Assembly (NCBI GenBank): GCA_977017575.1
Contig: CDRNVI010000059.1
Span: forward strand, 1 to 64,000
Reading direction: 5' to 3'
Length of the DNA: 64,000 nucleotides
Source of the DNA: Paramoeba atlantica
Taxonomy: Eukaryota; Protista; Discosea
The stretch's first letter is position 1. Each line of letters begins with the position of its first letter. A program made the position numbers and the translations under genes. Under the pieces are notes generated by a model, which saw only the letters and a list, made by a program, of their open reading frames with translations, was not told the DNA's origin and ran no database searches. Positions 1-64,000 of this stretch are shown piece after piece.

Positions 1-17
1 GTACCGGGTTTGAAGTC

Positions 18-251
18 ATGCGGTGGCCCCCGCAGTCCCCTGACTTAAATCCAATCGAAAACGTTTGGGGGGAACTCAAGCGGCGCCTTGCAGCGCACGA
101 TGATCCACCAAGCGGGGTCCGAGAGTTGTGGGAGAGGGTAAAAATGGAATGGGCGAACATACCACCCTCAGTATGTCGTGCCCAGGTGGACAGTATGCCT
201 GCCCGTATGAAGGCAGTGCTGAAGGCTCGTGGGGGGAATACTAAATACTAA
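18..251 (+). mobile_element. Tc1/IS630-family transposase C-terminus (5' part lies outside the window)
   Basis: WPPQSPDLNPIENVW motif and typical GGNTKY C-terminus. Confidence 0.9.
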
Positions 252-533
252 TTTTAGGGGCATAATCTCTCTTGGGCGATTACGTTTCATCTATTTTTTG
301 GGACAAGATTTTCTCTATAATAGGTAGCAAAAAAACCTTTCGAATGCTAAACTTTTTTATATTCATTCTTATTTCTTTGGTAGAACGAACTGAGATGAAC
401 TATCTACGGGTACTATTAGGTGACACTCATGCCTACACTACTAGCACACATTACCAGCGCAACGGTGATATTTAATCAATAGCTCTATACAAAAGAAAAA
501 AAAACCGAAACATTCGAACGGTTTTTTTGCTGA

Positions 534-1872
534 CTGTATGCCGATGATATTGTGTTCTTTTCACCTGAAAGAAAGACGCTCCAAGAAATGTTAGTAGCCT
601 TAACGAGAGTTGCAGAACGAGCTGGGCTTAAACTTAACATAGGTCCGTCAAAAACAGCTTGGATGGTAATCGGAGGACGATTGAACGTATGGACAAATGA
701 TACGATTACTCTAGGAAATTACGGCATTGTACCTAGGGCTGACTCATATCGATATCTAGGCCACATGAAACACTCGCATAAGAATCGAGCCACTTTACAA
801 GACCGTATACAATTAGCTTGGAGAGCATTTCATCGCTTAAAGCCGCTCTGGAGGGAACATTTAAGTGTAACGCTCCGCCTGAGAATATTTAATGCTCTTG
901 TAACATCAGTTTTGTCGTACGGTTTAGCCTCTTTGGTTCCGACAGGTGTAGAATTAAAGATACTTGACACAGAAGTCAATAAGATGCGCAGAATAGCGAC
1001 AGGGACGCCGTTGTGGGATGGTTATAGCAAATACCAACATGTGCGCTGTATAGGGGAGAACCGAAAGTTTCAACGCTCCTGAGAGTCAACCGCGCTAAAC
1101 TAGTTGGACACCTTTTGCGGCATGATTCCCCTATTGCGAATGTTGCATTATGGAACATAAGGGAAGAGGCACGCATACGCTCATTGACTGAAGCTTGTGC
1201 CCAGGATCTAGCAATAGATCCAATAGAAATGCACGAACGGGCACTTGATCGATGTTCTTGGCGTAATCTTATTCAGAATTTGTACCAACGACTAGAACCT
1301 ATCGCCTATTATAATCCTTTTGATTCAACTAAAAGAATAGCAGAAGTTGCAAAGATTTTGCAATCGAATCAAAACTCTCTGGAAAAATGGCACGCATTGC
1401 AGTTTCAAGAGGAGGGTGAGACACTTTGGCCCCATAACAACTTGCTTCATATATATTGTGATGGTTCAGTGAGAAAGCTTTCGAACAATATATTCGCAGG
1501 GGCATGTGCTGTAGCCTTCGAAGGAAACGAGATTCTAGCGACTAACGACAAAACATTGGACTCTATTAACGCAACACCAATACGGGCAGAGCTTTCAGCT
1601 TTCTTATTGGCATTACCAACTTGTCAAGAGAAGAACGTATCTCCGAGCATACATGGAATTTCTGGCACAATTACCGTCGCGCATATCAACTGGGTCATTA
1701 TGATGGACTTGAGAATGCCGATTTGTTGATTCAAATAAACAGTCTAGCACAGGAAATAAACAAGAAACATGAAATTCTAGTTGTCAAAGTCAGAGCACAT
1801 TGTGGTAATTCAAGGAATGAACATGTGGACCAAATTGCAAAGGAAACCAAAGTGCAACATCTGAGTCTATAA
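534..1872 (+). mobile_element. Degenerate non-LTR retrotransposon (RTE-like RT C-terminal half plus RNase H), frameshifted
   Basis: LYADDIVF at 534, GLKLN..KT, YRYLG, RIQLAWRAF thumb region, then RNase H motifs IYCDGS, RAELSA, VKVRAHCGNSRNEHVDQIAK spread over three frames. Confidence 0.85.
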
Positions 1873-2104
1873 GCGTCGCGGAGCCCTATATGAATATATG
1901 GAGTATCATTCTGGCACAGCAGCACAAAACATCGATGGCTCCGTCAATTTCGTCTGAACGGCAGCATCCAACAAACATATCGCCTGTGAATATTGCGTGT
2001 AAACATCCGTGTAAAGATAAAAGAAGGTGTGGTCATAAGTGTTGCAAGCGACATTTGTGAATAGCATTGAAAGGTTATTAATTTAGTGACATAATCGAGG
2101 ACTC

Positions 2105-2450
2105 TTTTTTTTTTTTTTTTTTTTTTTTATATCATGTAGTATGACTGCAGAGATTGTCACCTAAGAAAAATACACGCAGATCATGTATAAACCCCGCACA
2201 AAACGGGTTTCCCTTAAGCTTTTCATCATCGCTATATGCTGGCTTCCGTCCAGCTCGGGTTATCGCGGTTTTGAAAAATCGCGAAACTTCCTCGTATTGC
2301 TCTTTTGACAAGCTTCTGTCGACATTGCGAGGCGGTGGCCTTGTTACCTCCGAAAAGTGAGTTGAGCGCTCGCGTAGAGGAGTTGAGCTTCCCTCTGGCC
2401 CCCACTTCGATGACAAGAAGAAAGGTTGCCGGGTTAGTCATTTTCCTTTC
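2105..2450 (-). mobile_element. 3' end of an RLE-type non-LTR retroelement with poly(A) tail
   Basis: Minus-strand TFLLVIEVGARGK...RAIRGSFAIFQ (RLE C-terminus, homologous to 41278-41523), short 3' UTR, then 24-nt T run at 2105-2128 (poly(A) on minus). Confidence 0.65.
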
Positions 2451-2482
2451 GAGACCACTTATAACACAGTGGTGTATTATTA

Positions 2483-3625
2483 TTATATTATCATATCTGA
2501 GGTGGGGCGGATTGTCTTCCGGTGCAAGCGGGACCACACCAACTTTAGGTTCCAAAGAGCGTCCTGCATGGCAGGTTCCCAATGTACGCCTAATCTCTCT
2601 ATGCTAGGCCTCTTAATACCGAACCCAAGTGGAACCTTGGACGTCAGAGTGTCCTGGTGCTCCGCTGTGTGCCGAGCGCCAAGGCAGTAGTTTCCGTCAC
2701 CCCGGAATACCGGAGCAACGTTGCCATCTGTTTGTGCTTTGATAGCTGCATTACATCCTCCATAGTGAGGTTGTTGTGTGCCACTTCTTCCATCATGGCA
2801 CGCACTGCCCCATGTTTGAGGCTGTGGGATGAGTATCCCTTGCCCAAATGGTCCCGCAGAAAATTGGTCACTCCCTCCGTAGTAACTCGACTGAAACGTT
2901 GGGTTAATTGGTGATTCTTCAAGAGTTTGTAAATTTCTTCCGTAAATTCGCCCTCGATCACCGTGAAAGAGTCCGGCCGAAACGGCTGCGCTCGGGTAGT
3001 CTTCGTATGTTGGCCCCAATGGATAACAACCCGGTCCCGCCGAAGGGTAATAACATCTCTGCGCCGCATTTTTGAAACTTCGCCCGCTCTGGAAGCCGTT
3101 TTGTAAGCGACGAGCACTACCAGCATATCGTTTGGCATTAGGGGAATTAACAGCCGGATCTGATCTTTGGAAATTGGGAGTGCTTGTCGGGTCGGTATCG
3201 CTGCCCCGGTCCTGGCGAAAGTTTTGGCTAGAAGTTCCGCATGTGTTGTAGGCTTTTGAGCCTTTGCAAGTACGGAAATTAAGTGTTTCAGGTAAGTGTG
3301 CTTGGTTTGAACGGTGATCCTTAGTCCGGAAATGAATGCGACGACGTTGTCGTCGTCGAACGAAAGATGAGCGGCTCGCATTTGTCGGAGTAATCGTACG
3401 CGGGTCATCCACGTAGTTCGGGCCCATAAATTTAGAAGATGTTTTTGCATTTCTGTTCTTGTGATTCCCATCTCCGCGAGGACATATCGCACGTCTCTCA
3501 AAAACGCGCATGTTGGTTGTGTGACGGGGGAGTCCCTCAAAACGGTTTGCGGGGTCCGTTTTGGGTGCGAAACAGGGCTGTATGTTTCCTCCGACTGCAG
3601 ATGTGTTGACTTTTTTATATTCCAT
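2483..3625 (-). CDS. 380-codon ORF overlapping the recombinase in another frame; possibly the truncated N-terminus of the element's RT ORF
   Basis: ORF track; DIRS-type elements often overlap ORFs; no recognisable motif. Confidence 0.3.
   Translation of the reverse strand: MEYKKVNTSAVGGNIQPCFAPKTDPANRFEGLPRHTTNMRVFERRAICPRGDGNHKNRNAKTSSKFMGPNYVDDPRTITPTNASRSSFVRRRQRRRIHFRTKDHRSNQAHLPETLNFRTCKGSKAYNTCGTSSQNFRQDRGSDTDPTSTPNFQRSDPAVNSPNAKRYAGSARRLQNGFQSGRSFKNAAQRCYYPSAGPGCYPLGPTYEDYPSAAVSAGLFHGDRGRIYGRNLQTLEESPINPTFQSSYYGGSDQFSAGPFGQGILIPQPQTWGSACHDGRSGTQQPHYGGCNAAIKAQTDGNVAPVFRGDGNYCLGARHTAEHQDTLTSKVPLGFGIKRPSIERLGVHWEPAMQDALWNLKLVWSRLHRKTIRPTSDMII
2644..3540 (-). mobile_element. Tyrosine recombinase of a DIRS-like (TATE/VIPER-type) retrotransposon
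   Basis: Open 298-codon frame with ASRAGEV (R), TKT (K), HSLKHGA, SKHK (H) and LLRY (Y). Confidence 0.85.
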
Positions 3626-4290
3626 TACTTTATGCGGTTTGTGTGCTCTAGTATTGGAGGCACAAAAACTCTGAATTAGGAGGTGATAGAGATGGAAATG
3701 TTTGATGTGAAAGTGCTAAGTTTTTTAGCCGACTTTGTCGGTATTTTGGATGGATTGGATGTGTTGACTTGCCTTGCCTTTGACTTGACTTGACTTGATC
3801 CAGCGTTATACGCTTTAAACTTGCTTTTATTATCCGCTGTACATTCTCTTGCTTCTTGCTTTGACTTAAAAAATTCTCACTGCTCTTTTTGCTCCCTAAA
3901 TTTTCTGTAAACTTGAGAAAGTAATTTCGATTCCGTCTACTGAGCACTCTAGCATACGAAACAAGGAGGAAGTATTATTACAATCAAATGGTTTCAAGAA
4001 AATAAAAGCAAAAAATACTTAACTCACAGTACATTATAGTCAACATTATTTATATTTCATACAGGTTACTGATCATGATGCGGTAGCGAAATCACTTTAA
4101 TTTTATTCTTTGTATAGACTGGCTTTTTGCCCGAGGGCGGACTTCTCCGAGTCACTTCCCGCCAGACCCCCGCAGCGCGAAATCCGATCGCGGTACCTTG
4201 GAATTCTGCTCCTGTGTCCCTCGACCGTAATATGCTCATCGTCCTCGGTGACCGCCAGCCCTGCCGCCAGTCTTGTTGTAATTTATGCTG

Positions 4291-4850
4291 CTAACGAGCA
4301 TGTTCCCCAACTGATCCGTTGGGTCCTCGATGCTTCAGAAGAAGCTGGATGAGTGGTGGTCGTGCTGGTGTTGGGGTCCTGATTGTCGCGTGAACTATTT
4401 TTTGGGAAATCTTTTGGAGGAATCTTTTTGGGGAGTGAAGAACACGGGTGCGAATTCGTCGTCGATGGTGCGTGTTCTGATGTGACTCGGTTCGCTTCTT
4501 TGGGATTCGGCGGTGATGATGCGTGTTCTGATCGAGATATGATTCGATTCGATTCGATTCTTGTATAGAAATCGGGGGCGGTGTCGTAGCGCTTTTGAAG
4601 CTAGAGAGTAGCTGGATCCCAGCGCGTGCGTCAGATTGCGTTGCATTATTTGCGAAGTAGATTTTCCTACGTCGAACGAGGTCTTTGGTCGATGCTACCA
4701 ACGGATTTGTCTGTTGATGGGGCGGTGATGGGGCTTGAGCCGATTCTTGTGCGGGATTTGGCGGCAGTGATACGCGTTCTGGCCGCGATGTTGTGACTTG
4801 ATTGGATTCTTGCGTGGGATTTTGCGGCGGTGCGTGTTCTGGCCGCGGTG
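4291..4850 (-). mobile_element. Repeat-containing ORF remnant upstream of the recombinase (gag-like ORF inferred)
   Basis: About 2 copies of a 60-bp unit encoding TPRPEHAPPQNPAQESDQVT, shared with 9270-9485. Confidence 0.4.
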
Positions 4851-5480
4851 TTTTTTTTTTTTTTTTTGGTACATGGAGAAAATCTTTGCCACAACCGCCT
4901 CGACCGCCACCCGGTGTCCAACCGGCAGGCCTTTCTTGGTCGAGTGAGCTGGCCACCTTCCAGTGGCAAGATGAATGGGTGTTTCCACCCACGCACCTCA
5001 GGGGAGACACCTCATTACAGGGTAGTGCGAGACTTGCATACCAGAGTTTTGTTGAATCTCGGATTGCGTCAGAGACTCTGGTAGCTCACTCGCTAAAAAC
5101 TCCACTGCTCCGGATTGTTAGTCCAGGAGCGCTCCTAGCGTGGAGAAACGAAGGACCTAGCCTAGAAAAAAGGATCTAGTCCCTTCGCCTCTCCGGGAGA
5201 TGGGGAGGGATAAAACCTCAGCTAGCACCAATGCCGTTCCACCTCCACCGAGGGGGTAGGGTTAGCGCGCTCGCTAACAACACACATGCCTCGGCAACGG
5301 GATGCTACCCCGTCTACGCCCCGGAACGCGGTTAACGACGCCGCGAACAAGGGTTGAACAGGAATAGGAACGGACACATTCCCTCCTGCCAGCTCGGAAA
5401 CCCTTACGTCGGAAGGCTGGGGTCGCCACGCCCCATCACCGGCAACGTTCCAATGCCGGGCTCCTGACCTCATCTTCCCC
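4851..5480 (-). other. Structured noncoding segment ending in a genomic poly(A); probable retroposed RNA or LINE 3' UTR
   Basis: 17-nt T run at 4851-4867 interrupts the 60-bp repeat; stems TACCAGAGT/ACTCTGGTA, CTCCAC/GTGGAG, CGAAGG/CCTTCG, GTTAGCG/CGCTAAC. Confidence 0.45.
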
Positions 5481-5548
5481 TTCTGACGCACCCAAAAGGA
5501 TATGCCGTGGCAATGACGATCCAGTTAGGATAAACAAAAAGGGGTGTA

Positions 5549-5860
5549 TTGCCGCTTGCACGTGTTCTGGGCGTCCAGCAAAGCCCTGTTAGTGCTGTAG
5601 AAAGAAAACATCGGAAATACGTTGTAGAGAAAGGATTAGAACCAGAGTATTTTCGTTGCATCGCTTTAACGGATTGTGGAATGTTACATGAAGATGCCAA
5701 GGTCTTGATCAAAGCCCTTGCAAAACGAGCGGATTCTGACCCAAAAGTTATACTTGAAGCTTTTCAATTGGAAAATGAAAAGTTTGCGGCTTACACTATC
5801 GTATCGCAATTGCGGAACCACATACAGGGAGAAAAATGGCTAGGTGGCATAAGCCTTTGA
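5549..5860 (+). mobile_element. RLE endonuclease C-terminus, SLACS/CRE-like fragment
   Basis: RKHRKY...FRCIALTDCGMLH...IVSQLRN, parallel to 6531-7049; a related scrap KKFKKYVVEKG lies near 9100-9135. Confidence 0.65.
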
Positions 5861-6363
5861 AGCCAAATAATCTTCTAGTCTCCAAAGTCAAGTCTATCTC
5901 GTATTATTCAACATGGGCACAGATACAGGACCCAACAACAACATGGGCACAGATACAGGACACTAAACTCTGAGGGCTATTAAAAGGACAAAATTCCTTT
6001 TTGTTTAAGAAAGAAAGGTATTTTCTTTAGAAATAGATTTTTATATGAGGAAAATCCATATAAAAAGTGGGTAGGCTTCCGGTGGGCCTAGGAGGGTGCA
6101 CACCAAAAAAAAATTATATCTACGTATAAATATACATCATCATCATACGATAATGAGAACTTGTGAAAGTAATTGAAGCATTTATATGTAGAATAAGAAG
6201 TATGCATGCTGATCGAATTATTTATGATTAATTATGCAGTGTGATTTCAAAAGACCTTTCCATTCACGCTCTTCCTCAAAAACCCCCTTTTTGTTTAATA
6301 CCCCCTTTATATACCCGTGTGGGATGCTAATCCCCACGTGGGACGTACGAAACCATGTAGTCC

Positions 6364-6530
6364 TTAAATAAAAAACCAAGCATCAAATAGCTCCTCATCA
6401 AACGATTCTTGCTTCTCTTTCTTTGCACCAGCCGTCGGGGAGTAAACATTAAATATACACGCCTTCATCTTTCCAATATGCATTGCTCCTTTCATAATGC
6501 GATCATTGATCTTTTCAACACCTTTCAAGC
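6364..6530 (-). mobile_element. Apurinic endonuclease (APE) fragment of a non-LTR element
   Basis: CIFNVYSPTAGAKKEKQESFDEEL matches the APE I.VYAPT...F..EL motif. Confidence 0.55.
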
Positions 6531-7049
6531 TTGAAAGCTGGCATTCCTTGTGAGAAGGAACCGCGCCTATATTCAACGTATCGGTGCACGCAATGCAATG
6601 AAGTAGTCGGGCCAGAATACAGGCAGACACATAGTAAAGTGTGCGGAGGGAAATCTTTTCGGCGCTCTGGACCAGATCTCGTAATTTACTGGAATGATGG
6701 AGAAATATATTACGATTTCACCGTGGTACATGAATTAGCGCCTTCAAATTTGGGAACGAAATGCAATAAGCTATTCCGGGACGCCATCAAACGAAAACAC
6801 GATACTTATGTCGCAACAAATAAAATCGCGAAAGAAAAATTCAGATGTATTCCCATCCTCTATGGTGGATCCCTCCATTTCAATACGAAGTCGCTGTTAA
6901 TGGCCCTCGCAGATGCGGGCAGCGTACCTCGACAGCAGCTTCAGCTTGAGCTACAACTTTTGCTACAGGAGCAAAATGGTGCCATACTATATTCACAACT
7001 TCGGAATTACCTTGAGAAGGACAAGGGGGCACTCCAGTTCGCTATATAA
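6531..7049 (+). mobile_element. Zinc knuckle plus RLE endonuclease, C-terminus of a SLACS/CZAR/CRE-like retrotransposon
   Basis: CTQC...HSKVC, GPDLVI...YDFTVVH (PD..D), KRKHDTY, FRCIPILYGG. Confidence 0.8.
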
Positions 7050-7174
7050 AGAGTTTCTAAAGAGGGGAAGAGCTTCTAAAGCCTGCAGTCAGGATAGATT
7101 TTTCAGAACTTGAGATAGTAATTGGCGCATTTACATAACATATATACATGTATATATATACATGTATATATATA

Positions 7175-8106
7175 AACCCCCGCTCACGAAAAGTGACCCC
7201 CCTCTTTTTTTTTGTACAAATGTCCGTTTGAGCTGATTTTTGTTGCATTTTGCAGATCTCAACACAAGGACTTTGCGCGTGAAGAAATGAGACAAAAAGA
7301 AACGAATACGCACAATTTAGAGAAGAATTACCATTTTGTCACTTTTTCGCCCTTCAATCTTATACACTCCTTAAGTCCAGAATCAAAACTTAATACTGTT
7401 TTGTCGATCACTTTTTGAGTTAAAGAAGATCATGCTTTACGTACACATCGGATAAGTGAAGGTTTGTCCGATGGCGTTTGTTCGTCTACCGCCTCTTGGA
7501 CCATAGACCAGACGTTTTCTATGGGGGAAAGGTCGGGCGAGTTGGGGGGCCAGTTTCTTAGAACATCACTCATTCGATTCTCAATATACTCTTTGGAGGC
7601 ACGGGCAGTATGTGCCGTTGCTCTATCCTGTTGAAATACACTATTAGGGGGAAATCTACCTGTTTTAATGTTTCTATGTACGTCTCACTTGTAATAGATG
7701 TGTCATTGTAGATGTCTCACTTGTAATAGATGGTCACAGGACTCAAAGTGTATTCCTCACTAGATTTTTTTTCGTTCTGATATTTTTTGATTATCCTTCT
7801 AGAGACGTTAAAATCACGGGATAATTGTTTAATCGGAACACCTTCTGCCTGTCTCATCTTCAAAAGAACCTTACCACAATCCGTAAGCCCCCTTTTGGGA
7901 GCCGATATGGTGATTTTGTCATTTTTGGAAAAAAAAGTTGAAAAACCAATTATGTTTTTGTGACTAAATTTTAAAATTTTAAAATCAGCTAAAAACAGCG
8001 GGAACGTATAGATCTCGAAATTTTGAACGAAACAGTGGTATGATAACCCACCCACGCCCCTCTGTGCTAAAAATAAGGGGGGGTCACTTATTCGTGAGCG
8101 GAGGTT
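7175..8106 (-). mobile_element. Internally deleted Tc1/IS630-like DNA transposon (DD35E remnant)
   Basis: About 36-bp TIRs AACC(C/T)CCGCTCACGAA..AGTGACCCCCC with TA flanks; HTH-like piece near 7770-7900; FQQDRATAH...WPPNSPDLSPIENVW at about 7500-7640. Confidence 0.85.
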
Positions 8107-8126
8107 TATATATATATATATATATA

Positions 8127-9061
8127 AACCCCCCACAGCGAAAAGTCACCCTCTAACTTTTCCCCCTCTAACTTTTCAGCCAAGTGTCCGTTTGAGCTCA
8201 TTTTTGTTGCATTTTGCTGTTCCCAACACAAAGACTATGCGCGTTATAGCATGAAACCAAGGCTCTCAAATGCGTGCATCCGATAGATGGATTATCACTT
8301 TCTTCACATTTTTCAAGAGGCCAATTTCTCACACTTTAACAAATTATATCTTCTCCTCCCATGAGAATTCTAATTATTTCTGTCCGTTTTTGCTGATTTT
8401 TGTTGCAAACGAGAGATCTCGTTCTCCTAGCAAAGATCTTTGCCGCTATTTTTTAATATTGACCCACTTGTGCCCCCTGGCCGCGGAGTGTTTGTTTTCC
8501 TAAATTATTGTGGTATGACGATGCAAAAAAATCAAACCTAAAAACAATTTTCTTCTTCAGTTTCTAAAATGATCTAAAAATGGTGGGAACGTGTAGATCT
8601 CAGAATTTTGAACGAGAAAATGATATCTTGACCCCCTTAGGCCCCTTCAAGCAAAAAGTAAAGGGGACAGCTTAAAAAAGTTGATTTATCACCGTTTCAA
8701 GAAAGAACCAATCAAAGAGAAATATTCCACCACGTGACAAATTGAATGTTTGTTATCTGTTTTTGATCATTTTTGTTGCAATCGAGAGAACTCGTTCCCC
8801 TAGCGAAGATCTGTGACACCATTTTCATGTTGACCCCCTTCCCCCCCTGGTCGAGGAACATGAGATTTTTTGGGTAATATTGGCATGACTATGTAAAAAC
8901 GTCATTAAAAAAATGAGTTTTAATTTGTTATCTGTGAAGAGGTCTAAAAACAGCGGGAACGTGCAGATCTCAAAATTTTGAACGAAAAAGTGGTGCCGCA
9001 ACCCCCCTAAGCCTCGTTGTACAAAAAAAAGAGGGGGGTGACTTATTCGCTGCGGGGGGTT
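8127..9061. mobile_element. Noncoding MITE of the same TIR family, inserted in the adjoining (TA)n tract
   Basis: TIRs AACCCCCCACAGCGAA..AGTCACCC; inverted copy at 47466-48266. Confidence 0.85.
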
Positions 9062-9269
9062 TATATATATATTAAGACAGCACTGATGCAGCAAGTTATT
9101 GATAAGAAGTTCAAGAAATACGTCGTAGAAAAAGGACATAGGTACCACACCCGGGTACACACACCAATAGCATCGGAAAAACTATTGGGTCTGACTGCAT
9201 GCAATACCCATGGGTTGCAGACTCAGCATTGCCATTGGGTATTTAAACAAAAAGGGGGTATTTAAACAA

Positions 9270-9485
9270 AAAGGGGCCGCGGTGTTGTGACTTGATCGGA
9301 TTCTTGTGCTGGATTTGGCGGCGATGGTGCGTGTTCTGGCCGCGGTGTTGTGATCTGAACGGATTCTTGCGGGGGATTTTGCGGCGGTGATGCGTGTTCT
9401 GGCTGCGATGCTGTGACTTGATCGGATTCTTGTGCGGGATTTTGCGGCGGTGCGTGTTCTGGCCGCGGTGTTGTGACTTGATCGG
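9270..9485 (-). repeat. 60-bp tandem repeat (about 3.5 units), paralogous to 4740-4850
   Basis: Unit approximately GGATTTTGCGGCGGTGCGTGTTCTGGCCGCGGTGTTGTGACTTGATCGGATTCTTGTGC. Confidence 0.85.
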
Positions 9486-9624
9486 AACTCCGAGCGCAGC
9501 AGCCACGCTTCGCGTGAGCATCGGCATGGAAAATGTCTAAGAAAAATCTAAGGCAAATGCGCGCTTCGCAGCTGGATCTAGAGGACGACGCAGTGGTCGA
9601 ATTCATATACCAATTACGCGATAT

Positions 9625-9663
9625 AATTTAACGATAAAGATACAGTTTCTGTACCTTGTTGGT
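9625..9663 (+). ncRNA. Kinetoplastid spliced-leader (mini-exon) sequence without a recognisable SL intron
   Basis: AATTTAACGATAAAGATACAGTTTCTGTACCTTGTTG followed by GT; GATACAGTTTCTGTAC (9639-9654) matches the conserved SL core and ends in TTG|GT. Confidence 0.8.
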
Positions 9664-9692
9664 CTTTTTTTTTTCTTATTCTCTCACCCTTC

Positions 9693-10385
9693 ATGGGCAT
9701 GTTCACCCGGAGCCGGGCGAAAGACACGGGAGTAGCTCCCGTCGTGCAGCCGCTGCCACCGTCCCGCCGGAAAAAGAAACCACCCGAGGAGCGACTACCA
9801 GCGGCACCGCCGCCGCCATCGCCGCCGCCGCCTCCCGCACTTTCGCAGCCCTCGCACCCTCCACGGCCATCTCCTCCTCCCCTTCCGACTCCCCTTCCGC
9901 CGCCCCTTCCGCCGCCGCCGCCACCGCCGCCGCCACCGCCGCCGCCACCGCCGCCGCCACCGCCGCCGCCGCCACCGCCGCCACCGCCGCCACCGCCGCC
10001 ACCGCCGCCACCGCCGCCACCGCCGCCACCGCCGCCACCCCCGCCATCGCCTCCCGCACACTCGCGGCCCTCGCACCCTCCACGGCCATCTCCTCCTCCC
10101 CTTCCTACTCCTCTTCCGCCGCCTCTTCCGCCGCACCTTCCGCCGCCGTCACCTTCGAATCCTCCGCCTCCTCCACCGCCCCCGCAACTCTCCAACAGCA
10201 TAAAAATTAAAGGATCCAACCTTTCTCTCTTCAAACTTCTTCAAACGCCGCGGCAAGCTCGCCCTGGTCAGCAAAGATGCCGACTCAAACTCGAAGCAAA
10301 ACATCCCAACAACCCGTCTCCCAGAAGATTCGCTGTCTTCAGAGGTCTGCAGCAAAACTTCGATCGCGACCGAGAAAGTCAATGA
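9693..10385 (+). CDS. Poly-proline ORF directly downstream of the SL exon (retroelement ORF1 N-terminus inferred)
   Basis: ATG 31 nt after the SL exon; (CCG/CCA)n tract about 9895-10040 flanked by a duplicated PSHPPRPSPPPLPTPLPPPLPP block. Confidence 0.45.
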   Translation: MGMFTRSRAKDTGVAPVVQPLPPSRRKKKPPEERLPAAPPPPSPPPPPALSQPSHPPRPSPPPLPTPLPPPLPPPPPPPPPPPPPPPPPPPPPPPPPPPPPPPPPPPPPPPPPPPPPPSPPAHSRPSHPPRPSPPPLPTPLPPPLPPHLPPPSPSNPPPPPPPPQLSNSIKIKGSNLSLFKLLQTPRQARPGQQRCRLKLEAKHPNNPSPRRFAVFRGLQQNFDRDRESQ

Positions 10386-10398
10386 CGTTGAAGCCCCA

Positions 10399-10950
10399 AT
10401 GTTGGAAACCCCAACACCACCATCAGCCATTGACGCAGAGGGGCATGCTCTCGATGTTGGCGAAGACGAAATCTTTCACGATTGCGAAGCTCCTTGTGAT
10501 ATAAATGTCGATCTGAGTGGACAGCCCTCAAACACATTCTTTGCGGAAGACGTTTTGCAAGGTTTCGAGAGAGGGATAGATCCCAGAATTAACTTCCCAA
10601 TCCCCTCCGAGGAAATTATAGAACTGATACGTCATGCTAAGGTGGGGGAAGAATTCATCGCCGCATGGACCTTCGACCAACAGCCAACCCTCAATGTATC
10701 CAAAGGAGTAGTGACGAAAACCTCCACCCGGCAAGGACGCACCAAACTGTCAGTTACCTACGAAGGATTTCTTGGATACGCAACTGGAAATAAATTTGAT
10801 GGCTTTTTACCCCCGCATCCGAACGTTCGCATTTTCCGCCTCTCGTGGTTGAACCGGGGACCTGGAGACACGCCTCGTGTAGAGCATAACCAAGTATCAC
10901 CTCCTTCTCAGACCTTTGTATCTACACAAGATATTCTACAATTCTCATGA
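10399..10950 (+). CDS. Hypothetical protein, probable continuation of the retroelement ORF1
   Basis: Acidic linker then a compact beta-rich segment (VGEEFIAAW...GVV...VTYEG...LPPHPNVRI) reminiscent of SLACS-type N-terminal domains, from memory only. Confidence 0.4.
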   Translation: MLETPTPPSAIDAEGHALDVGEDEIFHDCEAPCDINVDLSGQPSNTFFAEDVLQGFERGIDPRINFPIPSEEIIELIRHAKVGEEFIAAWTFDQQPTLNVSKGVVTKTSTRQGRTKLSVTYEGFLGYATGNKFDGFLPPHPNVRIFRLSWLNRGPGDTPRVEHNQVSPPSQTFVSTQDILQFS

Positions 10951-11159
10951 CGTATGACGATACTTCACATGATCATCTTTGCTTCGTATACTGGTTCATG
11001 TTTCCGCAAGTCACGTAGCGAAGACAACTTACAAGAAGCTAAACCCACGACCTCATCACATATTGCTTCCCGTAATCACATGCGCTGTAATACATGAGCT
11101 GTACTTTTGTCTCCAATGCCTTCTTCAATACCTTAACTACACTTAACCCTACTACGTTG

Positions 11160-12326
11160 AAGTCTACTCGGGCAAACCGCCCCACTAATCCACTTGGGGA
11201 ACGCACCTCACTAATCTTGGGGAACTAGTCTACTCGGGGAACGCGCCCCTGTTAGCTCCCCGGGGGACGCGCCCCATGAATTTCCTCGGGTGAACGTGCC
11301 CGAGGGGAACGCGCCCTTGTTATATCATCGGGTAACACGTCTCTGCTATCTCCTCGGGGAACGCGCCCTTGTTATCTCCTCGGGCAACACGCCTCTGTTA
11401 TCTCCTCGGGGAACGCGCCCCACTAATCCACTTGGGGAACGCACCCCACTAATCTTGGGGAACTAGTCTACTCGGGGAACGCGCCCCTGTTATCTCCCCG
11501 GGGGACGCGCCCCATGAATCTCCTCGGGTGACACGCCTCTGTTATCTCCTCGGGGAACGCGCCCCACTATTCTCCTCGGGTGGCACGCCTCTGTTATCTC
11601 CTCGGGGAACGCGCCCCACTAATCCACTTGGGGAACACGCCCCACTAATCCACTTGGGGAACGCGCCCAACTAATCATGGGGAACTAATCCACTTGGGGA
11701 ACGCACCCCACTAATCTTGGGGAACTAGTCTACTCGGGGAACGCGCCCCTGTTATCTCCCCGGGGGACGCGCCCCATGAATCTCCTCGGGTGACACGCCT
11801 CTGTTATCTCCTCGGGGAACGCGCCCTACTATTCTCCTCGGGTGACACGCTTCTGTTATCTCCTCGGGGAACGCGCCCCACTAATCCACTTGGGGAACAC
11901 GCCCCACTAATCCACTTGGGGAACGCGCCCAACTAATCATGGGGAACTAATCCACTTGGGGAACGCACCCCACTAATCTTGGGGAACTAGTCTACTCGGG
12001 GAACGCGCCCCTGTTATCTCCCCGGGGGACGCGCCCCATGAATCTCCTCGGGTGACACGCCTCTGTTATCTCCTCGGGGAACGCGCCCTACTATTCTCCT
12101 CGGGTGACACGCTTCTGTTATCTCCTCGGGGAACGCGCCCCACTAATCCACTTGGGGAACACGCCCCACTAATCCACTTGGGGAACGCGCCCAACTAATC
12201 ATGGGGAACTAATCCACTTGGGGAACGCGCCCCTGTTATCTCCTCGGGGGACGCGCCCCATGAATTTCCTCGGGGAACGCGTCCTATTAATCTCCTTGGG
12301 GAATGCGCCCCTGTTATCTCCTTGGG
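11160..12326. repeat. GC-rich satellite: 26-bp monomers in a 262-bp higher-order repeat
   Basis: Monomers such as TGTTATCTCCTCGGGGAACGCGCCCC and ACTAATCCACTTGGGGAACGCGCCCC; marker AACTAGTC at 11223, 11461, 11723, 11985. Confidence 0.95.
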
Positions 12327-12701
12327 GAGTAGCGGCATTTAATTTGTAAATAATTATAAAAGTGGGAAGGGGTCGTCGAATTCTCGGTAAAGACCGTTAT
12401 GCGAAATACTATTTAAAATGTAATGAGAAGCGTTTTGTTTTTGTATACGTAAGATGTGCTAAAGGAAAAGGAAACGGTTCACTATACATTCCTCCCTCCT
12501 CCTCTGGGTCTTTAAAAAGTGATGCCTTTCCCTTCGCATTATAGCAAAAGAGCATACAAATGAACCCAGTACCTGGCTTGGGACAGGTTATGCGGAGTTA
12601 AGGATGTCATGGTAGCGCAGTGCGTGAAGTATACAATTTGTAGTAGTAGGTACACATTCGTCCTTTAAATCAAATAAAAATTCTGCATATTTTAATGCCT
12701 C

Positions 12702-13475
12702 ATGACAGATTTTGCAAGGGGCCATATTCCAGCACGAGTGCACCATTCCTTGCTGCCTCCTTCCCACCAGCTTTATTTTTTTGTGGCGAACTTGACTAGC
12801 CCGCACTTCAGCTGGAAACCGGAAAATAATCTTGAAGACTGGGATGGGATACATCGTCGTTCAGACGAAAAATATTCTCTTCAGTGGGTCTACATGCGCC
12901 TAGGAGGGACGTTGCAATGGGAGTATTTGCCGTCTAGCGTCTGTGCAATGCACCTTACTGGTAATTTACTGGAAGGTGACGTTCCTATGGAACAGTTTAC
13001 TCGTCGTACTTCACTTATCGTGATGGAGTTGGGGAACAACAAATTCTTCGGAAATTTTGATCTAAGCAAAGTCTCTCCCATGGTGGAAGTCATTAATGTT
13101 CGAGATAACTCTTTTGGCGGAAGATTGATTCTGGTAGATCTTCCTCATTCACTCCGGACACTCAATTTAGCATCAAATTGTTTTTGTGGAACAATTCGGT
13201 TGGATACACTGCCCCCACTGTTAGGTCTGTTTCACGTCTCAAACAACCTACTGGAGGGCACAATTGATGTGACGCTTCTTCCCAACAATTTGTTTTCGGT
13301 GAAGTTAAACGCAAACTTGTTTTCTGGAGAGCTCCACGGTGTACAGGCCCTACCACGGATGCTGCGAGAGTTCGATGTATCACAGAACGTTGGCTTAAGG
13401 GGGCTGGTTGAACGTAAAGTGTTATCTCCTACTCTTTTGTTTTCCTCTGGGAAAACTCAGATATTAGTACAGTAG
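12702..13475 (+). CDS. Leucine-rich repeat protein
   Basis: Repeats LP..L..L.L..N...G.+DL; W..D...W cap. Confidence 0.85.
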   Translation: MTDFARGHIPARVHHSLLPPSHQLYFFVANLTSPHFSWKPENNLEDWDGIHRRSDEKYSLQWVYMRLGGTLQWEYLPSSVCAMHLTGNLLEGDVPMEQFTRRTSLIVMELGNNKFFGNFDLSKVSPMVEVINVRDNSFGGRLILVDLPHSLRTLNLASNCFCGTIRLDTLPPLLGLFHVSNNLLEGTIDVTLLPNNLFSVKLNANLFSGELHGVQALPRMLREFDVSQNVGLRGLVERKVLSPTLLFSSGKTQILVQ

Positions 13476-13723
13476 TACTGCTTCATTTTCTTCGGCACGC
13501 CTCCGACCTGTTGCCACATACGATAGGATTCCTCTGACATTCATTGTTAGTTTTTATCATGCATAATACGGTGTTATGGGAATTTATGTATTATGGATGC
13601 AGGTATTATTGATACCTGCATGTTAGCATTATATTTATTTCCTCTTGCCATGTAAGTTTACTTCTTTTTCAATGATATTACTAAATTAATAATATCCAAG
13701 TATTATAAGTAGTCTAATACTTT

Positions 13724-14392
13724 ATGAGTGCCATACAGTCAGCACAACAGCATGCTGAGCATGATTCACGACTCACTGAAGAATCAGATGAGAATTTATT
13801 AATTGAATCGATTTTTCCGTCGGCTTCAGAGCATGAAAATATACGGAAAGTTTCTCGCGCCGGGAAGCCAATAAACTTACCGCAGGAATACGAAATGGAA
13901 CGTTTTCTTCGAAATATTAGCACCCTTGATTCCACGTGGACTCCGGCAACTCCAATTTGTGAGTGGAAAGCTGTCACGTGCAACAAGTCTGGTCACCTCA
14001 TGAAATTGTTTTGGAGAAATAGAGGTTTGCATGGCACACCTAATTGGGCAGCTCTTCCAGTAGTTCTGATACACATTGATCTTTGCTCGAATATGCTGGT
14101 CGGTGAGATTCCTTTTCATGCTCTGCCGCCGCAATTGGAAAATTTATCGGTAAGCAGGAATTCGTTTTCTGGGACACCGAATTTTCTGTCTCTCCCACCG
14201 ACGTTGCTCTCGTTGTGGATGACTTATAAACGCTTTTCCGGCCAGGTAGACTTACATTCTCTCCCGAACAAACTTCAATGTATAGTACTCACTGGAAATG
14301 AAGACCTACATGGGGTAGTTGACTCGACTCTGCTTCCTAAAAGCTTGAGTTATCGACAGTGGTCTAAAACAGGGATTGTGTACACGAAATAA
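13724..14392 (+). CDS. Leucine-rich repeat protein with plant-like N-cap
   Basis: WTPATPICEWKAVTC cap then LPP.L..L...N.F.G repeats. Confidence 0.85.
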   Translation: MSAIQSAQQHAEHDSRLTEESDENLLIESIFPSASEHENIRKVSRAGKPINLPQEYEMERFLRNISTLDSTWTPATPICEWKAVTCNKSGHLMKLFWRNRGLHGTPNWAALPVVLIHIDLCSNMLVGEIPFHALPPQLENLSVSRNSFSGTPNFLSLPPTLLSLWMTYKRFSGQVDLHSLPNKLQCIVLTGNEDLHGVVDSTLLPKSLSYRQWSKTGIVYTK

Positions 14393-15141
14393 GTTGAATC
14401 TTTGTAAAATATTTTACTTTAGTTCTTTGGAGAAGTCTCTCATTCAATAAATAAATTTGTTAAACGCGATGGTTGTTTTCAACTTAGAAGTCACTCGAAA
14501 AGACTTTTTTCAAAAAGATTTCATGCGGTATGCCTCCCATGGACCCCCCAAGGGCCCGATAGTTTTTGTGCAACTTTTGAAATTGTTGCACAATAAAAAA
14601 TTCACGAATTTTTGTTGCACAAATATTTGTGGAGATATTTTTTGCTGAGGGAAATGTAGGCGGTATGTATAAATCCAATCCGAATCCTTCCGGATTGCTC
14701 CGGACGGTCACTGGTAAGCCAGACCATTCACAGACAGATTTGGAATAGTAATGGTATGAAGGTAATTCGGTATGAATAGTAGTGTAATGTGTGTTGTATA
14801 TTCGGACTTGTGGTAAGTATTAATAAATATTGCGTTTGAAAAGAAAGTTAAACACAAACAAAAAAGGACTTAGGCACAACGATTTTGAACTGCTAACGAG
14901 AAACAGGGGGAACTGCTAAAAACAAGGAGGGGTATGCTATCGGCGCTGGGTCACAATACCATACCCCCTCCGGTACGGTACGAGCTCATAGGTATTCTAA
15001 ACCGGACCCTCGTTTAGGTTAAAAAGCAGTTTTAATTTTAGAATTTGAACCAAAAAATTAAAATAGAATTTCAATTTTTAAAAATGTTGCACAATAAAAA
15101 ATTCACAAATTTTTGATTTCCTGTTTTTTGTTACACAAATA

Positions 15142-15993
15142 CAGGGGGGCATTAATCTGTGTAACATTAATCTATGATAATTCGTAAAATTAACACAGAT
15201 TAATGTTACACAGATAAATGTCCCCTCGGTATGCCGGAGCTATGATCTTTTTTCAAAAATTTGTCCATTTTTATAAACAAAAATCAAGAAAAAATTTGTT
15301 TTGGGAAAAAGACGTAAAAATGTACTAAAAAACGGAGAATTTCGCCTGCGGCGCATTTTTGTTTTTTTAACTCATATTTCTGTCCCGCCAAATATTTTCG
15401 AGTTAACACAGATTAATATCACACAGATTAATGTTCTACAGATTATTACTCCCCCTTTCATAATTCTTTATAAATATAAACTATAAGTGTTTCGGCGATT
15501 TATATTTACATTATATAAAGCTTTATACAGCTTTATACTTACATTGTAAGTGTTTGGTACCGAGACGGATTTACTTATAAAAATATTTATATAAATTATG
15601 ATCATTAGTTCTACTAGTTCTTATGCGCTTTCATGTGGTGTTTGTATGAATAGGTGACCGAATTTGATATGTAAAGTCACACACATTTGACCACATTGAT
15701 GAAATTGATAAAAAAAGAGGACCGAAACAAAGAACCGAAAAAAAAGTTTCTAGAACTATTAGACTGCTTAATGTCTAAAACAGAAATTTCAAAATATGCA
15801 TTTGATACGCGAATCAGAATGAGAAATACGCGGCGCGCAGCGCCGCGAGCTCCGTTTTTTACCCTGCTCTTTTGGCGTTTTTCAGGCGTTTCAAAGTTTT
15901 ATATAAATTTATATTAAACCATGACTCATTTTGGGCTCGAACTTATAAAGAATTATGAAAGGGGGAGTAGTACACAGACAAATGTCCCCCCTG
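15142..15993. mobile_element. TA-flanked MITE containing an inner inverted-repeat pair (15449-15967)
   Basis: Outer TIR CAGGGGGG(A)CATT..TCTGTGTA; inner TIR CTCCCCCTTTCATAATTCTTTATAA. Confidence 0.7.
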
Positions 15994-16034
15994 TAATTGC
16001 GTTTAGTGTACCATATAAATTTGTGCTTACAATA

Positions 16035-16208
16035 GTGGCACAGTGGACGACAGAGACACCAATAACGGGTGTGGAAGTTTCCCACTAGAAAAACAGTATC
16101 TCCCTATAGCATGACGGCAGGCGCATGCAAAGGTGGAGATGCCTTTTTCCTGTGGTAAACTGTCGCACCTGTACTATTGGTATCCGCCTCGTCCACTTTA
16201 GCCTGGGT
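16035..16208. mobile_element. About 180-bp palindromic MITE (copy 1, left arm decayed)
   Basis: Ends GTCCACTTTAGCCTGGGT; homologous to 51422-51601 and 58083-58264. Confidence 0.75.
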
Positions 16209-16415
16209 TATGTTACTGAATTCCTCTTTATATTTTTACTGTTTTTGTTCACGAATCGAGGGTAGAGCGGTAGTTATAAACAACCACTTCAATTCAATAT
16301 AAATATTTATTTACAACCACCGCAATTCACCACAATGTACATAAGACTTTGAGATTTTCTCAAATTAGTAGATTGACTCTTCGTACTGCTTTTTGCCATT
16401 GAATTACTACGTTGT

Positions 16416-18239
16416 ATGTTACAAGGAAGACCACCTTTGAGCGATGTTTCAAACGAAGCTTTTTGTCGACCAGCCCCAGAAAAAGGAAAAGGTTCGTGCG
16501 ACCAACAAAGGCGTGTTACAACAGCCTTGATGCCCAATACTGAACACGCAGCGCGCACAGATGTTGACGACGAATATCTGAGCACTGCAACAATGATATG
16601 GGGTGCCATTCATTACACAACACCCACATTTACTTTACTAGGAGATTTGGGTCTCATAGAATATTGTTCTATATTTATTGAGCGAGGGCTCTACACTGTA
16701 GGAGAACTTGTCGGCCTAAGCGAAGAGGCTTTGCTAGACCTAATACCTTGTGAGAAGCACCGTAAAAAGTTAAGCAAAGTTGTGAAAGCTTGTGTTGCGC
16801 AATCTGCTTCGCATGACAACCTGAATACATCGACTTCGGCTGAGACGAGTGACGTGCTGCCATCACACCACGATAATATTGAATCCAATGTTGTACACAC
16901 GCGACAGAACAACCCCTATGCTTTTAACTGTTTTTCTCCATCGTCATCACCCTGTAAGGAAGAAAGCCAACGACCCGAATCTGAAGGGATGCCCCACACA
17001 GAACCACGATCGCTATCAGCTTTGGGTATAATGACTGCAAAATCGGAGCCCCCAAAACGGAAAACTCCTCCGAGCTTGCAGAACATAATACCGGCCGCTG
17101 CACATGGCGCTCCACCGTCCAAGTCTTTGGAGAACACAGAACGAGCTGTATCACATCCCATGGATCATCCACCCCCATCTGCACCCACCCCTACTCCCCA
17201 TTCAGCTCCCTTCCTTCCTACCACCACACTCCCTCGGGCACCATCCCATACTGTGTCATACCCTATTCCACCACCACCCACCGTTCTGTTCCCTACAACT
17301 CACCCCCGCAACAACGTTGGTATGGACTTCCAATACCCCCATTCCGAAACCCAATTCCTGGCTCCACTACCACCCCCTCCTCTCCCCCTCCTCCCTCCCC
17401 ACACCCTCCCCACTCTACCCCCCTCCCTTAGCACCCCCGCAACTGCTGTACCCCAGCCTACGCTGCGTGCACCTCAGCAGCCTACCCCAGGTCCCCTGCT
17501 ACCCCAGACTGCCCCAGGTGCACCTATGCTTCCACACGCCGCCTCCTATGACTACCCCAGACCATCCATGTGGCTACCTCAGCAGCCTACCCCAGGTAGC
17601 CTTCATCTTCAGCCTACTTCATCCGGGATGCTGCTCCCCCAGCACAGCTCCTCGATGCCTCCCCCTTCTACGCTCCCCTCTCTCTCCAGCCCCGTCTACC
17701 CCTCCCCCCCGTCCCTCTGTGTGGTGGACTTCAAATGCCACACCGCCACGCACTGGTCCCCTGTGGTACTTAGCCCCGGGGTCTATGTGATTGTGGAGGG
17801 GGACCGCGGGGAGGACCTGGGCTGGGTCACCCAGTGTAGCCCCGTGGGGGGTACAGAGGGTACGGGGCGTGAGAGGGGCAGCAGTAACAACAACAACAAC
17901 AACAACAACAACGATAATCCTAATAACAATCTTCTCCCCGTGGTACGGCGACTCGCCTCCATGGAGGAGATTGTGTTCTGGCGAACCGAGCTCCATGAGA
18001 GAGCCACACACGCGCTGGGGGTCGGTCGTCGACGTGCGGGGGAGCTGGGGCTGGAGCTGGAGTTGCTCGAGGCGGAGTTTCAGATGGATCAGAATAAGCT
18101 TACGTTGTATTACCGGTCCAAGGCGCGGGTGGAGTTTGTGGCGTTGCTGAAGGTGTTGTATCGTGATTTCGGGTGCCGGATATGGATGGAACGGGTGGAG
18201 GAGGGTGTGGATGAGGAAATGGAGGAGTCGAGGGGTTGA
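16416..18239 (+). CDS. PSP1 C-terminal domain protein (cycling-sequence-binding-protein-like) with an N-terminal SAM-like segment
   Basis: VIVEGDRGEDLG...AEFQMDQNKLTLYY...RVEFVALLKVLYRDFGCRIWME; LGDLGLIEYCSIFIERGLYTVGELVGLSEEAL...HRKKL; start codon uncertain. Confidence 0.85.
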   Translation: MLQGRPPLSDVSNEAFCRPAPEKGKGSCDQQRRVTTALMPNTEHAARTDVDDEYLSTATMIWGAIHYTTPTFTLLGDLGLIEYCSIFIERGLYTVGELVGLSEEALLDLIPCEKHRKKLSKVVKACVAQSASHDNLNTSTSAETSDVLPSHHDNIESNVVHTRQNNPYAFNCFSPSSSPCKEESQRPESEGMPHTEPRSLSALGIMTAKSEPPKRKTPPSLQNIIPAAAHGAPPSKSLENTERAVSHPMDHPPPSAPTPTPHSAPFLPTTTLPRAPSHTVSYPIPPPPTVLFPTTHPRNNVGMDFQYPHSETQFLAPLPPPPLPLLPPHTLPTLPPSLSTPATAVPQPTLRAPQQPTPGPLLPQTAPGAPMLPHAASYDYPRPSMWLPQQPTPGSLHLQPTSSGMLLPQHSSSMPPPSTLPSLSSPVYPSPPSLCVVDFKCHTATHWSPVVLSPGVYVIVEGDRGEDLGWVTQCSPVGGTEGTGRERGSSNNNNNNNNNDNPNNNLLPVVRRLASMEEIVFWRTELHERATHALGVGRRRAGELGLELELLEAEFQMDQNKLTLYYRSKARVEFVALLKVLYRDFGCRIWMERVEEGVDEEMEESRG

Positions 18240-18758
18240 GAGAGGTTATGTAGCAGCTGAGTAGCGTAGGACGACATTCTACAGGCATCGCGGAAGAATC
18301 ATTTTTAAACTCCGAAGAATCTCTTGCCCGTATATTGGCAATATATTCCATCACTAACGTGTGTAGATTAACCCGTTACAAGTAGTATTTCGGTGTTAAA
18401 TAGTTAGTAGACCCACTAGCCCATTCCTTTGTGAATAATATTTTATTTTTAACAGTCATTGCCCAGTGTAGAATTTCGGCGGAAAAATGCCATGTTGCCT
18501 GAAGTGCAATGAGCAGAAGATATTCTTGCGCTTTGACGGCGTCCTAGCGAATATTCTCTTGCCGAAATTCAAGTGAATTCACTGCAACTGCAGAACCTAG
18601 AAGAATGACAGTTCTTAGCCCCTTTTATTAATAATGATGACCCCCCTTCTACCTTTCTTCGCTTTATGAGTTGTTTAACACCTACCCTCTACCTTATCTT
18701 TTCTTCTTTCTTATGCTTTTACATACTTTAACTACCCCATTCCGTATACACCACTTTC

Positions 18759-20903
18759 ATGTCACAATCCACCCCCAAAACAGATTCCAAGTCCCCCAAG
18801 GTCGAGGAGGGTATGTTTCGCTTCTGGGAAAACGAGGAGCATCTCAGCGGCGGGCTCCTCGGTAAATGTGAGTACAAGTGGACCACACTGGAACACAACG
18901 GGGTGATCATGGCCCCAGCGTACGAGCCTCACAACATCCCGCTGCAGTACGGCGCGGAACTCATCCAGCTTACCCCGGAAGAAGAGGAGATGGCCACCAT
19001 GTTTGCCTCGATGCGAAAATTTGACTACTACCGGAATCCGATTTTTCGCAACAACTTCTTCGAGGACTGGAAAAAGGTTTTGGATGGTCGACTCGAGGGA
19101 CAGGCGATCACGTCGCTGGCCCTTTGTAACTTTGATGCGATCCATGATTTTGAAATGGACCGGCGTGAGGCCCGGCGCGAGCGTAGCTCGGAGGAGAAGA
19201 AGAGGGAGCGCGAGGCGAATACGATTCGGGAGGAGCCGTACCGGTTTTGTGTGTACGACGGCCGGGTGGAGCCGTTGGCCGCGTACAAGGTGGAGCCCCC
19301 GGGGTTGTTTCGGGGGAGGGGAAAGCACCCGCTGATGGGACGGCTAAAGCCACGGGTGAAACCAGAGGATATTGTGATTAATATTGGGGAGGAGGCGGAG
19401 GTGCCCCCGCCCCCGGCGGGGAGTAAGTGGGGTGCCGTCGTGCATAACCACGGCGCGACATGGGTGGCGTGCTGGAAGGACGCGCTAACGGGAAACACAA
19501 AAATGGTGTTCCCGGGAAACACGAGTTCAATCAAAGGGTGCAGTGATCTGCGGAAGTATGAGAGGGCACGCCGCCTCAAAGACGTCATCCCTGCGATTCG
19601 TCAGGCGTACCGGAAGGATTTTGATGACCCTGACCGCACGGTGCGGCAGCGCGCGGTGTGTGTTTACTTTATCGATAAATTAGCGTTGCGAGTGGGCGGC
19701 GAGAAGTCCGCTGATGAGGCAGACACTGTCGGTTGCACCTCGCTAAAGATTAACAATGTGAGTCTTCGCCCCCCGAGCTCTATTCACTTTGATTTTCTTG
19801 GAAAAGACAGTATTCGCTATTTAAACACCGTGGAGGTACTCCCTCGAGTGTATACCCTCGTGGAGGAGTTCATGAAGGGTAAAGAAATGCCCGCTTGTCC
19901 CACCGCCCCGGACGGACGCAACCTCGTCCCGGAGGTGTTCGAGCGCATCAACCCGAGTCTGCTCAACGATTACCTGAAAACTTTTATGCCCGAGCTCACG
20001 GCTAAGGTGTTTCGTACGTACAATGCCTCGCTGTGTCTGGATGATGAGCTGCATGATAATCCATGTGCGGCGACGCTCACTGTAATGGAGAAATTAGCGT
20101 ATCTAAATGAGGCAAATACCAAAGTCGCGGTGCTGTGTAATCACCAGCGTACGACTGTGCGAGCAGATTTCGATGCCCGGGTCGCATTGATGGGATATCG
20201 AGTCGAGTTTCTTGAGTCGCTTCTGTGCCGATTGCATCATTTAAAAGAATTGATGCGGGGCGGGTCGAAAGAAGGGTTCGACACTGCCGTCGAGCACTGG
20301 TTTGCCGAAGAGCATCGTTGGCAATGGGATTGGTTAGATAAATACGGTACGGAGGAGGAGAAGGAGACGTACCGCAACGATTTCTCTGATGAGAGCCGAA
20401 AGTCGATTCGGAGAACGCCCAGTGGGAAGAAGAGAGAAGGTGAGGTGCGTGGGTCGAGCAAAAAGTCGGACAAGAGCAATACGGATGAGGGAAAGAGTAC
20501 GAAAAAGAACACGTCCCAGACTAAGGGGAACAGAAAAAGGAGTTCTAAACGTGAGGAAGACGAGGAAGACGAACTTACAGTAGCTGACCTGAAGAAGCGC
20601 ACAAAAAAGAACGTAAAACCTGCTCATGCATCTGACGCCGAAGATAATATTACCGTTGGATCTCTTCGCAAAAGAAAAGCGACCATTTCGCGGGACCAGA
20701 ACAAAATTAAGTCTATTGATCAAGATACAGCGCTTAAGGATGAAGAGGACGACTTTTCTCTTGCTCACATACGGAAAGGTGTGCGGGAGAAGAAGATTAA
20801 GCTAGAAGGTGGCGATGCGTCTGTGAAGGATGAAACTAAATTGGAGAACGAAACCAATGAAGAAGACGACTTCACCCTAGCTCAGCTTAGAAAAAAGAAC
20901 TGA
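18759..20903 (+). CDS. TOP1: DNA topoisomerase IB, large subunit (kinetoplastid bi-subunit type)
   Basis: KWTTLEHNG, EPPGLFRGRG.HP, GKDSI, KVFRTYNAS, LCNHQR present; no SKxNY catalytic Tyr; K/E/D-rich tail. Confidence 0.95.
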   Translation: MSQSTPKTDSKSPKVEEGMFRFWENEEHLSGGLLGKCEYKWTTLEHNGVIMAPAYEPHNIPLQYGAELIQLTPEEEEMATMFASMRKFDYYRNPIFRNNFFEDWKKVLDGRLEGQAITSLALCNFDAIHDFEMDRREARRERSSEEKKREREANTIREEPYRFCVYDGRVEPLAAYKVEPPGLFRGRGKHPLMGRLKPRVKPEDIVINIGEEAEVPPPPAGSKWGAVVHNHGATWVACWKDALTGNTKMVFPGNTSSIKGCSDLRKYERARRLKDVIPAIRQAYRKDFDDPDRTVRQRAVCVYFIDKLALRVGGEKSADEADTVGCTSLKINNVSLRPPSSIHFDFLGKDSIRYLNTVEVLPRVYTLVEEFMKGKEMPACPTAPDGRNLVPEVFERINPSLLNDYLKTFMPELTAKVFRTYNASLCLDDELHDNPCAATLTVMEKLAYLNEANTKVAVLCNHQRTTVRADFDARVALMGYRVEFLESLLCRLHHLKELMRGGSKEGFDTAVEHWFAEEHRWQWDWLDKYGTEEEKETYRNDFSDESRKSIRRTPSGKKREGEVRGSSKKSDKSNTDEGKSTKKNTSQTKGNRKRSSKREEDEEDELTVADLKKRTKKNVKPAHASDAEDNITVGSLRKRKATISRDQNKIKSIDQDTALKDEEDDFSLAHIRKGVREKKIKLEGGDASVKDETKLENETNEEDDFTLAQLRKKN

Positions 20904-20966
20904 AACCGTTTCACGATTTTAGTAACACCGTTCGTCTAGGCCGACCGCGACTTGTGACGCTGGAAT

Positions 20967-23552
20967 ATGAAATTGTCGCTTTATGTTGCTTTTTGTATTT
21001 TGGTGCCAGATTTTGGCTGCACGATCTTCGCTGCACGACAAAAAGTTTTACACGGCTTCGCGATTTCTAAATTCTATACTCGGATGCTAAAATATACACA
21101 CGAATGTTCAAGCACCGCAAATTTACGTGCAGTCCATCCGTTTTCTATTTCTTTTCAGACTCCACTCATTCTCCTTTCCTTGGATACATTTCCTTTCCCT
21201 TTCCCTTTCACCCACCCTTATACCCCCCCACCTACCTCCATGCCGGTCCTCCGATTCCCCCCCCTTGTTCCGCTCAAAACCGCCTCCCCCCCTCTACCCC
21301 CCCTCCCCCTCCCCTTCCGCCTCCTCGCCCGCCCCTACCACACCCTCATCGACACCTCCTTCGTCGGGTCCCCCGTCCCCGCGGCCGCCCTCCCCCCCTC
21401 CCCGACCCTCCACGCGGTCTGCCACAGTATCCTCCACGCCTACCGCACCCTGCTGCGGCTCAACCCCCGGGACTACTCCCCCCTCCTCCCCACGCTCTAC
21501 CGTAACATGGGGGGCGCCGTCGAGTACGAGTCCCAGGACTACTACGGCGGCTACCGCGAGGTCCACCACGTGATGCTCGAGCGCTGGTGGGACTACCAAG
21601 GCCGACTGTGTTGTGCCGATCAAATTGCAAAGCTCCCGATGGGGCTCCTGGTCGATACCGCACTCGCGTTGGATTATGCCAGTCGACTGACCAAGGGGTT
21701 GAGTCGCCCCACGTGGCTCCCGGAACGCAGGAGGCACCGTCCCCGACTGGAGGGGTTTGTGCAAGCCATTGTGGAGGTGGGGGGATTGGAGGGGAGAAGG
21801 GGGGAGGCGATGGAGGAGCTGCGACCGGAGCAAAAAACGGATTTTGAGTCGTTGTGTATGAAATGTGGCGTGGTACCGATGCAATGGGGGGGAGAGGGGT
21901 GTGGGGGGGAAGGGGAAGGATCATCTCCAGCGCACGCTCGGGCGATGTTACGGAACGTGGGCAGCGGGATTTCCAAATGGGGGAGTGTCGCGCGAGTGGA
22001 CGTGCTAACGAGAGCGGTCGCGGATGTGGGAAACCTCGCGCTCTCGGACGTGTGCCTTGTGTTGGAGAGTCTCGCCCACGTGCCGCGGCGTGTACGTCGG
22101 CCTTTTCTGGATCCATTGCTGAGACGTGCGAAACAAATCTTGTACCGCCCGCGAGGGACTGTTGCCCGGTGGGGATCCGAGACATTGCCTGCGGTGCGTC
22201 AGTGGCGGGTACAGCACGAGGGGGAGGATCAACAGAGTTCCACGCCGTTGCTCCCGCGAGCATTCTCCCGGCACGGAGACTACACCGTCACTGGTTCCCA
22301 CCCGGCGGAGATTTTGAGGCTCGTGACGGCGCTCGCCGCGCTTGAGTTGCCGCAGGAGAAAGTTTTCGCCGAGGAACTTTTGCACGTTGTAAAGCAGGGT
22401 GACAGCGTGACGTCACGATCTGGCGCCGGGGAGGTGCCACGGGCGCTGCGCGCGATCGCACTGCTGACTCGCTCGGAAAGTTCGCGTCAGAGCTTGGAAG
22501 AAACGTTGCTGCATTTGGAGTACGCTGTCACACCACATATTTCGATGCTGCAGTTACCGCAGTTGTGTGAGCTTGTGGAAAATTGGGCCACGGTCGAACA
22601 CCACCCACAATGTCTTTCGCGTCTGTATAGTGCCCTGAGTAAATTGGTAAGCAGTATGACGTTCTTGCAAATACTCGCGGTACTGAAAGGAGTAGCTTTC
22701 TTACAGGGCGATGCCGCCGTACTACTGGCACAGATCGGGTCAGCATTAACTCAAAAAAAGTTTAAGATAGAGCAATGCGACATGTCTGATCTTTTCCGTT
22801 CTTTATCAAAGTTGCCGTACCGTAATTTACAAAACGGTGTGGTATCTTGGATCAAAGACTTTTTATCCTCTGGTGTTGAACCGAATGGACATGTACGGCT
22901 CTCCGTACCCCTATGTGTATTGTACCTCAATAGTCTGCTTCTCGCAGAGAGATTCGTAACTGATCCCAAATTGGATGCTCACGTCGTTGGCCATCTAAAG
23001 GCGGACATTGCCGATATAATGCAGCACGACGCGATGTACATGAATGCTCTTTTCCGCGTGACATTAGTCCATTGCGTAAAGAATAGAGAACTTAGTGAAA
23101 TTCTTCACTTTTTGTTGAGGAATCGAAAGCGTCTCAGTGATGATCTATTTTCATATGAGTCGTCATTATCCCTTATGGAAATTTTAAAAGAACCAAACAC
23201 AGAGAAATTTCATGCAGATGCCATTTCATTTCTTCAACACACACTCGAAAAATCTCCGATATCACTAGCTACAAAAAGCGGATGTGCACTACTAGAACAA
23301 ATATGCTTGTACCACTCTACACACACCATTTCACCAGATATTCGATATGTTGTCACTAAGAAACTAACGAAGCACATGGATTATATGGCAAAGGTCCGTC
23401 CCGCAGAATTTAATTTTCCATCGGCACATAAAAGGAGAATACTCCTTTTAAATAACGCTACAAAGGAAAAAATAGAACTATTTCTTATGTCCGTAATTTC
23501 CAAGCTAAACGCTGCGGACAATTTCGAAAGAACTGAATTAAAAATAGTTTAG
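20967..23552 (+). CDS. Hypothetical alpha-helical-repeat protein; true start may be MPVLRF at about 21240
   Basis: Long open frame; leucine-rich helical segments; pyrimidine tract upstream of 21240. Confidence 0.7.
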   Translation: MKLSLYVAFCILVPDFGCTIFAARQKVLHGFAISKFYTRMLKYTHECSSTANLRAVHPFSISFQTPLILLSLDTFPFPFPFTHPYTPPPTSMPVLRFPPLVPLKTASPPLPPLPLPFRLLARPYHTLIDTSFVGSPVPAAALPPSPTLHAVCHSILHAYRTLLRLNPRDYSPLLPTLYRNMGGAVEYESQDYYGGYREVHHVMLERWWDYQGRLCCADQIAKLPMGLLVDTALALDYASRLTKGLSRPTWLPERRRHRPRLEGFVQAIVEVGGLEGRRGEAMEELRPEQKTDFESLCMKCGVVPMQWGGEGCGGEGEGSSPAHARAMLRNVGSGISKWGSVARVDVLTRAVADVGNLALSDVCLVLESLAHVPRRVRRPFLDPLLRRAKQILYRPRGTVARWGSETLPAVRQWRVQHEGEDQQSSTPLLPRAFSRHGDYTVTGSHPAEILRLVTALAALELPQEKVFAEELLHVVKQGDSVTSRSGAGEVPRALRAIALLTRSESSRQSLEETLLHLEYAVTPHISMLQLPQLCELVENWATVEHHPQCLSRLYSALSKLVSSMTFLQILAVLKGVAFLQGDAAVLLAQIGSALTQKKFKIEQCDMSDLFRSLSKLPYRNLQNGVVSWIKDFLSSGVEPNGHVRLSVPLCVLYLNSLLLAERFVTDPKLDAHVVGHLKADIADIMQHDAMYMNALFRVTLVHCVKNRELSEILHFLLRNRKRLSDDLFSYESSLSLMEILKEPNTEKFHADAISFLQHTLEKSPISLATKSGCALLEQICLYHSTHTISPDIRYVVTKKLTKHMDYMAKVRPAEFNFPSAHKRRILLLNNATKEKIELFLMSVISKLNAADNFERTELKIV

Positions 23553-23648
23553 CTCTGAAATCCACACCAAGGGGCCACACGGGACGTACAGTGCAGAGGA
23601 TATTGCGGTGGTTGTTTAACTAACGCTTTAATTAATTTCTAGCTCATT

Positions 23649-24445
23649 TCAAAATGTAAAAAAAATAAAAATATCTTGTATTTTTTTTCGACGAAAAATA
23701 TAAATCCGCATAGGCGGAGCTTTCTGCCTTTTTGCCGTAGCGACGACGACTTCCTCGCATGGGAAGCTGTAAGGAGCCCTAGGATCTGCTAGGAAACTAC
23801 GGAATTGGGAGGAGGAAAGGATAAGGGCTCGCTGGAGAACTTGGGATCTGCGATCTTCCATATCACGGGAGATATCACCCGAGACAGTGACCCACTCTTT
23901 GCGATGATTCACGGCGCCGTGACGCCATTCATGGTTCAAGCATTTGCTTGCGCCGGCGCAGTCGGTGTAGATTTGGCAACGGGAGTTCTTGGCCAGGTGG
24001 CGTACGTGCGGCGTCATCGTTGCAGCATCTGTGCTCTCCAGGTATCTCACGAAGATTTTTTTCATTGGATAATGAATACAACCATGTTCATTGGGTATTT
24101 CGTCGCAGTGAACCAAAGTATGATACCAGGATGATCCGTCTCATCGGATTCTTTTGCCGCGCCCACACCCCATACGCTTAATTCGCGAAACACAGATTTC
24201 GTCTTTCTGCATGAATAAGACGGTACCTTTCGCAGCATCAAAGCGCATGTCGTGTGCGATGCCCACATCAAATTCGAAGAACTGGAATAGCTTGACAACG
24301 GTGATTCTGCTGAGTGTGGTCTCGCGCAATATCTGCTGCAAAGATAGGCCTTCAATCAGTCCATACAACACCATCAGGGTGTCTTTTAGACTTCCTTTAC
24401 TCTGTAGATTTAACAAAGGCTCCATCGAGCTGTAGCGTGCGCGAC
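23649..24445 (-). mobile_element. Merlin/IS1595 (ISXO2-like) transposase pseudogene
   Basis: FMQKDEIC..GRGKR, IYTDCAG, HGAVNHRKEWV; frameshifted; close paralogue of 36660-37523. Confidence 0.85.
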
Positions 24446-24470
24446 ATTCTAGGGCCCCCGCGCGGCCAAA

Positions 24471-24583
24471 ATGGGTACTAAAGTTTGTTATCAAGGTAGT
24501 TGGGCTTCGCAAATTGCTTCCCACGAATGGGTACTAAAATTTGTTATCAAGGTAGTTGGGCTTCGCAAATTGCTTCCCACGAA
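24471..24583. repeat. 56-bp tandem duplication at the truncated 5' end of the Merlin copy
   Basis: ATGGGTACTAAA(G/A)TTTGTTATCAAGGTAGTTGGGCTTCGCAAATTGCTTCCCACGA x2; its tail recurs near 36153-36178. Confidence 0.85.
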
Positions 24584-25310
24584 TCTAGAGAGAAGCACCC
24601 GTACAATAATTGCACGATTTTTGCTTCCGTTTGTAAGTCAAGGACTTGCACAAGTCAAGGACTTTTGTGGAACACCCAAGATTTTTTTTTTGGTTTTCAT
24701 TTTCCATGCGCCAAGCAAGCCCGGTCCGTGAGCTAGCTTATGAGTATACACTGCCGCCAAAAATTATTGAATTTTTAATTGGTGTCGAAACCGGACAACT
24801 TTTAATTTAAAATTTAATAATTTTTGTGCCAATAATTTTTGTAGAAATGTGTACATGCGCAAATCTTGGGCTGTGGGAAATTAAGCGCCCGTCGTAGTGT
24901 TTTCACGTTCTTATTGACTACCGTGGGTTGGCGGGTTGCTCGTCTCATGGCCTTCGTCAGGTGGAGTGAAATGGTGCGAGGGTGCAACAAAGAATTCAGG
25001 GTTCCAACAGAGAATTTATCATTGTACTCTTATTGGTAGATAAAAGCAATGCATGTATTAAAACAATGCAGCTAATGTTGCGTACAAAGGTGAATAACAA
25101 AAAAGAGCGCGCGTTAAAATATTTCATTTTAATATCTAGTGCGGGGACAAAGTGTAGACCGATAGAACAAAACATGGAAAAAACCCCACAAAATATCAGC
25201 ATAAAATCTGAGTAAATGTTATTGCGCACTTTCACAATTCAATACCATCAGAAAATTCAATACAATCAAAAATATTTTGGAGGTGCTCATCAAAGGGGGA
25301 GTCACAGCAA

Positions 25311-26090
25311 CTAAACTTTAGGACCGATTCCGTACGATGAGAGAGGAGTAAACGTCAGACTTTGAGCGGATTTATAGCGCTCCTTTTGTCTTCGCGTCAT
25401 TCCACGAAGTCGCTGGCGTAGATTCGTGATATCTTCAGCCTCTCGTCTCTGGAGTTCCAGTTCTTCAGTTGAGAGTACCTTACAAGGTCGGCCGCGTTTT
25501 CGCTTTTCTCCAGGTGCGCTTCTTTCGATTGTGGCACTTGCTGTCGAATTTTCGTTCTCTTCTATTATATTGATGTCCCCTTCTGCGTTCCCAATGGATG
25601 AGGTGTTAATTTCGTCGGAACCTTCATCATCCAAGAAAATCGCACCACTAGACGTATGTAAATGAGTTTGCAAATGCTTGTAGGCATCGAGACGTGACGG
25701 TCGGTTTTTTTTGCTGCCAAATAACACCACTGGAATTTCGGTTATTTCCCAGGAGGCCATAATCTGAGCTTGGGGAAGTTCTTGCATAGCCTGCACAATG
25801 TACGACACTTTTTTCTCTCGGCAAAGTGTTCGCGATGTGCAAATAACGTTGGAGATGGCTGAATTGAGGTCGGAACGCGCAAAGATGCGGGATACATCAT
25901 CGTTGTAGAGCTGAATAGCGCGTTGTTTTAGGCCAGAGATTACAAACTGATCTGCAGGTTGAAAGACATGCGTCATTTTCTTGGGAATACGAACTACGTA
26001 GCAAGAAGAACCAAGGAGAATCTCATCAGTACCACTATGCTGAGTGGCTTCATCAATAATCAAAAGGGCGGGGGCAGCGGGCTTCTTCAT
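25311..26090 (-). mobile_element. pogo/Tigger-type (DDE_1) transposase C-terminal fragment, DD33D
   Basis: LLIIDEATQH...IPKKMTHVFQPADQFVISGLK. Confidence 0.75.
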
Positions 26091-26419
26091 AGCTTCACGT
26101 TCGGAGGGCTTCCTCGACTACTAGTTCCATATCCCCGGTGCAAGCTTCGGATGGAGAACGAATTAGAAACAACAACCTAACAAGGATATATAAGAAATAG
26201 TAAAATATCCATGTAATTATAGAACACAAATCATATTTTGAAGAAATTATGTGCCCCGAAGGGCCAGCAGGCAAATACATAACAGCCCCTCGGCTAAATT
26301 TCAAAACGTGGACTATTAGTACCAGCATTCACCATGCACACACATAATTTCTTTCGTGTCATGGTGCTTTATATTATGGCACCACACTCGTTGTGCACCC
26401 AATTTGTGATTGCTTCGGA

Positions 26420-26950
26420 ACAGCACATTCACATGCATAAAATTTTAGGCACGGATTTCAACTTTTTCGAAAAGTTGGTGCGGGGTGCTATGGAAGCTCA
26501 CCTTTACTCCCGGTGAGGCCCCGGAGTTGCGAGAGGCCTCCATACCCCACAACTACCATCTTCCCCCCCTATTTAGCGGGGGACCACTCGCACACTGATA
26601 ATGCATAAAACTCGCACACTGATAATGCATAAAACTCGCACACTGATAATGCATATTGGCACACTGATAATGCATATTGATAATGCATATGTGAATGTGC
26701 TAATATGCATCTGAATGTGCTATATGCATTATCAATGTGCTATATGCAATATCAGTGTGCTATATGCATTATCAGTGTGCTATATGCATTATCAATGTGC
26801 CGCCTAGTATGCATTATCAATGTGCGGGCGCCTTCTGGACCTCTTTGCGAAAATCATTTCGCCAAGTCGGATCTCCGTAGAAGTTTACTGGGAGCGCCCG
26901 TGCGGGAGCCACCCCCCTAAGTAAGAACTAAGTAAGAAACTAAGTAAGAC
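26420..26950. repeat. About 530-bp dispersed repeat, near-identical to 50255-50790
   Basis: GC-rich module GGAAGCTCACC...TAGCGGGGG followed by ATGCAT minisatellite and TAAGTAAGAAC repeats. Confidence 0.9.
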
Positions 26951-26977
26951 TAGAAAGAAAACTACAACGCCGAAAAA

Positions 26978-27240
26978 GTTTCCACCAGTGGGGGCCATGT
27001 TCAACAGGACGGGAAGTTTACCGTGTTCTGCCAACCCAGTGCGGCGGCACTTGTGAGCTGCTCCGTTTCCGGCCTGGCCCGGTTCAGTGCACGTTACACG
27101 CAGGGCAACCTCTGCGCTACCGCAGATTCTCCCCGGTACCACACTGTAAGGGAGGCGGCGAACTTCCCGTCCATTAAGAACAGGTGCCACGGCGAATCCT
27201 TATTTCGCTGCCCAAAGGGTGACAGGTTTGGAACCCCAGC
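26978..27240 (-). ncRNA. 7SL (SRP) RNA
   Basis: Minus-strand helix 8 CCAGGCCGGAAACGGAGCAGC (27057-27077), long-range helix GGACGGGAAGTT/AACTTCCCGTCC, CTGTCAC Alu-loop-like motif near the 5' end, T-run terminator, start 96 bp upstream of a divergent tRNA-Lys. Confidence 0.85.
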
Positions 27241-27335
27241 TAGCTCGATAGCAATTTCGCCGTGTTTATTACTATTCAATAATTGTTGATTTCCCTTGCA
27301 AATTTCCATATATAGGTTGGCAGTAGTGATCACGT

Positions 27336-27407
27336 GCCCGTTTAGCTCAGTGGAAGAGCGCCAGACTTTTAATCTGGTGGCCGTGGGTTCGATCCCCACA
27401 GCGGGTG
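27336..27407 (+). tRNA. tRNA-Lys(UUU)
   Basis: Cloverleaf, anticodon loop CTTTTAA, GGTTCGATCC T-arm. Confidence 0.95.
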
Positions 27408-27464
27408 TTTTAGGTGATTGTAAGCTGCACCGGATTTTCCTGAACAAAATTTGAATCATGAAAA

Positions 27465-27536
27465 TGGACGGGTGGGGGATCGAACCCCAGGCCTTTCGAA
27501 TGCAAATCGAACGCTCTACCACTGAGCTACACGCCC
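27465..27536 (-). tRNA. tRNA-Ala(UGC)
   Basis: Minus-strand cloverleaf, anticodon TGC, G3:U70 pair. Confidence 0.95.
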
Positions 27537-27608
27537 GACTTTTATCTATCGTTTTCGAAAGTATTCGATAAAGATTGACACATACGCCCGCTATATTGCC
27601 TGTATAGC

Positions 27609-27680
27609 GCTCCTATAGTGTAGCGGTAATCACATCGGACTCTGAATCCGATAACCCTGGTTCGAGTCCAGGTAGGAGTG
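27609..27680 (+). tRNA. tRNA-Gln(CUG)
   Basis: Cloverleaf, anticodon loop CTCTGAA. Confidence 0.95.
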
Positions 27681-27735
27681 TTTTCAAGACACAGAAGCAA
27701 TTTGATTTGCCCAGTACTTTGCGTGTTACCCAGTC

Positions 27736-27808
27736 AGCACGGTGGCGCAGCGGTCAGCGCGGTGGGCTCATAACCCACAGGTCGTAGGATCGAAACCTAC
27801 CCGTGCTA
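27736..27808 (+). tRNA. Initiator tRNA-Met(CAU)
   Basis: A1:U72, GGG/CCC anticodon stem, GATCGAAA T-loop. Confidence 0.95.
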
Positions 27809-27883
27809 CTTTTGAGCTTCGTCAAAAGTTCTGTCTTTTAGCCTAGACCAAATACACGTTTACGATTTTTCTGTTTTAGTCGC

Positions 27884-27971
27884 CTCGTTAAACACGGTGG
27901 TTGTTTTCAACTTAGAAGTTGAACACATGCTGCGCGCCTCGCCTTGAAAACTAGCTCCGCGCATAACGAAG
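27884..27971. repeat. About 87-bp hairpin mini-element; inverted copy at 29386-29472, partial copy at about 14459-14495
   Basis: Arms CTTCGTTAAACGCGGTGGT.GTTTTCAA / TTGAAAAC..CCACCGCGTTTAACGAAG. Confidence 0.75.
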
Positions 27972-28221
27972 CGACTAAAAAAGAAAAAGTAGCTTCGAAA
28001 CCGGAAGGCTTTGAGCCAAAATTAGCTGATTTTCGGTACGTTGGATGAGTACTCATCGAAACGACTAGGTGACTTGGATGAGTACTTTTCCAAGACACTA
28101 TATTACCAACGGTTGACTCCTCTGTACGATTGTGTGTTTTCCTATGCTAATCTTATCTTATATGACCGATAAATCGGTTGAGACACTGAATATATTCATA
28201 CTCTCATAAAACACTCTGGCA

Positions 28222-28287
28222 AAGTTACCCTACGTTGTATAAGTTACCCTACGTTGTATAAGTTACCCTACGTTGTATAAGTTACCA
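28222..28287. repeat. 19-bp tandem repeat AAGTTACCCTACGTTGTAT, about 3.5 units
   Basis: Direct reading. Confidence 0.9.
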
Positions 28288-28790
28288 TAAATTGTATATG
28301 CTAAATTTTCAATTTGGTCCCTTTATATGACTTCGATGGAAAATGCAAGTTCAGTGATATGATACCAAATTGGGACTGTAAACTATTCTTTGCTTACCTT
28401 CCCCTTTGCTATGATCCTATTATAAGCACGTTCGACAGGGTATAAAATTGTCAGTTTTTGTCGAAAACACTTTAGAAAATGGGGGCCACACTTACGTTCC
28501 GCTCGTATACTCATCTTCTCATTAATTTCTATAAATGCCATTACTAATTTTTCTGAAAAAATTTAAAGATTTTCAAAAAATTATGTTTTTGAAGAAAACA
28601 AACAGGAAAAGCTAGGATAGAGGGAGAACACCGCAAAAAAATTTGACCCTGACTTCCGACAAGGGCCTTGGATCTCACGTTCCGCGATAGCTTATCGCAG
28701 AAAAATAGCGTTTTTCCACTAGGCAGGATCATTTATCAGGACTTTTCGCCTAACCATTCTCATTAATTTCTATAAATATAAATATACTGT

Positions 28791-28945
28791 GCCCCCCCTA
28801 GTTATCTGTCACACGCCACCCCCCCCCCCTAGTTATCTGTCACACGCCGCCCCCCCCCTAGTTATCTGTCACTTTTTGGCACTTCGAATTTTCGAAGTGA
28901 CTGAAGAATTTTCTTCGACTACCCCCCCCTAGTTATCTGTCACTT
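28791..28945. repeat. Dispersed array of CCCCCTAGTTATCTGTCA; further copies at 29095-29160
   Basis: Direct reading; probable TE subterminal motifs. Confidence 0.75.
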
Positions 28946-30025
28946 TTTAAAAATAGGTAAAATACTTTTCGCCAGGAATAATCATAAAATGAAACTTATA
29001 TTTTTTCTTTGTGTTTCAAGCGAATGGTCATGCGTGGTGCTATTATAAACCGTTTCTGTAATTACATTTTATGACTCTTTTTTGTGACAGACCCCCTCGC
29101 TAGTTATCTGTCGCACACTGATCCTCCTAGTTATCTTTCACACCCCTACCCCCTAGTTATATGTCTATATGTCTATGTTTGTGTCGAAAGAATGGTATGG
29201 TTGGAGTCGCATTCTCCACCCAATACGTTCGGTAGGCTTTCATTCATGCCTACGAGTGATTTCCCATGCGCAAATGTCGGATTTAGTGCTCTGAAAAAAA
29301 AACCCAAAAATGACCCCATTTTTACCCGAAATTCGGCTATTTTGGCTATAATCTTTCCGTTTTCCAGGCTAATTTTTTTTAGGCTCTTCGTTAAACGCGG
29401 TGGTAGTTTTCAACGCGAAGCGCGCAGCATGAGTGACTTCTAAATTGAAAACAACCACCGCGTTTAACGAAGCTAGGTACACCCCCGTTCCCCTGTTTTG
29501 CCCGGTATTATGTGATAAAAAAAGTTTCTATTTGGGCCTAAAGAGTGGTTTTTCGGCATAATTAGGTGATGCCCTACCAGGGAAAAATATGCCTATAGTT
29601 AAACAGCATGCGATAAACGTGGGAGGAAGGGCAAAAATCTGAGAATTTGCTCATCTGGGCAGTGAAAAAAATCCTGTGAAACTTTTCAAAAAATCTCATC
29701 TTCAAGTAAAATAACTCGGTTTGATAGGAAAGGCAGATCCGAGGAGTCTGCAGGCCATCCTGGGAGAGTGTGAGAGCCTCCTCTTTGGTTTAGGTGGGGG
29801 AGATTTCATCATCAAAGCTCGTGTCTTTTCACAAGACGTGTCATTTCTGAAAGAAGAACATCGAAAAGAAAAAGATTTTTTTTTTTTTTGAAAATTTTGT
29901 CAAAGGCAGACGCGGTTTTCACAGAGATGCAAATACTTAAACATGTTCCTCTGAACTAAAACTTGCAGAAAATTGCATAATTTCTATCTAAATACTAAAG
30001 TGGATGAAAGATTCACTGTAGTATT

Positions 30026-30700
30026 TCAGTAAGGGATCTTCTTTCCTCCATACAAAATAACCATTTCCATTCGTTTTTTAAAAGTACGGTGCAGTTTATA
30101 ACATTCCTTCCGACAAGCAGGAGACTTCAAGTATCGATCGCATACTTCCTTTATTTCACTCACGGTATTTGGTCTATGTTTATTCTTGTACAGCTTGAGA
30201 ATACTCCAGAGATTTTCTATTGGGTTTAGATCCGGGGAGTCTGCTGGCCATCTTGGGAGAGTCTGAGCACTCTTCACCTCTTTACAAAGCCGCAGAGCCT
30301 CAACCCGGGGATGAGATTTCCACCAGGCGATTGTTAGTATGGCCTTGTGCCCAGGCGCGTTATCGTCCATAAAAATTTTGTTTCCTATCTTCTCCCACGG
30401 AAGATACGTCTTTTGCAAAATGCAACTTCGATAATACAATGTTCCGAGCCCTTTGTTTGGAGGAATTTCTTCTTGACCCCCGTTTCGAGTATATTCGTCG
30501 TAAAAAGATTTGAATTCACACCAGTGATGGAGGAAATTCCCGTCGACATCCATAGCGCCCCATAACATTATTTGAGGTGGATGGTCCGTGCGGGATTTGG
30601 ATACTGGGGAATCCGGGTGTTGCCAGGTTTTTCTGGATGAGTCACCGGCCTGTATCATAACCTCGTCAGAAAAAGTGTGAAGTCGTGATGTGTTCGACAA
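30026..30700 (-). mobile_element. Tc1/IS630-superfamily transposase catalytic domain with DD48E spacing
   Basis: TFSDE, IMLWGAM, FMDDNAPGH, WPADSPDLNPIENLW; 48 residues between the second D and E; an acidic upstream ORF 30666-31238 overlaps in another frame. Confidence 0.85.
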
Positions 30701-31689
30701 GATTCACTTCCACTCCTGCTGCATGAGAAGTCGTAATGAGGTCAATCAGGTTCATTTGCTCCCCTGTTTGCTCCATAGGGGGTTCCGAATTTAGCATCCT
30801 AGTCACGAATGATTCAAAAGATTCACCTTCCTCCCTCATATGACCTAGGGAAGCTGCATACGCTTCGACGCCCTTTTCTTCGCTCCAGTTGTCCTCAACA
30901 ATCGAGGAAGTACAAGATACGTCGTCACTTTCTGTATCAGAAAAGTCGGATGCTAAGAGAGGAAGGTCTGGAGGATTTCCGACAGGAGGAGAAGCAACCA
31001 CAGGTGAAACGAAGAATGTTAAATCACCCTCGACAGGAGTATCAGGTGGTACCGAAGAAGAGGAAACAGAAAGATGAAGCTCTGAGGAGATGAAAGAATC
31101 TGATAGTGGAGGGGTCAAGGTAGGCAACGCATCCTGATCTCGGTCGCATAAAAAACATCTCCCGCTCTGAAGTTGGATCAATTCGCCAGAGCGAACTAAA
31201 TCTTCAAGGGATAAAGAACTTGGGTGACGATTGTGCATTACTAGTAAGAAATATTATTAATAAAACGAAGGAGTCTTAAAAACGCAGTATTGTTCATAGA
31301 ATAAATAATCAGGACATTTCAAAAGAGAAATGGAAGATAGAAGTATACATAAATTGTGGTAAAATAACCTAAAAAAACAAAAAAAAATGCAATTTGTTAC
31401 TGAAAAACGTGGAAAAAACGAACCTTTTTTTCTCAGTCACCACAGCTGAAACAAGGGGTGAAAAACGCATTTTTTACACGCTCTGGCGAATCATCTACGT
31501 ACTTTGCTGAAAAAATTATTCGAAAAGCTCATCTCGTGCGATCAATCAATTGCGGGCAAAAAAGTGGAACAGGGGTGTATATGTTGCCATAGAGCTTCCG
31601 ACTCAATCGGCTTTGTAACAAAAGTGTGATCGTATGCAAGTAAAGAAAAACATGTGAACAGTTTTTTTGCAATTTCGAGGTAAGATCCT

Positions 31690-31989
31690 GGCACTATCAG
31701 GCCACCACACTCAATGGTACCTTGGGCAGTACACTCATCTAGACCTTCGCCCAAAATTTTATACCCCTATTTAGTTCGAACATTTTGAAAAGATATGCCC
31801 GTTTTTTTCATTGCTACGCATTTAGAACAGAAACGTATTTGTTCTGTATTTGATATTTCAATAGATCCGTCGCAGGCGATGTACATACTCCGGTGGTAGA
31901 ACAAAAAATTGTGTGTATAAAATTTTGGGCGAAGGTTTAGATGAGTGTACTGCCCAAGGTACCATTGAGTGTGGTGGCCTGATAGTGCC
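31690..31989. mobile_element. 300-bp MITE with about 75-bp TIRs
   Basis: GGCACTATCAGGCCACCACACTCAATGGTACC... and its reverse complement; inserted into sequence that recurs inverted at 38000-38110. Confidence 0.85.
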
Positions 31990-32252
31990 GCATATCACTC
32001 AATGGTACGAGTAAGATTGTCCTGCTTCAAGGGATCACGAATACTGAACTGTTCGTTGATTTTTCATACGCTAATAATGAAGAATAATGCCACACAATGC
32101 CCTCAAAATGAGTGGATTACATGGGGATCTGAATTCGCCAGAGATGAACGGGGGAGGAGAGTTCGCGTCGCAATTTGACGAAGATCTTCTCTGTTAATGA
32201 GATTTACACGATTTTAGAATGTACAGCCCATTAGGCGCACCTCGGAGGGTCA

Positions 32253-32349
32253 AAGTATAGGAATATTGCATAAGTATAGGAATATTGCATAAGTATAGGA
32301 ATATTGCATAAGTATAGGAATATTGCATAAGTATAGGAATATTGCATAA
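32253..32349. repeat. 19-bp array (AAGTATAGGAATATTGCAT)n; same unit at about 32900, 34124-34176, 37518-37731, 40113-40157
   Basis: Direct reading. Confidence 0.95.
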
Positions 32350-32932
32350 CTCTATTTTTGACCCCCCACCCCTTAATATGAGTTTGTTGATTTCGGTAGA
32401 CAATTATAACCCGTGTATAGATCTGCGATTACACTGTCGGGAAACCACCTATTTTTTGTAATTTGAAACAAATTTTTACAAAGTCAAGGGTGGTATATTT
32501 CTCGAAAATATACGATTTTTTTTATTTGTTACGTGCCTCATAGACTTGTATCCCCGGGAAAATGGAATACCGAACATATGGGCACTATAACGTACCCCAA
32601 TCTGTCACTTTGAACTACTTTTACTTCAAATGAAGACTTCACATATAAGGGGTGACCCTTCTAAAATGCCCTAAAATGGCCACTTTTCGTGGATTTTGCT
32701 TAAAAAAGCTCATTTCCACCTGTTTTTGGCTACTTTGGCGGGGTCACCCCCTATATGCAACTTTTCCATTTTTAGAAAATGTGATGTGCGTATATACTTT
32801 GGAGTCTCATCTACAAGGAAAAGGATTTGTAAGATCCAATACAGGTGGGATCTTGCCAGGAGAAATTTTTCAAAAGTTAAAAAAAAATTAGAGGGGCTCT
32901 GCAATATTCCTATAAAGATAAGATAAAGATAT

Positions 32933-33320
32933 CCCGTTTGGCCGACTAGGGCTATGGGATCGTAGCAGGAATCTCCGTTACAGAGAAACCTCTACGTCGG
33001 TCTGAGTCTCTTTTTAAGTGGGGCTGAGCAACCTCTCCGTTTCCGGAAGAGTACGGGCGTCCGAATCTCACCACCGAAAACTCATCAAGGGACGTAGAGT
33101 GAGGACGCACTCATTCACCAGCGATCCCAAAGGGACGACCAGTGCCCTGAACGGGTTACCACTTTTGAGAGCAGTTACGATAAAGTAAAGTGTAGAAGCA
33201 CTTCATACAAGTACGAGGGCAAACTTACCAACGAAGTTTGCTCTTTACTTCGATCAGATATAAACTATACTATTCGGTATATACTATTCTCTGACAGTCA
33301 CTGAAGGTCAGGATGACTAT
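32933..33320. ncRNA. Candidate structured RNA of unknown class
   Basis: Nested helices CCCGTT/AACGGG, AGGGC/GCCCT, TGGGATCG/CGATCCCA, CTCTACGTC/GACGTAGAG, plus hairpins GAGGGCAAACTT/AAGTTTGCTCTT and AGTCACTGA/TCAGGATGACT. Confidence 0.4.
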
Positions 33321-34271
33321 AAATAGGACGAAGTGAAGTGGGGGGCGAAGCACTGGAGTTCAAACTTACTGTACAAAGGTGTTACACAAAAAAGTAAATG
33401 GAACTTTTGGTTGCGTGAAACCATCTTTAATAATGCCTTCAGACACTTGAATTAAAGAATTTACTCAACTTTTGCTGTTTCGGATCTTCGGACGCGGCGC
33501 CGGTTTTTGGATAGCGAGAAGACATGTTTTTATGAATTTGAAATTTCCGCTTCAGAATATTTCGCCCAACATCATTCCCTTTTTTGATTTAATATTTTCC
33601 TGAACTTTTGTGGCGTAAAAATATTTCTACATGATAATTTAGAATTGCAAAATCAATGCCTAAGTAAATTCAGTGATAGTTCGTATATAGATTTATATTG
33701 TATGCAACCTAAATGCTAAATATTTCTAAAACGATATACATTAAGTAAGTTCATAAAATATCCGGCTAATTTCCACTATAATTTTTCATCACCTGCCCAA
33801 CTTACGAATGGGAAATTTCTCGTCTACAGTTCGTTCTCCAGTCGCAAAGGAGGAAGAAAGAGGAAATCTTAGAAGATCAAAGATAAATATCTTTATTTAT
33901 CTAAGCTAAATCGGAAAGAAGGAAATCCTAGAAGATCTTCGTGGAGCCCAGAGTATCGCGTCATCCTCGTGTGCCCACACGCTTCGGGAGAGATCAAAAC
34001 GGGTAATTTTCGCTATATTTTGATTATTCAAAGGAGGACCGATGCATTTTGCCTGCCCATTGCGATGGCCGTGGTCTCGTTTATCCCTGAGTATCGTAGT
34101 AGAGTACTGAGATGCTTGTGGTGCAATATTCCTATACTTATGCAATATTCCTATACTTATGCAATATTCCTATACTTCGGAACAGCACATTCACATGCAT
34201 AAAGTTTTAGGCACCGATTTCAACCCAACTTTTGCCAAAAGTTGGTGATGGGTGCTATGGAAGCTCACCTT

Positions 34272-34462
34272 TGCTCCCGGTGAGGCCCCGGAGTTGCGAG
34301 AGGCCTCCATACCCCACAACTACCACCTTCCCCCCCTATTTAGCGGGGGTCGCGCGAGCGACCCCTGATAAATGGGGGGAAGGTGGTAGTTGTTTTGGGG
34401 AATATGAGAGGCCGAACGCACGGAGGGGCCGGCCGGGCCACTGAGTCACGTGAAAGTGTGAC
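34272..34462 (+). repeat. Left 191-bp inverted repeat with internal palindrome
   Basis: Near-exact reverse complement of 36185-36375. Confidence 0.95.
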
Positions 34463-35011
34463 ACCCAAAAACTAAACCTAGATCTTGTTTGCACAACAGA
34501 ACCGTAAATGGCACGTAAAGATAGTTGGCCGGGGATTGTGGTTTGGCCGCAGGATTGTGTATTTATTTTCCTATGCATTATCACGTTCTTTACCTTTTTG
34601 GGGGCAAATTGTGAACGTCGACCAGAAAAGAGGCATTCTAAACACTGTCAACATGGGTAACGAACTTGAAGGTATACAGGATACGGAATGAAATAACCTG
34701 TACTTTCTGCGGGAAGAAATTTCCTTCTGCGTGAAGAAATAACGACGGTACACATGGACACAAAAAATAACGAGCCTTACTCCGAGTCACTACTTTCGTC
34801 TTCTTCGTCGCGGTAGAAACTAACAGCTTTGCAGAATGTACGAATATCTTGGAAGATGCGACGTACACGGGAACCTCCGTTGACAGAGAGTGTCGCGTTA
34901 GCAATTTCTGCGAAAAACTTCATTCGGTGAGCGCGAGATATTTCATCGTTGCCAAGACGGCCCCCACGAGCTTTGAGTTCCTTTTTGAGGAGGCCATTGG
35001 CATAGCACACA

Positions 35012-35893
35012 ATGTCAAAGCGCTTGGTCCGCCACCGGAAAGTAGACGGCGAAGTAATTGGACTAGTGACCAGCCTTCTGGAACGGCGATACAGCCCGCA
35101 ACAGATTAGTGTCACTCTGAATAAGGAGCATGGTATCAGTACATCTCGGAAGGCGATTTATAATTTTATAAAACGAGATGAAGGCTACGGGGGAAACTTG
35201 GGACGTTTTCTCCGCCGTGGCGGCTCACGCCGATGTCGGCGTCGCCGTGGCTCGAATCGATTTCGTATTCAAAATCGTGTAGATATTTCTGAACGCCCTG
35301 AGATAATAAACAACAGAGAGAGATATGGAGATTGGGAAGCTGATCTCATCGAAGGCGCCAAACACAGCGGATATCTTTTAAGCCTGATCGAGCGGAAGAG
35401 TAGATTTGGAATACTGCGTAAACTTGAGAACAAAAAGTCAGATCATGTGGCTGACATGATCGTTGAAGCTCTCAAAGGCTACCGTGTGCAAAGCATTACA
35501 TACGACAATGGTACGGAATTCGCAAAGCACGAGATAATCAACCAGGCGTATGACTGCATTTCCTTTTTCTGCAAGCCGTACGCGAGCTGGGAGAAGGGGG
35601 GCGTTGAAAATTTTAATGGCCTAGTGCGCGACTATTATCCTAAAAAGCTCCCGTTTCTTGCCCAGTCGCAGGAAGAGGTGCGCCGCGTTGCATTGGAAAT
35701 AAATGAGCGTCCAAAAGAAGTTCTTGGGAACGCTTCCCCACTGAGCCTCCACAAAGAGATTTTAAAGTGTCGCCCTCCGCTCTTGTATGACTCTCCCGAC
35801 TCTGAGAATTCTCATGAAGCAGTTTCATCTGCTGGTGAAGAAGCGATTGTTAGCACCTTGGAAATCGTGCGCAATCTTGATACAATGGAGTAA
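35012..35893 (+). mobile_element. IS30-family transposase (bacterial type), lacking the N-terminal HTH
   Basis: SPQQI, AIYNFI, ISERP...RERYGDWEADLIEG, IERKSR, ITYDNGTEFA, PYASWEKGGVENFNGLVR, NERPKEVL; DD33E intact. Confidence 0.93.
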
Positions 35894-36184
35894 AGCTTTT
35901 GTGCGAAATATTATATAAAACTCGATTGTTTATTCATTTGTGCTTTCCTTATGAAATTTCCCAAAAGAGATCCTTTGGGCGTGCAAGTTTGATCTCAATA
36001 ATTAGTATCAAAAAATTCATACTTTTTCAATTGGGCTTCTTTTTCGCGTCCACAGCTCCGGTTTTTTCTCTCTTTATGATATCTAGACCTTGTCGTATCT
36101 GGGATTTCTGTGGTTTGTCTCGGTGTCGTCCAATACAACTGATCATCACCTAGGGCTTCGCAAATTGCTTCCCACGAACTCAGC

Positions 36185-36375
36185 GTCACACTTTGACGTG
36201 ACTCATTGGCCCGGCCGGCCCCTCCGTGCGTTCGGCCTCTCATATTCCCCAAAACAACTACCACCTTCCCCCCATTTATCAGGGGTCGCTCGCGCGACCC
36301 CCGCTAAATAGGGGGGGAAGGTGGTAGTTGTGGGGTATGGAGGCCTCTCGCAACTCCGGGGCCTCACCGGGAGCA
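36185..36375 (-). repeat. Right 191-bp inverted repeat
   Basis: Reverse complement of 34272-34462. Confidence 0.95.
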
Positions 36376-36532
36376 CAATTGAGGTTACCTATTTTTTATG
36401 TTAACTGTGTAGCAAAATTGTAAATTTTTGGAAGGGGTTGAAATTTTTTTTAGGGGTCGATTTTTTTTTAGGGGTTGAAATCTTTTTTAGGCCTTGAAAT
36501 TTTTTTTAAGGGGTCGCCTTTTTTTTAATCGG

Positions 36533-36665
36533 TTTATGACAGATAAGGGTGCGGCTTATATGACAGATAAGGGTGCATTATGACAGATAAGGGTGCTGTA
36601 TGACAGATAAGGGTGCCGCGTTTATGACAGATAAGGGTGCCGCGTTTATGACAGATAAGGGTGCG
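36533..36665. repeat. Tandem array of ATGACAGATAAGGGTGC (19-23-bp units) at the truncated Merlin 3' end
   Basis: About 6 units by direct reading. Confidence 0.9.
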
Positions 36666-37523
36666 AGTGGGATGTTCCACGGTATTAGTGTGGATGCCGG
36701 AGACTGTTACCCAATGTTTTCGATGGTTTACGGCCCCATGGCGCCATTCCCGATTTAGACACTTGCTGGCACCAGCGCAGTCCGTATATATTTGGCAACG
36801 GGAGTTCTTGGCAAGATGGCGCACATGAGCGGTCATAGTGGCAGCATCTGTGCTTTCCAGGTACTTTACAAATATCTCTTTCATGGGATAGTGTATGCGA
36901 CCTTCTTCATCTGGTATCTCATCGCAATGTACCAAAGTATGGTACCAAGAGGAACCATCGCGTCGGACTCTTTTCCCTCGACCGCACCCGATTCGCTTGA
37001 TCCGGGAAACGCACGTTTCGTCCTTTTGCATGAAAAGAACTGTGCCCTGTGAAGCGTCGAAGCGCATGTCGTGCGCAGTGCTAATAATGTATTCGAAGAA
37101 TTGAAACAATTTAACAATTGTAAGCTTGCCAAGAGTGCATTCGCGGGAAACTTGTTGAAGGGACATACCCTCGATGAGACCGTACAACACGATGAGTGTG
37201 TCCTTAATACTTCGTTTGCTTTTTAAATTGAATAAGGGTTCCATCGCACTGTAACGTGCTCTACACTCTGTAGTTTCCACGTAAGGACAATACCAATGGG
37301 AACCATCATGTACACACATGATTTCCTTGGTGTCATGATACTTGACTTTGTGGCACCACACCTGCTGGGCAACAAGTTTGTGATTCTTGAGCCAACGTGA
37401 TAAAAGTTCTTCTGTACTGTCCGCAAAACTGGAGAAAGAGATATTCTTTATACATTCGAACTCCTCACACCCCTCGCAAAACCAATTCACAGTATTTTGT
37501 GACATGATTAGACGGCTATGCAA
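36660..37523 (-). mobile_element. Merlin/IS1595 (ISXO2-like) transposase, open frame, 3'-truncated
   Basis: Cys-rich N-terminus, FMQKDETC, GRGKR...W, IYTD, VNHRKHWVTVSGIHTNTVE. Confidence 0.9.
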
Positions 37524-37731
37524 TATTCCTATACTTACATGTATGCAATGTTCCTATACTTGTGCAATATTCCTATACTTGTGCAATATTCCTATACTTA
37601 TGCAATATTCCTATACTTATGCAATATTCCTATACTTATGCAATATTCCTATACTTATGCAATATTCCTATACTTATGCAATATTCCTATACTTATGCAA
37701 TATTCCTATACTTATGCAATATTCCTATACT
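37518..37731. repeat. 19-bp array TGCAATATTCCTATACTTA, about 11 units
   Basis: Direct reading. Confidence 0.95.
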
Positions 37732-38144
37732 TCCACCCCTCGGAGCCCCAGAACACATACAAAGAACATCCAAAAAGAACGATTGCAAGTCGCGCAACTC
37801 GATTCACAGGTGTTCTGGAGCTCTAAAGTCAGGTCAAATAGGAATGAGCAAGCATACCACAAGGTTACGCCATTCCTTGGTCGACAGCATGCGTAGGCGC
37901 ATATAGACATCAATCAAGGCACAAGAAAGAGTTCCGCTAGTATTCATTTCAAGGTACATACTTCGTTTTTGTGCATCAGTAAATTATGTTTTTCGCCTAA
38001 AAAATCTTACCTCGAAATTGCAAAAAAACACATGTTTTTCTTTACTTGCATACGATCACACTTTTGTTACAAAGCCGATTGAGTCGGAAGCTCTATGGCA
38101 ACATATACCTAGTACCCACGCGTACACTACTCTGATATACTACT

Positions 38145-39431
38145 TCAATGCACACGACACCTGGCCACAGGGAAACACCAACAACAAAAAAGTGTCAAAC
38201 ATGTGAACAGTTTTTTTTGCATACTGTACTGTATCCTAGGCAGCCTCTCTCGTACCCCGAGTTGAATGTTGATGCGATCGGTGGAACCGATGTCTTGAAT
38301 TTTCCCATAAAGCTCAGCTAAATTTCCTATGTTTTCTTCGCATTCAATGCGAGCAACGTGATTCACAGTTGAGCCATCGACTTGTAAAAATCGTAGCTTG
38401 AAGATGCGATCTTCGTGAAGCACTCCGGCCAAATAATTTATGAGAGTATGTGCTGCTTCTTTCCCGTCAAAGGCAGCGTGTTTTCTACCATACATTGGAG
38501 GTAGAAGAATCTGTGCACTCCCAACGTACAACACTTCGATCAGAACATACTCATTCAGTATGCGATCAATTCCCGCATCCAGGGCAATTCCGAAGAAGCC
38601 TTCAGAATCAACCTTCGATCTTATATGGGCCCACAGCTCATCAGCCAACTCTGCTTCCCATTTATGCAATTTTTTTGAGTGGTTCGGAAGCCGTGGCGCA
38701 ATAACATGCGGTGGAAAGTTCAGACGGAAATCTTCATATGCTCGCAGTAACCACATGGCCCTTGAGGCAGACCAATTGGTGGAGGACAGCAAACATGGTA
38801 AAACCTTTCTAGTAAAGATGCTCACAGAATCAATATTTTCTTGATTTATCGATTTTTCAGGCCCTTTACGTTCGACGCCATGTTTGTAGTATACATTGTT
38901 GGAGGGGGAACGCGAGAAGAACAATGTTTACATTGAAAGTGTCTGGTCGAAACCATTCCTGAGGATCTCATCAGTATTGCGCTGAGCATAGGCCTTGCAT
39001 TTTTCATTGCGAGAGCTGTCAGGAGATCCACAACACTGTTTCAGCTTGAAATGTTCAGGCAAAATTCTTTCCGACATTCGATGTCGTGACCTTCGTTCTG
39101 GTGTAGGAATGATGCAATTTGAAATTCTCTGTTCTACGGGGGTTGGTTGCGGAGATCCCATTGCAATACGAAGAGACGTGCGTTCTTCGCTCCGCTCCGA
39201 GACACTCAGACCCGCGGCTGATGAAGTTCCTGTTGTAGACTCATTCTCCTTCGTTGGCTGTGAATTCGTCTGTGTGTCTCCGCGTCTGCTTACGCGAGAT
39301 CGCTTTCCCATAAAGCAAAAAGAGAAATGAAAGTCGGGAAAGAATGTAATCAGATGAAATACTATATTAAATTTGACTAGTTTCGTTTGGTAAGTACATA
39401 TTATTATTATTTTGCTTTGCACCTGTTGCAA
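38145..39431 (-). mobile_element. hAT-like transposase N-terminal remnant, frameshifted
   Basis: FQCKHC...YYKH zinc-finger-like segment and FFGIALDAGID (first catalytic D region), FLQVDGS.VN. Confidence 0.6.
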
Positions 39432-40539
39432 AACGGGTTACCAAAAAAGTGTGCAAGTGGCTAACTTACACGTGTACGTACACACTTACACGCGGACGGT
39501 ATGTTCGTAGATAACGGTGTGCACCTTGAGACAAGAAGCGGAAACAGACGTGGAACGAGACAGTGATGCAGGATTTTGACTGAGCAGTTTCTTGGGACCA
39601 GCCGGTAATAAGAGATGACAAATCTTCGCTGGTGTCACTTTAGTCGGTGCTATAACCGGACGAGCAAGAAACTTCATCGTCCGGATCCCAAGCGGAATCA
39701 TCACCCTCTGATCCCGTGGTGATGTCTGAAGTAGCGAATAAGCAAGAATGTTCGGATGATCCCCTAGCCGAGAAATCGGACTCACTATCCAGCTTAAAGC
39801 TAATACTCATGGAGGTGTAATGTTGGCTAAAAAGAAAAGGAAATCTATAAAAAATGTGATCAAGTAGCAAAGCAGAGCTAAATTATGTATTATTAACGGA
39901 CTAAGCACGTGATGCGTAAACCAAAAACTTTGCGTAATTTTGCACTACATCTTACAAGAATACGAGAAACATAGAAAAAACTGCATCTGAAAAACTCATT
40001 TTATACTTCCTAAAAGTTTGTTGCAAGGATTCGAAACGGGACTAAAATCTAATACAAGTGGGATCTTGCCAGGAGAAATGTTTCAAAAGTTAAAAAAACT
40101 TTAGAGGGACTCTGCAATATTCCTATACTTATGCAATATTCCTATACCTTATGCAATACAGGGGGGAAATTAAGTTACTGTACCCCCCCGTTTATAATAG
40201 CCTCGCTTTTGCTCAAATAAACCTATAAAGGGGGGGGGGCGATTAAAAGTTGGCACAGAAATCACCCTACATCTGGGAGCGAGGAACCTATAATTTTCCA
40301 ATCGCTAAATGGGCCTCGCCGCTCTGCCAAAGTAAAATGACCAACCCCGTGCCACACCTCGAAGAACCATGTGAAAATGGATATCAAAATATTTAAGACG
40401 GCGCAAGAAAATTAAAAATAATGTTGCTCGGTTTGCCAAAAAAACCTATAAAGGGGGGGAGGGGTCGAGGCTATTAGGGGGAGGGGTCGAGGCTATAAAC
40501 AGGTGGGGTAAAGTATGTCAACAAAAGTCGTGTTAATTT

Positions 40540-40941
40540 CAGGGGTCTGAAAATCTACAAAATCTATAATTATAGTACTATATAGTATTATAATTTTTCA
40601 AATACTACATATAAAAATCTATAATTTTTTGAAGGATTTTCGGCGGGTTTGGATGATTTTTTCCCTCAAAAGAGAGTCCTTGTAACTTTTTTTCTTCCTT
40701 TGGCGGAAGAAGCACAATTAAAAAAATTGAAAAATATGTTTTCTGCCGCGAAACATAAGAAACTTGACTAGGCCTGCCATAAACTCACTTTGTACTTGGT
40801 GCCATTCGTGCTAAAAGAGAGCATCAAAACGTTTTCCTGTTATAGATTTTTATAGATTTATAATACTATATAGTACTATATAGTACTTTAATTTTTTTTT
40901 AAATACTATAAATATACATATAATATATTTTGAGACCCCTG
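40540..40941. mobile_element. hAT-type MITE with an 8-bp target-site duplication
   Basis: TIR CAGGGGTCT.AAAA; TSD GTTAATTT at 40532-40539 and 40942-40949; subterminal TATAGTACTATA motifs. Confidence 0.9.
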
Positions 40942-41028
40942 GTTAATTTACGGAATTAACATGCTCTCCAGCGCGTAAAAATATATTTTTAGTCGGTGTT
41001 ATAATATTGCAACGAGTAAACGCAGTTA

Positions 41029-41523
41029 TTACGGCGCATGTTGCAGTCTTGACAGGTCTAGTTGAGAAAATTCAGAGCACAGTAGAACGGCATCATCTTC
41101 GTCTGCATTTATTTCTTTCATCAGCAAAAAATATATGTGTTTGCAACGATTTCCTCGATGGCCGTCCAGGCAGGAGCATCGCGCTCCATCCTTTACAACA
41201 TAAATTGTATAAGTTCGTTCGGTGTCGCCTTCGGCTTGATACCTACCTGTATATTCCCCCATTTCGGTTTTGCCATATCATCTTTTGAGTTTAATGCGTT
41301 CGTGCATGGCACGGCCAAGTCTTGTACAGGGCGCCCCTTCATCACTGTCGTTGCGGTGTTGATACACTATGAAGCTCCCTCTCAGAGCCTTCACGGTCAT
41401 ATTGAGTCGGCACTCAGCCACCAGCTCATCATCACCCATAAATAGAGAGTTGAGAGTTCGCCCAGCACTAATTATTTTCCCTCTCGCTCCGACTTCGAAA
41501 ACGAGTAGGAAAGTGCGGGACAA
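41029..41523 (-). pseudogene. RLE C-terminus fused in frame (one TGA) to a SWIM zinc finger
   Basis: TFLLVFEVGARGK...ALRGSFIVYQHR...RLGRAMHERIKLKR*YGKTE...YTIYV...CSCLD...RCKHIYFLL. Confidence 0.7.
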
Positions 41524-41539
41524 GAACGGAATTCCGTTG

Positions 41540-42299
41540 GGGTGAAGGCGTGACCGGTACCTCTGGACGAACGCGTAGCTACTAGCCTCTTTCCGGCTCT
41601 AGGACAGCCAGCGTGCGCGTGTCCTAGCGTCGGCGCTTTCATAGGCTCGCGAAAATTCCGCCACCGAAATCGCGTAACTTACAGTTACTGTATGTCCCTC
41701 TGATGGGGAACCCTCTTTAACGCCCAGTCCGGCAGCTCCTCGTCGACGCAATTCCCCGTTGCGTACAATCGGTGTGATGTAGGGGGAAATATGCCCAATA
41801 TATGCTGCAATATGGATTTCATCAATGCCCAAGGGAATAACTCCGGGAAGTGTCCGCCTACGAGCTTTAGGAACGTTGTTCTGCTAGCGTTGCTGAAGGC
41901 ATTGATGAAATCCACTTTGCAAAGGACGAAGTCGGGGTTATCGGTGTGGATGGCCATGGCGTGTCGGCAAGTGTGAATTATTCGTTCTGATCGGACTGGT
42001 AGCCCTCCGAACTGTAGCTCTCCGGATATTGCGCTTGTCTTGGTTTTAACTACGTTGCACGCGGTTTTGCTCACCAATCGACGAACAGTCTCCCCCGCAC
42101 CAGTAGGTCGGACGTCGTTTTCACCCTTTTCTAAGGCGCAAAGCCTAGCTCCGGCGAAATACGGTTGAACCTCTGGAGGAGCTTTGCCGGCGAGCAAGTG
42201 ATTCACGAGGTTTGTAATGGCCTTGATAGATTCCGTGCTGTTGTCTACGTGCGCTAAACGTGCGGCTTGGAGTTGTTCTGGTCGCAGGCCCATGGGCAT
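41540..42299 (-). mobile_element. CRE-clade retrotransposon RT fragment with internal deletions
   Basis: LVNHLLAG..P...GARLCALEKG..DVRP...GETVRRLVSK, KVDFINAF; ADARTRARWLS. Confidence 0.85.
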
Positions 42300-43039
42300 T
42301 TGTTTTGCTTTTTAATTGAAGGGAGTAGTACTGAGTCTAATGTTCGTACCTACTTTTACAACTTTCCCACACTCTCCACACCTACAACCCTTCACCCTAC
42401 TTCATTCCTTCCTTCCCCTATTTCCTTCCCCTCACCACACTCCCTTCCCTTCCCCCACTTACACCCCTTACTCCCTACCCCACAAACCGACTCATCCACA
42501 CGGGGACCGATGTGGTCCAGGACCTCCGCTCCCACCCCGTTCGCAGTGTTCGTAAATACTTCGGGATGGGAGACGTGGAGGCGACGAAACGAAAGAGGGA
42601 CATGGCGGGACGGACGCGGGGACAAGGGGAAACGACGCAGCTCATCGGTCTGGGCCTCTGCCCCCACCCCGCGAGCCAGTAGAGTATACTTTGGGTTGCT
42701 GGCACGGGGGTGGGGGACGCAAGAGAGGAAAACAACAGAACGACAGGCGCGCTGAGAAGGAAGGACGAGGTGGGGGGATATGACGCAGGGGGGTGATGGG
42801 GCGAGACGCAGGGGGGTGCGAACAAGAGAGAGTGTATTTACGGGGGGTGCCCTCCTATGGTGGAGAAGATGGTGTATGGCAGAAAAGGAAAATAATTCAT
42901 TATTTCTTTATTTCTTTGGGGGAGTCGGGTTGTTCTATTCCAAGAGATATCATAAAATGAGCAATTCGCCAACCCAAAACTAGCCATAGAGTTTATCTCC
43001 TCTAAAGCCGAAACAAGAAACAATAAATTAGCAATAAAA

Positions 43040-44900
43040 TGGTTATTCGCGAAGTTCCGGATCGAGTCTCTCGACCTCTCCTCGGCCTGACTTGGGAACC
43101 CTTCGCTTGTTGTACGGGAGGGCGTAGGCGCGGGCGTGTGCCGACAGCGGCACGGTCGCGAAACAGGATGCTGACCAACGGGGATGAACAAAGTTCCCTA
43201 CCCATGTCCTACCTCACTTGGAACACCTAGCCCGTGGGGGCTAGGCGTGAGCGTAGACCCCTGTCGGCATCGACCAGCGTCCGTACCGGAAGTTTCCCAC
43301 AAAAGTTACTCCTCCTGGCTATACCCCACGAGAGCTGAGTTGGTGTTTGCCGCGGGAAGGCGTAGTATAACGGCCAGATTTCGCAGGCGAGGAAATCGGT
43401 GGGTCTGGCGAGTGATCCACTACTTCTCTTTGTCATAGCCTAGGAGCGCTGAATCAGGGCCCACCGTCGTAGGGTGAGCATGGGGGCTTGGGATCTCATC
43501 AGGTTTACATTTAGGGATGTGAGGAACTGGTGTAGAGAATCCCCTTTCGCTAGAACATCCCCTGAGTTGGCATTGCATGCCCTACCTGCAGCAACCACCC
43601 TAAGAATCGACATTGCGCTAGGGCTCCACGAGCCGAACGATTCTACCAGCATAGCGGTAAACTTCATTCGCCCCGCTTCAGCCCCTTCTCCTTGTTTAAC
43701 CTTGTTGGCGGTCGCGTATTGCTCCGCAAACGACCCGCGCCGTCACCCAGTTAGTCCGCCGTCACGGACTGTGTCCGTATATTTTCGTTGCTGGACATGA
43801 GTGACAGCGAAGTCGAGTACGAGGGCCTTACCGCGACCGAAACTTCGAATGAAGACGTCACCAGGTCTGGTGAGTGCGCCCCCCGGATCTGTGTTCCCCA
43901 AACTGGCTTCTCGTTGAGGGGCAAGCCCGACCTTTGAGCATTCCGATGAGAATTGGGATACCAAGGCATTGTGCCGAGCAGTGATCCCGTGCCCGCATTT
44001 GCATGCCAGTGCGTGTTCACCCCCTGGGCCTAGGGGCTGTTTGCACTTTTCCATAGGACAGGGATGGAGGTCCGGATAGATGGTTTCCCCCAGCCACCAA
44101 CTGACTAACATGCGAAACTCCATGGGGGCGTACGCAAAGCCGTTCTTTATATTTGGACGGCAACACGAAAGCCCACTCCGACGCCCCTTCTCCCGTTTCC
44201 GAGCTCCACCGAGCCCTCGTGCTTGGGTCAGCGTGCGCGAGTGCGTGTTCGAATGCGTGGGACGAAATGGCATGACTCAGGTTCCGTTGCCGACGTATGA
44301 CTAATTTGGTGTCTATTTCTTGGGTCTCATTGGTTTGAAAGGGCTGGTGCTCTGACACGACCGAGCTTTGTAGAATTTTTCCCGCTTCATTATCAATGAT
44401 ACTCTTCGCTGCGCGTTTGTTCATCGATCACTGCCTCTTCGAAATCTTTGGCGTCCGTTGGATCCCAAAAGTCTTTCTCCGCTGCGAATGCGACTGAGAA
44501 CACATAAGCGGAGGCAGAATGCTCTTCAGCTGAACGGGGTTCCTATCCACCAAACCGTTTGCCTCTCCGTGTTTGTCCCTGTACTGCGTCGCCGAGTGGC
44601 CCGAAAAAGTGTGCGATAGCGTCTTGTGCGATAGCGTCATCGACACGTCGACAGAGATCCTGGAGCTCCGGCATTGAGGTAGTACAAAGTGAGTAAACCA
44701 TCTGACAGAAGCCTGTGCAGTGCTGAAGAAGTGAAAGGGCCACCTAGGGGTCCTCGACGTTGGTTATGCCTTTCAGCGAGTCCTCTGCGACCTTCAGGGC
44801 TTGGTACCAGAGCAGAAGGCAGTCTCCTCCTCTCCATGGAGCCAGAGCTCCATGCACTTTTCTACTTATGCATCACCGAACCCGCGCCGAACCCGCGACC
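43040..44900 (-). mobile_element. CRE-clade retrotransposon 3' portion: degenerate RT, zinc knuckle, RLE, structured 3' UTR
   Basis: RGPLGGPF, YLNA (decayed YLDD), CPMEKC...GEHALAC...RHNAL, RPGDV...LDFAVTH, VESFGSW; stop at 43440. Confidence 0.85.
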
Positions 44901-45203
44901 CGTAGCCCCTCATATGGGGAGCACGATGTGTGCCCTTTACGACCGCCACGGTAAGGAGCCGGGAGAACGCACTTTGGAAGCATCGCGAGGAGGGGCCAGA
45001 TCTGTACTGTGTTTTCTTTGACAACGGATACCAATGCTTCAGTCAAAATCCTGGCCCACAAGAATCTGAAGCAACGGAGAACGTCCTTGCAGGTGCTTAA
45101 AGGAAGTGCACAAATTGAGCTAAGTAAATCACCTGGATGCTCTTCATTTAAACTGAAAACGGAGGCCTATGTACACTCCTTTTCGATTTCAAAAGAAAGA
45201 TTA

Positions 45204-46098
45204 TTATTCCTCATAGTCGGAGGCGCAGCTATCGGAACTAAGTTCGTCGAAGTCCTCGTGGGGAAGTCCGTAACTGTCCTGAATGCATTTCAAGATATTT
45301 ACGAAGCGGCTCTGCCACGATTGCTCCCGACCATTGTGAGTATCTCCATGCTTCACACACTGCAGCGCAACGTTGCGCTGCAACTCCAGCGTTGTGGCAC
45401 CAAAATTATAGTGCTGTAATCTTACCCAATATTTTATAGTACTACGCTGTAGTACCACGGATCAGGAACTGGCAAGATGGCGGATGATGAAGCCATGGAG
45501 GGTAGGCATATCACGACGCTTCACCAGTTTCCAATGGGTCCGCCCCGTTTTAACAGTCCCACGTGATTCCGTGACAGTTGCAAACCACCATCCCCTTTTT
45601 GTGCGGCCTACGCCCCCCAATGTATTTCCTTTTGCCCATGAACGTCCCATCGATTTGCATGCGACTAAATTCGTACTCTGCCGTTGGTTCTTGGCGAAGC
45701 GCAGCATCTGCAAGAGAGCGTAAGAAGTCCTGGACAACCTTCCGATCGAGCCCACGGTTGCGGGTGATTTGCCCTGTGCACATGTTCTTTGCAATGTCCA
45801 CCCATACGAGCAAGACATGCCCCGGGGTAAGATGTGTGCGCGTCCACTTGCATTTCTTAATCCGGCAACGATTTACATTTCCAGGCTCTCGATAAGTACT
45901 AATCATAAGACGGGGGTCGCCAGGAACTTCCGACATGAAACCAATACCATGCAAGTGACAGGTCGTCGGACGAAACATGTCGTGACTCCGCATCGAATCT
46001 TCGGCATCGCGACCTTGCGGAATATCCCTTACACTGCGCCATCGAGAAACACAATTAAAAGCTAGACAGCCAGTACACAAAGGATGAACAGGTCTCAT
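45204..46098 (-). mobile_element. Merlin/IS1595 transposase pseudogene of a second subfamily
   Basis: MQIDGTFMGKRKYIGGR, WFATV, KRRDMPTL, THNG.EQSW; frameshifts and stops. Confidence 0.8.
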
Positions 46099-46777
46099 GC
46101 GCCAATTTGAAGAGTCAATTTGCGTATCCTAGGGAGAAGGAAGTTCGCGGCGACCAGTTGAAGGTTCCTGGTAAGTAGCGTTTTCAAGTAGAGCCATAAA
46201 TCGTGCGAACATTCGTTCGTTGCGGTCAGCATCGTGGTCCTGACTACCTTGATCCATAGAATAAAAAGGTAAAGAGTTAGAAAAGAGAGAAGGGCTTCTT
46301 GGACTAAAGTTTAGGATTTAGGATTAAAGTTTGGATTGCTCTAAAATTTATAATGTGACCCCCCTTTAATACGGACCCCCCTGATCCCTCCCCCCTTTAA
46401 TACGATTTTTTTTGAACTTTTTTGGAAAGAAATTGGAAAAAGTTTCGATTTTCATTTTTTCATTTTTAAGATTTTCATTGTTCGGGAGCACGACTCAAAG
46501 GGTTGTTTGTCAGCCGAGTGATCGCTTTTGCCCCAAGTCCGTTCTCCGTTGAGATCTGTAGCCGGCTACAGAAGTGGTACCGTATAAGACTTTAAAAACC
46601 TGGTTTGCGGTGCTCGCATGTGCGGCCGTCAGAAGAGGTTCCAAAAAATATGTTGGGTAATATGCAGTATAAATGTAGGTTGAAAGTGAAATTTTTCAAT
46701 CTTTTTATTGTAAGGTCATTGATGAAGTTCAAGTACATTGGAATACAAGCACTACTCCAGCCTACACTACTATTATA

Positions 46778-48402
46778 CAGGGGGGGTCACCAATTTCCGG
46801 GGGGGGGTCTAAAATTTATGTCGTGTGAGCTTTTGACCTAATTCCTTCGGTATTCAACAGATCTCAAAATTCTATGCTGTTTTGCGCTATAAAACGTATC
46901 ACAAAAAAACATATGACTATATGAGAAATTTTTAAGGAAAAATAGGGTCAAAATAGTGCAAAATATTCGAAATATTACGAAAATTCATAATTTATGCTGT
47001 ATAATTGTTGATATAAAGAGAGATTCAGTCTACAAGTGCAACAAACTATTACGAAATGGATTCTTTAACTGGGTTAAAAGAAAAGCGTCGGCTACTGTAA
47101 TTATGGACAATGCCCCCGGCCATGGTCATGCCCGCCGAGTCGGACGTGACATGGGAATTGAAATCCCCGACTGGCCGGCCAAGTCAAAGTTCTAAATCTT
47201 ATTGAAAATTTATGGAGTATGATGGATCATCATATTAAGTTTCATCTTCGACCCACTAATCGTACGGAATTACAAGTATCGATAAGTAAAGCTTTAGATT
47301 ATCTTTTAAAGGATATGAAGGCAGCGTATGAAAACGCTTTGAAAAGTTTTCCGTCCCGAATTAGGCTTCTTAGAGAAAAAAATGGAGGTTCAATACTAAA
47401 ATAGTTCGTCCAAAAAAATCTGCAAATACTTGAAAATCTCAAGAATGTCAAGAATTTTTCTTATAAGCCCCCCACAGCGAATAAGTCACCCCCCTCTTTT
47501 TTTTGTACAACGAGGCTTAGTTGGGTTGCGGCACCACTTTTTCGTTCAAAATTTTGAGATCTGCACGTTCCCGCTGTTTTTAGACCTCTTCACAGATAAC
47601 AAATTAAAATTCATTTTTTTAATGACGTTTTTACATAGTCATGCCAATATTACCCGAAAAATCTCATGTTCCTCGACCAGGGGGGGAGAAGGCGGTCAAC
47701 ATGAAAATGGTGTCACAGATCTTCACTAGGGGAACGAGATCTCTCGATTGCAACAAAAATGATCAAAAACAGATAACAAGCATTCAATTTGTCACGTGGT
47801 GGAATATTTGTCTTTGACTGGTTCTTTCTTGAAACGGTGATAAATCAACTCTTTTAAGCTGTCCCCTTTACTTTTTGCTTGAAGGGGCCTAAGGGGGTTA
47901 AGATATCATTTTCTCGTTCAAAATTCTGAGATCTACACTTTCCCACCATTTTTAAAAATAGCGGCAAAGATCTTTGCTAGGAGAACGAGATCTCTTGTTC
48001 GCAACAAAAATCAGCAAAAACGGACAAAAATAATTGAATTTCTCATGGGAGGAGAATATTTATTTTGTTAAAGTGTGAGAAATTGGCCTCTTGAAAAATG
48101 TGAAGAGAGTGCTAATCCATCTATCGGATGCACGCATTTGAGAGCCTTGGTTCCATGCTATAACGCGCAAAGTCTTTGTGTTGGGAACAGCAAAATGCAA
48201 CAAAAATGAGCTCAAACGGACACTTGGCTGAAAAGTTAGAGGGGGGTGATTTTCGCTGTGGGGGGTTTATAATTTTTAAAATGGGTTTTTATACCGCAAA
48301 ACAGCTTAGAATTTCGAGATCTGTTGAATACCGAAGGAATTAGGTCAAAAGCTCACACGACACAAATTTTAGACCCCCGCGGAAATTGGTGACCCCCCCC
48401 TG
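46778..48402 (+). mobile_element. Tc1-like element with about 120-bp TIRs and a transposase C-terminal remnant
   Basis: TIR CAGGGGGGGTCACCAATTTCC...; TA flanks; IMDNAPGH...DWPAKS/LNLIENLW at about 47100-47220. Confidence 0.9.
47466..48266. mobile_element. Nested MITE, inverted copy of 8127-9061 with an internal deletion
   Basis: Same TIRs, TA TSD, high identity. Confidence 0.9.
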
Positions 48403-48991
48403 TATACTACTGCGTTATCCTCTGATTCCCTTTTGTAAAAACACTAAAAATTGTTGAAACATTTGAACACTTTTTTTAGTTACTGTAGGTTGTTAGTGCG
48501 CGAAGAAGGAAGAAGGGAACGGACTACCTGTTCAATGAATTTTCATCGAACGCCCCCCCTCGACGAGAACTCGTCCTTCGATGCTGTCCTCGAAAAAGAA
48601 CTCGTCCTCCGAATGCTGTCCTTCGATGAGTAGCTGTAGTCATAATAATATTATTATTGGCCAACACGATAGGAAAATGTTTTTTTACAGTACGAAAATG
48701 TTGCCAAGCTTTTAATCGCGTCACAGTACGATACATCTTTTTCAAACTTTGACCGGTGCTGTACAACGCACATAACCGTGAGTATGTGCTGCTGCTCAGT
48801 GTGAATAACTATAATAACAAAGATCCGCCTGAATGAAAAGGCTACTTTGTTGAAAACGCTTGAAAATATATAAAGTCTCTTGTGACAATGACCCTTTAGT
48901 ACTAATATAATGTCAAGTTGACGACGTCTCGTATTTCGTCTGTTCATCGGTCTTCCTGCCCCTTTCTTATGTGTGTACATTTTTATAAATA

Positions 48992-49170
48992 CTGCCCCCC
49001 CTCCCCTTAAGCGCACCCTGTCAGACCCCCCCGTTCAAGCGCACATAGAGTTGAGGTGCGGACTCCGGCGCCGCGAAGCCGCGCCAATTTTTTTTTTACG
49101 TATTGATTCAGACCCCCCGTTTAAGCGCACTTTTCACGGAAAACGAGGTGCGCTTAAAAGGGGGGGACAG
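48992..49170. mobile_element. About 180-bp TA-flanked MITE
   Basis: TIR CTG(T)CCCCCC...TTAAGCGCACC. Confidence 0.7.
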
Positions 49171-49189
49171 TAACTTCCAGTATCTGAGT

Positions 49190-49330
49190 ACCGGCGTTGT
49201 GGGGTTCCCAACCAGCTGAATGTGTTGATAGGACCCTACGTCTTCCGGGCACCAGTAACGGTACCAAGCACGTCGCCCTGGAGAATTCCTATTTCATTTC
49301 GGAAAGAATCCGTATGGCCGTACGGTGTTC
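49190..49330 (-). mobile_element. RT fragment (RTE-like domain 4)
   Basis: GIVRTPYGHTDSFRNEIGILQGDVL. Confidence 0.7.
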
Positions 49331-49723
49331 GGACTATGCCTTGTAAATTGGAGCACAATGACGTTTTTCACTGTTAAGTTAAGAGTCCGAGGGGTACCTC
49401 CTCGTGGGACCCCCTCGTGGTCTTTCCTGGCGCTGCTATCTTACCGATAGTACAGACGCTGACTTTCATTAAAGAAAAAAAGGAAACCGGCAAAATTGAA
49501 ATAGAAGAAGAGAAATATATGCGGATTTAGAGTCCAAATGTCCAAAGAGCGTGTGTGTCGACTTACATCTAAAATGGCATACTGTGACCCCCCCTTTAAT
49601 ATGGACAGGGGGTATCCCCCCCTTTATTATGGACAAATCCGACCGGGCGCCGCGGAGCGGCGCCATATTTTTTTTTGCCACTTTTTTTTTCGTCTTTTTT
49701 TCTGTTTTTTAGGGTATGTGTAG

Positions 49724-49960
49724 CTAGGTAATTTTGTCAGCTTTCACATCACACAAAGGAGAAAACACCGTCCTATCAATCACTTTTTGTGGCAATCTAC
49801 ACCGCTCGTTTTTTACACAGCGTATGAAAGAAGGCTTATCCGACGGAGCAAGTTCGTCCACGGCCACCTGGACCATGTACCATACATTTTGTATGGGGGA
49901 AAGATCTGGTGAATTGGGAGGCCAATTTTTTAAAATTTCTTTCATTCGGCTTTTAAGAAA
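49724..49960 (-). mobile_element. Tc1/IS630 transposase C-terminal scrap, same family as 7175-8106
   Basis: NWPPNSPDLSPIQNVWYMVQVAVDELAPSDKPS. Confidence 0.8.
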
Positions 49961-50065
49961 GAAAAACGTACCTTTTGGACGACTCGAGACCCTCGTCTTC
50001 GGAAGCAAACCCCATTTTGCCGCATATGCTTTTTTCAACAGGAAGTGTGGGATAGGCGTTAGCAC

Positions 50066-51282
50066 ATTTATAATGCATATTAACTGCACGTTTATAATGC
50101 ATACTAAGCGGCACATTCAAATGCATATAGCACATTCACATGCATAACAGCACATTCACATGCATAATGCACATTCACATGCATATTAAGCGGCACATTC
50201 ACATGCATAAATCTGGCACATTCACATGCATAGAGCACATTCACATGCATAACAGCACATTCACATGCATAAAATTTTAGGCACGGATTTTAACTTTTTC
50301 GAAAAGTTGGTGCGGGGTGCTATGGAAGCTCACCTTTGCTCCCGGTGAGGCCCCGGAGTTGCGAGAGGCCTCCATACCCCACAACTACCACCTTCCCCCC
50401 CTATTTAGCGGGGGACCACTCGCACACTGATAATGCATAAAACTCGCACACTGATAATGCATAAAACTCGCACACTGATAATGCATATTGGCACACTGAT
50501 AATGCATATTGATAATGCATATGTGAATGTGCTAATATGCATCTGAATGTGCTATATGCATTATCAATGTGCTATATGCAATATCAGTGTGCTATATGCA
50601 TTATCAGTGTGCTATATGCATTATCAATGTGCCGCCTAGTATGCATTATCAATGTGCCGCCTAGTATGCATTATCAATGTGCGGGCGCCTTCTGGACCTC
50701 TTTGCGAAAATCATTTCGCCAAGTCGGATCTCCGTAGAAGTTTACTGGGAGCGCCCGTGCGGGAGCCACCCCCCTAAGTAAGAACTAAGTAAGAAACTAG
50801 CGCGACCCCCGCTAAATAGGGGGGGAAGGTGGTAGTTGTTTGGGGGGAAATGAGAGGCCGAACGCACGGAGGGGCCGGCCGGGCCAATGAGCCAATAATA
50901 TCTACACGTTTTTTGAATTTTGTGATTAAAAGGGAAGGATCAACAAAATTGAGAAATATGCATGTGAATGTGCTTTATGCATGCGAATGTGCTATATGCA
51001 TTTGAATGTGCTGTTATGCATTTGAATGTGCTGTTATGCATTTGAATGTGCTGTTATGCATTTGAATGTGCTGTTATGCATGTGAATGTGCCGCTTAGTA
51101 TGCATTATCAATGTGCAGTAAATATGCATTTGTATGTGCTATATGCATGTGAATGTGCTGTTATGCATGTGAATGTGCTGTTATGCACCTGAATGTGCTA
51201 TATGCATGTGAATGTGCTAATATGCATCTGAATGTGCTATATGCATTATAAATGTGCCGCTTAGTATGCATTATAAATGTGC
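50066..51282. mobile_element. Foldback-like element with modular inverted arms of 17-19-bp ATGCAT units
   Basis: Left arm (GCACATTCACATGCATA)n 50066-50272; right arm (TATGCATGTGAATGTGC)n 50960-51282; GC-rich hairpin modules inside. Confidence 0.75.
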
Positions 51283-51421
51283 GGGCGGCATACGCAAGAC
51301 CGTAGAGGAAGGAGGAGGCGCAAGGCCAAAAGCAGAAGGTGGAGCCTTTTTGCCACAGCGACGACGACTTCCTCGCGTGGGAAGCTCTAAGGAGTCCTAG
51401 AGAACATGTTTTTACTGCGTA

Positions 51422-51601
51422 GCCCAGGGTAAAGTGGACAAGGGAGATACCAATAGTGTAGGTGCGGCAGTTTCCACAGAAAAAACGGTATCTCCCTTAT
51501 GGCATGAAGATAGGCGCCTAAGAAGGTGGAGATACCGGTTTTCCTGTGGAAACTGCCGCACCTAGACTATTGGTACCTCCCTCGTCCACTTTACCCTGGG
51601 T
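51422..51601. mobile_element. Palindromic MITE copy 2, preceded by a Merlin 3' remnant
   Basis: About 70-bp TIRs CCCAGGGTAAAGTGGAC...; 51335-51400 matches 23725-23780. Confidence 0.85.
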
Positions 51602-51829
51602 TGTTAGTATCAAAAATTCGTGTATCAAATACTGTTTTGTCTGAAAATATGACACGCTCAGTTTCCTGATCATAATTTAAAGCGAATTGTACTATTTTTG
51701 TTTGTTGTAGTTCGGTTCCTTTTAGTTTAACTCGTTAAACTGGAAGGGGTACTCCTTACCCGGCTCGTCAGACCACACACCCCACAACTCCAGCCCTTCT
51801 ATCCGAATCTTTCCCTCCACCATCTGCCG

Positions 51830-52330
51830 GTCACCTCCTCCAGGGGATACTCAGCTCCCATCACCCTATTGCTCACCATCCAAACCTTCTGAAACGCCTG
51901 CCGACCAACTACATACACGGCGTGTATAGTTATGCCGTTATACGAATCACGTCCGTCGGTCGACTGCAGATAGAGGCGAAAGCACTCTCCTAGGATTTCA
52001 ACTTTTCTGTAGAGAATTCCATTATGGTTCAACCTTCGTATTTTGCTCTCCAGAAAATGTGCCTCGTTTCCTGCAGGCACATAACACCAGCCACCTTTTT
52101 GTGCGTGAAGGTAAGCACCTCATTCAGACGGGCGTTCGTCTTCCCCTTCTACAACCTGTAGAAATTAAACGTTGTAACGTTTAATTACTTGCGAACACGC
52201 TTGCTCTGATTGCGTCTAGAAATTTTGATATACAAGGCACAGGTTTCGTCTTTTTGCATTTACACAACCGTCCCCTTTTCCGGCCCCCATCGCCGATCGT
52301 GTATTACCTCGATGATTCCTTGTTCACTAT
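51830..52330 (-). mobile_element. Merlin scrap joined to an APE endonuclease N-terminal remnant
   Basis: MQKDETCA..KRVRK then TTFNFYRL...RLNEVL...VMCLQETR. Confidence 0.6.
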
Positions 52331-52553
52331 GCGTAAAACGCAATATGAAAATGAAAAGTACAATTTAATATTAATTTTTCTTTGAGGAGCAACAATCTTA
52401 CACCATTGATTGTCATGCATCCCTCTTTGGCGAAAAAGATTATGACTTATCAAACATATTGTAGCACTGTAATATTTTAATTTTTCACTGTACTTTTTGT
52501 TGCCTTAGTACCTATCGTGTACTATAATTTCTTAATTGATTCTTAGTCATCCG

Positions 52554-53330
52554 ATGCCTCCAAAATCAACCCCGAGTGTAAAGCAGTTACAGAAAAAGCA
52601 AGACAAAATGGTGGAGGATAAAACATTTGGACTGAAGAATAAAAACCGATCCAAGACTGTTCAGAAATACATTTCCTCCATTTCTCAGACTGTGAAAGGT
52701 TCTAACAACCCGGAGATCAAGAGAAAACTCGCAGAAGCTGACGCCAGAAAAAGAGCGAAAGAGGAAAAGGAGCGCAAAGAGCAGGAAATGGCTCGCCTTT
52801 TTCAAGATATTAAAATGCAGAAAGAAAAGAAAACCGAAGACAATACACAGGAGCTCCCAAAAGTTTACAACGAAGAAACGGGTGAGTACATGTGGCAACC
52901 AGAAGATTTTACAGCAGTGGAACATGATAGCCGTAGGTTAGAAGAACAACTCGAATCGGAGCTCGAACAGGTGCGTGCGATGCCACTAGATACAAGAACT
53001 CCCGTCACCGCAGAAAGTTTCCAGGAGTGGAAGCGATTAAAAAAGAAGGAGGAAGGAGATAAGGCCTCTCGTGCATTGAAGAAAGATTTGAAGGAGTATG
53101 AAAAGAAGGGTCATGGTATTACGGGTCGCAATTTATGGCAGCATGATGCTGCATTGTTTGTTGACGATGAGAACGCGGCCAGTGTCGTAGATTATGAAAA
53201 TGAGGAGGAATATTTGGCAAATGAGAGTGATATGTGCGCGAAAATGCGTCAGAATGTGAGAGAAAACGCTCATGTCGGAAGCTTTGACAGTTCTCTTTTC
53301 GACGGTTCGGAAGTCCTACCGGAAGAGTAG
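52554..53330 (+). CDS. ZC3H15/Tma46 (DFRP1)-like protein without CCCH fingers
   Basis: KMVEDKTFGLKNKNRSKTVQKYI and LEEQLESE...RTPVTAESFQEWK. Confidence 0.85.
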   Translation: MPPKSTPSVKQLQKKQDKMVEDKTFGLKNKNRSKTVQKYISSISQTVKGSNNPEIKRKLAEADARKRAKEEKERKEQEMARLFQDIKMQKEKKTEDNTQELPKVYNEETGEYMWQPEDFTAVEHDSRRLEEQLESELEQVRAMPLDTRTPVTAESFQEWKRLKKKEEGDKASRALKKDLKEYEKKGHGITGRNLWQHDAALFVDDENAASVVDYENEEEYLANESDMCAKMRQNVRENAHVGSFDSSLFDGSEVLPEE

Positions 53331-55461
53331 TCCATATGAATCGACAGTGCGAACAGGTACATCATTTTCAACACAGCCACCGTATTCACTTTGTAAACCA
53401 GATTTTCCTAATTTTGTCCTTCTACATACCGCCGTGTGATACGTGCTAGACGTACGGATTGTTAATTACATGCAGTATGAAGCCATACGCTTCTTTGTAG
53501 TACAACTTAGTTCCCGAAATCAAAGTTTAATCCTGTGTGTTCTATTCTTTTAAATAATTTCCTCAGAATTCATATTATTTTTAAACTTTCTTAGACTTCG
53601 TATTCACGTGCCACAATGTAATGCATGTCTTATTCAAACATTCTACGATTTTGTGAGCGAGGTTGCGCCTGGTATATGGTTTTGGTAACCAACCTCGACG
53701 GTACGGATGCGTCGATGTGGCTACTATAGATTCCACTGGATTGAATTTCGAAGTGCCGGTCTCAGAACTATCCTCGGTACGAGATTCTCTGTATCTAGCG
53801 AAAGGCCACTTGCGAGGCTGCTGCAACGAGGTCGTCCCATAGATGTCTGGTCTCCCAGTTTCCATACTTGTATGGAACACTTTTCTAAGATATCGCGGGG
53901 CTCTGTGTGGACCAGCTCTACGTGGACCAGTTCTTTTTCCTTAAAACAAAAGGGGGCGCTAAATGGCCTAAATGGGGGCGCTACTTATGGCTGACACTTT
54001 ACATACAATACGTAATTGTATTTTTTCGTGCGAATCGGTGACAATTACGTAGGGGGATACAGTATGTTTAATTTATTTATTCGTTTCGTTTATTACTTTT
54101 ACATTGTATTTATTACTTGGATCTGAAATTAATTGTGGAACTGGTGCTTCCTTTTCAGGGGACAAAGAGTCAAGGCTGGTATCGTCATCAGCTCCGCACG
54201 ATACATCGGAGTTAAGACTCTTTATCTCCCCTACCGCTTCTAAAGGCTTTGCGTCTACCCCAAGCGACAATGGTCCTTTTCCTTGCGCTTCGGCACTATT
54301 TTTCCGGTGTTCTGGGAATCTGAGTATGCCTGAAAAACAGTTAACTAAAAACAAGTCTCGCAGCTCTTTCAAGGTTGGTCCCATTTTTCGTAAACGGGGT
54401 TGTACAAAAAAAAATCGGTGCCGCTTCGCGGCGCCAATTTCTACGAAGCTTTGAATTTAAACACTAAATAGGGGGGACAAGGTACTAAATACAAAGTGTA
54501 GTAAATAGGGGGGAGACAGTACATGTATTTATTATTTAGACATGGATGCTTATGCGGTAGTATTACTTTTTCTACTAGAAAAATCGATGGGGGACGATAA
54601 AGTACGCGCGAATATGGTAAACGAGATATCACTTTTCTATGTGGCTACTTTGCAGGCTATCGGATGTGAAAGCGGAAAAGACACGAAACAAACCAATGAA
54701 CGACTCAAGAAAGCAAACTATTCCTTAGTTCGTCCAAAAATAGAGAAGCACGTAAAGAAAAATTAACAAGTATGATGCACATTTTTTGCAGTGAATTGTA
54801 CATACAAGCAGGTTTTAATAAGTGTTATTTTTCTAATCTTGCCGTTGAGTTTTTATTTGACTTGCCTTCCATATACGTACAGAGATCGCATTAAGTATCC
54901 GTTGGCGACATCCTTTTCGAGCGGATCATGTGCTGTTGAAATGGGCCGTCGCGTCACTGGTCTTATCTTTGCCCATCAACCTCGACGAGCGCATAAACAA
55001 AATTCTCCCCATTTTCTATTGAATGCTCTACCCCCCCTTTTGTTTAGAGTTTTTGGTAGTGTTGTTTTGGTTTTTTGAGCGGAGGGAGGAATTCGTTTTT
55101 AAGAAATCTGTTCTTGCCCTATTAGTCTCACTAATAAATGGCATAGAAATCTATGATTTTTCTAGGGTGGCAAAAAGCTTCCTTTAAAAAAATCGTTTTT
55201 ACTTTTACAAAACATTGTAAGGTACCTCACAAAACATGTAAGGTGTCGGAACAAACCAAGGTCGCTCGACTGAAAAGAACAACAGACTCGAGACGATTGC
55301 GTCGAAAAACGGTGGTATGTAAAATATTCCCAAAATTGAATAACAAGGGAATGAAGCCGCCCTGGGTACGTACCTTACTACTATTAGGGATGCTACTCAT
55401 TTAGTAGTACTAAAGCAAATAGTTTTTTTAGATTTCTAAAGCGGACGAAAAAGTGAAACTC

Positions 55462-56487
55462 ATGCACAGTATAGATCGGGCACTCGGATGTGAGCATCAA
55501 CAAAAACCCTCTAAGGTGCACAAGGCTTTTCTCGCTCAGGAATTTTATTTGGCCCGATTAGTGACCAATATAACCAATCCACACTTTTCTTGGGTAGTGG
55601 ATAATCCCGTTTGTAAGTGGGACGGAGTTTTAGTGAGCAAAAACGGTGACATCGACAAGATCTTATGGAGTTTTCGTGCTCTGCAAGGACATATGAATTT
55701 TGCATACCTTCCTAAAACACTGCGATCAGTAGAACTGAGAAAGAATCTGCTTGTAGGACGCTTAAATCTGGGACGTGAAGCGGATCATCTCGAAAGGATC
55801 GATTTGGATCACAATAGCTTGGACAGCGAATTAGCTTTGGGAGCGCTTCCACGCAAACTCCGGAGCTTCTGGGCGCAATTCAACCAACTTCATGGGGGAC
55901 TAGACTTGACAGCCTTGCCCCAAATGCTCACAGAACTGATGTTAGACCGGAATAAGTTCTCTGGAGCAGTTTTCTTCGGCGCGCTGCCCTCTACCTTGTC
56001 GCAACTATGGCTTGGTCACAATAACTTGGAAGGCTGTCTGGATCTAAGCGTCCTTCCGGATTCTCTAGACACCCTGCAATTACACAATAACTCTTTTACT
56101 GGACGGTTAGATTTTTCTCGTGTTCCCTCATCCATCAAGCAGCTAGCCTTGGCAAGAAACAAATTTGAGGGTGAAGTTGATATCTCCCAGCTAACGGACT
56201 CAGTCTACTTTATATCAATTTTTGATAATCACGTCACGCTTTACGTCGACAAAGAATGCGCGCCGCACGACCTTAAAAAGATTTGCGTCTATGATCCACC
56301 GAGAAAGAACCTACAAATTAGTAAACTTCCAACGCGGTTTGCGAAATGGGATACAGAAAATCACGTGTGGTACGCCTATCATGGAGTCCTACCCCAAGTG
56401 TGCGAAGAGGCTGCGACAGGAGTGATTTCAAGTGATCGATGGTGGAAACCACTTGACGTGAGTCATTGGAAGAGCTTCGATGTATGA
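55462..56487 (+). CDS. Leucine-rich repeat protein with plant-like N-cap
   Basis: WVVDNPVCKWDGV cap, about 7 repeats LP..L..L.L..N...G.LDL. Confidence 0.9.
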   Translation: MHSIDRALGCEHQQKPSKVHKAFLAQEFYLARLVTNITNPHFSWVVDNPVCKWDGVLVSKNGDIDKILWSFRALQGHMNFAYLPKTLRSVELRKNLLVGRLNLGREADHLERIDLDHNSLDSELALGALPRKLRSFWAQFNQLHGGLDLTALPQMLTELMLDRNKFSGAVFFGALPSTLSQLWLGHNNLEGCLDLSVLPDSLDTLQLHNNSFTGRLDFSRVPSSIKQLALARNKFEGEVDISQLTDSVYFISIFDNHVTLYVDKECAPHDLKKICVYDPPRKNLQISKLPTRFAKWDTENHVWYAYHGVLPQVCEEAATGVISSDRWWKPLDVSHWKSFDV

Positions 56488-56815
56488 TAGGTCAGATGCA
56501 GTCATACCCTCCACATGCAGGAGTGAAAATTTCCATCTGGGAGGGGTCTAAAAATTGTAAGAATTGTGCAATTATGGAAAATAATAGCGCATTCGAGAGC
56601 TATCGCAGAGATAGCTAGCAAGGAAGAACGAAGAACCTTGCTGTCTGTCTAGCGAACTACTCTTTCGGAGCCGATGCGCCATAGCTTCGCTGCGTAGAGA
56701 AACCTATAAAAAGGCGATGCTTCGAAAAGCTAAAAGACAGTTCAAAGTACCGCCCTAGACAATTTCGGAAAACGTTTTTTTTGCAAAGAATCAAAAGCAA
56801 CACCATAAACTAATA

Positions 56816-57126
56816 CCGTATACCCTCCAGTAAGAGAATCGGTTTTGGGTCGAAATGGCCAAATCTCTTTTACTGGGGGGGGGTTCTTTTTTGGCCAGTT
56901 TCCTCTTTTCTCCCAACGTTTTTGACTATTTTTTCTATTTTGTGTTCTGAAAACGTGTTAAAACGCTTCTTTGGGTTACCCCGAGTCCCCCAACATGCAG
57001 ACACCCCCTACCCCCTATACGCCTCCTGTGGGGTTTCCGAGCCAAATCTCTCTTACTGGGGGTCAGCCCAAAAAGGGTCAAATCCCTCTTACTGGGGGGT
57101 ACCTTACTGGGGGGGGGGGTATACGG
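56816..57126. mobile_element. TA-flanked MITE
   Basis: TIR CCGTATACCC.CCAGTAAG; internal CTTACTGGGGG repeats. Confidence 0.7.
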
Positions 57127-57212
57127 TAGTTTTAAGGAAGAAAAATGTATCTTTTGGACCACTCGAGACCCCCTTCTTTGGAAGCTAATTGTAAATCCCA
57201 ATTTGCCATACA

Positions 57213-57971
57213 CAGTGGTGTTCAGAGTCTTTTACCCCCCCTACAGGTCTTGTATTTTGTTCGATTTTGAAAAAAAAATGTCTGGGACTGCTTTTCGACC
57301 CAATGGTTCCGAATCCGAGGTCCTTTCCTCTCGTGGGCACCTGTATCATTCCTAAACTGAAAAAAAAGCTGCAAAAAACTCGATATTTTTTACAGAGCAC
57401 ATTTTTTTCAAGATCTATACATTTTTTGGTAATTCATGACGAAGTAGCACCACCCCCTGTGTTTACCTTACTCTCGCGCGCGCCCCGAGATGAGCACGGC
57501 ACTCGTGATCGAATACAAGCGACTTAAGTCCTATAAGGCAGTCGCAAAACTCCATAAATTTAACCCCGGGTCCATCATTGAAACTTTTCGTTTTTTTTCT
57601 GAAGATCAACAGGAAACGTTTAAGAATATCTTCCGGGACTATCGTAAGCGTTTACTTTTGGTCAACGAGGCCAAAGGGTATATGACTAAATACTAGAAGT
57701 CACTTTGCAGTCCTTTTCCGCATCTTCTGACTTACTTTACTACTTTGTACTACTGTTCTTCATCCGAAACATTCGAAAACGTACACCCAAAAAAGTTGTA
57801 ATTAGCTTTTTTGACCCCTACCTGGCTAGGGGGGGTAGGGGGTCGCTCGAGTGAAAAGGACCTCGGATTCGGAACGATTGGGTCGAAAAACGGTGGTAGA
57901 CCAAATATTTCAAAAATCGGACAAAATACAAGACCTGTAGGGGGGGGGGTAAAAGACGCTGATCACCACTG
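57213..57971 (+). mobile_element. Internally deleted Tc1-like element
   Basis: About 130-bp imperfect TIRs starting CAGTGGTG; 68-aa ORF 57490-57696 joins an HTH-like start to the Tc1 end YRKRLLLVNEAKGYMTKY. Confidence 0.8.
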
Positions 57972-58082
57972 TATGCTTTTTTCAAATGGAAGTTTGGGGT
58001 ACGCAAGACCGTAGAGGAAGGAGGAGTCCTAGGGAGCTGTCCTAGGGAAGGAGGGTCCTAGGGAACATGTTTTTACTATGTG

Positions 58083-58264
58083 ACCCAGGCTAAAGTGGAC
58101 GCGGGAAATACCAATAGTGTAGGTGCGGCAGTTTCCCACAGGAAATATGGGTTCTCCCTTGCAGCATGAAGACAGGCGCATGCAAAGGTGGAGATGCCGT
58201 TTTTCCTGTGGGAAACTGCCGCACCTGTACTATTGGTATCTCGCTCGTCCACTTTAGCCTGGGT
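58083..58264. mobile_element. Palindromic MITE copy 3
   Basis: TIR ACCCAGGCTAAAGTGGAC; same upstream ACGCAAGACCGTAGAGGAAGGAGGAG context as copy 2. Confidence 0.85.
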
Positions 58265-58728
58265 TTATGTCGAATTACACCTTGTGATAACCAAAAAATG
58301 GGAAACGAGGTCGTCTCAGACGCAAATATGAATTTTAAAAAAATCCCTTTTTAGCGTACATTTTGACTGCATTTCACCCATTTTTTTGTATACCACGTTC
58401 CAGGATAGGCATGCTAGTAGGCATACTAAATGTGTATGATATATATACTAAGTAAGTCTTCACTACGCCAGAGTGGACTTCGTGGGCTTTGCCAGGTTTT
58501 GCCTTTCATAGGTTTCAACCCTTTAAGTGGGTATTCTACTAGTGTTGAGGGGGGTAGGTACATTAAGCGGCCTTGGAACACTTAGTATACCTACTAGGTA
58601 TCCTAAGTGGGCGTGGGTATACTATCCTAGAACATGATTTAGTACGAAAATATTATTCCACGGTTCATTACGAATATCACCCATACGCTGCAGTAAATTT
58701 TAAATTGATCTGTCCACCACATTGATTC

Positions 58729-60939
58729 ATGTCACATCCCACATCATGTATTCGCTTGCGATGGCGTTCCCTCCTTAGTGAAAAGGTAGGCCGAAATGCG
58801 TCCTTCTCTAACTCAATACTTGCACCTCCTTTTTCTACACGCGTGCGGACCGACAACTCCTCAGCTGGAGAAGCCGCGCCCAAAGAGTCTCTATCTCTTC
58901 TTCGTGCTTGTTCTACCTCTCTAGACAACAAAGCACTCATTGCCTCTCATCCTTTCCCCAACACATGTACCCACAACCTTTCCTTTCCCGGCTTGTACGC
59001 CCCTTCTCGGCGCTTTGCCAGCACGTCTAAAAAATCGACCGTCACAAAAACTAAAACATCCACGTCCGAAAAAGGAACTGAACCGAAGACGCCCGCAAAA
59101 GAGACTGAGACCAAAAAGTCCGAAAAAGGAACCGATACCAAAACGTCCGAAAAGTCCAAACCGAAGACTAAGAAGCCCAAGTCCCTCAAAGAGACCAAGA
59201 AAAAGGATACCCAAGAGGCTTCTTCTCCTCCCCCCTCCGAAACCCCTTCCCACCCGTCCGACCCCTCTGACCTCCACACCACCGGACTCGAAGACATTAC
59301 CATGCCACTTGAGGACACGAACGAGGGTGATTTTCAGCCCCCATCTTCAACCCCCCTAACTACCCCACCCCACCATGAGGCTCCTGCATCTCCAAACGAT
59401 CCCTCCACTCCCTCTTCAACAACCCTTCCTTCCTCAACCCATGCTTCCTCACCCTCTTCTTCTCCACCCCATAACGTTGATCCCTCAACCTCCTCCTCAA
59501 CCCCCTCCGTCACGAGCGCCTCTTCCGACCCTTTTACGAATACCTCTTCTTCTTCTACATCTCCTTCCTCAACCGCCTCTTCAGAAAGCACTTCTGCGGA
59601 TCCTTTTGCGAGTTCATCTACCGCTTCTTCTTCTACCTCTCCAGAAAGCGCTTCTTCCACTCCCTTTACGACCACCTCTGCTTCCTCTCCCTCTTCTTCT
59701 CCCTCTTCATCCAGCGCCTCTGCGGACCCCTTTACGGGTGCCTCTACCTCTTCTTCCTCCTCTACCTCTTCCCCCGACCCGCCTCTCGTCGCCCTCACCC
59801 CCTGCCCCTCCCCCCCTCCCCGCTTCGAGCTCTACCGCGGGACCTCCGCCTTCTCCTGGACCACCACCGCGCGCTACGGCCGCCGCCTCATCGGCCCCAT
59901 GAGCGAGTGGGCGGAGGAGCTGCGGTACCGCACCGGGGTGCTCACCCAGTGGGAGCCGCGCTTCCCGGAGAAGATCTACGCGAACCGGTACGGGTCGCGG
60001 GATGAGGTGGAGGTGGTGGTGTACGTGTTCGGGAGCGAGCGCGCGGTGCGGGGGGCGGTGGGGCTGATGCAGGAGATGGTGGAGCAGGAGCCGGTGTACG
60101 TGCGGTGTGGGGTGTACAGGGGAGGGGGGAAGGGGATGGGGGGGAGTGGTGGGAGGGGGGGGAGTGGGATGGGGGGGAGTGGAGGGAATGGGATGGGGGG
60201 GAGTGGGATGGGGGGGAGTGGAGGGAATGGGATGGGGGGGAGTGGGATGGGGGGGAGTGGCGGGAATGGGATGGGGGGGAGTGGGATGGGGGGAAGTGGA
60301 GGGAATGGGATGGGGGGGAGTGGGATGGGGGGGAGTGGAGAGGGAAGACCACAAGGGGAGGCAGAGGAGAGGGGAGGGGATGGGGGGGAGAGAACAGGGA
60401 TAATGACCCGGGTGAGGAGTCCGCCCCTGTGGTTAACCTTGCGACGGGTGAATTCGGATGCGCGACCGGCGGATATTCCCCCGATTAGTTTGAAAACCCC
60501 CGGGAAGTGGACGTTGCTTTTTGAAAATAAAAAGGAGGCGGTGGTGCGGACGGTGTTTGAGGAGACGGGGATACGGCTGGAGGAGGAGGCGCTGACCCCA
60601 ACGGGGTGTTTTGATAACATGCCCCCGGAGTTCTTTTGGCGGGTTCCGGTGTATTACTATGTAGCGGAGATCCCGGAGAGTGCGGAGGTGGTGGGGCCTC
60701 GGACCGCGGTCCAGGATTACTTCCTGGAGTGGGATTCGAATATTCTGCGACAGAGTCCGGATCCGATTGACCGGACCTGGGCGAATTACGCGGATCCGCG
60801 GACCGGGTGCGCTTGGCTCCCGGCGAGTACGATTGACACGCTGCAGCAGCCGCTGAAAGGGGAGAATTACATGGCGCAGCGGTATTTGGTAGGGGAGCAT
60901 CTGCCGGAGCTCAGGGAATCCACAGGGATTATGGAGTAG
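58729..60939 (+). CDS. Nudix-fold protein, probably mitochondrial, resembling kinetoplastid MERS1
   Basis: Presequence-like RRFASTS, Ser-rich linker, degenerate Nudix box PGKWTLLFENKKEAVVRTVFEETGI; the MERS1 resemblance is from memory. Confidence 0.65.
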   Translation: MSHPTSCIRLRWRSLLSEKVGRNASFSNSILAPPFSTRVRTDNSSAGEAAPKESLSLLRACSTSLDNKALIASHPFPNTCTHNLSFPGLYAPSRRFASTSKKSTVTKTKTSTSEKGTEPKTPAKETETKKSEKGTDTKTSEKSKPKTKKPKSLKETKKKDTQEASSPPPSETPSHPSDPSDLHTTGLEDITMPLEDTNEGDFQPPSSTPLTTPPHHEAPASPNDPSTPSSTTLPSSTHASSPSSSPPHNVDPSTSSSTPSVTSASSDPFTNTSSSSTSPSSTASSESTSADPFASSSTASSSTSPESASSTPFTTTSASSPSSSPSSSSASADPFTGASTSSSSSTSSPDPPLVALTPCPSPPPRFELYRGTSAFSWTTTARYGRRLIGPMSEWAEELRYRTGVLTQWEPRFPEKIYANRYGSRDEVEVVVYVFGSERAVRGAVGLMQEMVEQEPVYVRCGVYRGGGKGMGGSGGRGGSGMGGSGGNGMGGSGMGGSGGNGMGGSGMGGSGGNGMGGSGMGGSGGNGMGGSGMGGSGEGRPQGEAEERGGDGGERTGIMTRVRSPPLWLTLRRVNSDARPADIPPISLKTPGKWTLLFENKKEAVVRTVFEETGIRLEEEALTPTGCFDNMPPEFFWRVPVYYYVAEIPESAEVVGPRTAVQDYFLEWDSNILRQSPDPIDRTWANYADPRTGCAWLPASTIDTLQQPLKGENYMAQRYLVGEHLPELRESTGIME
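60130..60340 (+). repeat. In-frame 39-bp G-rich repeat (GGSGMGGSGGNGM) x4-5
   Basis: Direct reading. Confidence 0.9.
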
Positions 60940-61435
60940 GGGTGCAAAACAGATGCGGGGATTCGGAGAATAAGCGTTAGAGGCGAGCAGACAATGACTC
61001 GTCCAATAAGTAAAATATTTGTTGTTGTTTACTAAATCGAGCGAGGCTGGATACTGTTGTCACGTGAAGGGAACCGTGCCATTTCCACCTGAAAGGAAAG
61101 CAACTCGTCTTTGAAAGTGTTCTTGTACGTTGGACTACTTGGACGTTGATAAACTGTAACGTTCTACGTTTTTGAGTTACATAAAAAGCAGAACGTGTGT
61201 ATACTTAGAATATCTGTCTATTTAGAGATAACGTTGGTTTTTTTAACTTGCATTTTTTTCGAGCCGAGGCATGTTGGATTCATAAAGTATTGCACAACAT
61301 TGAATATTCCTTAATTCCCCACTTCCTATGTCACAACGCTTCTCCCACTGGCCATGGCCCACTCTCGTGCCTTGGGCGCGAGACAAAATATTTCCTCCTC
61401 TACGTGCAACCCATAGCATTGCCCAGGAGGTACGA

Positions 61436-61696
61436 ATGGCGACCATTGTCGGTGACACGGCCGTAGGTGTGCTGCTAGGCTATGGAACCTACCGCTTTAT
61501 TCGCCATCTCTTTGCCGGCGACTACGCCACACTGCGGTATCACACCTCCGACATGCCTCCCGCGCTGCTCGCGGAAAAGTTTGATTTCGAGGACGTAGCG
61601 CAAAATCGTACCCTTCCACGTGAGGAGCTGGAAAAGTATCGAGCCGAGGTCAGTCAGCATAAAGGCCCTGTGGAGGATATTATTTTTAAGTATTGA
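61436..61696 (+). CDS. Small 86-aa protein with an N-terminal hydrophobic segment
   Basis: ATG at 61436 after a candidate AG acceptor; VGDTAVGVLLGYGTYRFIRHLF; natural-looking composition. Confidence 0.6.
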   Translation: MATIVGDTAVGVLLGYGTYRFIRHLFAGDYATLRYHTSDMPPALLAEKFDFEDVAQNRTLPREELEKYRAEVSQHKGPVEDIIFKY

Positions 61697-62297
61697 AACG
61701 GAGGATCCTGTGTATGCGGATACAAGTACAGAAAATCAGATACGAAACAGTTCGCTAGCTCGTCATCTTATGTAGCGCTTACTATTTTAATGTTCTTTGC
61801 ATTGGTGTTACTCTTCGAAAGATACGTTCACGAAAGTTCACCAATGACTATCCCGTCATCAAAAATAGTACCACATACTGCATCAAAATTAAAGAGAGAA
61901 GGTGTACATAAAAGGTAAATTTAACATGCGCTTACACAGATGTAAGAAAATATGTTGGTTATCTATTCTAAGTATTAAAAAATGATTCACACAACCATTT
62001 CTAACATAGCATCCACCGCCGACGTCCAGGAAAACGGAACGTCCAGGAAAAGTATCTTTTCTATTGGCACCCCGAGAAGAACTTGTCAGTTCTTCGATTC
62101 GAAGATGTTAGAGCAACATTCGAGTAATGTAGAGTAAATTACATCGCTTTTGGAATTATCTCAGCACATAATAATGCACGTAAGGATTTTTACGCATAAA
62201 TAGCTTTTAGAACGAATGATTTACAGCGCTCTTCCTAGCCTGGTTTACATGGCGGACACAATCTTCATCCAATCGTCGAGGCAAAGTATCTACTCTA

Positions 62298-62817
62298 TTG
62301 GCACCCCAAGAAGAACTCATGTCAGTACTAATATGTAACCTTACGCATCATCCTTCCTCGGGGGTACGTCAAAAATGTAATTTCTTCGGTCGACTTCGTG
62401 AAGTTTCGCCCTGTACATGGAAAGGCATCCTTTGTGACTCGTGCGCAAACGTGCTGGACATTCGTTGGTTTGGAAATCCGAATCAGAAGAACTTTTTGCG
62501 GGGAAGTTTAATGTGGAATTATTTACCCCCCCACGTTGCAAAGATGCTACGTAAGAAATCACGGACAACACCTCAAAGATACTCTCCCGCTTGATCAACT
62601 CCCTCAAGCGTTGACACACCTTGATGTGGGTCTCAACGGACTAAGCGGATCGCTTGTACTGAATGCTCTTCCAGAAAAACTCTTCCTCCTAAATGCGGAA
62701 GCTAACCATTTTCATGGTACGCTATGTTTATTGAATCTCCCGCCTTTGTTAGCAGAACTCACTTTGAATAATCACTCACTCACTCACTTTACACTAAGCC
62801 CCGGAATAGGGCGTTAG
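62298..62817 (+). pseudogene. Frameshifted LRR gene
   Basis: PCTWKGILC cap and LMWNYLP in one frame; LPQALTHL/LPEKL repeats in another. Confidence 0.75.
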
Positions 62818-62995
62818 TTAAATATCTATCTGTATTTACGCTCAATACATTCATCATCTAACTCTCCAACTGATTTCGTTTTCACGTCGATTGCCTCGTA
62901 CTCGGTGCGCTTCGAAAGCGAAACACACAGCACCTTGCGTACACTGGATTTTATTGTCCCATCTTGGTTTCCGTCAAAGGGGATATTTTTCCGCG

Positions 62996-63970
62996 TTATG
63001 AGGTCGCATCTCGTGGTCTACCTTTCTTGGTGCGGTTCGCGGCGGTACTTAATTGTGAGCCAGGCGCGGGGTAATGCTGTGATAAGTGCCGTTCTAGTGT
63101 AGTAGCCGAGGTCTTGCGCCTTTTCTCTGAAAGAGCGCCGAAAAGAGCTGTCTTTGCCAACGTGTCACACTGATCGTTGTATGGGTTGCCGCAATGCCCC
63201 TTTACTTTAATCACGTAGAATTTGACGCCATTCTCCTCTAAGGTCTTTATTGCACCACCTAAATCCCAATAAATGTCGCTGTTTGGAAGGCCATTGTATC
63301 CTATTAGGTAATACTTTCGCCGCGTATTGCGTATAAAATGCCATACTATCCACGAATCCGTATGCAGTACGATTGTACCCTCAACTTTGGGTGCTCTCTG
63401 AATAGCTAGTAATGCCGCATAAAATTCCGCTCTTTCTGGCGATGGTGTGCCAAGAATCTCCTTACAAACAGTAGAACTAGCCACTTCATGGCCACACTGA
63501 ACTTCAACAATCCCAATTCCAATCTTTCCGATGTAACCAGAACTAACTGAGGCGTCGGTATAAAGGTGTAGAACGTTGTTGTCACTTGAGAAAGGTGTTG
63601 GACCTTCTTCAGCGTACTGCAGGGCTGAAAGATCATTTTCCCGCTGTGCAGCAGCTGCAATGCGGTGCCAACCGCTTGATCTATAACCAATATACATTTT
63701 AGGATTCTCTAGCCCCATTTGAAGTTTTTCAACATGTTTTTGCCAACATTTTCTATCCTCCGCATATACCAGGGCTTCCTCGACTACTAGTTCCATATCC
63801 CCGGTGCAAGCTTCGGATGGAGAACAAATTCGACTCTTTTCTTTAACGCGCCACTGCATCAGTTCCGAATATATCTCTGAATGCCGTATTAAGTGTCCTA
63901 CAAGACGAGCCCGGTTAACTTGCAGTGTGGAAAAAAGTGGGGTGTCTATATATAAGGCGGATATTGGCAC
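62996..63970 (-). mobile_element. Non-LTR retrotransposon C-terminus: RT thumb plus RNase H (same family as 534-1872)
   Basis: RLVGHLIRH, LYTDAS, RAEFYAA, LHTDS, IKVKGHCGNPYNDQCDTLAK. Confidence 0.88.
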
Positions 63971-64000
63971 ACTTTTCCCAGAATGATCCAGTTTCGGACA

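Follow-up and report, generated by a model that had tools for sequence, protein, structure and literature searches.

Several superfamilies of eukaryotic DNA transposons are each tied to a family of prokaryotic insertion sequences, for example Tc1/mariner to IS630 and Merlin to IS1595, which IS3EU and IS481EU have recently joined. The Foldback (FB) elements of Drosophila and MITEs typically have long inverted terminal regions that consist of short tandem repeats, with gene-less derivatives that keep the ends and a hairpin core. The bacterial IS30 family (e.g., IS30 of E. coli) consists of compact elements of about 1-1.25 kb with one gene, ending in single inverted repeats of 20-30 bp.

IS481EU and IS3EU are groups of eukaryotic DNA transposons whose transposases resemble those of prokaryotic IS481 and IS3 (PMC10045372, PMC13343696), and neither paper mentions IS30. 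Merlin elements are recognized by terminal inverted repeats starting with GG, and internal tandem repeats have been noted for them (PMC8101967). They are the sole DNA transposons earlier reported from kinetoplastids (Bodo saltans, Perkinsela), which were long thought to be free of DNA transposons save for a few Merlin remnants. No report of a eukaryotic IS30 lineage or group was found in the literature searched, in agreement with the first-pass annotation of this locus, which knew of no established one; in that literature, IS30 is without a eukaryotic counterpart.

The window (the whole stretch of 64,000 nucleotides that was analysed) contains an IS30-type transposase open reading frame (ORF) between inverted repeats. 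The first-pass annotation interpreted this arrangement as a composite with 191-bp inverted repeats that arose by horizontal transfer and capture and is possibly a new mobile unit. The analysis corrects this picture: the two arms belong to two different elements, and the locus very probably consists of two nested DNA transposons, a truncated IS30-type copy inside a Merlin-type one, in a kinetoplastid-like nuclear genome. Taken alone, the window copy is an ordinary dead fragment. What the window adds is direct evidence of transposition for a eukaryotic IS30 lineage, in the form of 2-3-bp target duplications, an insert-free gene, and gene-less derivatives.

The protist elements share with bacterial IS30 the curated profile match, the D-33-E triad, a single gene per element, two N-terminal HTH regions in full copies, and target duplications of 2-3 bp. 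They differ in having a eukaryotic host, in their length (about 2.0-2.5 kb for the full relatives L005 and L001), and in their ends, where ~20-bp units are repeated 6-24 times in inverted arrays instead of forming compact single repeats; the window copy has no left end at all. Unlike bacterial IS30, they also carry a long non-coding 3' region, with a conserved hairpin of ~180 nt and T-rich repeats, and a C-terminal tail (RPxLL-V/Y-DS..SE) that is specific to their clade and absent from the bacterial relatives. As with IS481EU and IS3EU, this is a eukaryotic lineage with an rve DDE transposase closest to one prokaryotic IS family and forming a domain-specific clade, but the IS30 profile gives the window protein 233.9 bits and that of IS481 gives it 58.9 (cut-off 224), and the host group is kinetoplastid-like. 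The carrier resembles Merlin and IS1595 (IS1016), for which a duplication of 8-9 bp is expected, in its 8-bp duplication, GG ends, internal tandem repeats, and motif run (...YTD..., ...VNH..., HTNTVE); it differs from Merlin in that its ends are arrays of 19-bp units and that it carries the same hairpin, here called M, as the IS30-type elements.

The IS30-type transposase and its family

The uninterrupted frame of 293 codons recognized in the first-pass annotation is indeed an IS30 transposase: it matches the NCBIfam profile NF033563 ('IS30 family transposase') with an E-value of 2.7e-69, far above the cut-off of 80 bits, over profile positions 31-266 of 267, and Pfam rve spans residues 105-190. 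The DD33E triad is intact, as also proposed, with a D-53-D-33-E spacing and columns conserved with the bacterial relatives. From its residue 70 on, the sister protein P0001 is 97% identical to the window ORF, which starts at the internal methionine M70 of the full protein. The 69 extra N-terminal residues of P0001 hold the first HTH (HTH_38/HTH_24 at 16-51), the very domain that had been noted as missing from the window ORF; the latter retains the second HTH-like stretch alone, a weak match to HTH_32 at residues 7-52. Full copies of the family do have HTH_38 (32.5 bits for P0004 and 33.9 bits for P0005, cut-off 27), and intact members would move by an IS30-type DDE mechanism. Combining the parts retained by L001, the sister copy, and by the window copy, a full-length P0001-type gene would have about 362 codons.

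A copy count and a phylogenetic placement had been suggested as checks. In the same eukaryotic assembly (ERZ24900291), the family is multi-copy and diversified, with P0001-P0005 and P0038 being 54-97% identical. In a tree of seven protist proteins and 38 sampled bacterial or metagenomic relatives, the seven form one clade (SH-aLRT 100) apart from the others. Outside the protist group, the nearest relatives are IS30 transposases from bacteria or metagenomes (~50% identity), some of which carry the name Verrucomicrobiota. The dN/dS ratio is uninformative, because the nearest copy differs at four coding sites and those of the other subfamilies have diverged too far (61-63% identity between proteins). 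None of the runs listed as holding the gene is on record as RNA, and the one possible RNA run of the species contains almost none of the words searched for.

Nesting within a Merlin-type element

The features of the locus are collected in Table 1. The carrier is bounded by an 8-bp target duplication, and its ends read GGTCAAAGTATAGG... and GGTGGAAGTATAGG...; a comparable direct repeat of 8-10 bp, CTCCAACATG, flanks the Merlin-type element L002. In contigs of three runs (X1, X2, and X3), the sequence from 37738 rightward is directly preceded by window 32210-32239, which corresponds to the empty site of the carrier. Homologues of its protein (P0121-P0125) were found in the same assembly only. 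The Merlin-like pieces of the window give no Pfam match, even at an E-value of 10, and nothing significant in NCBIfam; P0124 weakly matches PF12762 (E 0.088), and in Atlas language-model features, the carrier protein clusters with DDE_Tnp_IS1595 (PF12762) at 0.93, with 199 of 256 features shared. The sequence thus hints that this protein may be of the IS1595 type.

Table 1. Coordinates of the two nested elements and of related copies in the window
Feature	Position	Strand	Basis
Merlin/IS1595-type transposon, 5.49 kb including nested inserts	32248-37737	-	8-bp duplication CCTCGGAG at 32240-32247 and 37738-37745; both ends start GG
Left terminal array of Merlin-type element, ten 19-bp units	37542-37732	-	
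IS1595/Merlin-like transposase gene, N-terminal part (ends ...HTNTVE)	36675-37523	-	Homologues P0121-P0125
IS1595/Merlin-like gene, C-terminal part (...ANGLLKKELK...SDSE, then stop codon)	34780-35003	-	Continuity with uninterrupted relative P0124; insert-free contigs
Hairpin module M of Merlin-type element (left arm of inverted repeat)	34256-34462	-	Same module 3' of Merlin-type genes (L002, L003)
Internal three-unit array of left-end type, preceding 1.77-kb segment 32350-34121	34122-34177	-	
Right terminal array of Merlin-type element, five 19-bp units, inverted relative to 37542-37732	32253-32349	-	
IS30-type transposon copy, 5'-truncated, 1,668 bp, P0001-type subfamily	35004-36671	+	Match to L001, contig joins, junction letters
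IS30 transposase ORF, 293 codons, from M70, without first HTH, D111/D165/E199 intact, protist-specific C-terminal tail	35012-35893	+	NF033563; comparison with P0001
Hairpin module M of IS30-type element (right arm of inverted repeat)	36185-36391	+	DNA folding; once, same place, in L001, L004, and L005
T-rich 19-bp tandem repeats (T-run then AGGGG), between M and right terminal array	36399-36530	+	Same array at L001 8174-8280; similar units at L004 end
Right terminal array of IS30-type element, six ~20-24-bp units (TATGACAGATAAGGGTGC), ending ...GAGTGGG	36532-36671	+	Units inverted at L001 left end
Gene-less foldback derivative of P0004-type IS30 subfamily; inverted GCACATTCACATGCATA arrays around M, loop filled with minisatellites; ATA/ATA flanks	50055-51289	-	
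Partial copy of foldback element (half of M and same minisatellites), inside degraded second Merlin-like gene copy	26413-26825	+	

The IS30 segment splits the Merlin-type gene within one codon, and the gene resumes 1,668 bp later, its two halves being contiguous when compared with P0124. The dinucleotide AT is present on both sides (35002-35003 and 36672-36673). In runs X3 and X4, contigs pass directly from 35001 to 36672, with two letters in common, and contain the gene without the insert; in X1 and X2, they pass from 34985 to 36668. As insert-free contigs may derive from paralogous Merlin-type copies, they show an uninterrupted gene rather than a polymorphism at the window site. Contigs that end loose at 36671 indicate where other copies have their right terminus. 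Confirmation of the junctions by reads had been called for; at the left junction (35004/35005), no bridging independent read or contig was seen, Logan contigs breaking at repeats. The letters at this junction (AGCAC) resemble the left tip of L001 (GGCAC) over these five positions.

L001, the sister copy, indicates what the window copy has lost. The segment is 99.3-99.4% identical to L001 6205-6930 and 7488-8329, and homology to the window begins at 35009. L001 has a left array of ~20-bp repeats (at its left end, 5816-5979, the right-array units of the window copy are found in inverted orientation), 69 more N-terminal codons, and a single M. Retroposition as the origin of the 5' truncation is ruled out, as there is no poly(A) and the segment ends in a normal right terminal array.

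Target duplications in the IS30 family are 2-3 bp long: AT here, GGT (or GG) for L005, and ATA (or TA) for the foldback element at 50055-51289. A 2-bp match such as AT is expected by chance in 1 of 16 cases, and the AT flanks would also fit a microhomology-mediated event in which a double-strand break took up a broken fragment, as opposed to transposition followed by deletion.

The probable order of events can be reconstructed as follows. The 5.5-kb Merlin/IS1595-type element (minus strand, 32248-37737) would have inserted into the chromosome first, duplicating 8 bp of the target. Its transposase gene would then have received, between codons ...HTNTVE and ANGLL..., a member of the multi-copy IS30-type family that belongs to the protist itself, with a duplication of 2 bp (AT). 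After this insertion, the IS30-type copy presumably lost ~400 bp of its left end, comprising the whole left array, whose repeats are predicted to bind the transposase, and the 69 N-terminal codons that encode the first HTH, a loss that would leave it unable to move or to make a complete transposase. A copy truncated in this way is an immobile fragment rather than a newly captured mobile unit, and its frame probably remains open only because the copy is young. This comes close to the outcome that the first-pass annotation had named as fatal to its own proposal (a single neutral fragment with independently inserted inverted repeats): the fragment appears single and neutral, and the repeats were not acquired as a pair.

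The hairpin module M and competing readings

The near-identical inverted repeats with an internal palindrome, described at first as 191 bp long, are slightly longer: their arms (34256-34462 and 36185-36391) measure 207 nt, are 96% complementary, and each contain a perfect 20-nt/20-nt palindrome. They are native to this genome, as originally argued from the recurrence of their halves near 26500-26580 and 50330-50890. BLAST finds these halves at 26413-26582 and at 50251-50414 and 50802-50894, and the palindrome 20-mer occurs seven times in the window (sites including 26549, 50381, and 50820) versus none in 100 shuffles. Each arm is one copy of M, a hairpin module of ~175-207 nt which, at 36185-36391, folds as DNA with -66.1 kcal/mol (z = -9.5). 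In all eight elements examined (the two of the window, L001, L002, L003, L004, L005, and the foldback element at 50055-51289, representing three IS30 subfamilies and the Merlin type), M follows the gene and precedes the right array, always in the same orientation, and would be a fixed part of the 3' region in both kinds of element. It is present once in L001 (7938-8143, 99% identical to the right arm), as two tandem copies downstream of the Merlin-type gene in L002 (5852-6028 and 6109-6280), and next to the right array in L003 (2385-2561). Its 20-mer has no match in 185,579 bacterial and archaeal genomes, and the single match in JGI metagenomes is a 22-nt chance match without the module. An Rfam search of 32000-38000 returned just one sub-threshold match of a miRNA model, on the palindrome (31.8 bits versus a gathering score of 100).

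Since the two genes face opposite ways, their two M modules read as an inverted repeat. It is highly improbable that the 207-nt repeats are the ends of a new composite unit carrying a captured, HTH-less IS30 transposase, despite the bracketing of the ORF by arms 96% complementary and the abundance of the repeat, which in four runs reaches ~30-80 times the word depth of adjacent sequence. An IS30-type element normally has an M on its 3' side, here the right arm, and L001, 99% identical, has that one only. The left arm is not part of the inserted segment 35004-36671 but follows the stop codon of the Merlin-like gene, precisely where uninterrupted Merlin-type elements such as L002 and L003 carry their own M. 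Moreover, insert-free contigs remove 35002-36671 and not 34256-36391, the bracketed unit does not recur as a whole, and no target duplication is seen at the outer edges of the arms. An inversion between the M arms was also considered as the origin of the arrangement and rejected, as undoing it would place the Merlin-like halves, now collinear and codon-exact, on opposite strands. Even less credible is an assembly chimera or contamination in which bacterial IS30 DNA was wrongly joined to protist repeats. The closest non-protist relatives are indeed bacterial or metagenomic (~50% identity) and no listed contig spans the left junction, but the Merlin-like gene resumes within one codon after 1,668 bp with a 2-bp duplication, and the 3' half of the segment consists of protist-specific repeats (M and arrays), the M 20-mer being absent from the bacterial and archaeal genomes. 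Furthermore, the gene occurs in four runs of the organism, and the same element is found on other contigs of the assembly among eukaryotic genes, with one family copy located between PIG-P/kinesin and HSP90 genes. Simple contamination, against which the first-pass annotation had argued from the repeats, is also contradicted by the position of the IS30 gene within a eukaryotic transposon, on a window that carries a kinetoplastid-type topoisomerase IB large subunit.

Retention of the truncated ORF for a function, for example as an N-terminally shortened transposase that represses the family or has been domesticated, is very unlikely. Its 293 open codons, intact catalytic triad, and second HTH would suit such a role, and the start methionine is also present in P0001 and, at the same column, in P0002, while the short form P0038 starts at the aligned position. 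However, only 4 of 723 coding bases differ from L001 (two synonymous, two not), so that the open frame needs no selection, and the ORF is antisense inside a dead transposase gene.

Two further readings concern M itself. The module could be an independent palindromic MITE, inserted separately into IS30-type and Merlin-type elements and built into neither, which is unlikely but a serious possibility. Copies of M from different carriers are 95-98% identical, although the carriers have diverged much further, with 61-63% identity for IS30 proteins and 66-68% for Merlin-type gene DNA. By word depth, M greatly outnumbers both genes; the module is bounded by its own inverted ends (TGGCCCGG... / ...CCGGGAGCA), the whole of it folds as a single long hairpin, and L002 holds two copies in tandem. 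A MITE inserting at random would nevertheless show the same orientation in eight of eight elements in about 1 of 128 cases, and here the position is constant as well, across three IS30 subfamilies and the Merlin type; no recognizable target duplication surrounds M in the four contexts read, and all M copies in the window and six loci are inside array-ended elements. Alternatively, and more doubtfully, M could be a cis-acting module on which IS30-type and Merlin-type elements, belonging to unrelated superfamilies, both came to depend in a kinetoplastid-like host. It might help to form the 3' end of transposase mRNAs in polycistronic transcription units, possibly along with the T-run-AG repeats beside it, or serve in a transposition step that requires a hairpin. 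If this shared-module reading were true, selection or frequent exchange would keep M >95% identical across carriers otherwise 35-40% diverged, and bacterial-type transposons would have undergone a convergent, host-imposed re-engineering. That two unrelated kinds of transposon in one genome have the same architecture (repeat-array ends and one highly conserved hairpin) points to a host-specific constraint or a shared parasite.

The gene-less element at 50055-51289 keeps the ends and hairpin core, as Foldback elements and MITEs do, and the element of L005, which does carry a gene, has identical termini. The likeness to FB is one of architecture; the arrays here belong to autonomous IS30-type and Merlin-type elements. 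The degraded second copy of the Merlin-like gene, within which its partial copy lies, extends over 23856-24449 and 26319-26411.

The IS30-type transposase and its protist relatives

The IS30 gene of the window is a member of a resident, diversified protist family. As the first-pass annotation had proposed, its ORF encodes an IS30-family transposase with an intact DD33E: it scores 233.9 bits against NCBIfam NF033563 (cut-off 80) and just 58.9 bits against the IS481 profile (cut-off 224), with Pfam rve covering residues 105-190. The catalytic triad (D111, D165 and E199, or D-53-D-33-E) falls in alignment columns common to bacterial relatives.

A word search returned 806 relatives of the window protein. 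The best six of them (P0001-P0005 and P0038) share 54-97% identity with it, and the four contigs fetched (those of P0001, P0002, P0004 and P0005) are long and all come from one ENA assembly, ERZ24900291; P0004 is neighboured by PIG-P and kinesin genes on one side and by HSP90 on the other. The remaining relatives, at about 50% identity, are metagenomic or bacterial, and those bearing a name are called "IS30 family transposase", including two from Verrucomicrobiota. Phylogenetic placement among IS30s, recommended earlier, was obtained with a quick maximum-likelihood tree of 45 rows (every third match of at least 295 residues, midpoint root), in which the seven protist proteins form their own group (SH-aLRT 100) and the other 38 rows, taken as bacterial by their names and contig sizes only, all lie across the branch. 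The protist proteins have in common a C-terminal tail, RPxLL-V/Y-DS..SE..., which their aligned bacterial relatives lack. It is found in the window ORF (residues ~255-293), P0002, P0003 and P0005, followed by an acidic, serine-rich stretch, and it may resemble a SUMO-interaction-type or phospho-acidic motif.

The window itself looks like nuclear DNA of a kinetoplastid-like protist. Its ORFs are long and intron-less, 19-26-bp minisatellites are densely packed, and its topoisomerase IB has the N-terminal and core domains without the C-terminal catalytic piece, the closest solved structure being the Leishmania bi-subunit enzyme (2b9s_A, E 2.5e-152). Within the literature searched, the view that no eukaryotic IS30 group is established holds: the term 'IS30EU' was not found, and IS30 together with kinetoplastid gave irrelevant matches only (three rodent/small-mammal pathogen surveys and a modelling paper). 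The prokaryote-eukaryote links given in the IS481EU paper and in a survey from 2026 are IS630-Tc1 and IS3/IS481-IS3EU/IS481EU (PMC10045372, PMC13343696), IS30 being absent, and the Ginger paper names IS30 solely as a bacterial relative of integrases.

Features of the window and of L001, the locus of the sister copy P0001 (M, hairpin module)
Feature	Coordinates	Strand	Remarks
IS30 family transposase ORF	35012-35893	+	293 codons
Inserted IS30 segment	35004-36671		1,668 bp; flanks AT/AT
Merlin-type left array	37732-37542	-	ten 19-bp units
Merlin-type split gene		-	after left array; interrupted by IS30 segment
Merlin-type module M	34462-34256	-	in 3' region
Merlin-type right array	32349-32253	-	five inverted units
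Gene-less foldback element	50055-51289		inverted arrays of GCACATTCACATGCATA units; ATA both sides
Partial foldback copy	26413-26825		within/adjoining second, degraded Merlin-like gene (23856-26411)
L001 left array	5816-5979		eight GCACCCTTATCTGTCATA units; precedes gene
L001 module M	7938-8143		single copy; after gene
L001 T-rich 19-bp repeats	8174-8280		between M and right array
L001 right array			GCACCCTTATCTGTCATA-type units inverted; terminates ...GAGTGGG

A Merlin-like gene split by the IS30 segment

The IS30 segment lies inside another transposase gene. The meaningful part of the minus-strand ORF adjoining the right array (36534-37523, 329 codons) stops at ...HTNTVE, the E codon being 36675-36677, and a minus-strand frame immediately to the left of the IS30 segment reads on as ...ANGLLKKELKARGGRLG... 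to a stop codon at 34777-34779. P0124, an uninterrupted relative, spans the split point as ...HTNTVEAANSSFNKELKSRGGRLG...; as it reads straight across, the two halves are one gene, cut within one codon. Insert-free contigs from public sequencing runs of the same organism confirm the split: 35001 is fused directly to 36672 in runs X3 and X4, with two letters (AT) fitting either side, and a comparable joint connects 34985 to 36668 in X1 and X2. Other run contigs follow the window up to 36671 and then diverge, placing the right terminus of the IS30-type element at this position; no independent read was seen crossing the left junction. The interrupted gene carries the motif run DET..., YTD..., VNH..., HTNTVE, and its protein is probably IS1595/Merlin-like, an assignment based on this motif run, on a weak PF12762 match of P0124 (E 0.088) and on language-model features, where each of the ten best clusters that bear a family has one, or a clan, related to IS1595 (top PF12762, 0.93).

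The split gene belongs to a complete Merlin-type transposon, the carrier, which has a target duplication of its own. Both ends of the carrier begin with GG, and the 8-mer CCTCGGAG occurs just twice in the whole window, at 32240 and 37738, immediately outside the ends. Contigs of X1, X2 and X3 aligned from 37738 rightward are preceded by the 30 letters of window 32210-32239. These contigs hold the empty site of the whole 5.5-kb element (32240-37745), with a single CCTCGGAG; the sequenced material is therefore polymorphic or heterozygous for the insertion, a hint that Merlin-type elements were active recently in a kinetoplastid-like organism. The 8-bp duplication and the ends beginning with GG, as in the carrier, are hallmarks of Merlin, which is reported to be the first DNA transposon found in kinetoplastids (PMC8101967). 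L002, a smaller relative, follows the canonical plan and comprises an array, a gene, two tandem M modules and an inverted array, with an 8-10-bp direct repeat outside, and L003, also of Merlin type, has M and then the right array.

A three-unit array of left-end type (34122-34177) is also found inside the Merlin-type element. It precedes a 1.77-kb segment (within 32350-34177) that includes a stretch annotated earlier as 'multi-helix RNA-like' (32933-33360) and that could represent another Merlin-type unit, lacking a gene and joined on in tandem. In the second Merlin-like gene copy, which has 80% protein identity and a single in-frame stop, some 1.9 kb holding a pogo-like DDE_1 ORF (25314-26090) separates the two parts of the gene, and its region is a further nest of DNA transposons.

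A young, truncated IS30 copy

P0001 is 97% identical to the window protein, and its N-terminus is 69 residues longer and bears the first HTH, the domain already reported as missing from the window ORF. At the DNA level, window 35009-35734 matches L001 6205-6930 (99.4%) and window 35735-36576 matches L001 7488-8329 (99.3%). The two blocks therefore delimit a 557-bp insertion in L001 (6931-7487, equivalent to window 35734/35735, with a 76-bp tandem repeat inside), which breaks the C-terminus of its otherwise full-length gene, unlike in the window copy, where it is intact. The L001 plan is matched by the window from 35009 rightward to 36671, and nothing in the window left of 35009 fits it. The window copy is young: its coding sequence differs from L001 by 4 substitutions in 723 bases (2 synonymous, 2 not), and its frame can be open without selection.

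Two origins of the truncation fit equally well. A whole element with its left end may have inserted and then lost about 400 bp by internal deletion, a course consistent with AGCAC (35004-35008), between AT and the homology start, which resembles the L001 left tip GGCAC.... Alternatively, a broken fragment may have been captured at a double-strand break via AT microhomology.

In IS30-type elements, arrays of 19-bp units (8-9 T, then AGGGG) separate M from the right terminal array, as seen in the window (36399-36530), L001 and the P0002-type locus L004 (4924-4974). The signal guiding kinetoplastid trans-splicing and polyadenylation is a pyrimidine tract plus AG; since the units match it, these arrays are candidates for the element's own mRNA-processing signals.

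The hairpin module and the foldback derivative

The inverted repeat described in the first-pass annotation is confirmed and is slightly longer than stated there: its arms (34256-34462 and 36185-36391) are 207 nt long and 96% complementary, each with a perfect 20/20-nt palindrome, and the palindrome 20-mer recurs at 26549, 50381 and 50820, with none in shuffles. Each arm is a copy of M, a ~175-nt core (207 nt in both window copies) that folds as a single long hairpin (-66.1 kcal/mol as DNA, z = -9.5). M lies between the gene and the right terminal array, in constant gene-relative orientation, in every element examined (the window IS30 fragment, L001, L004, the P0004-type locus L005, the window Merlin-type element, L002, L003 and the gene-less 50055-51289). 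Because the IS30 gene and the Merlin-like gene occupy opposite strands (plus and minus, respectively), the two modules face each other and make up the entire "bracketing" repeat. The proposed composite bounded by inverted repeats fails because the left arm is not part of the inserted segment and because M occurs just once in L001.

This constancy of position and orientation argues for M as a built-in, functional part of the elements. That M is purely a MITE seems unlikely, even though it is 95-98% identical across carriers whose genes are just 61-68% identical, and its word depth (contig depth, not copy number) is tens of times that of neighbouring genes; both point to recent spread or exchange. 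Identities of individual copies are 85% (L004), 96.7% (L005), 94.4% (L003), and 96.6% and 98.3% (L002). True matches to the M 20-mer were absent from JGI metagenomes and from 185,579 prokaryotic genomes. The gene-proximal 20 nt of both 207-nt modules (34440-34462, 36185-36207) form a small palindrome, GTCAC...GTGAC with TGACTCA; this extension is common to both window copies and L001, and L002 is without it.

Both termini of the gene-less foldback element are those of the gene-bearing element in L005, and its M loop is filled with minisatellites. The L005 element is flanked by GGT/GGT; its target duplication and that of the foldback element are each 2 or 3 bp long (one shared letter). Target duplications of IS30-family elements are 2-3 bp, and AT/AT in the window, GGT/GGT and ATA likewise fit this length. 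The L005 element (flanks 2660-2720, 4750-4830) is inserted centrally in a palindromic target, with …GTTTAAGCGCAC… to its left and …GTGCGCTTAAAC… to its right, a single case similar to the palindromic hot-spot preference of bacterial IS30.
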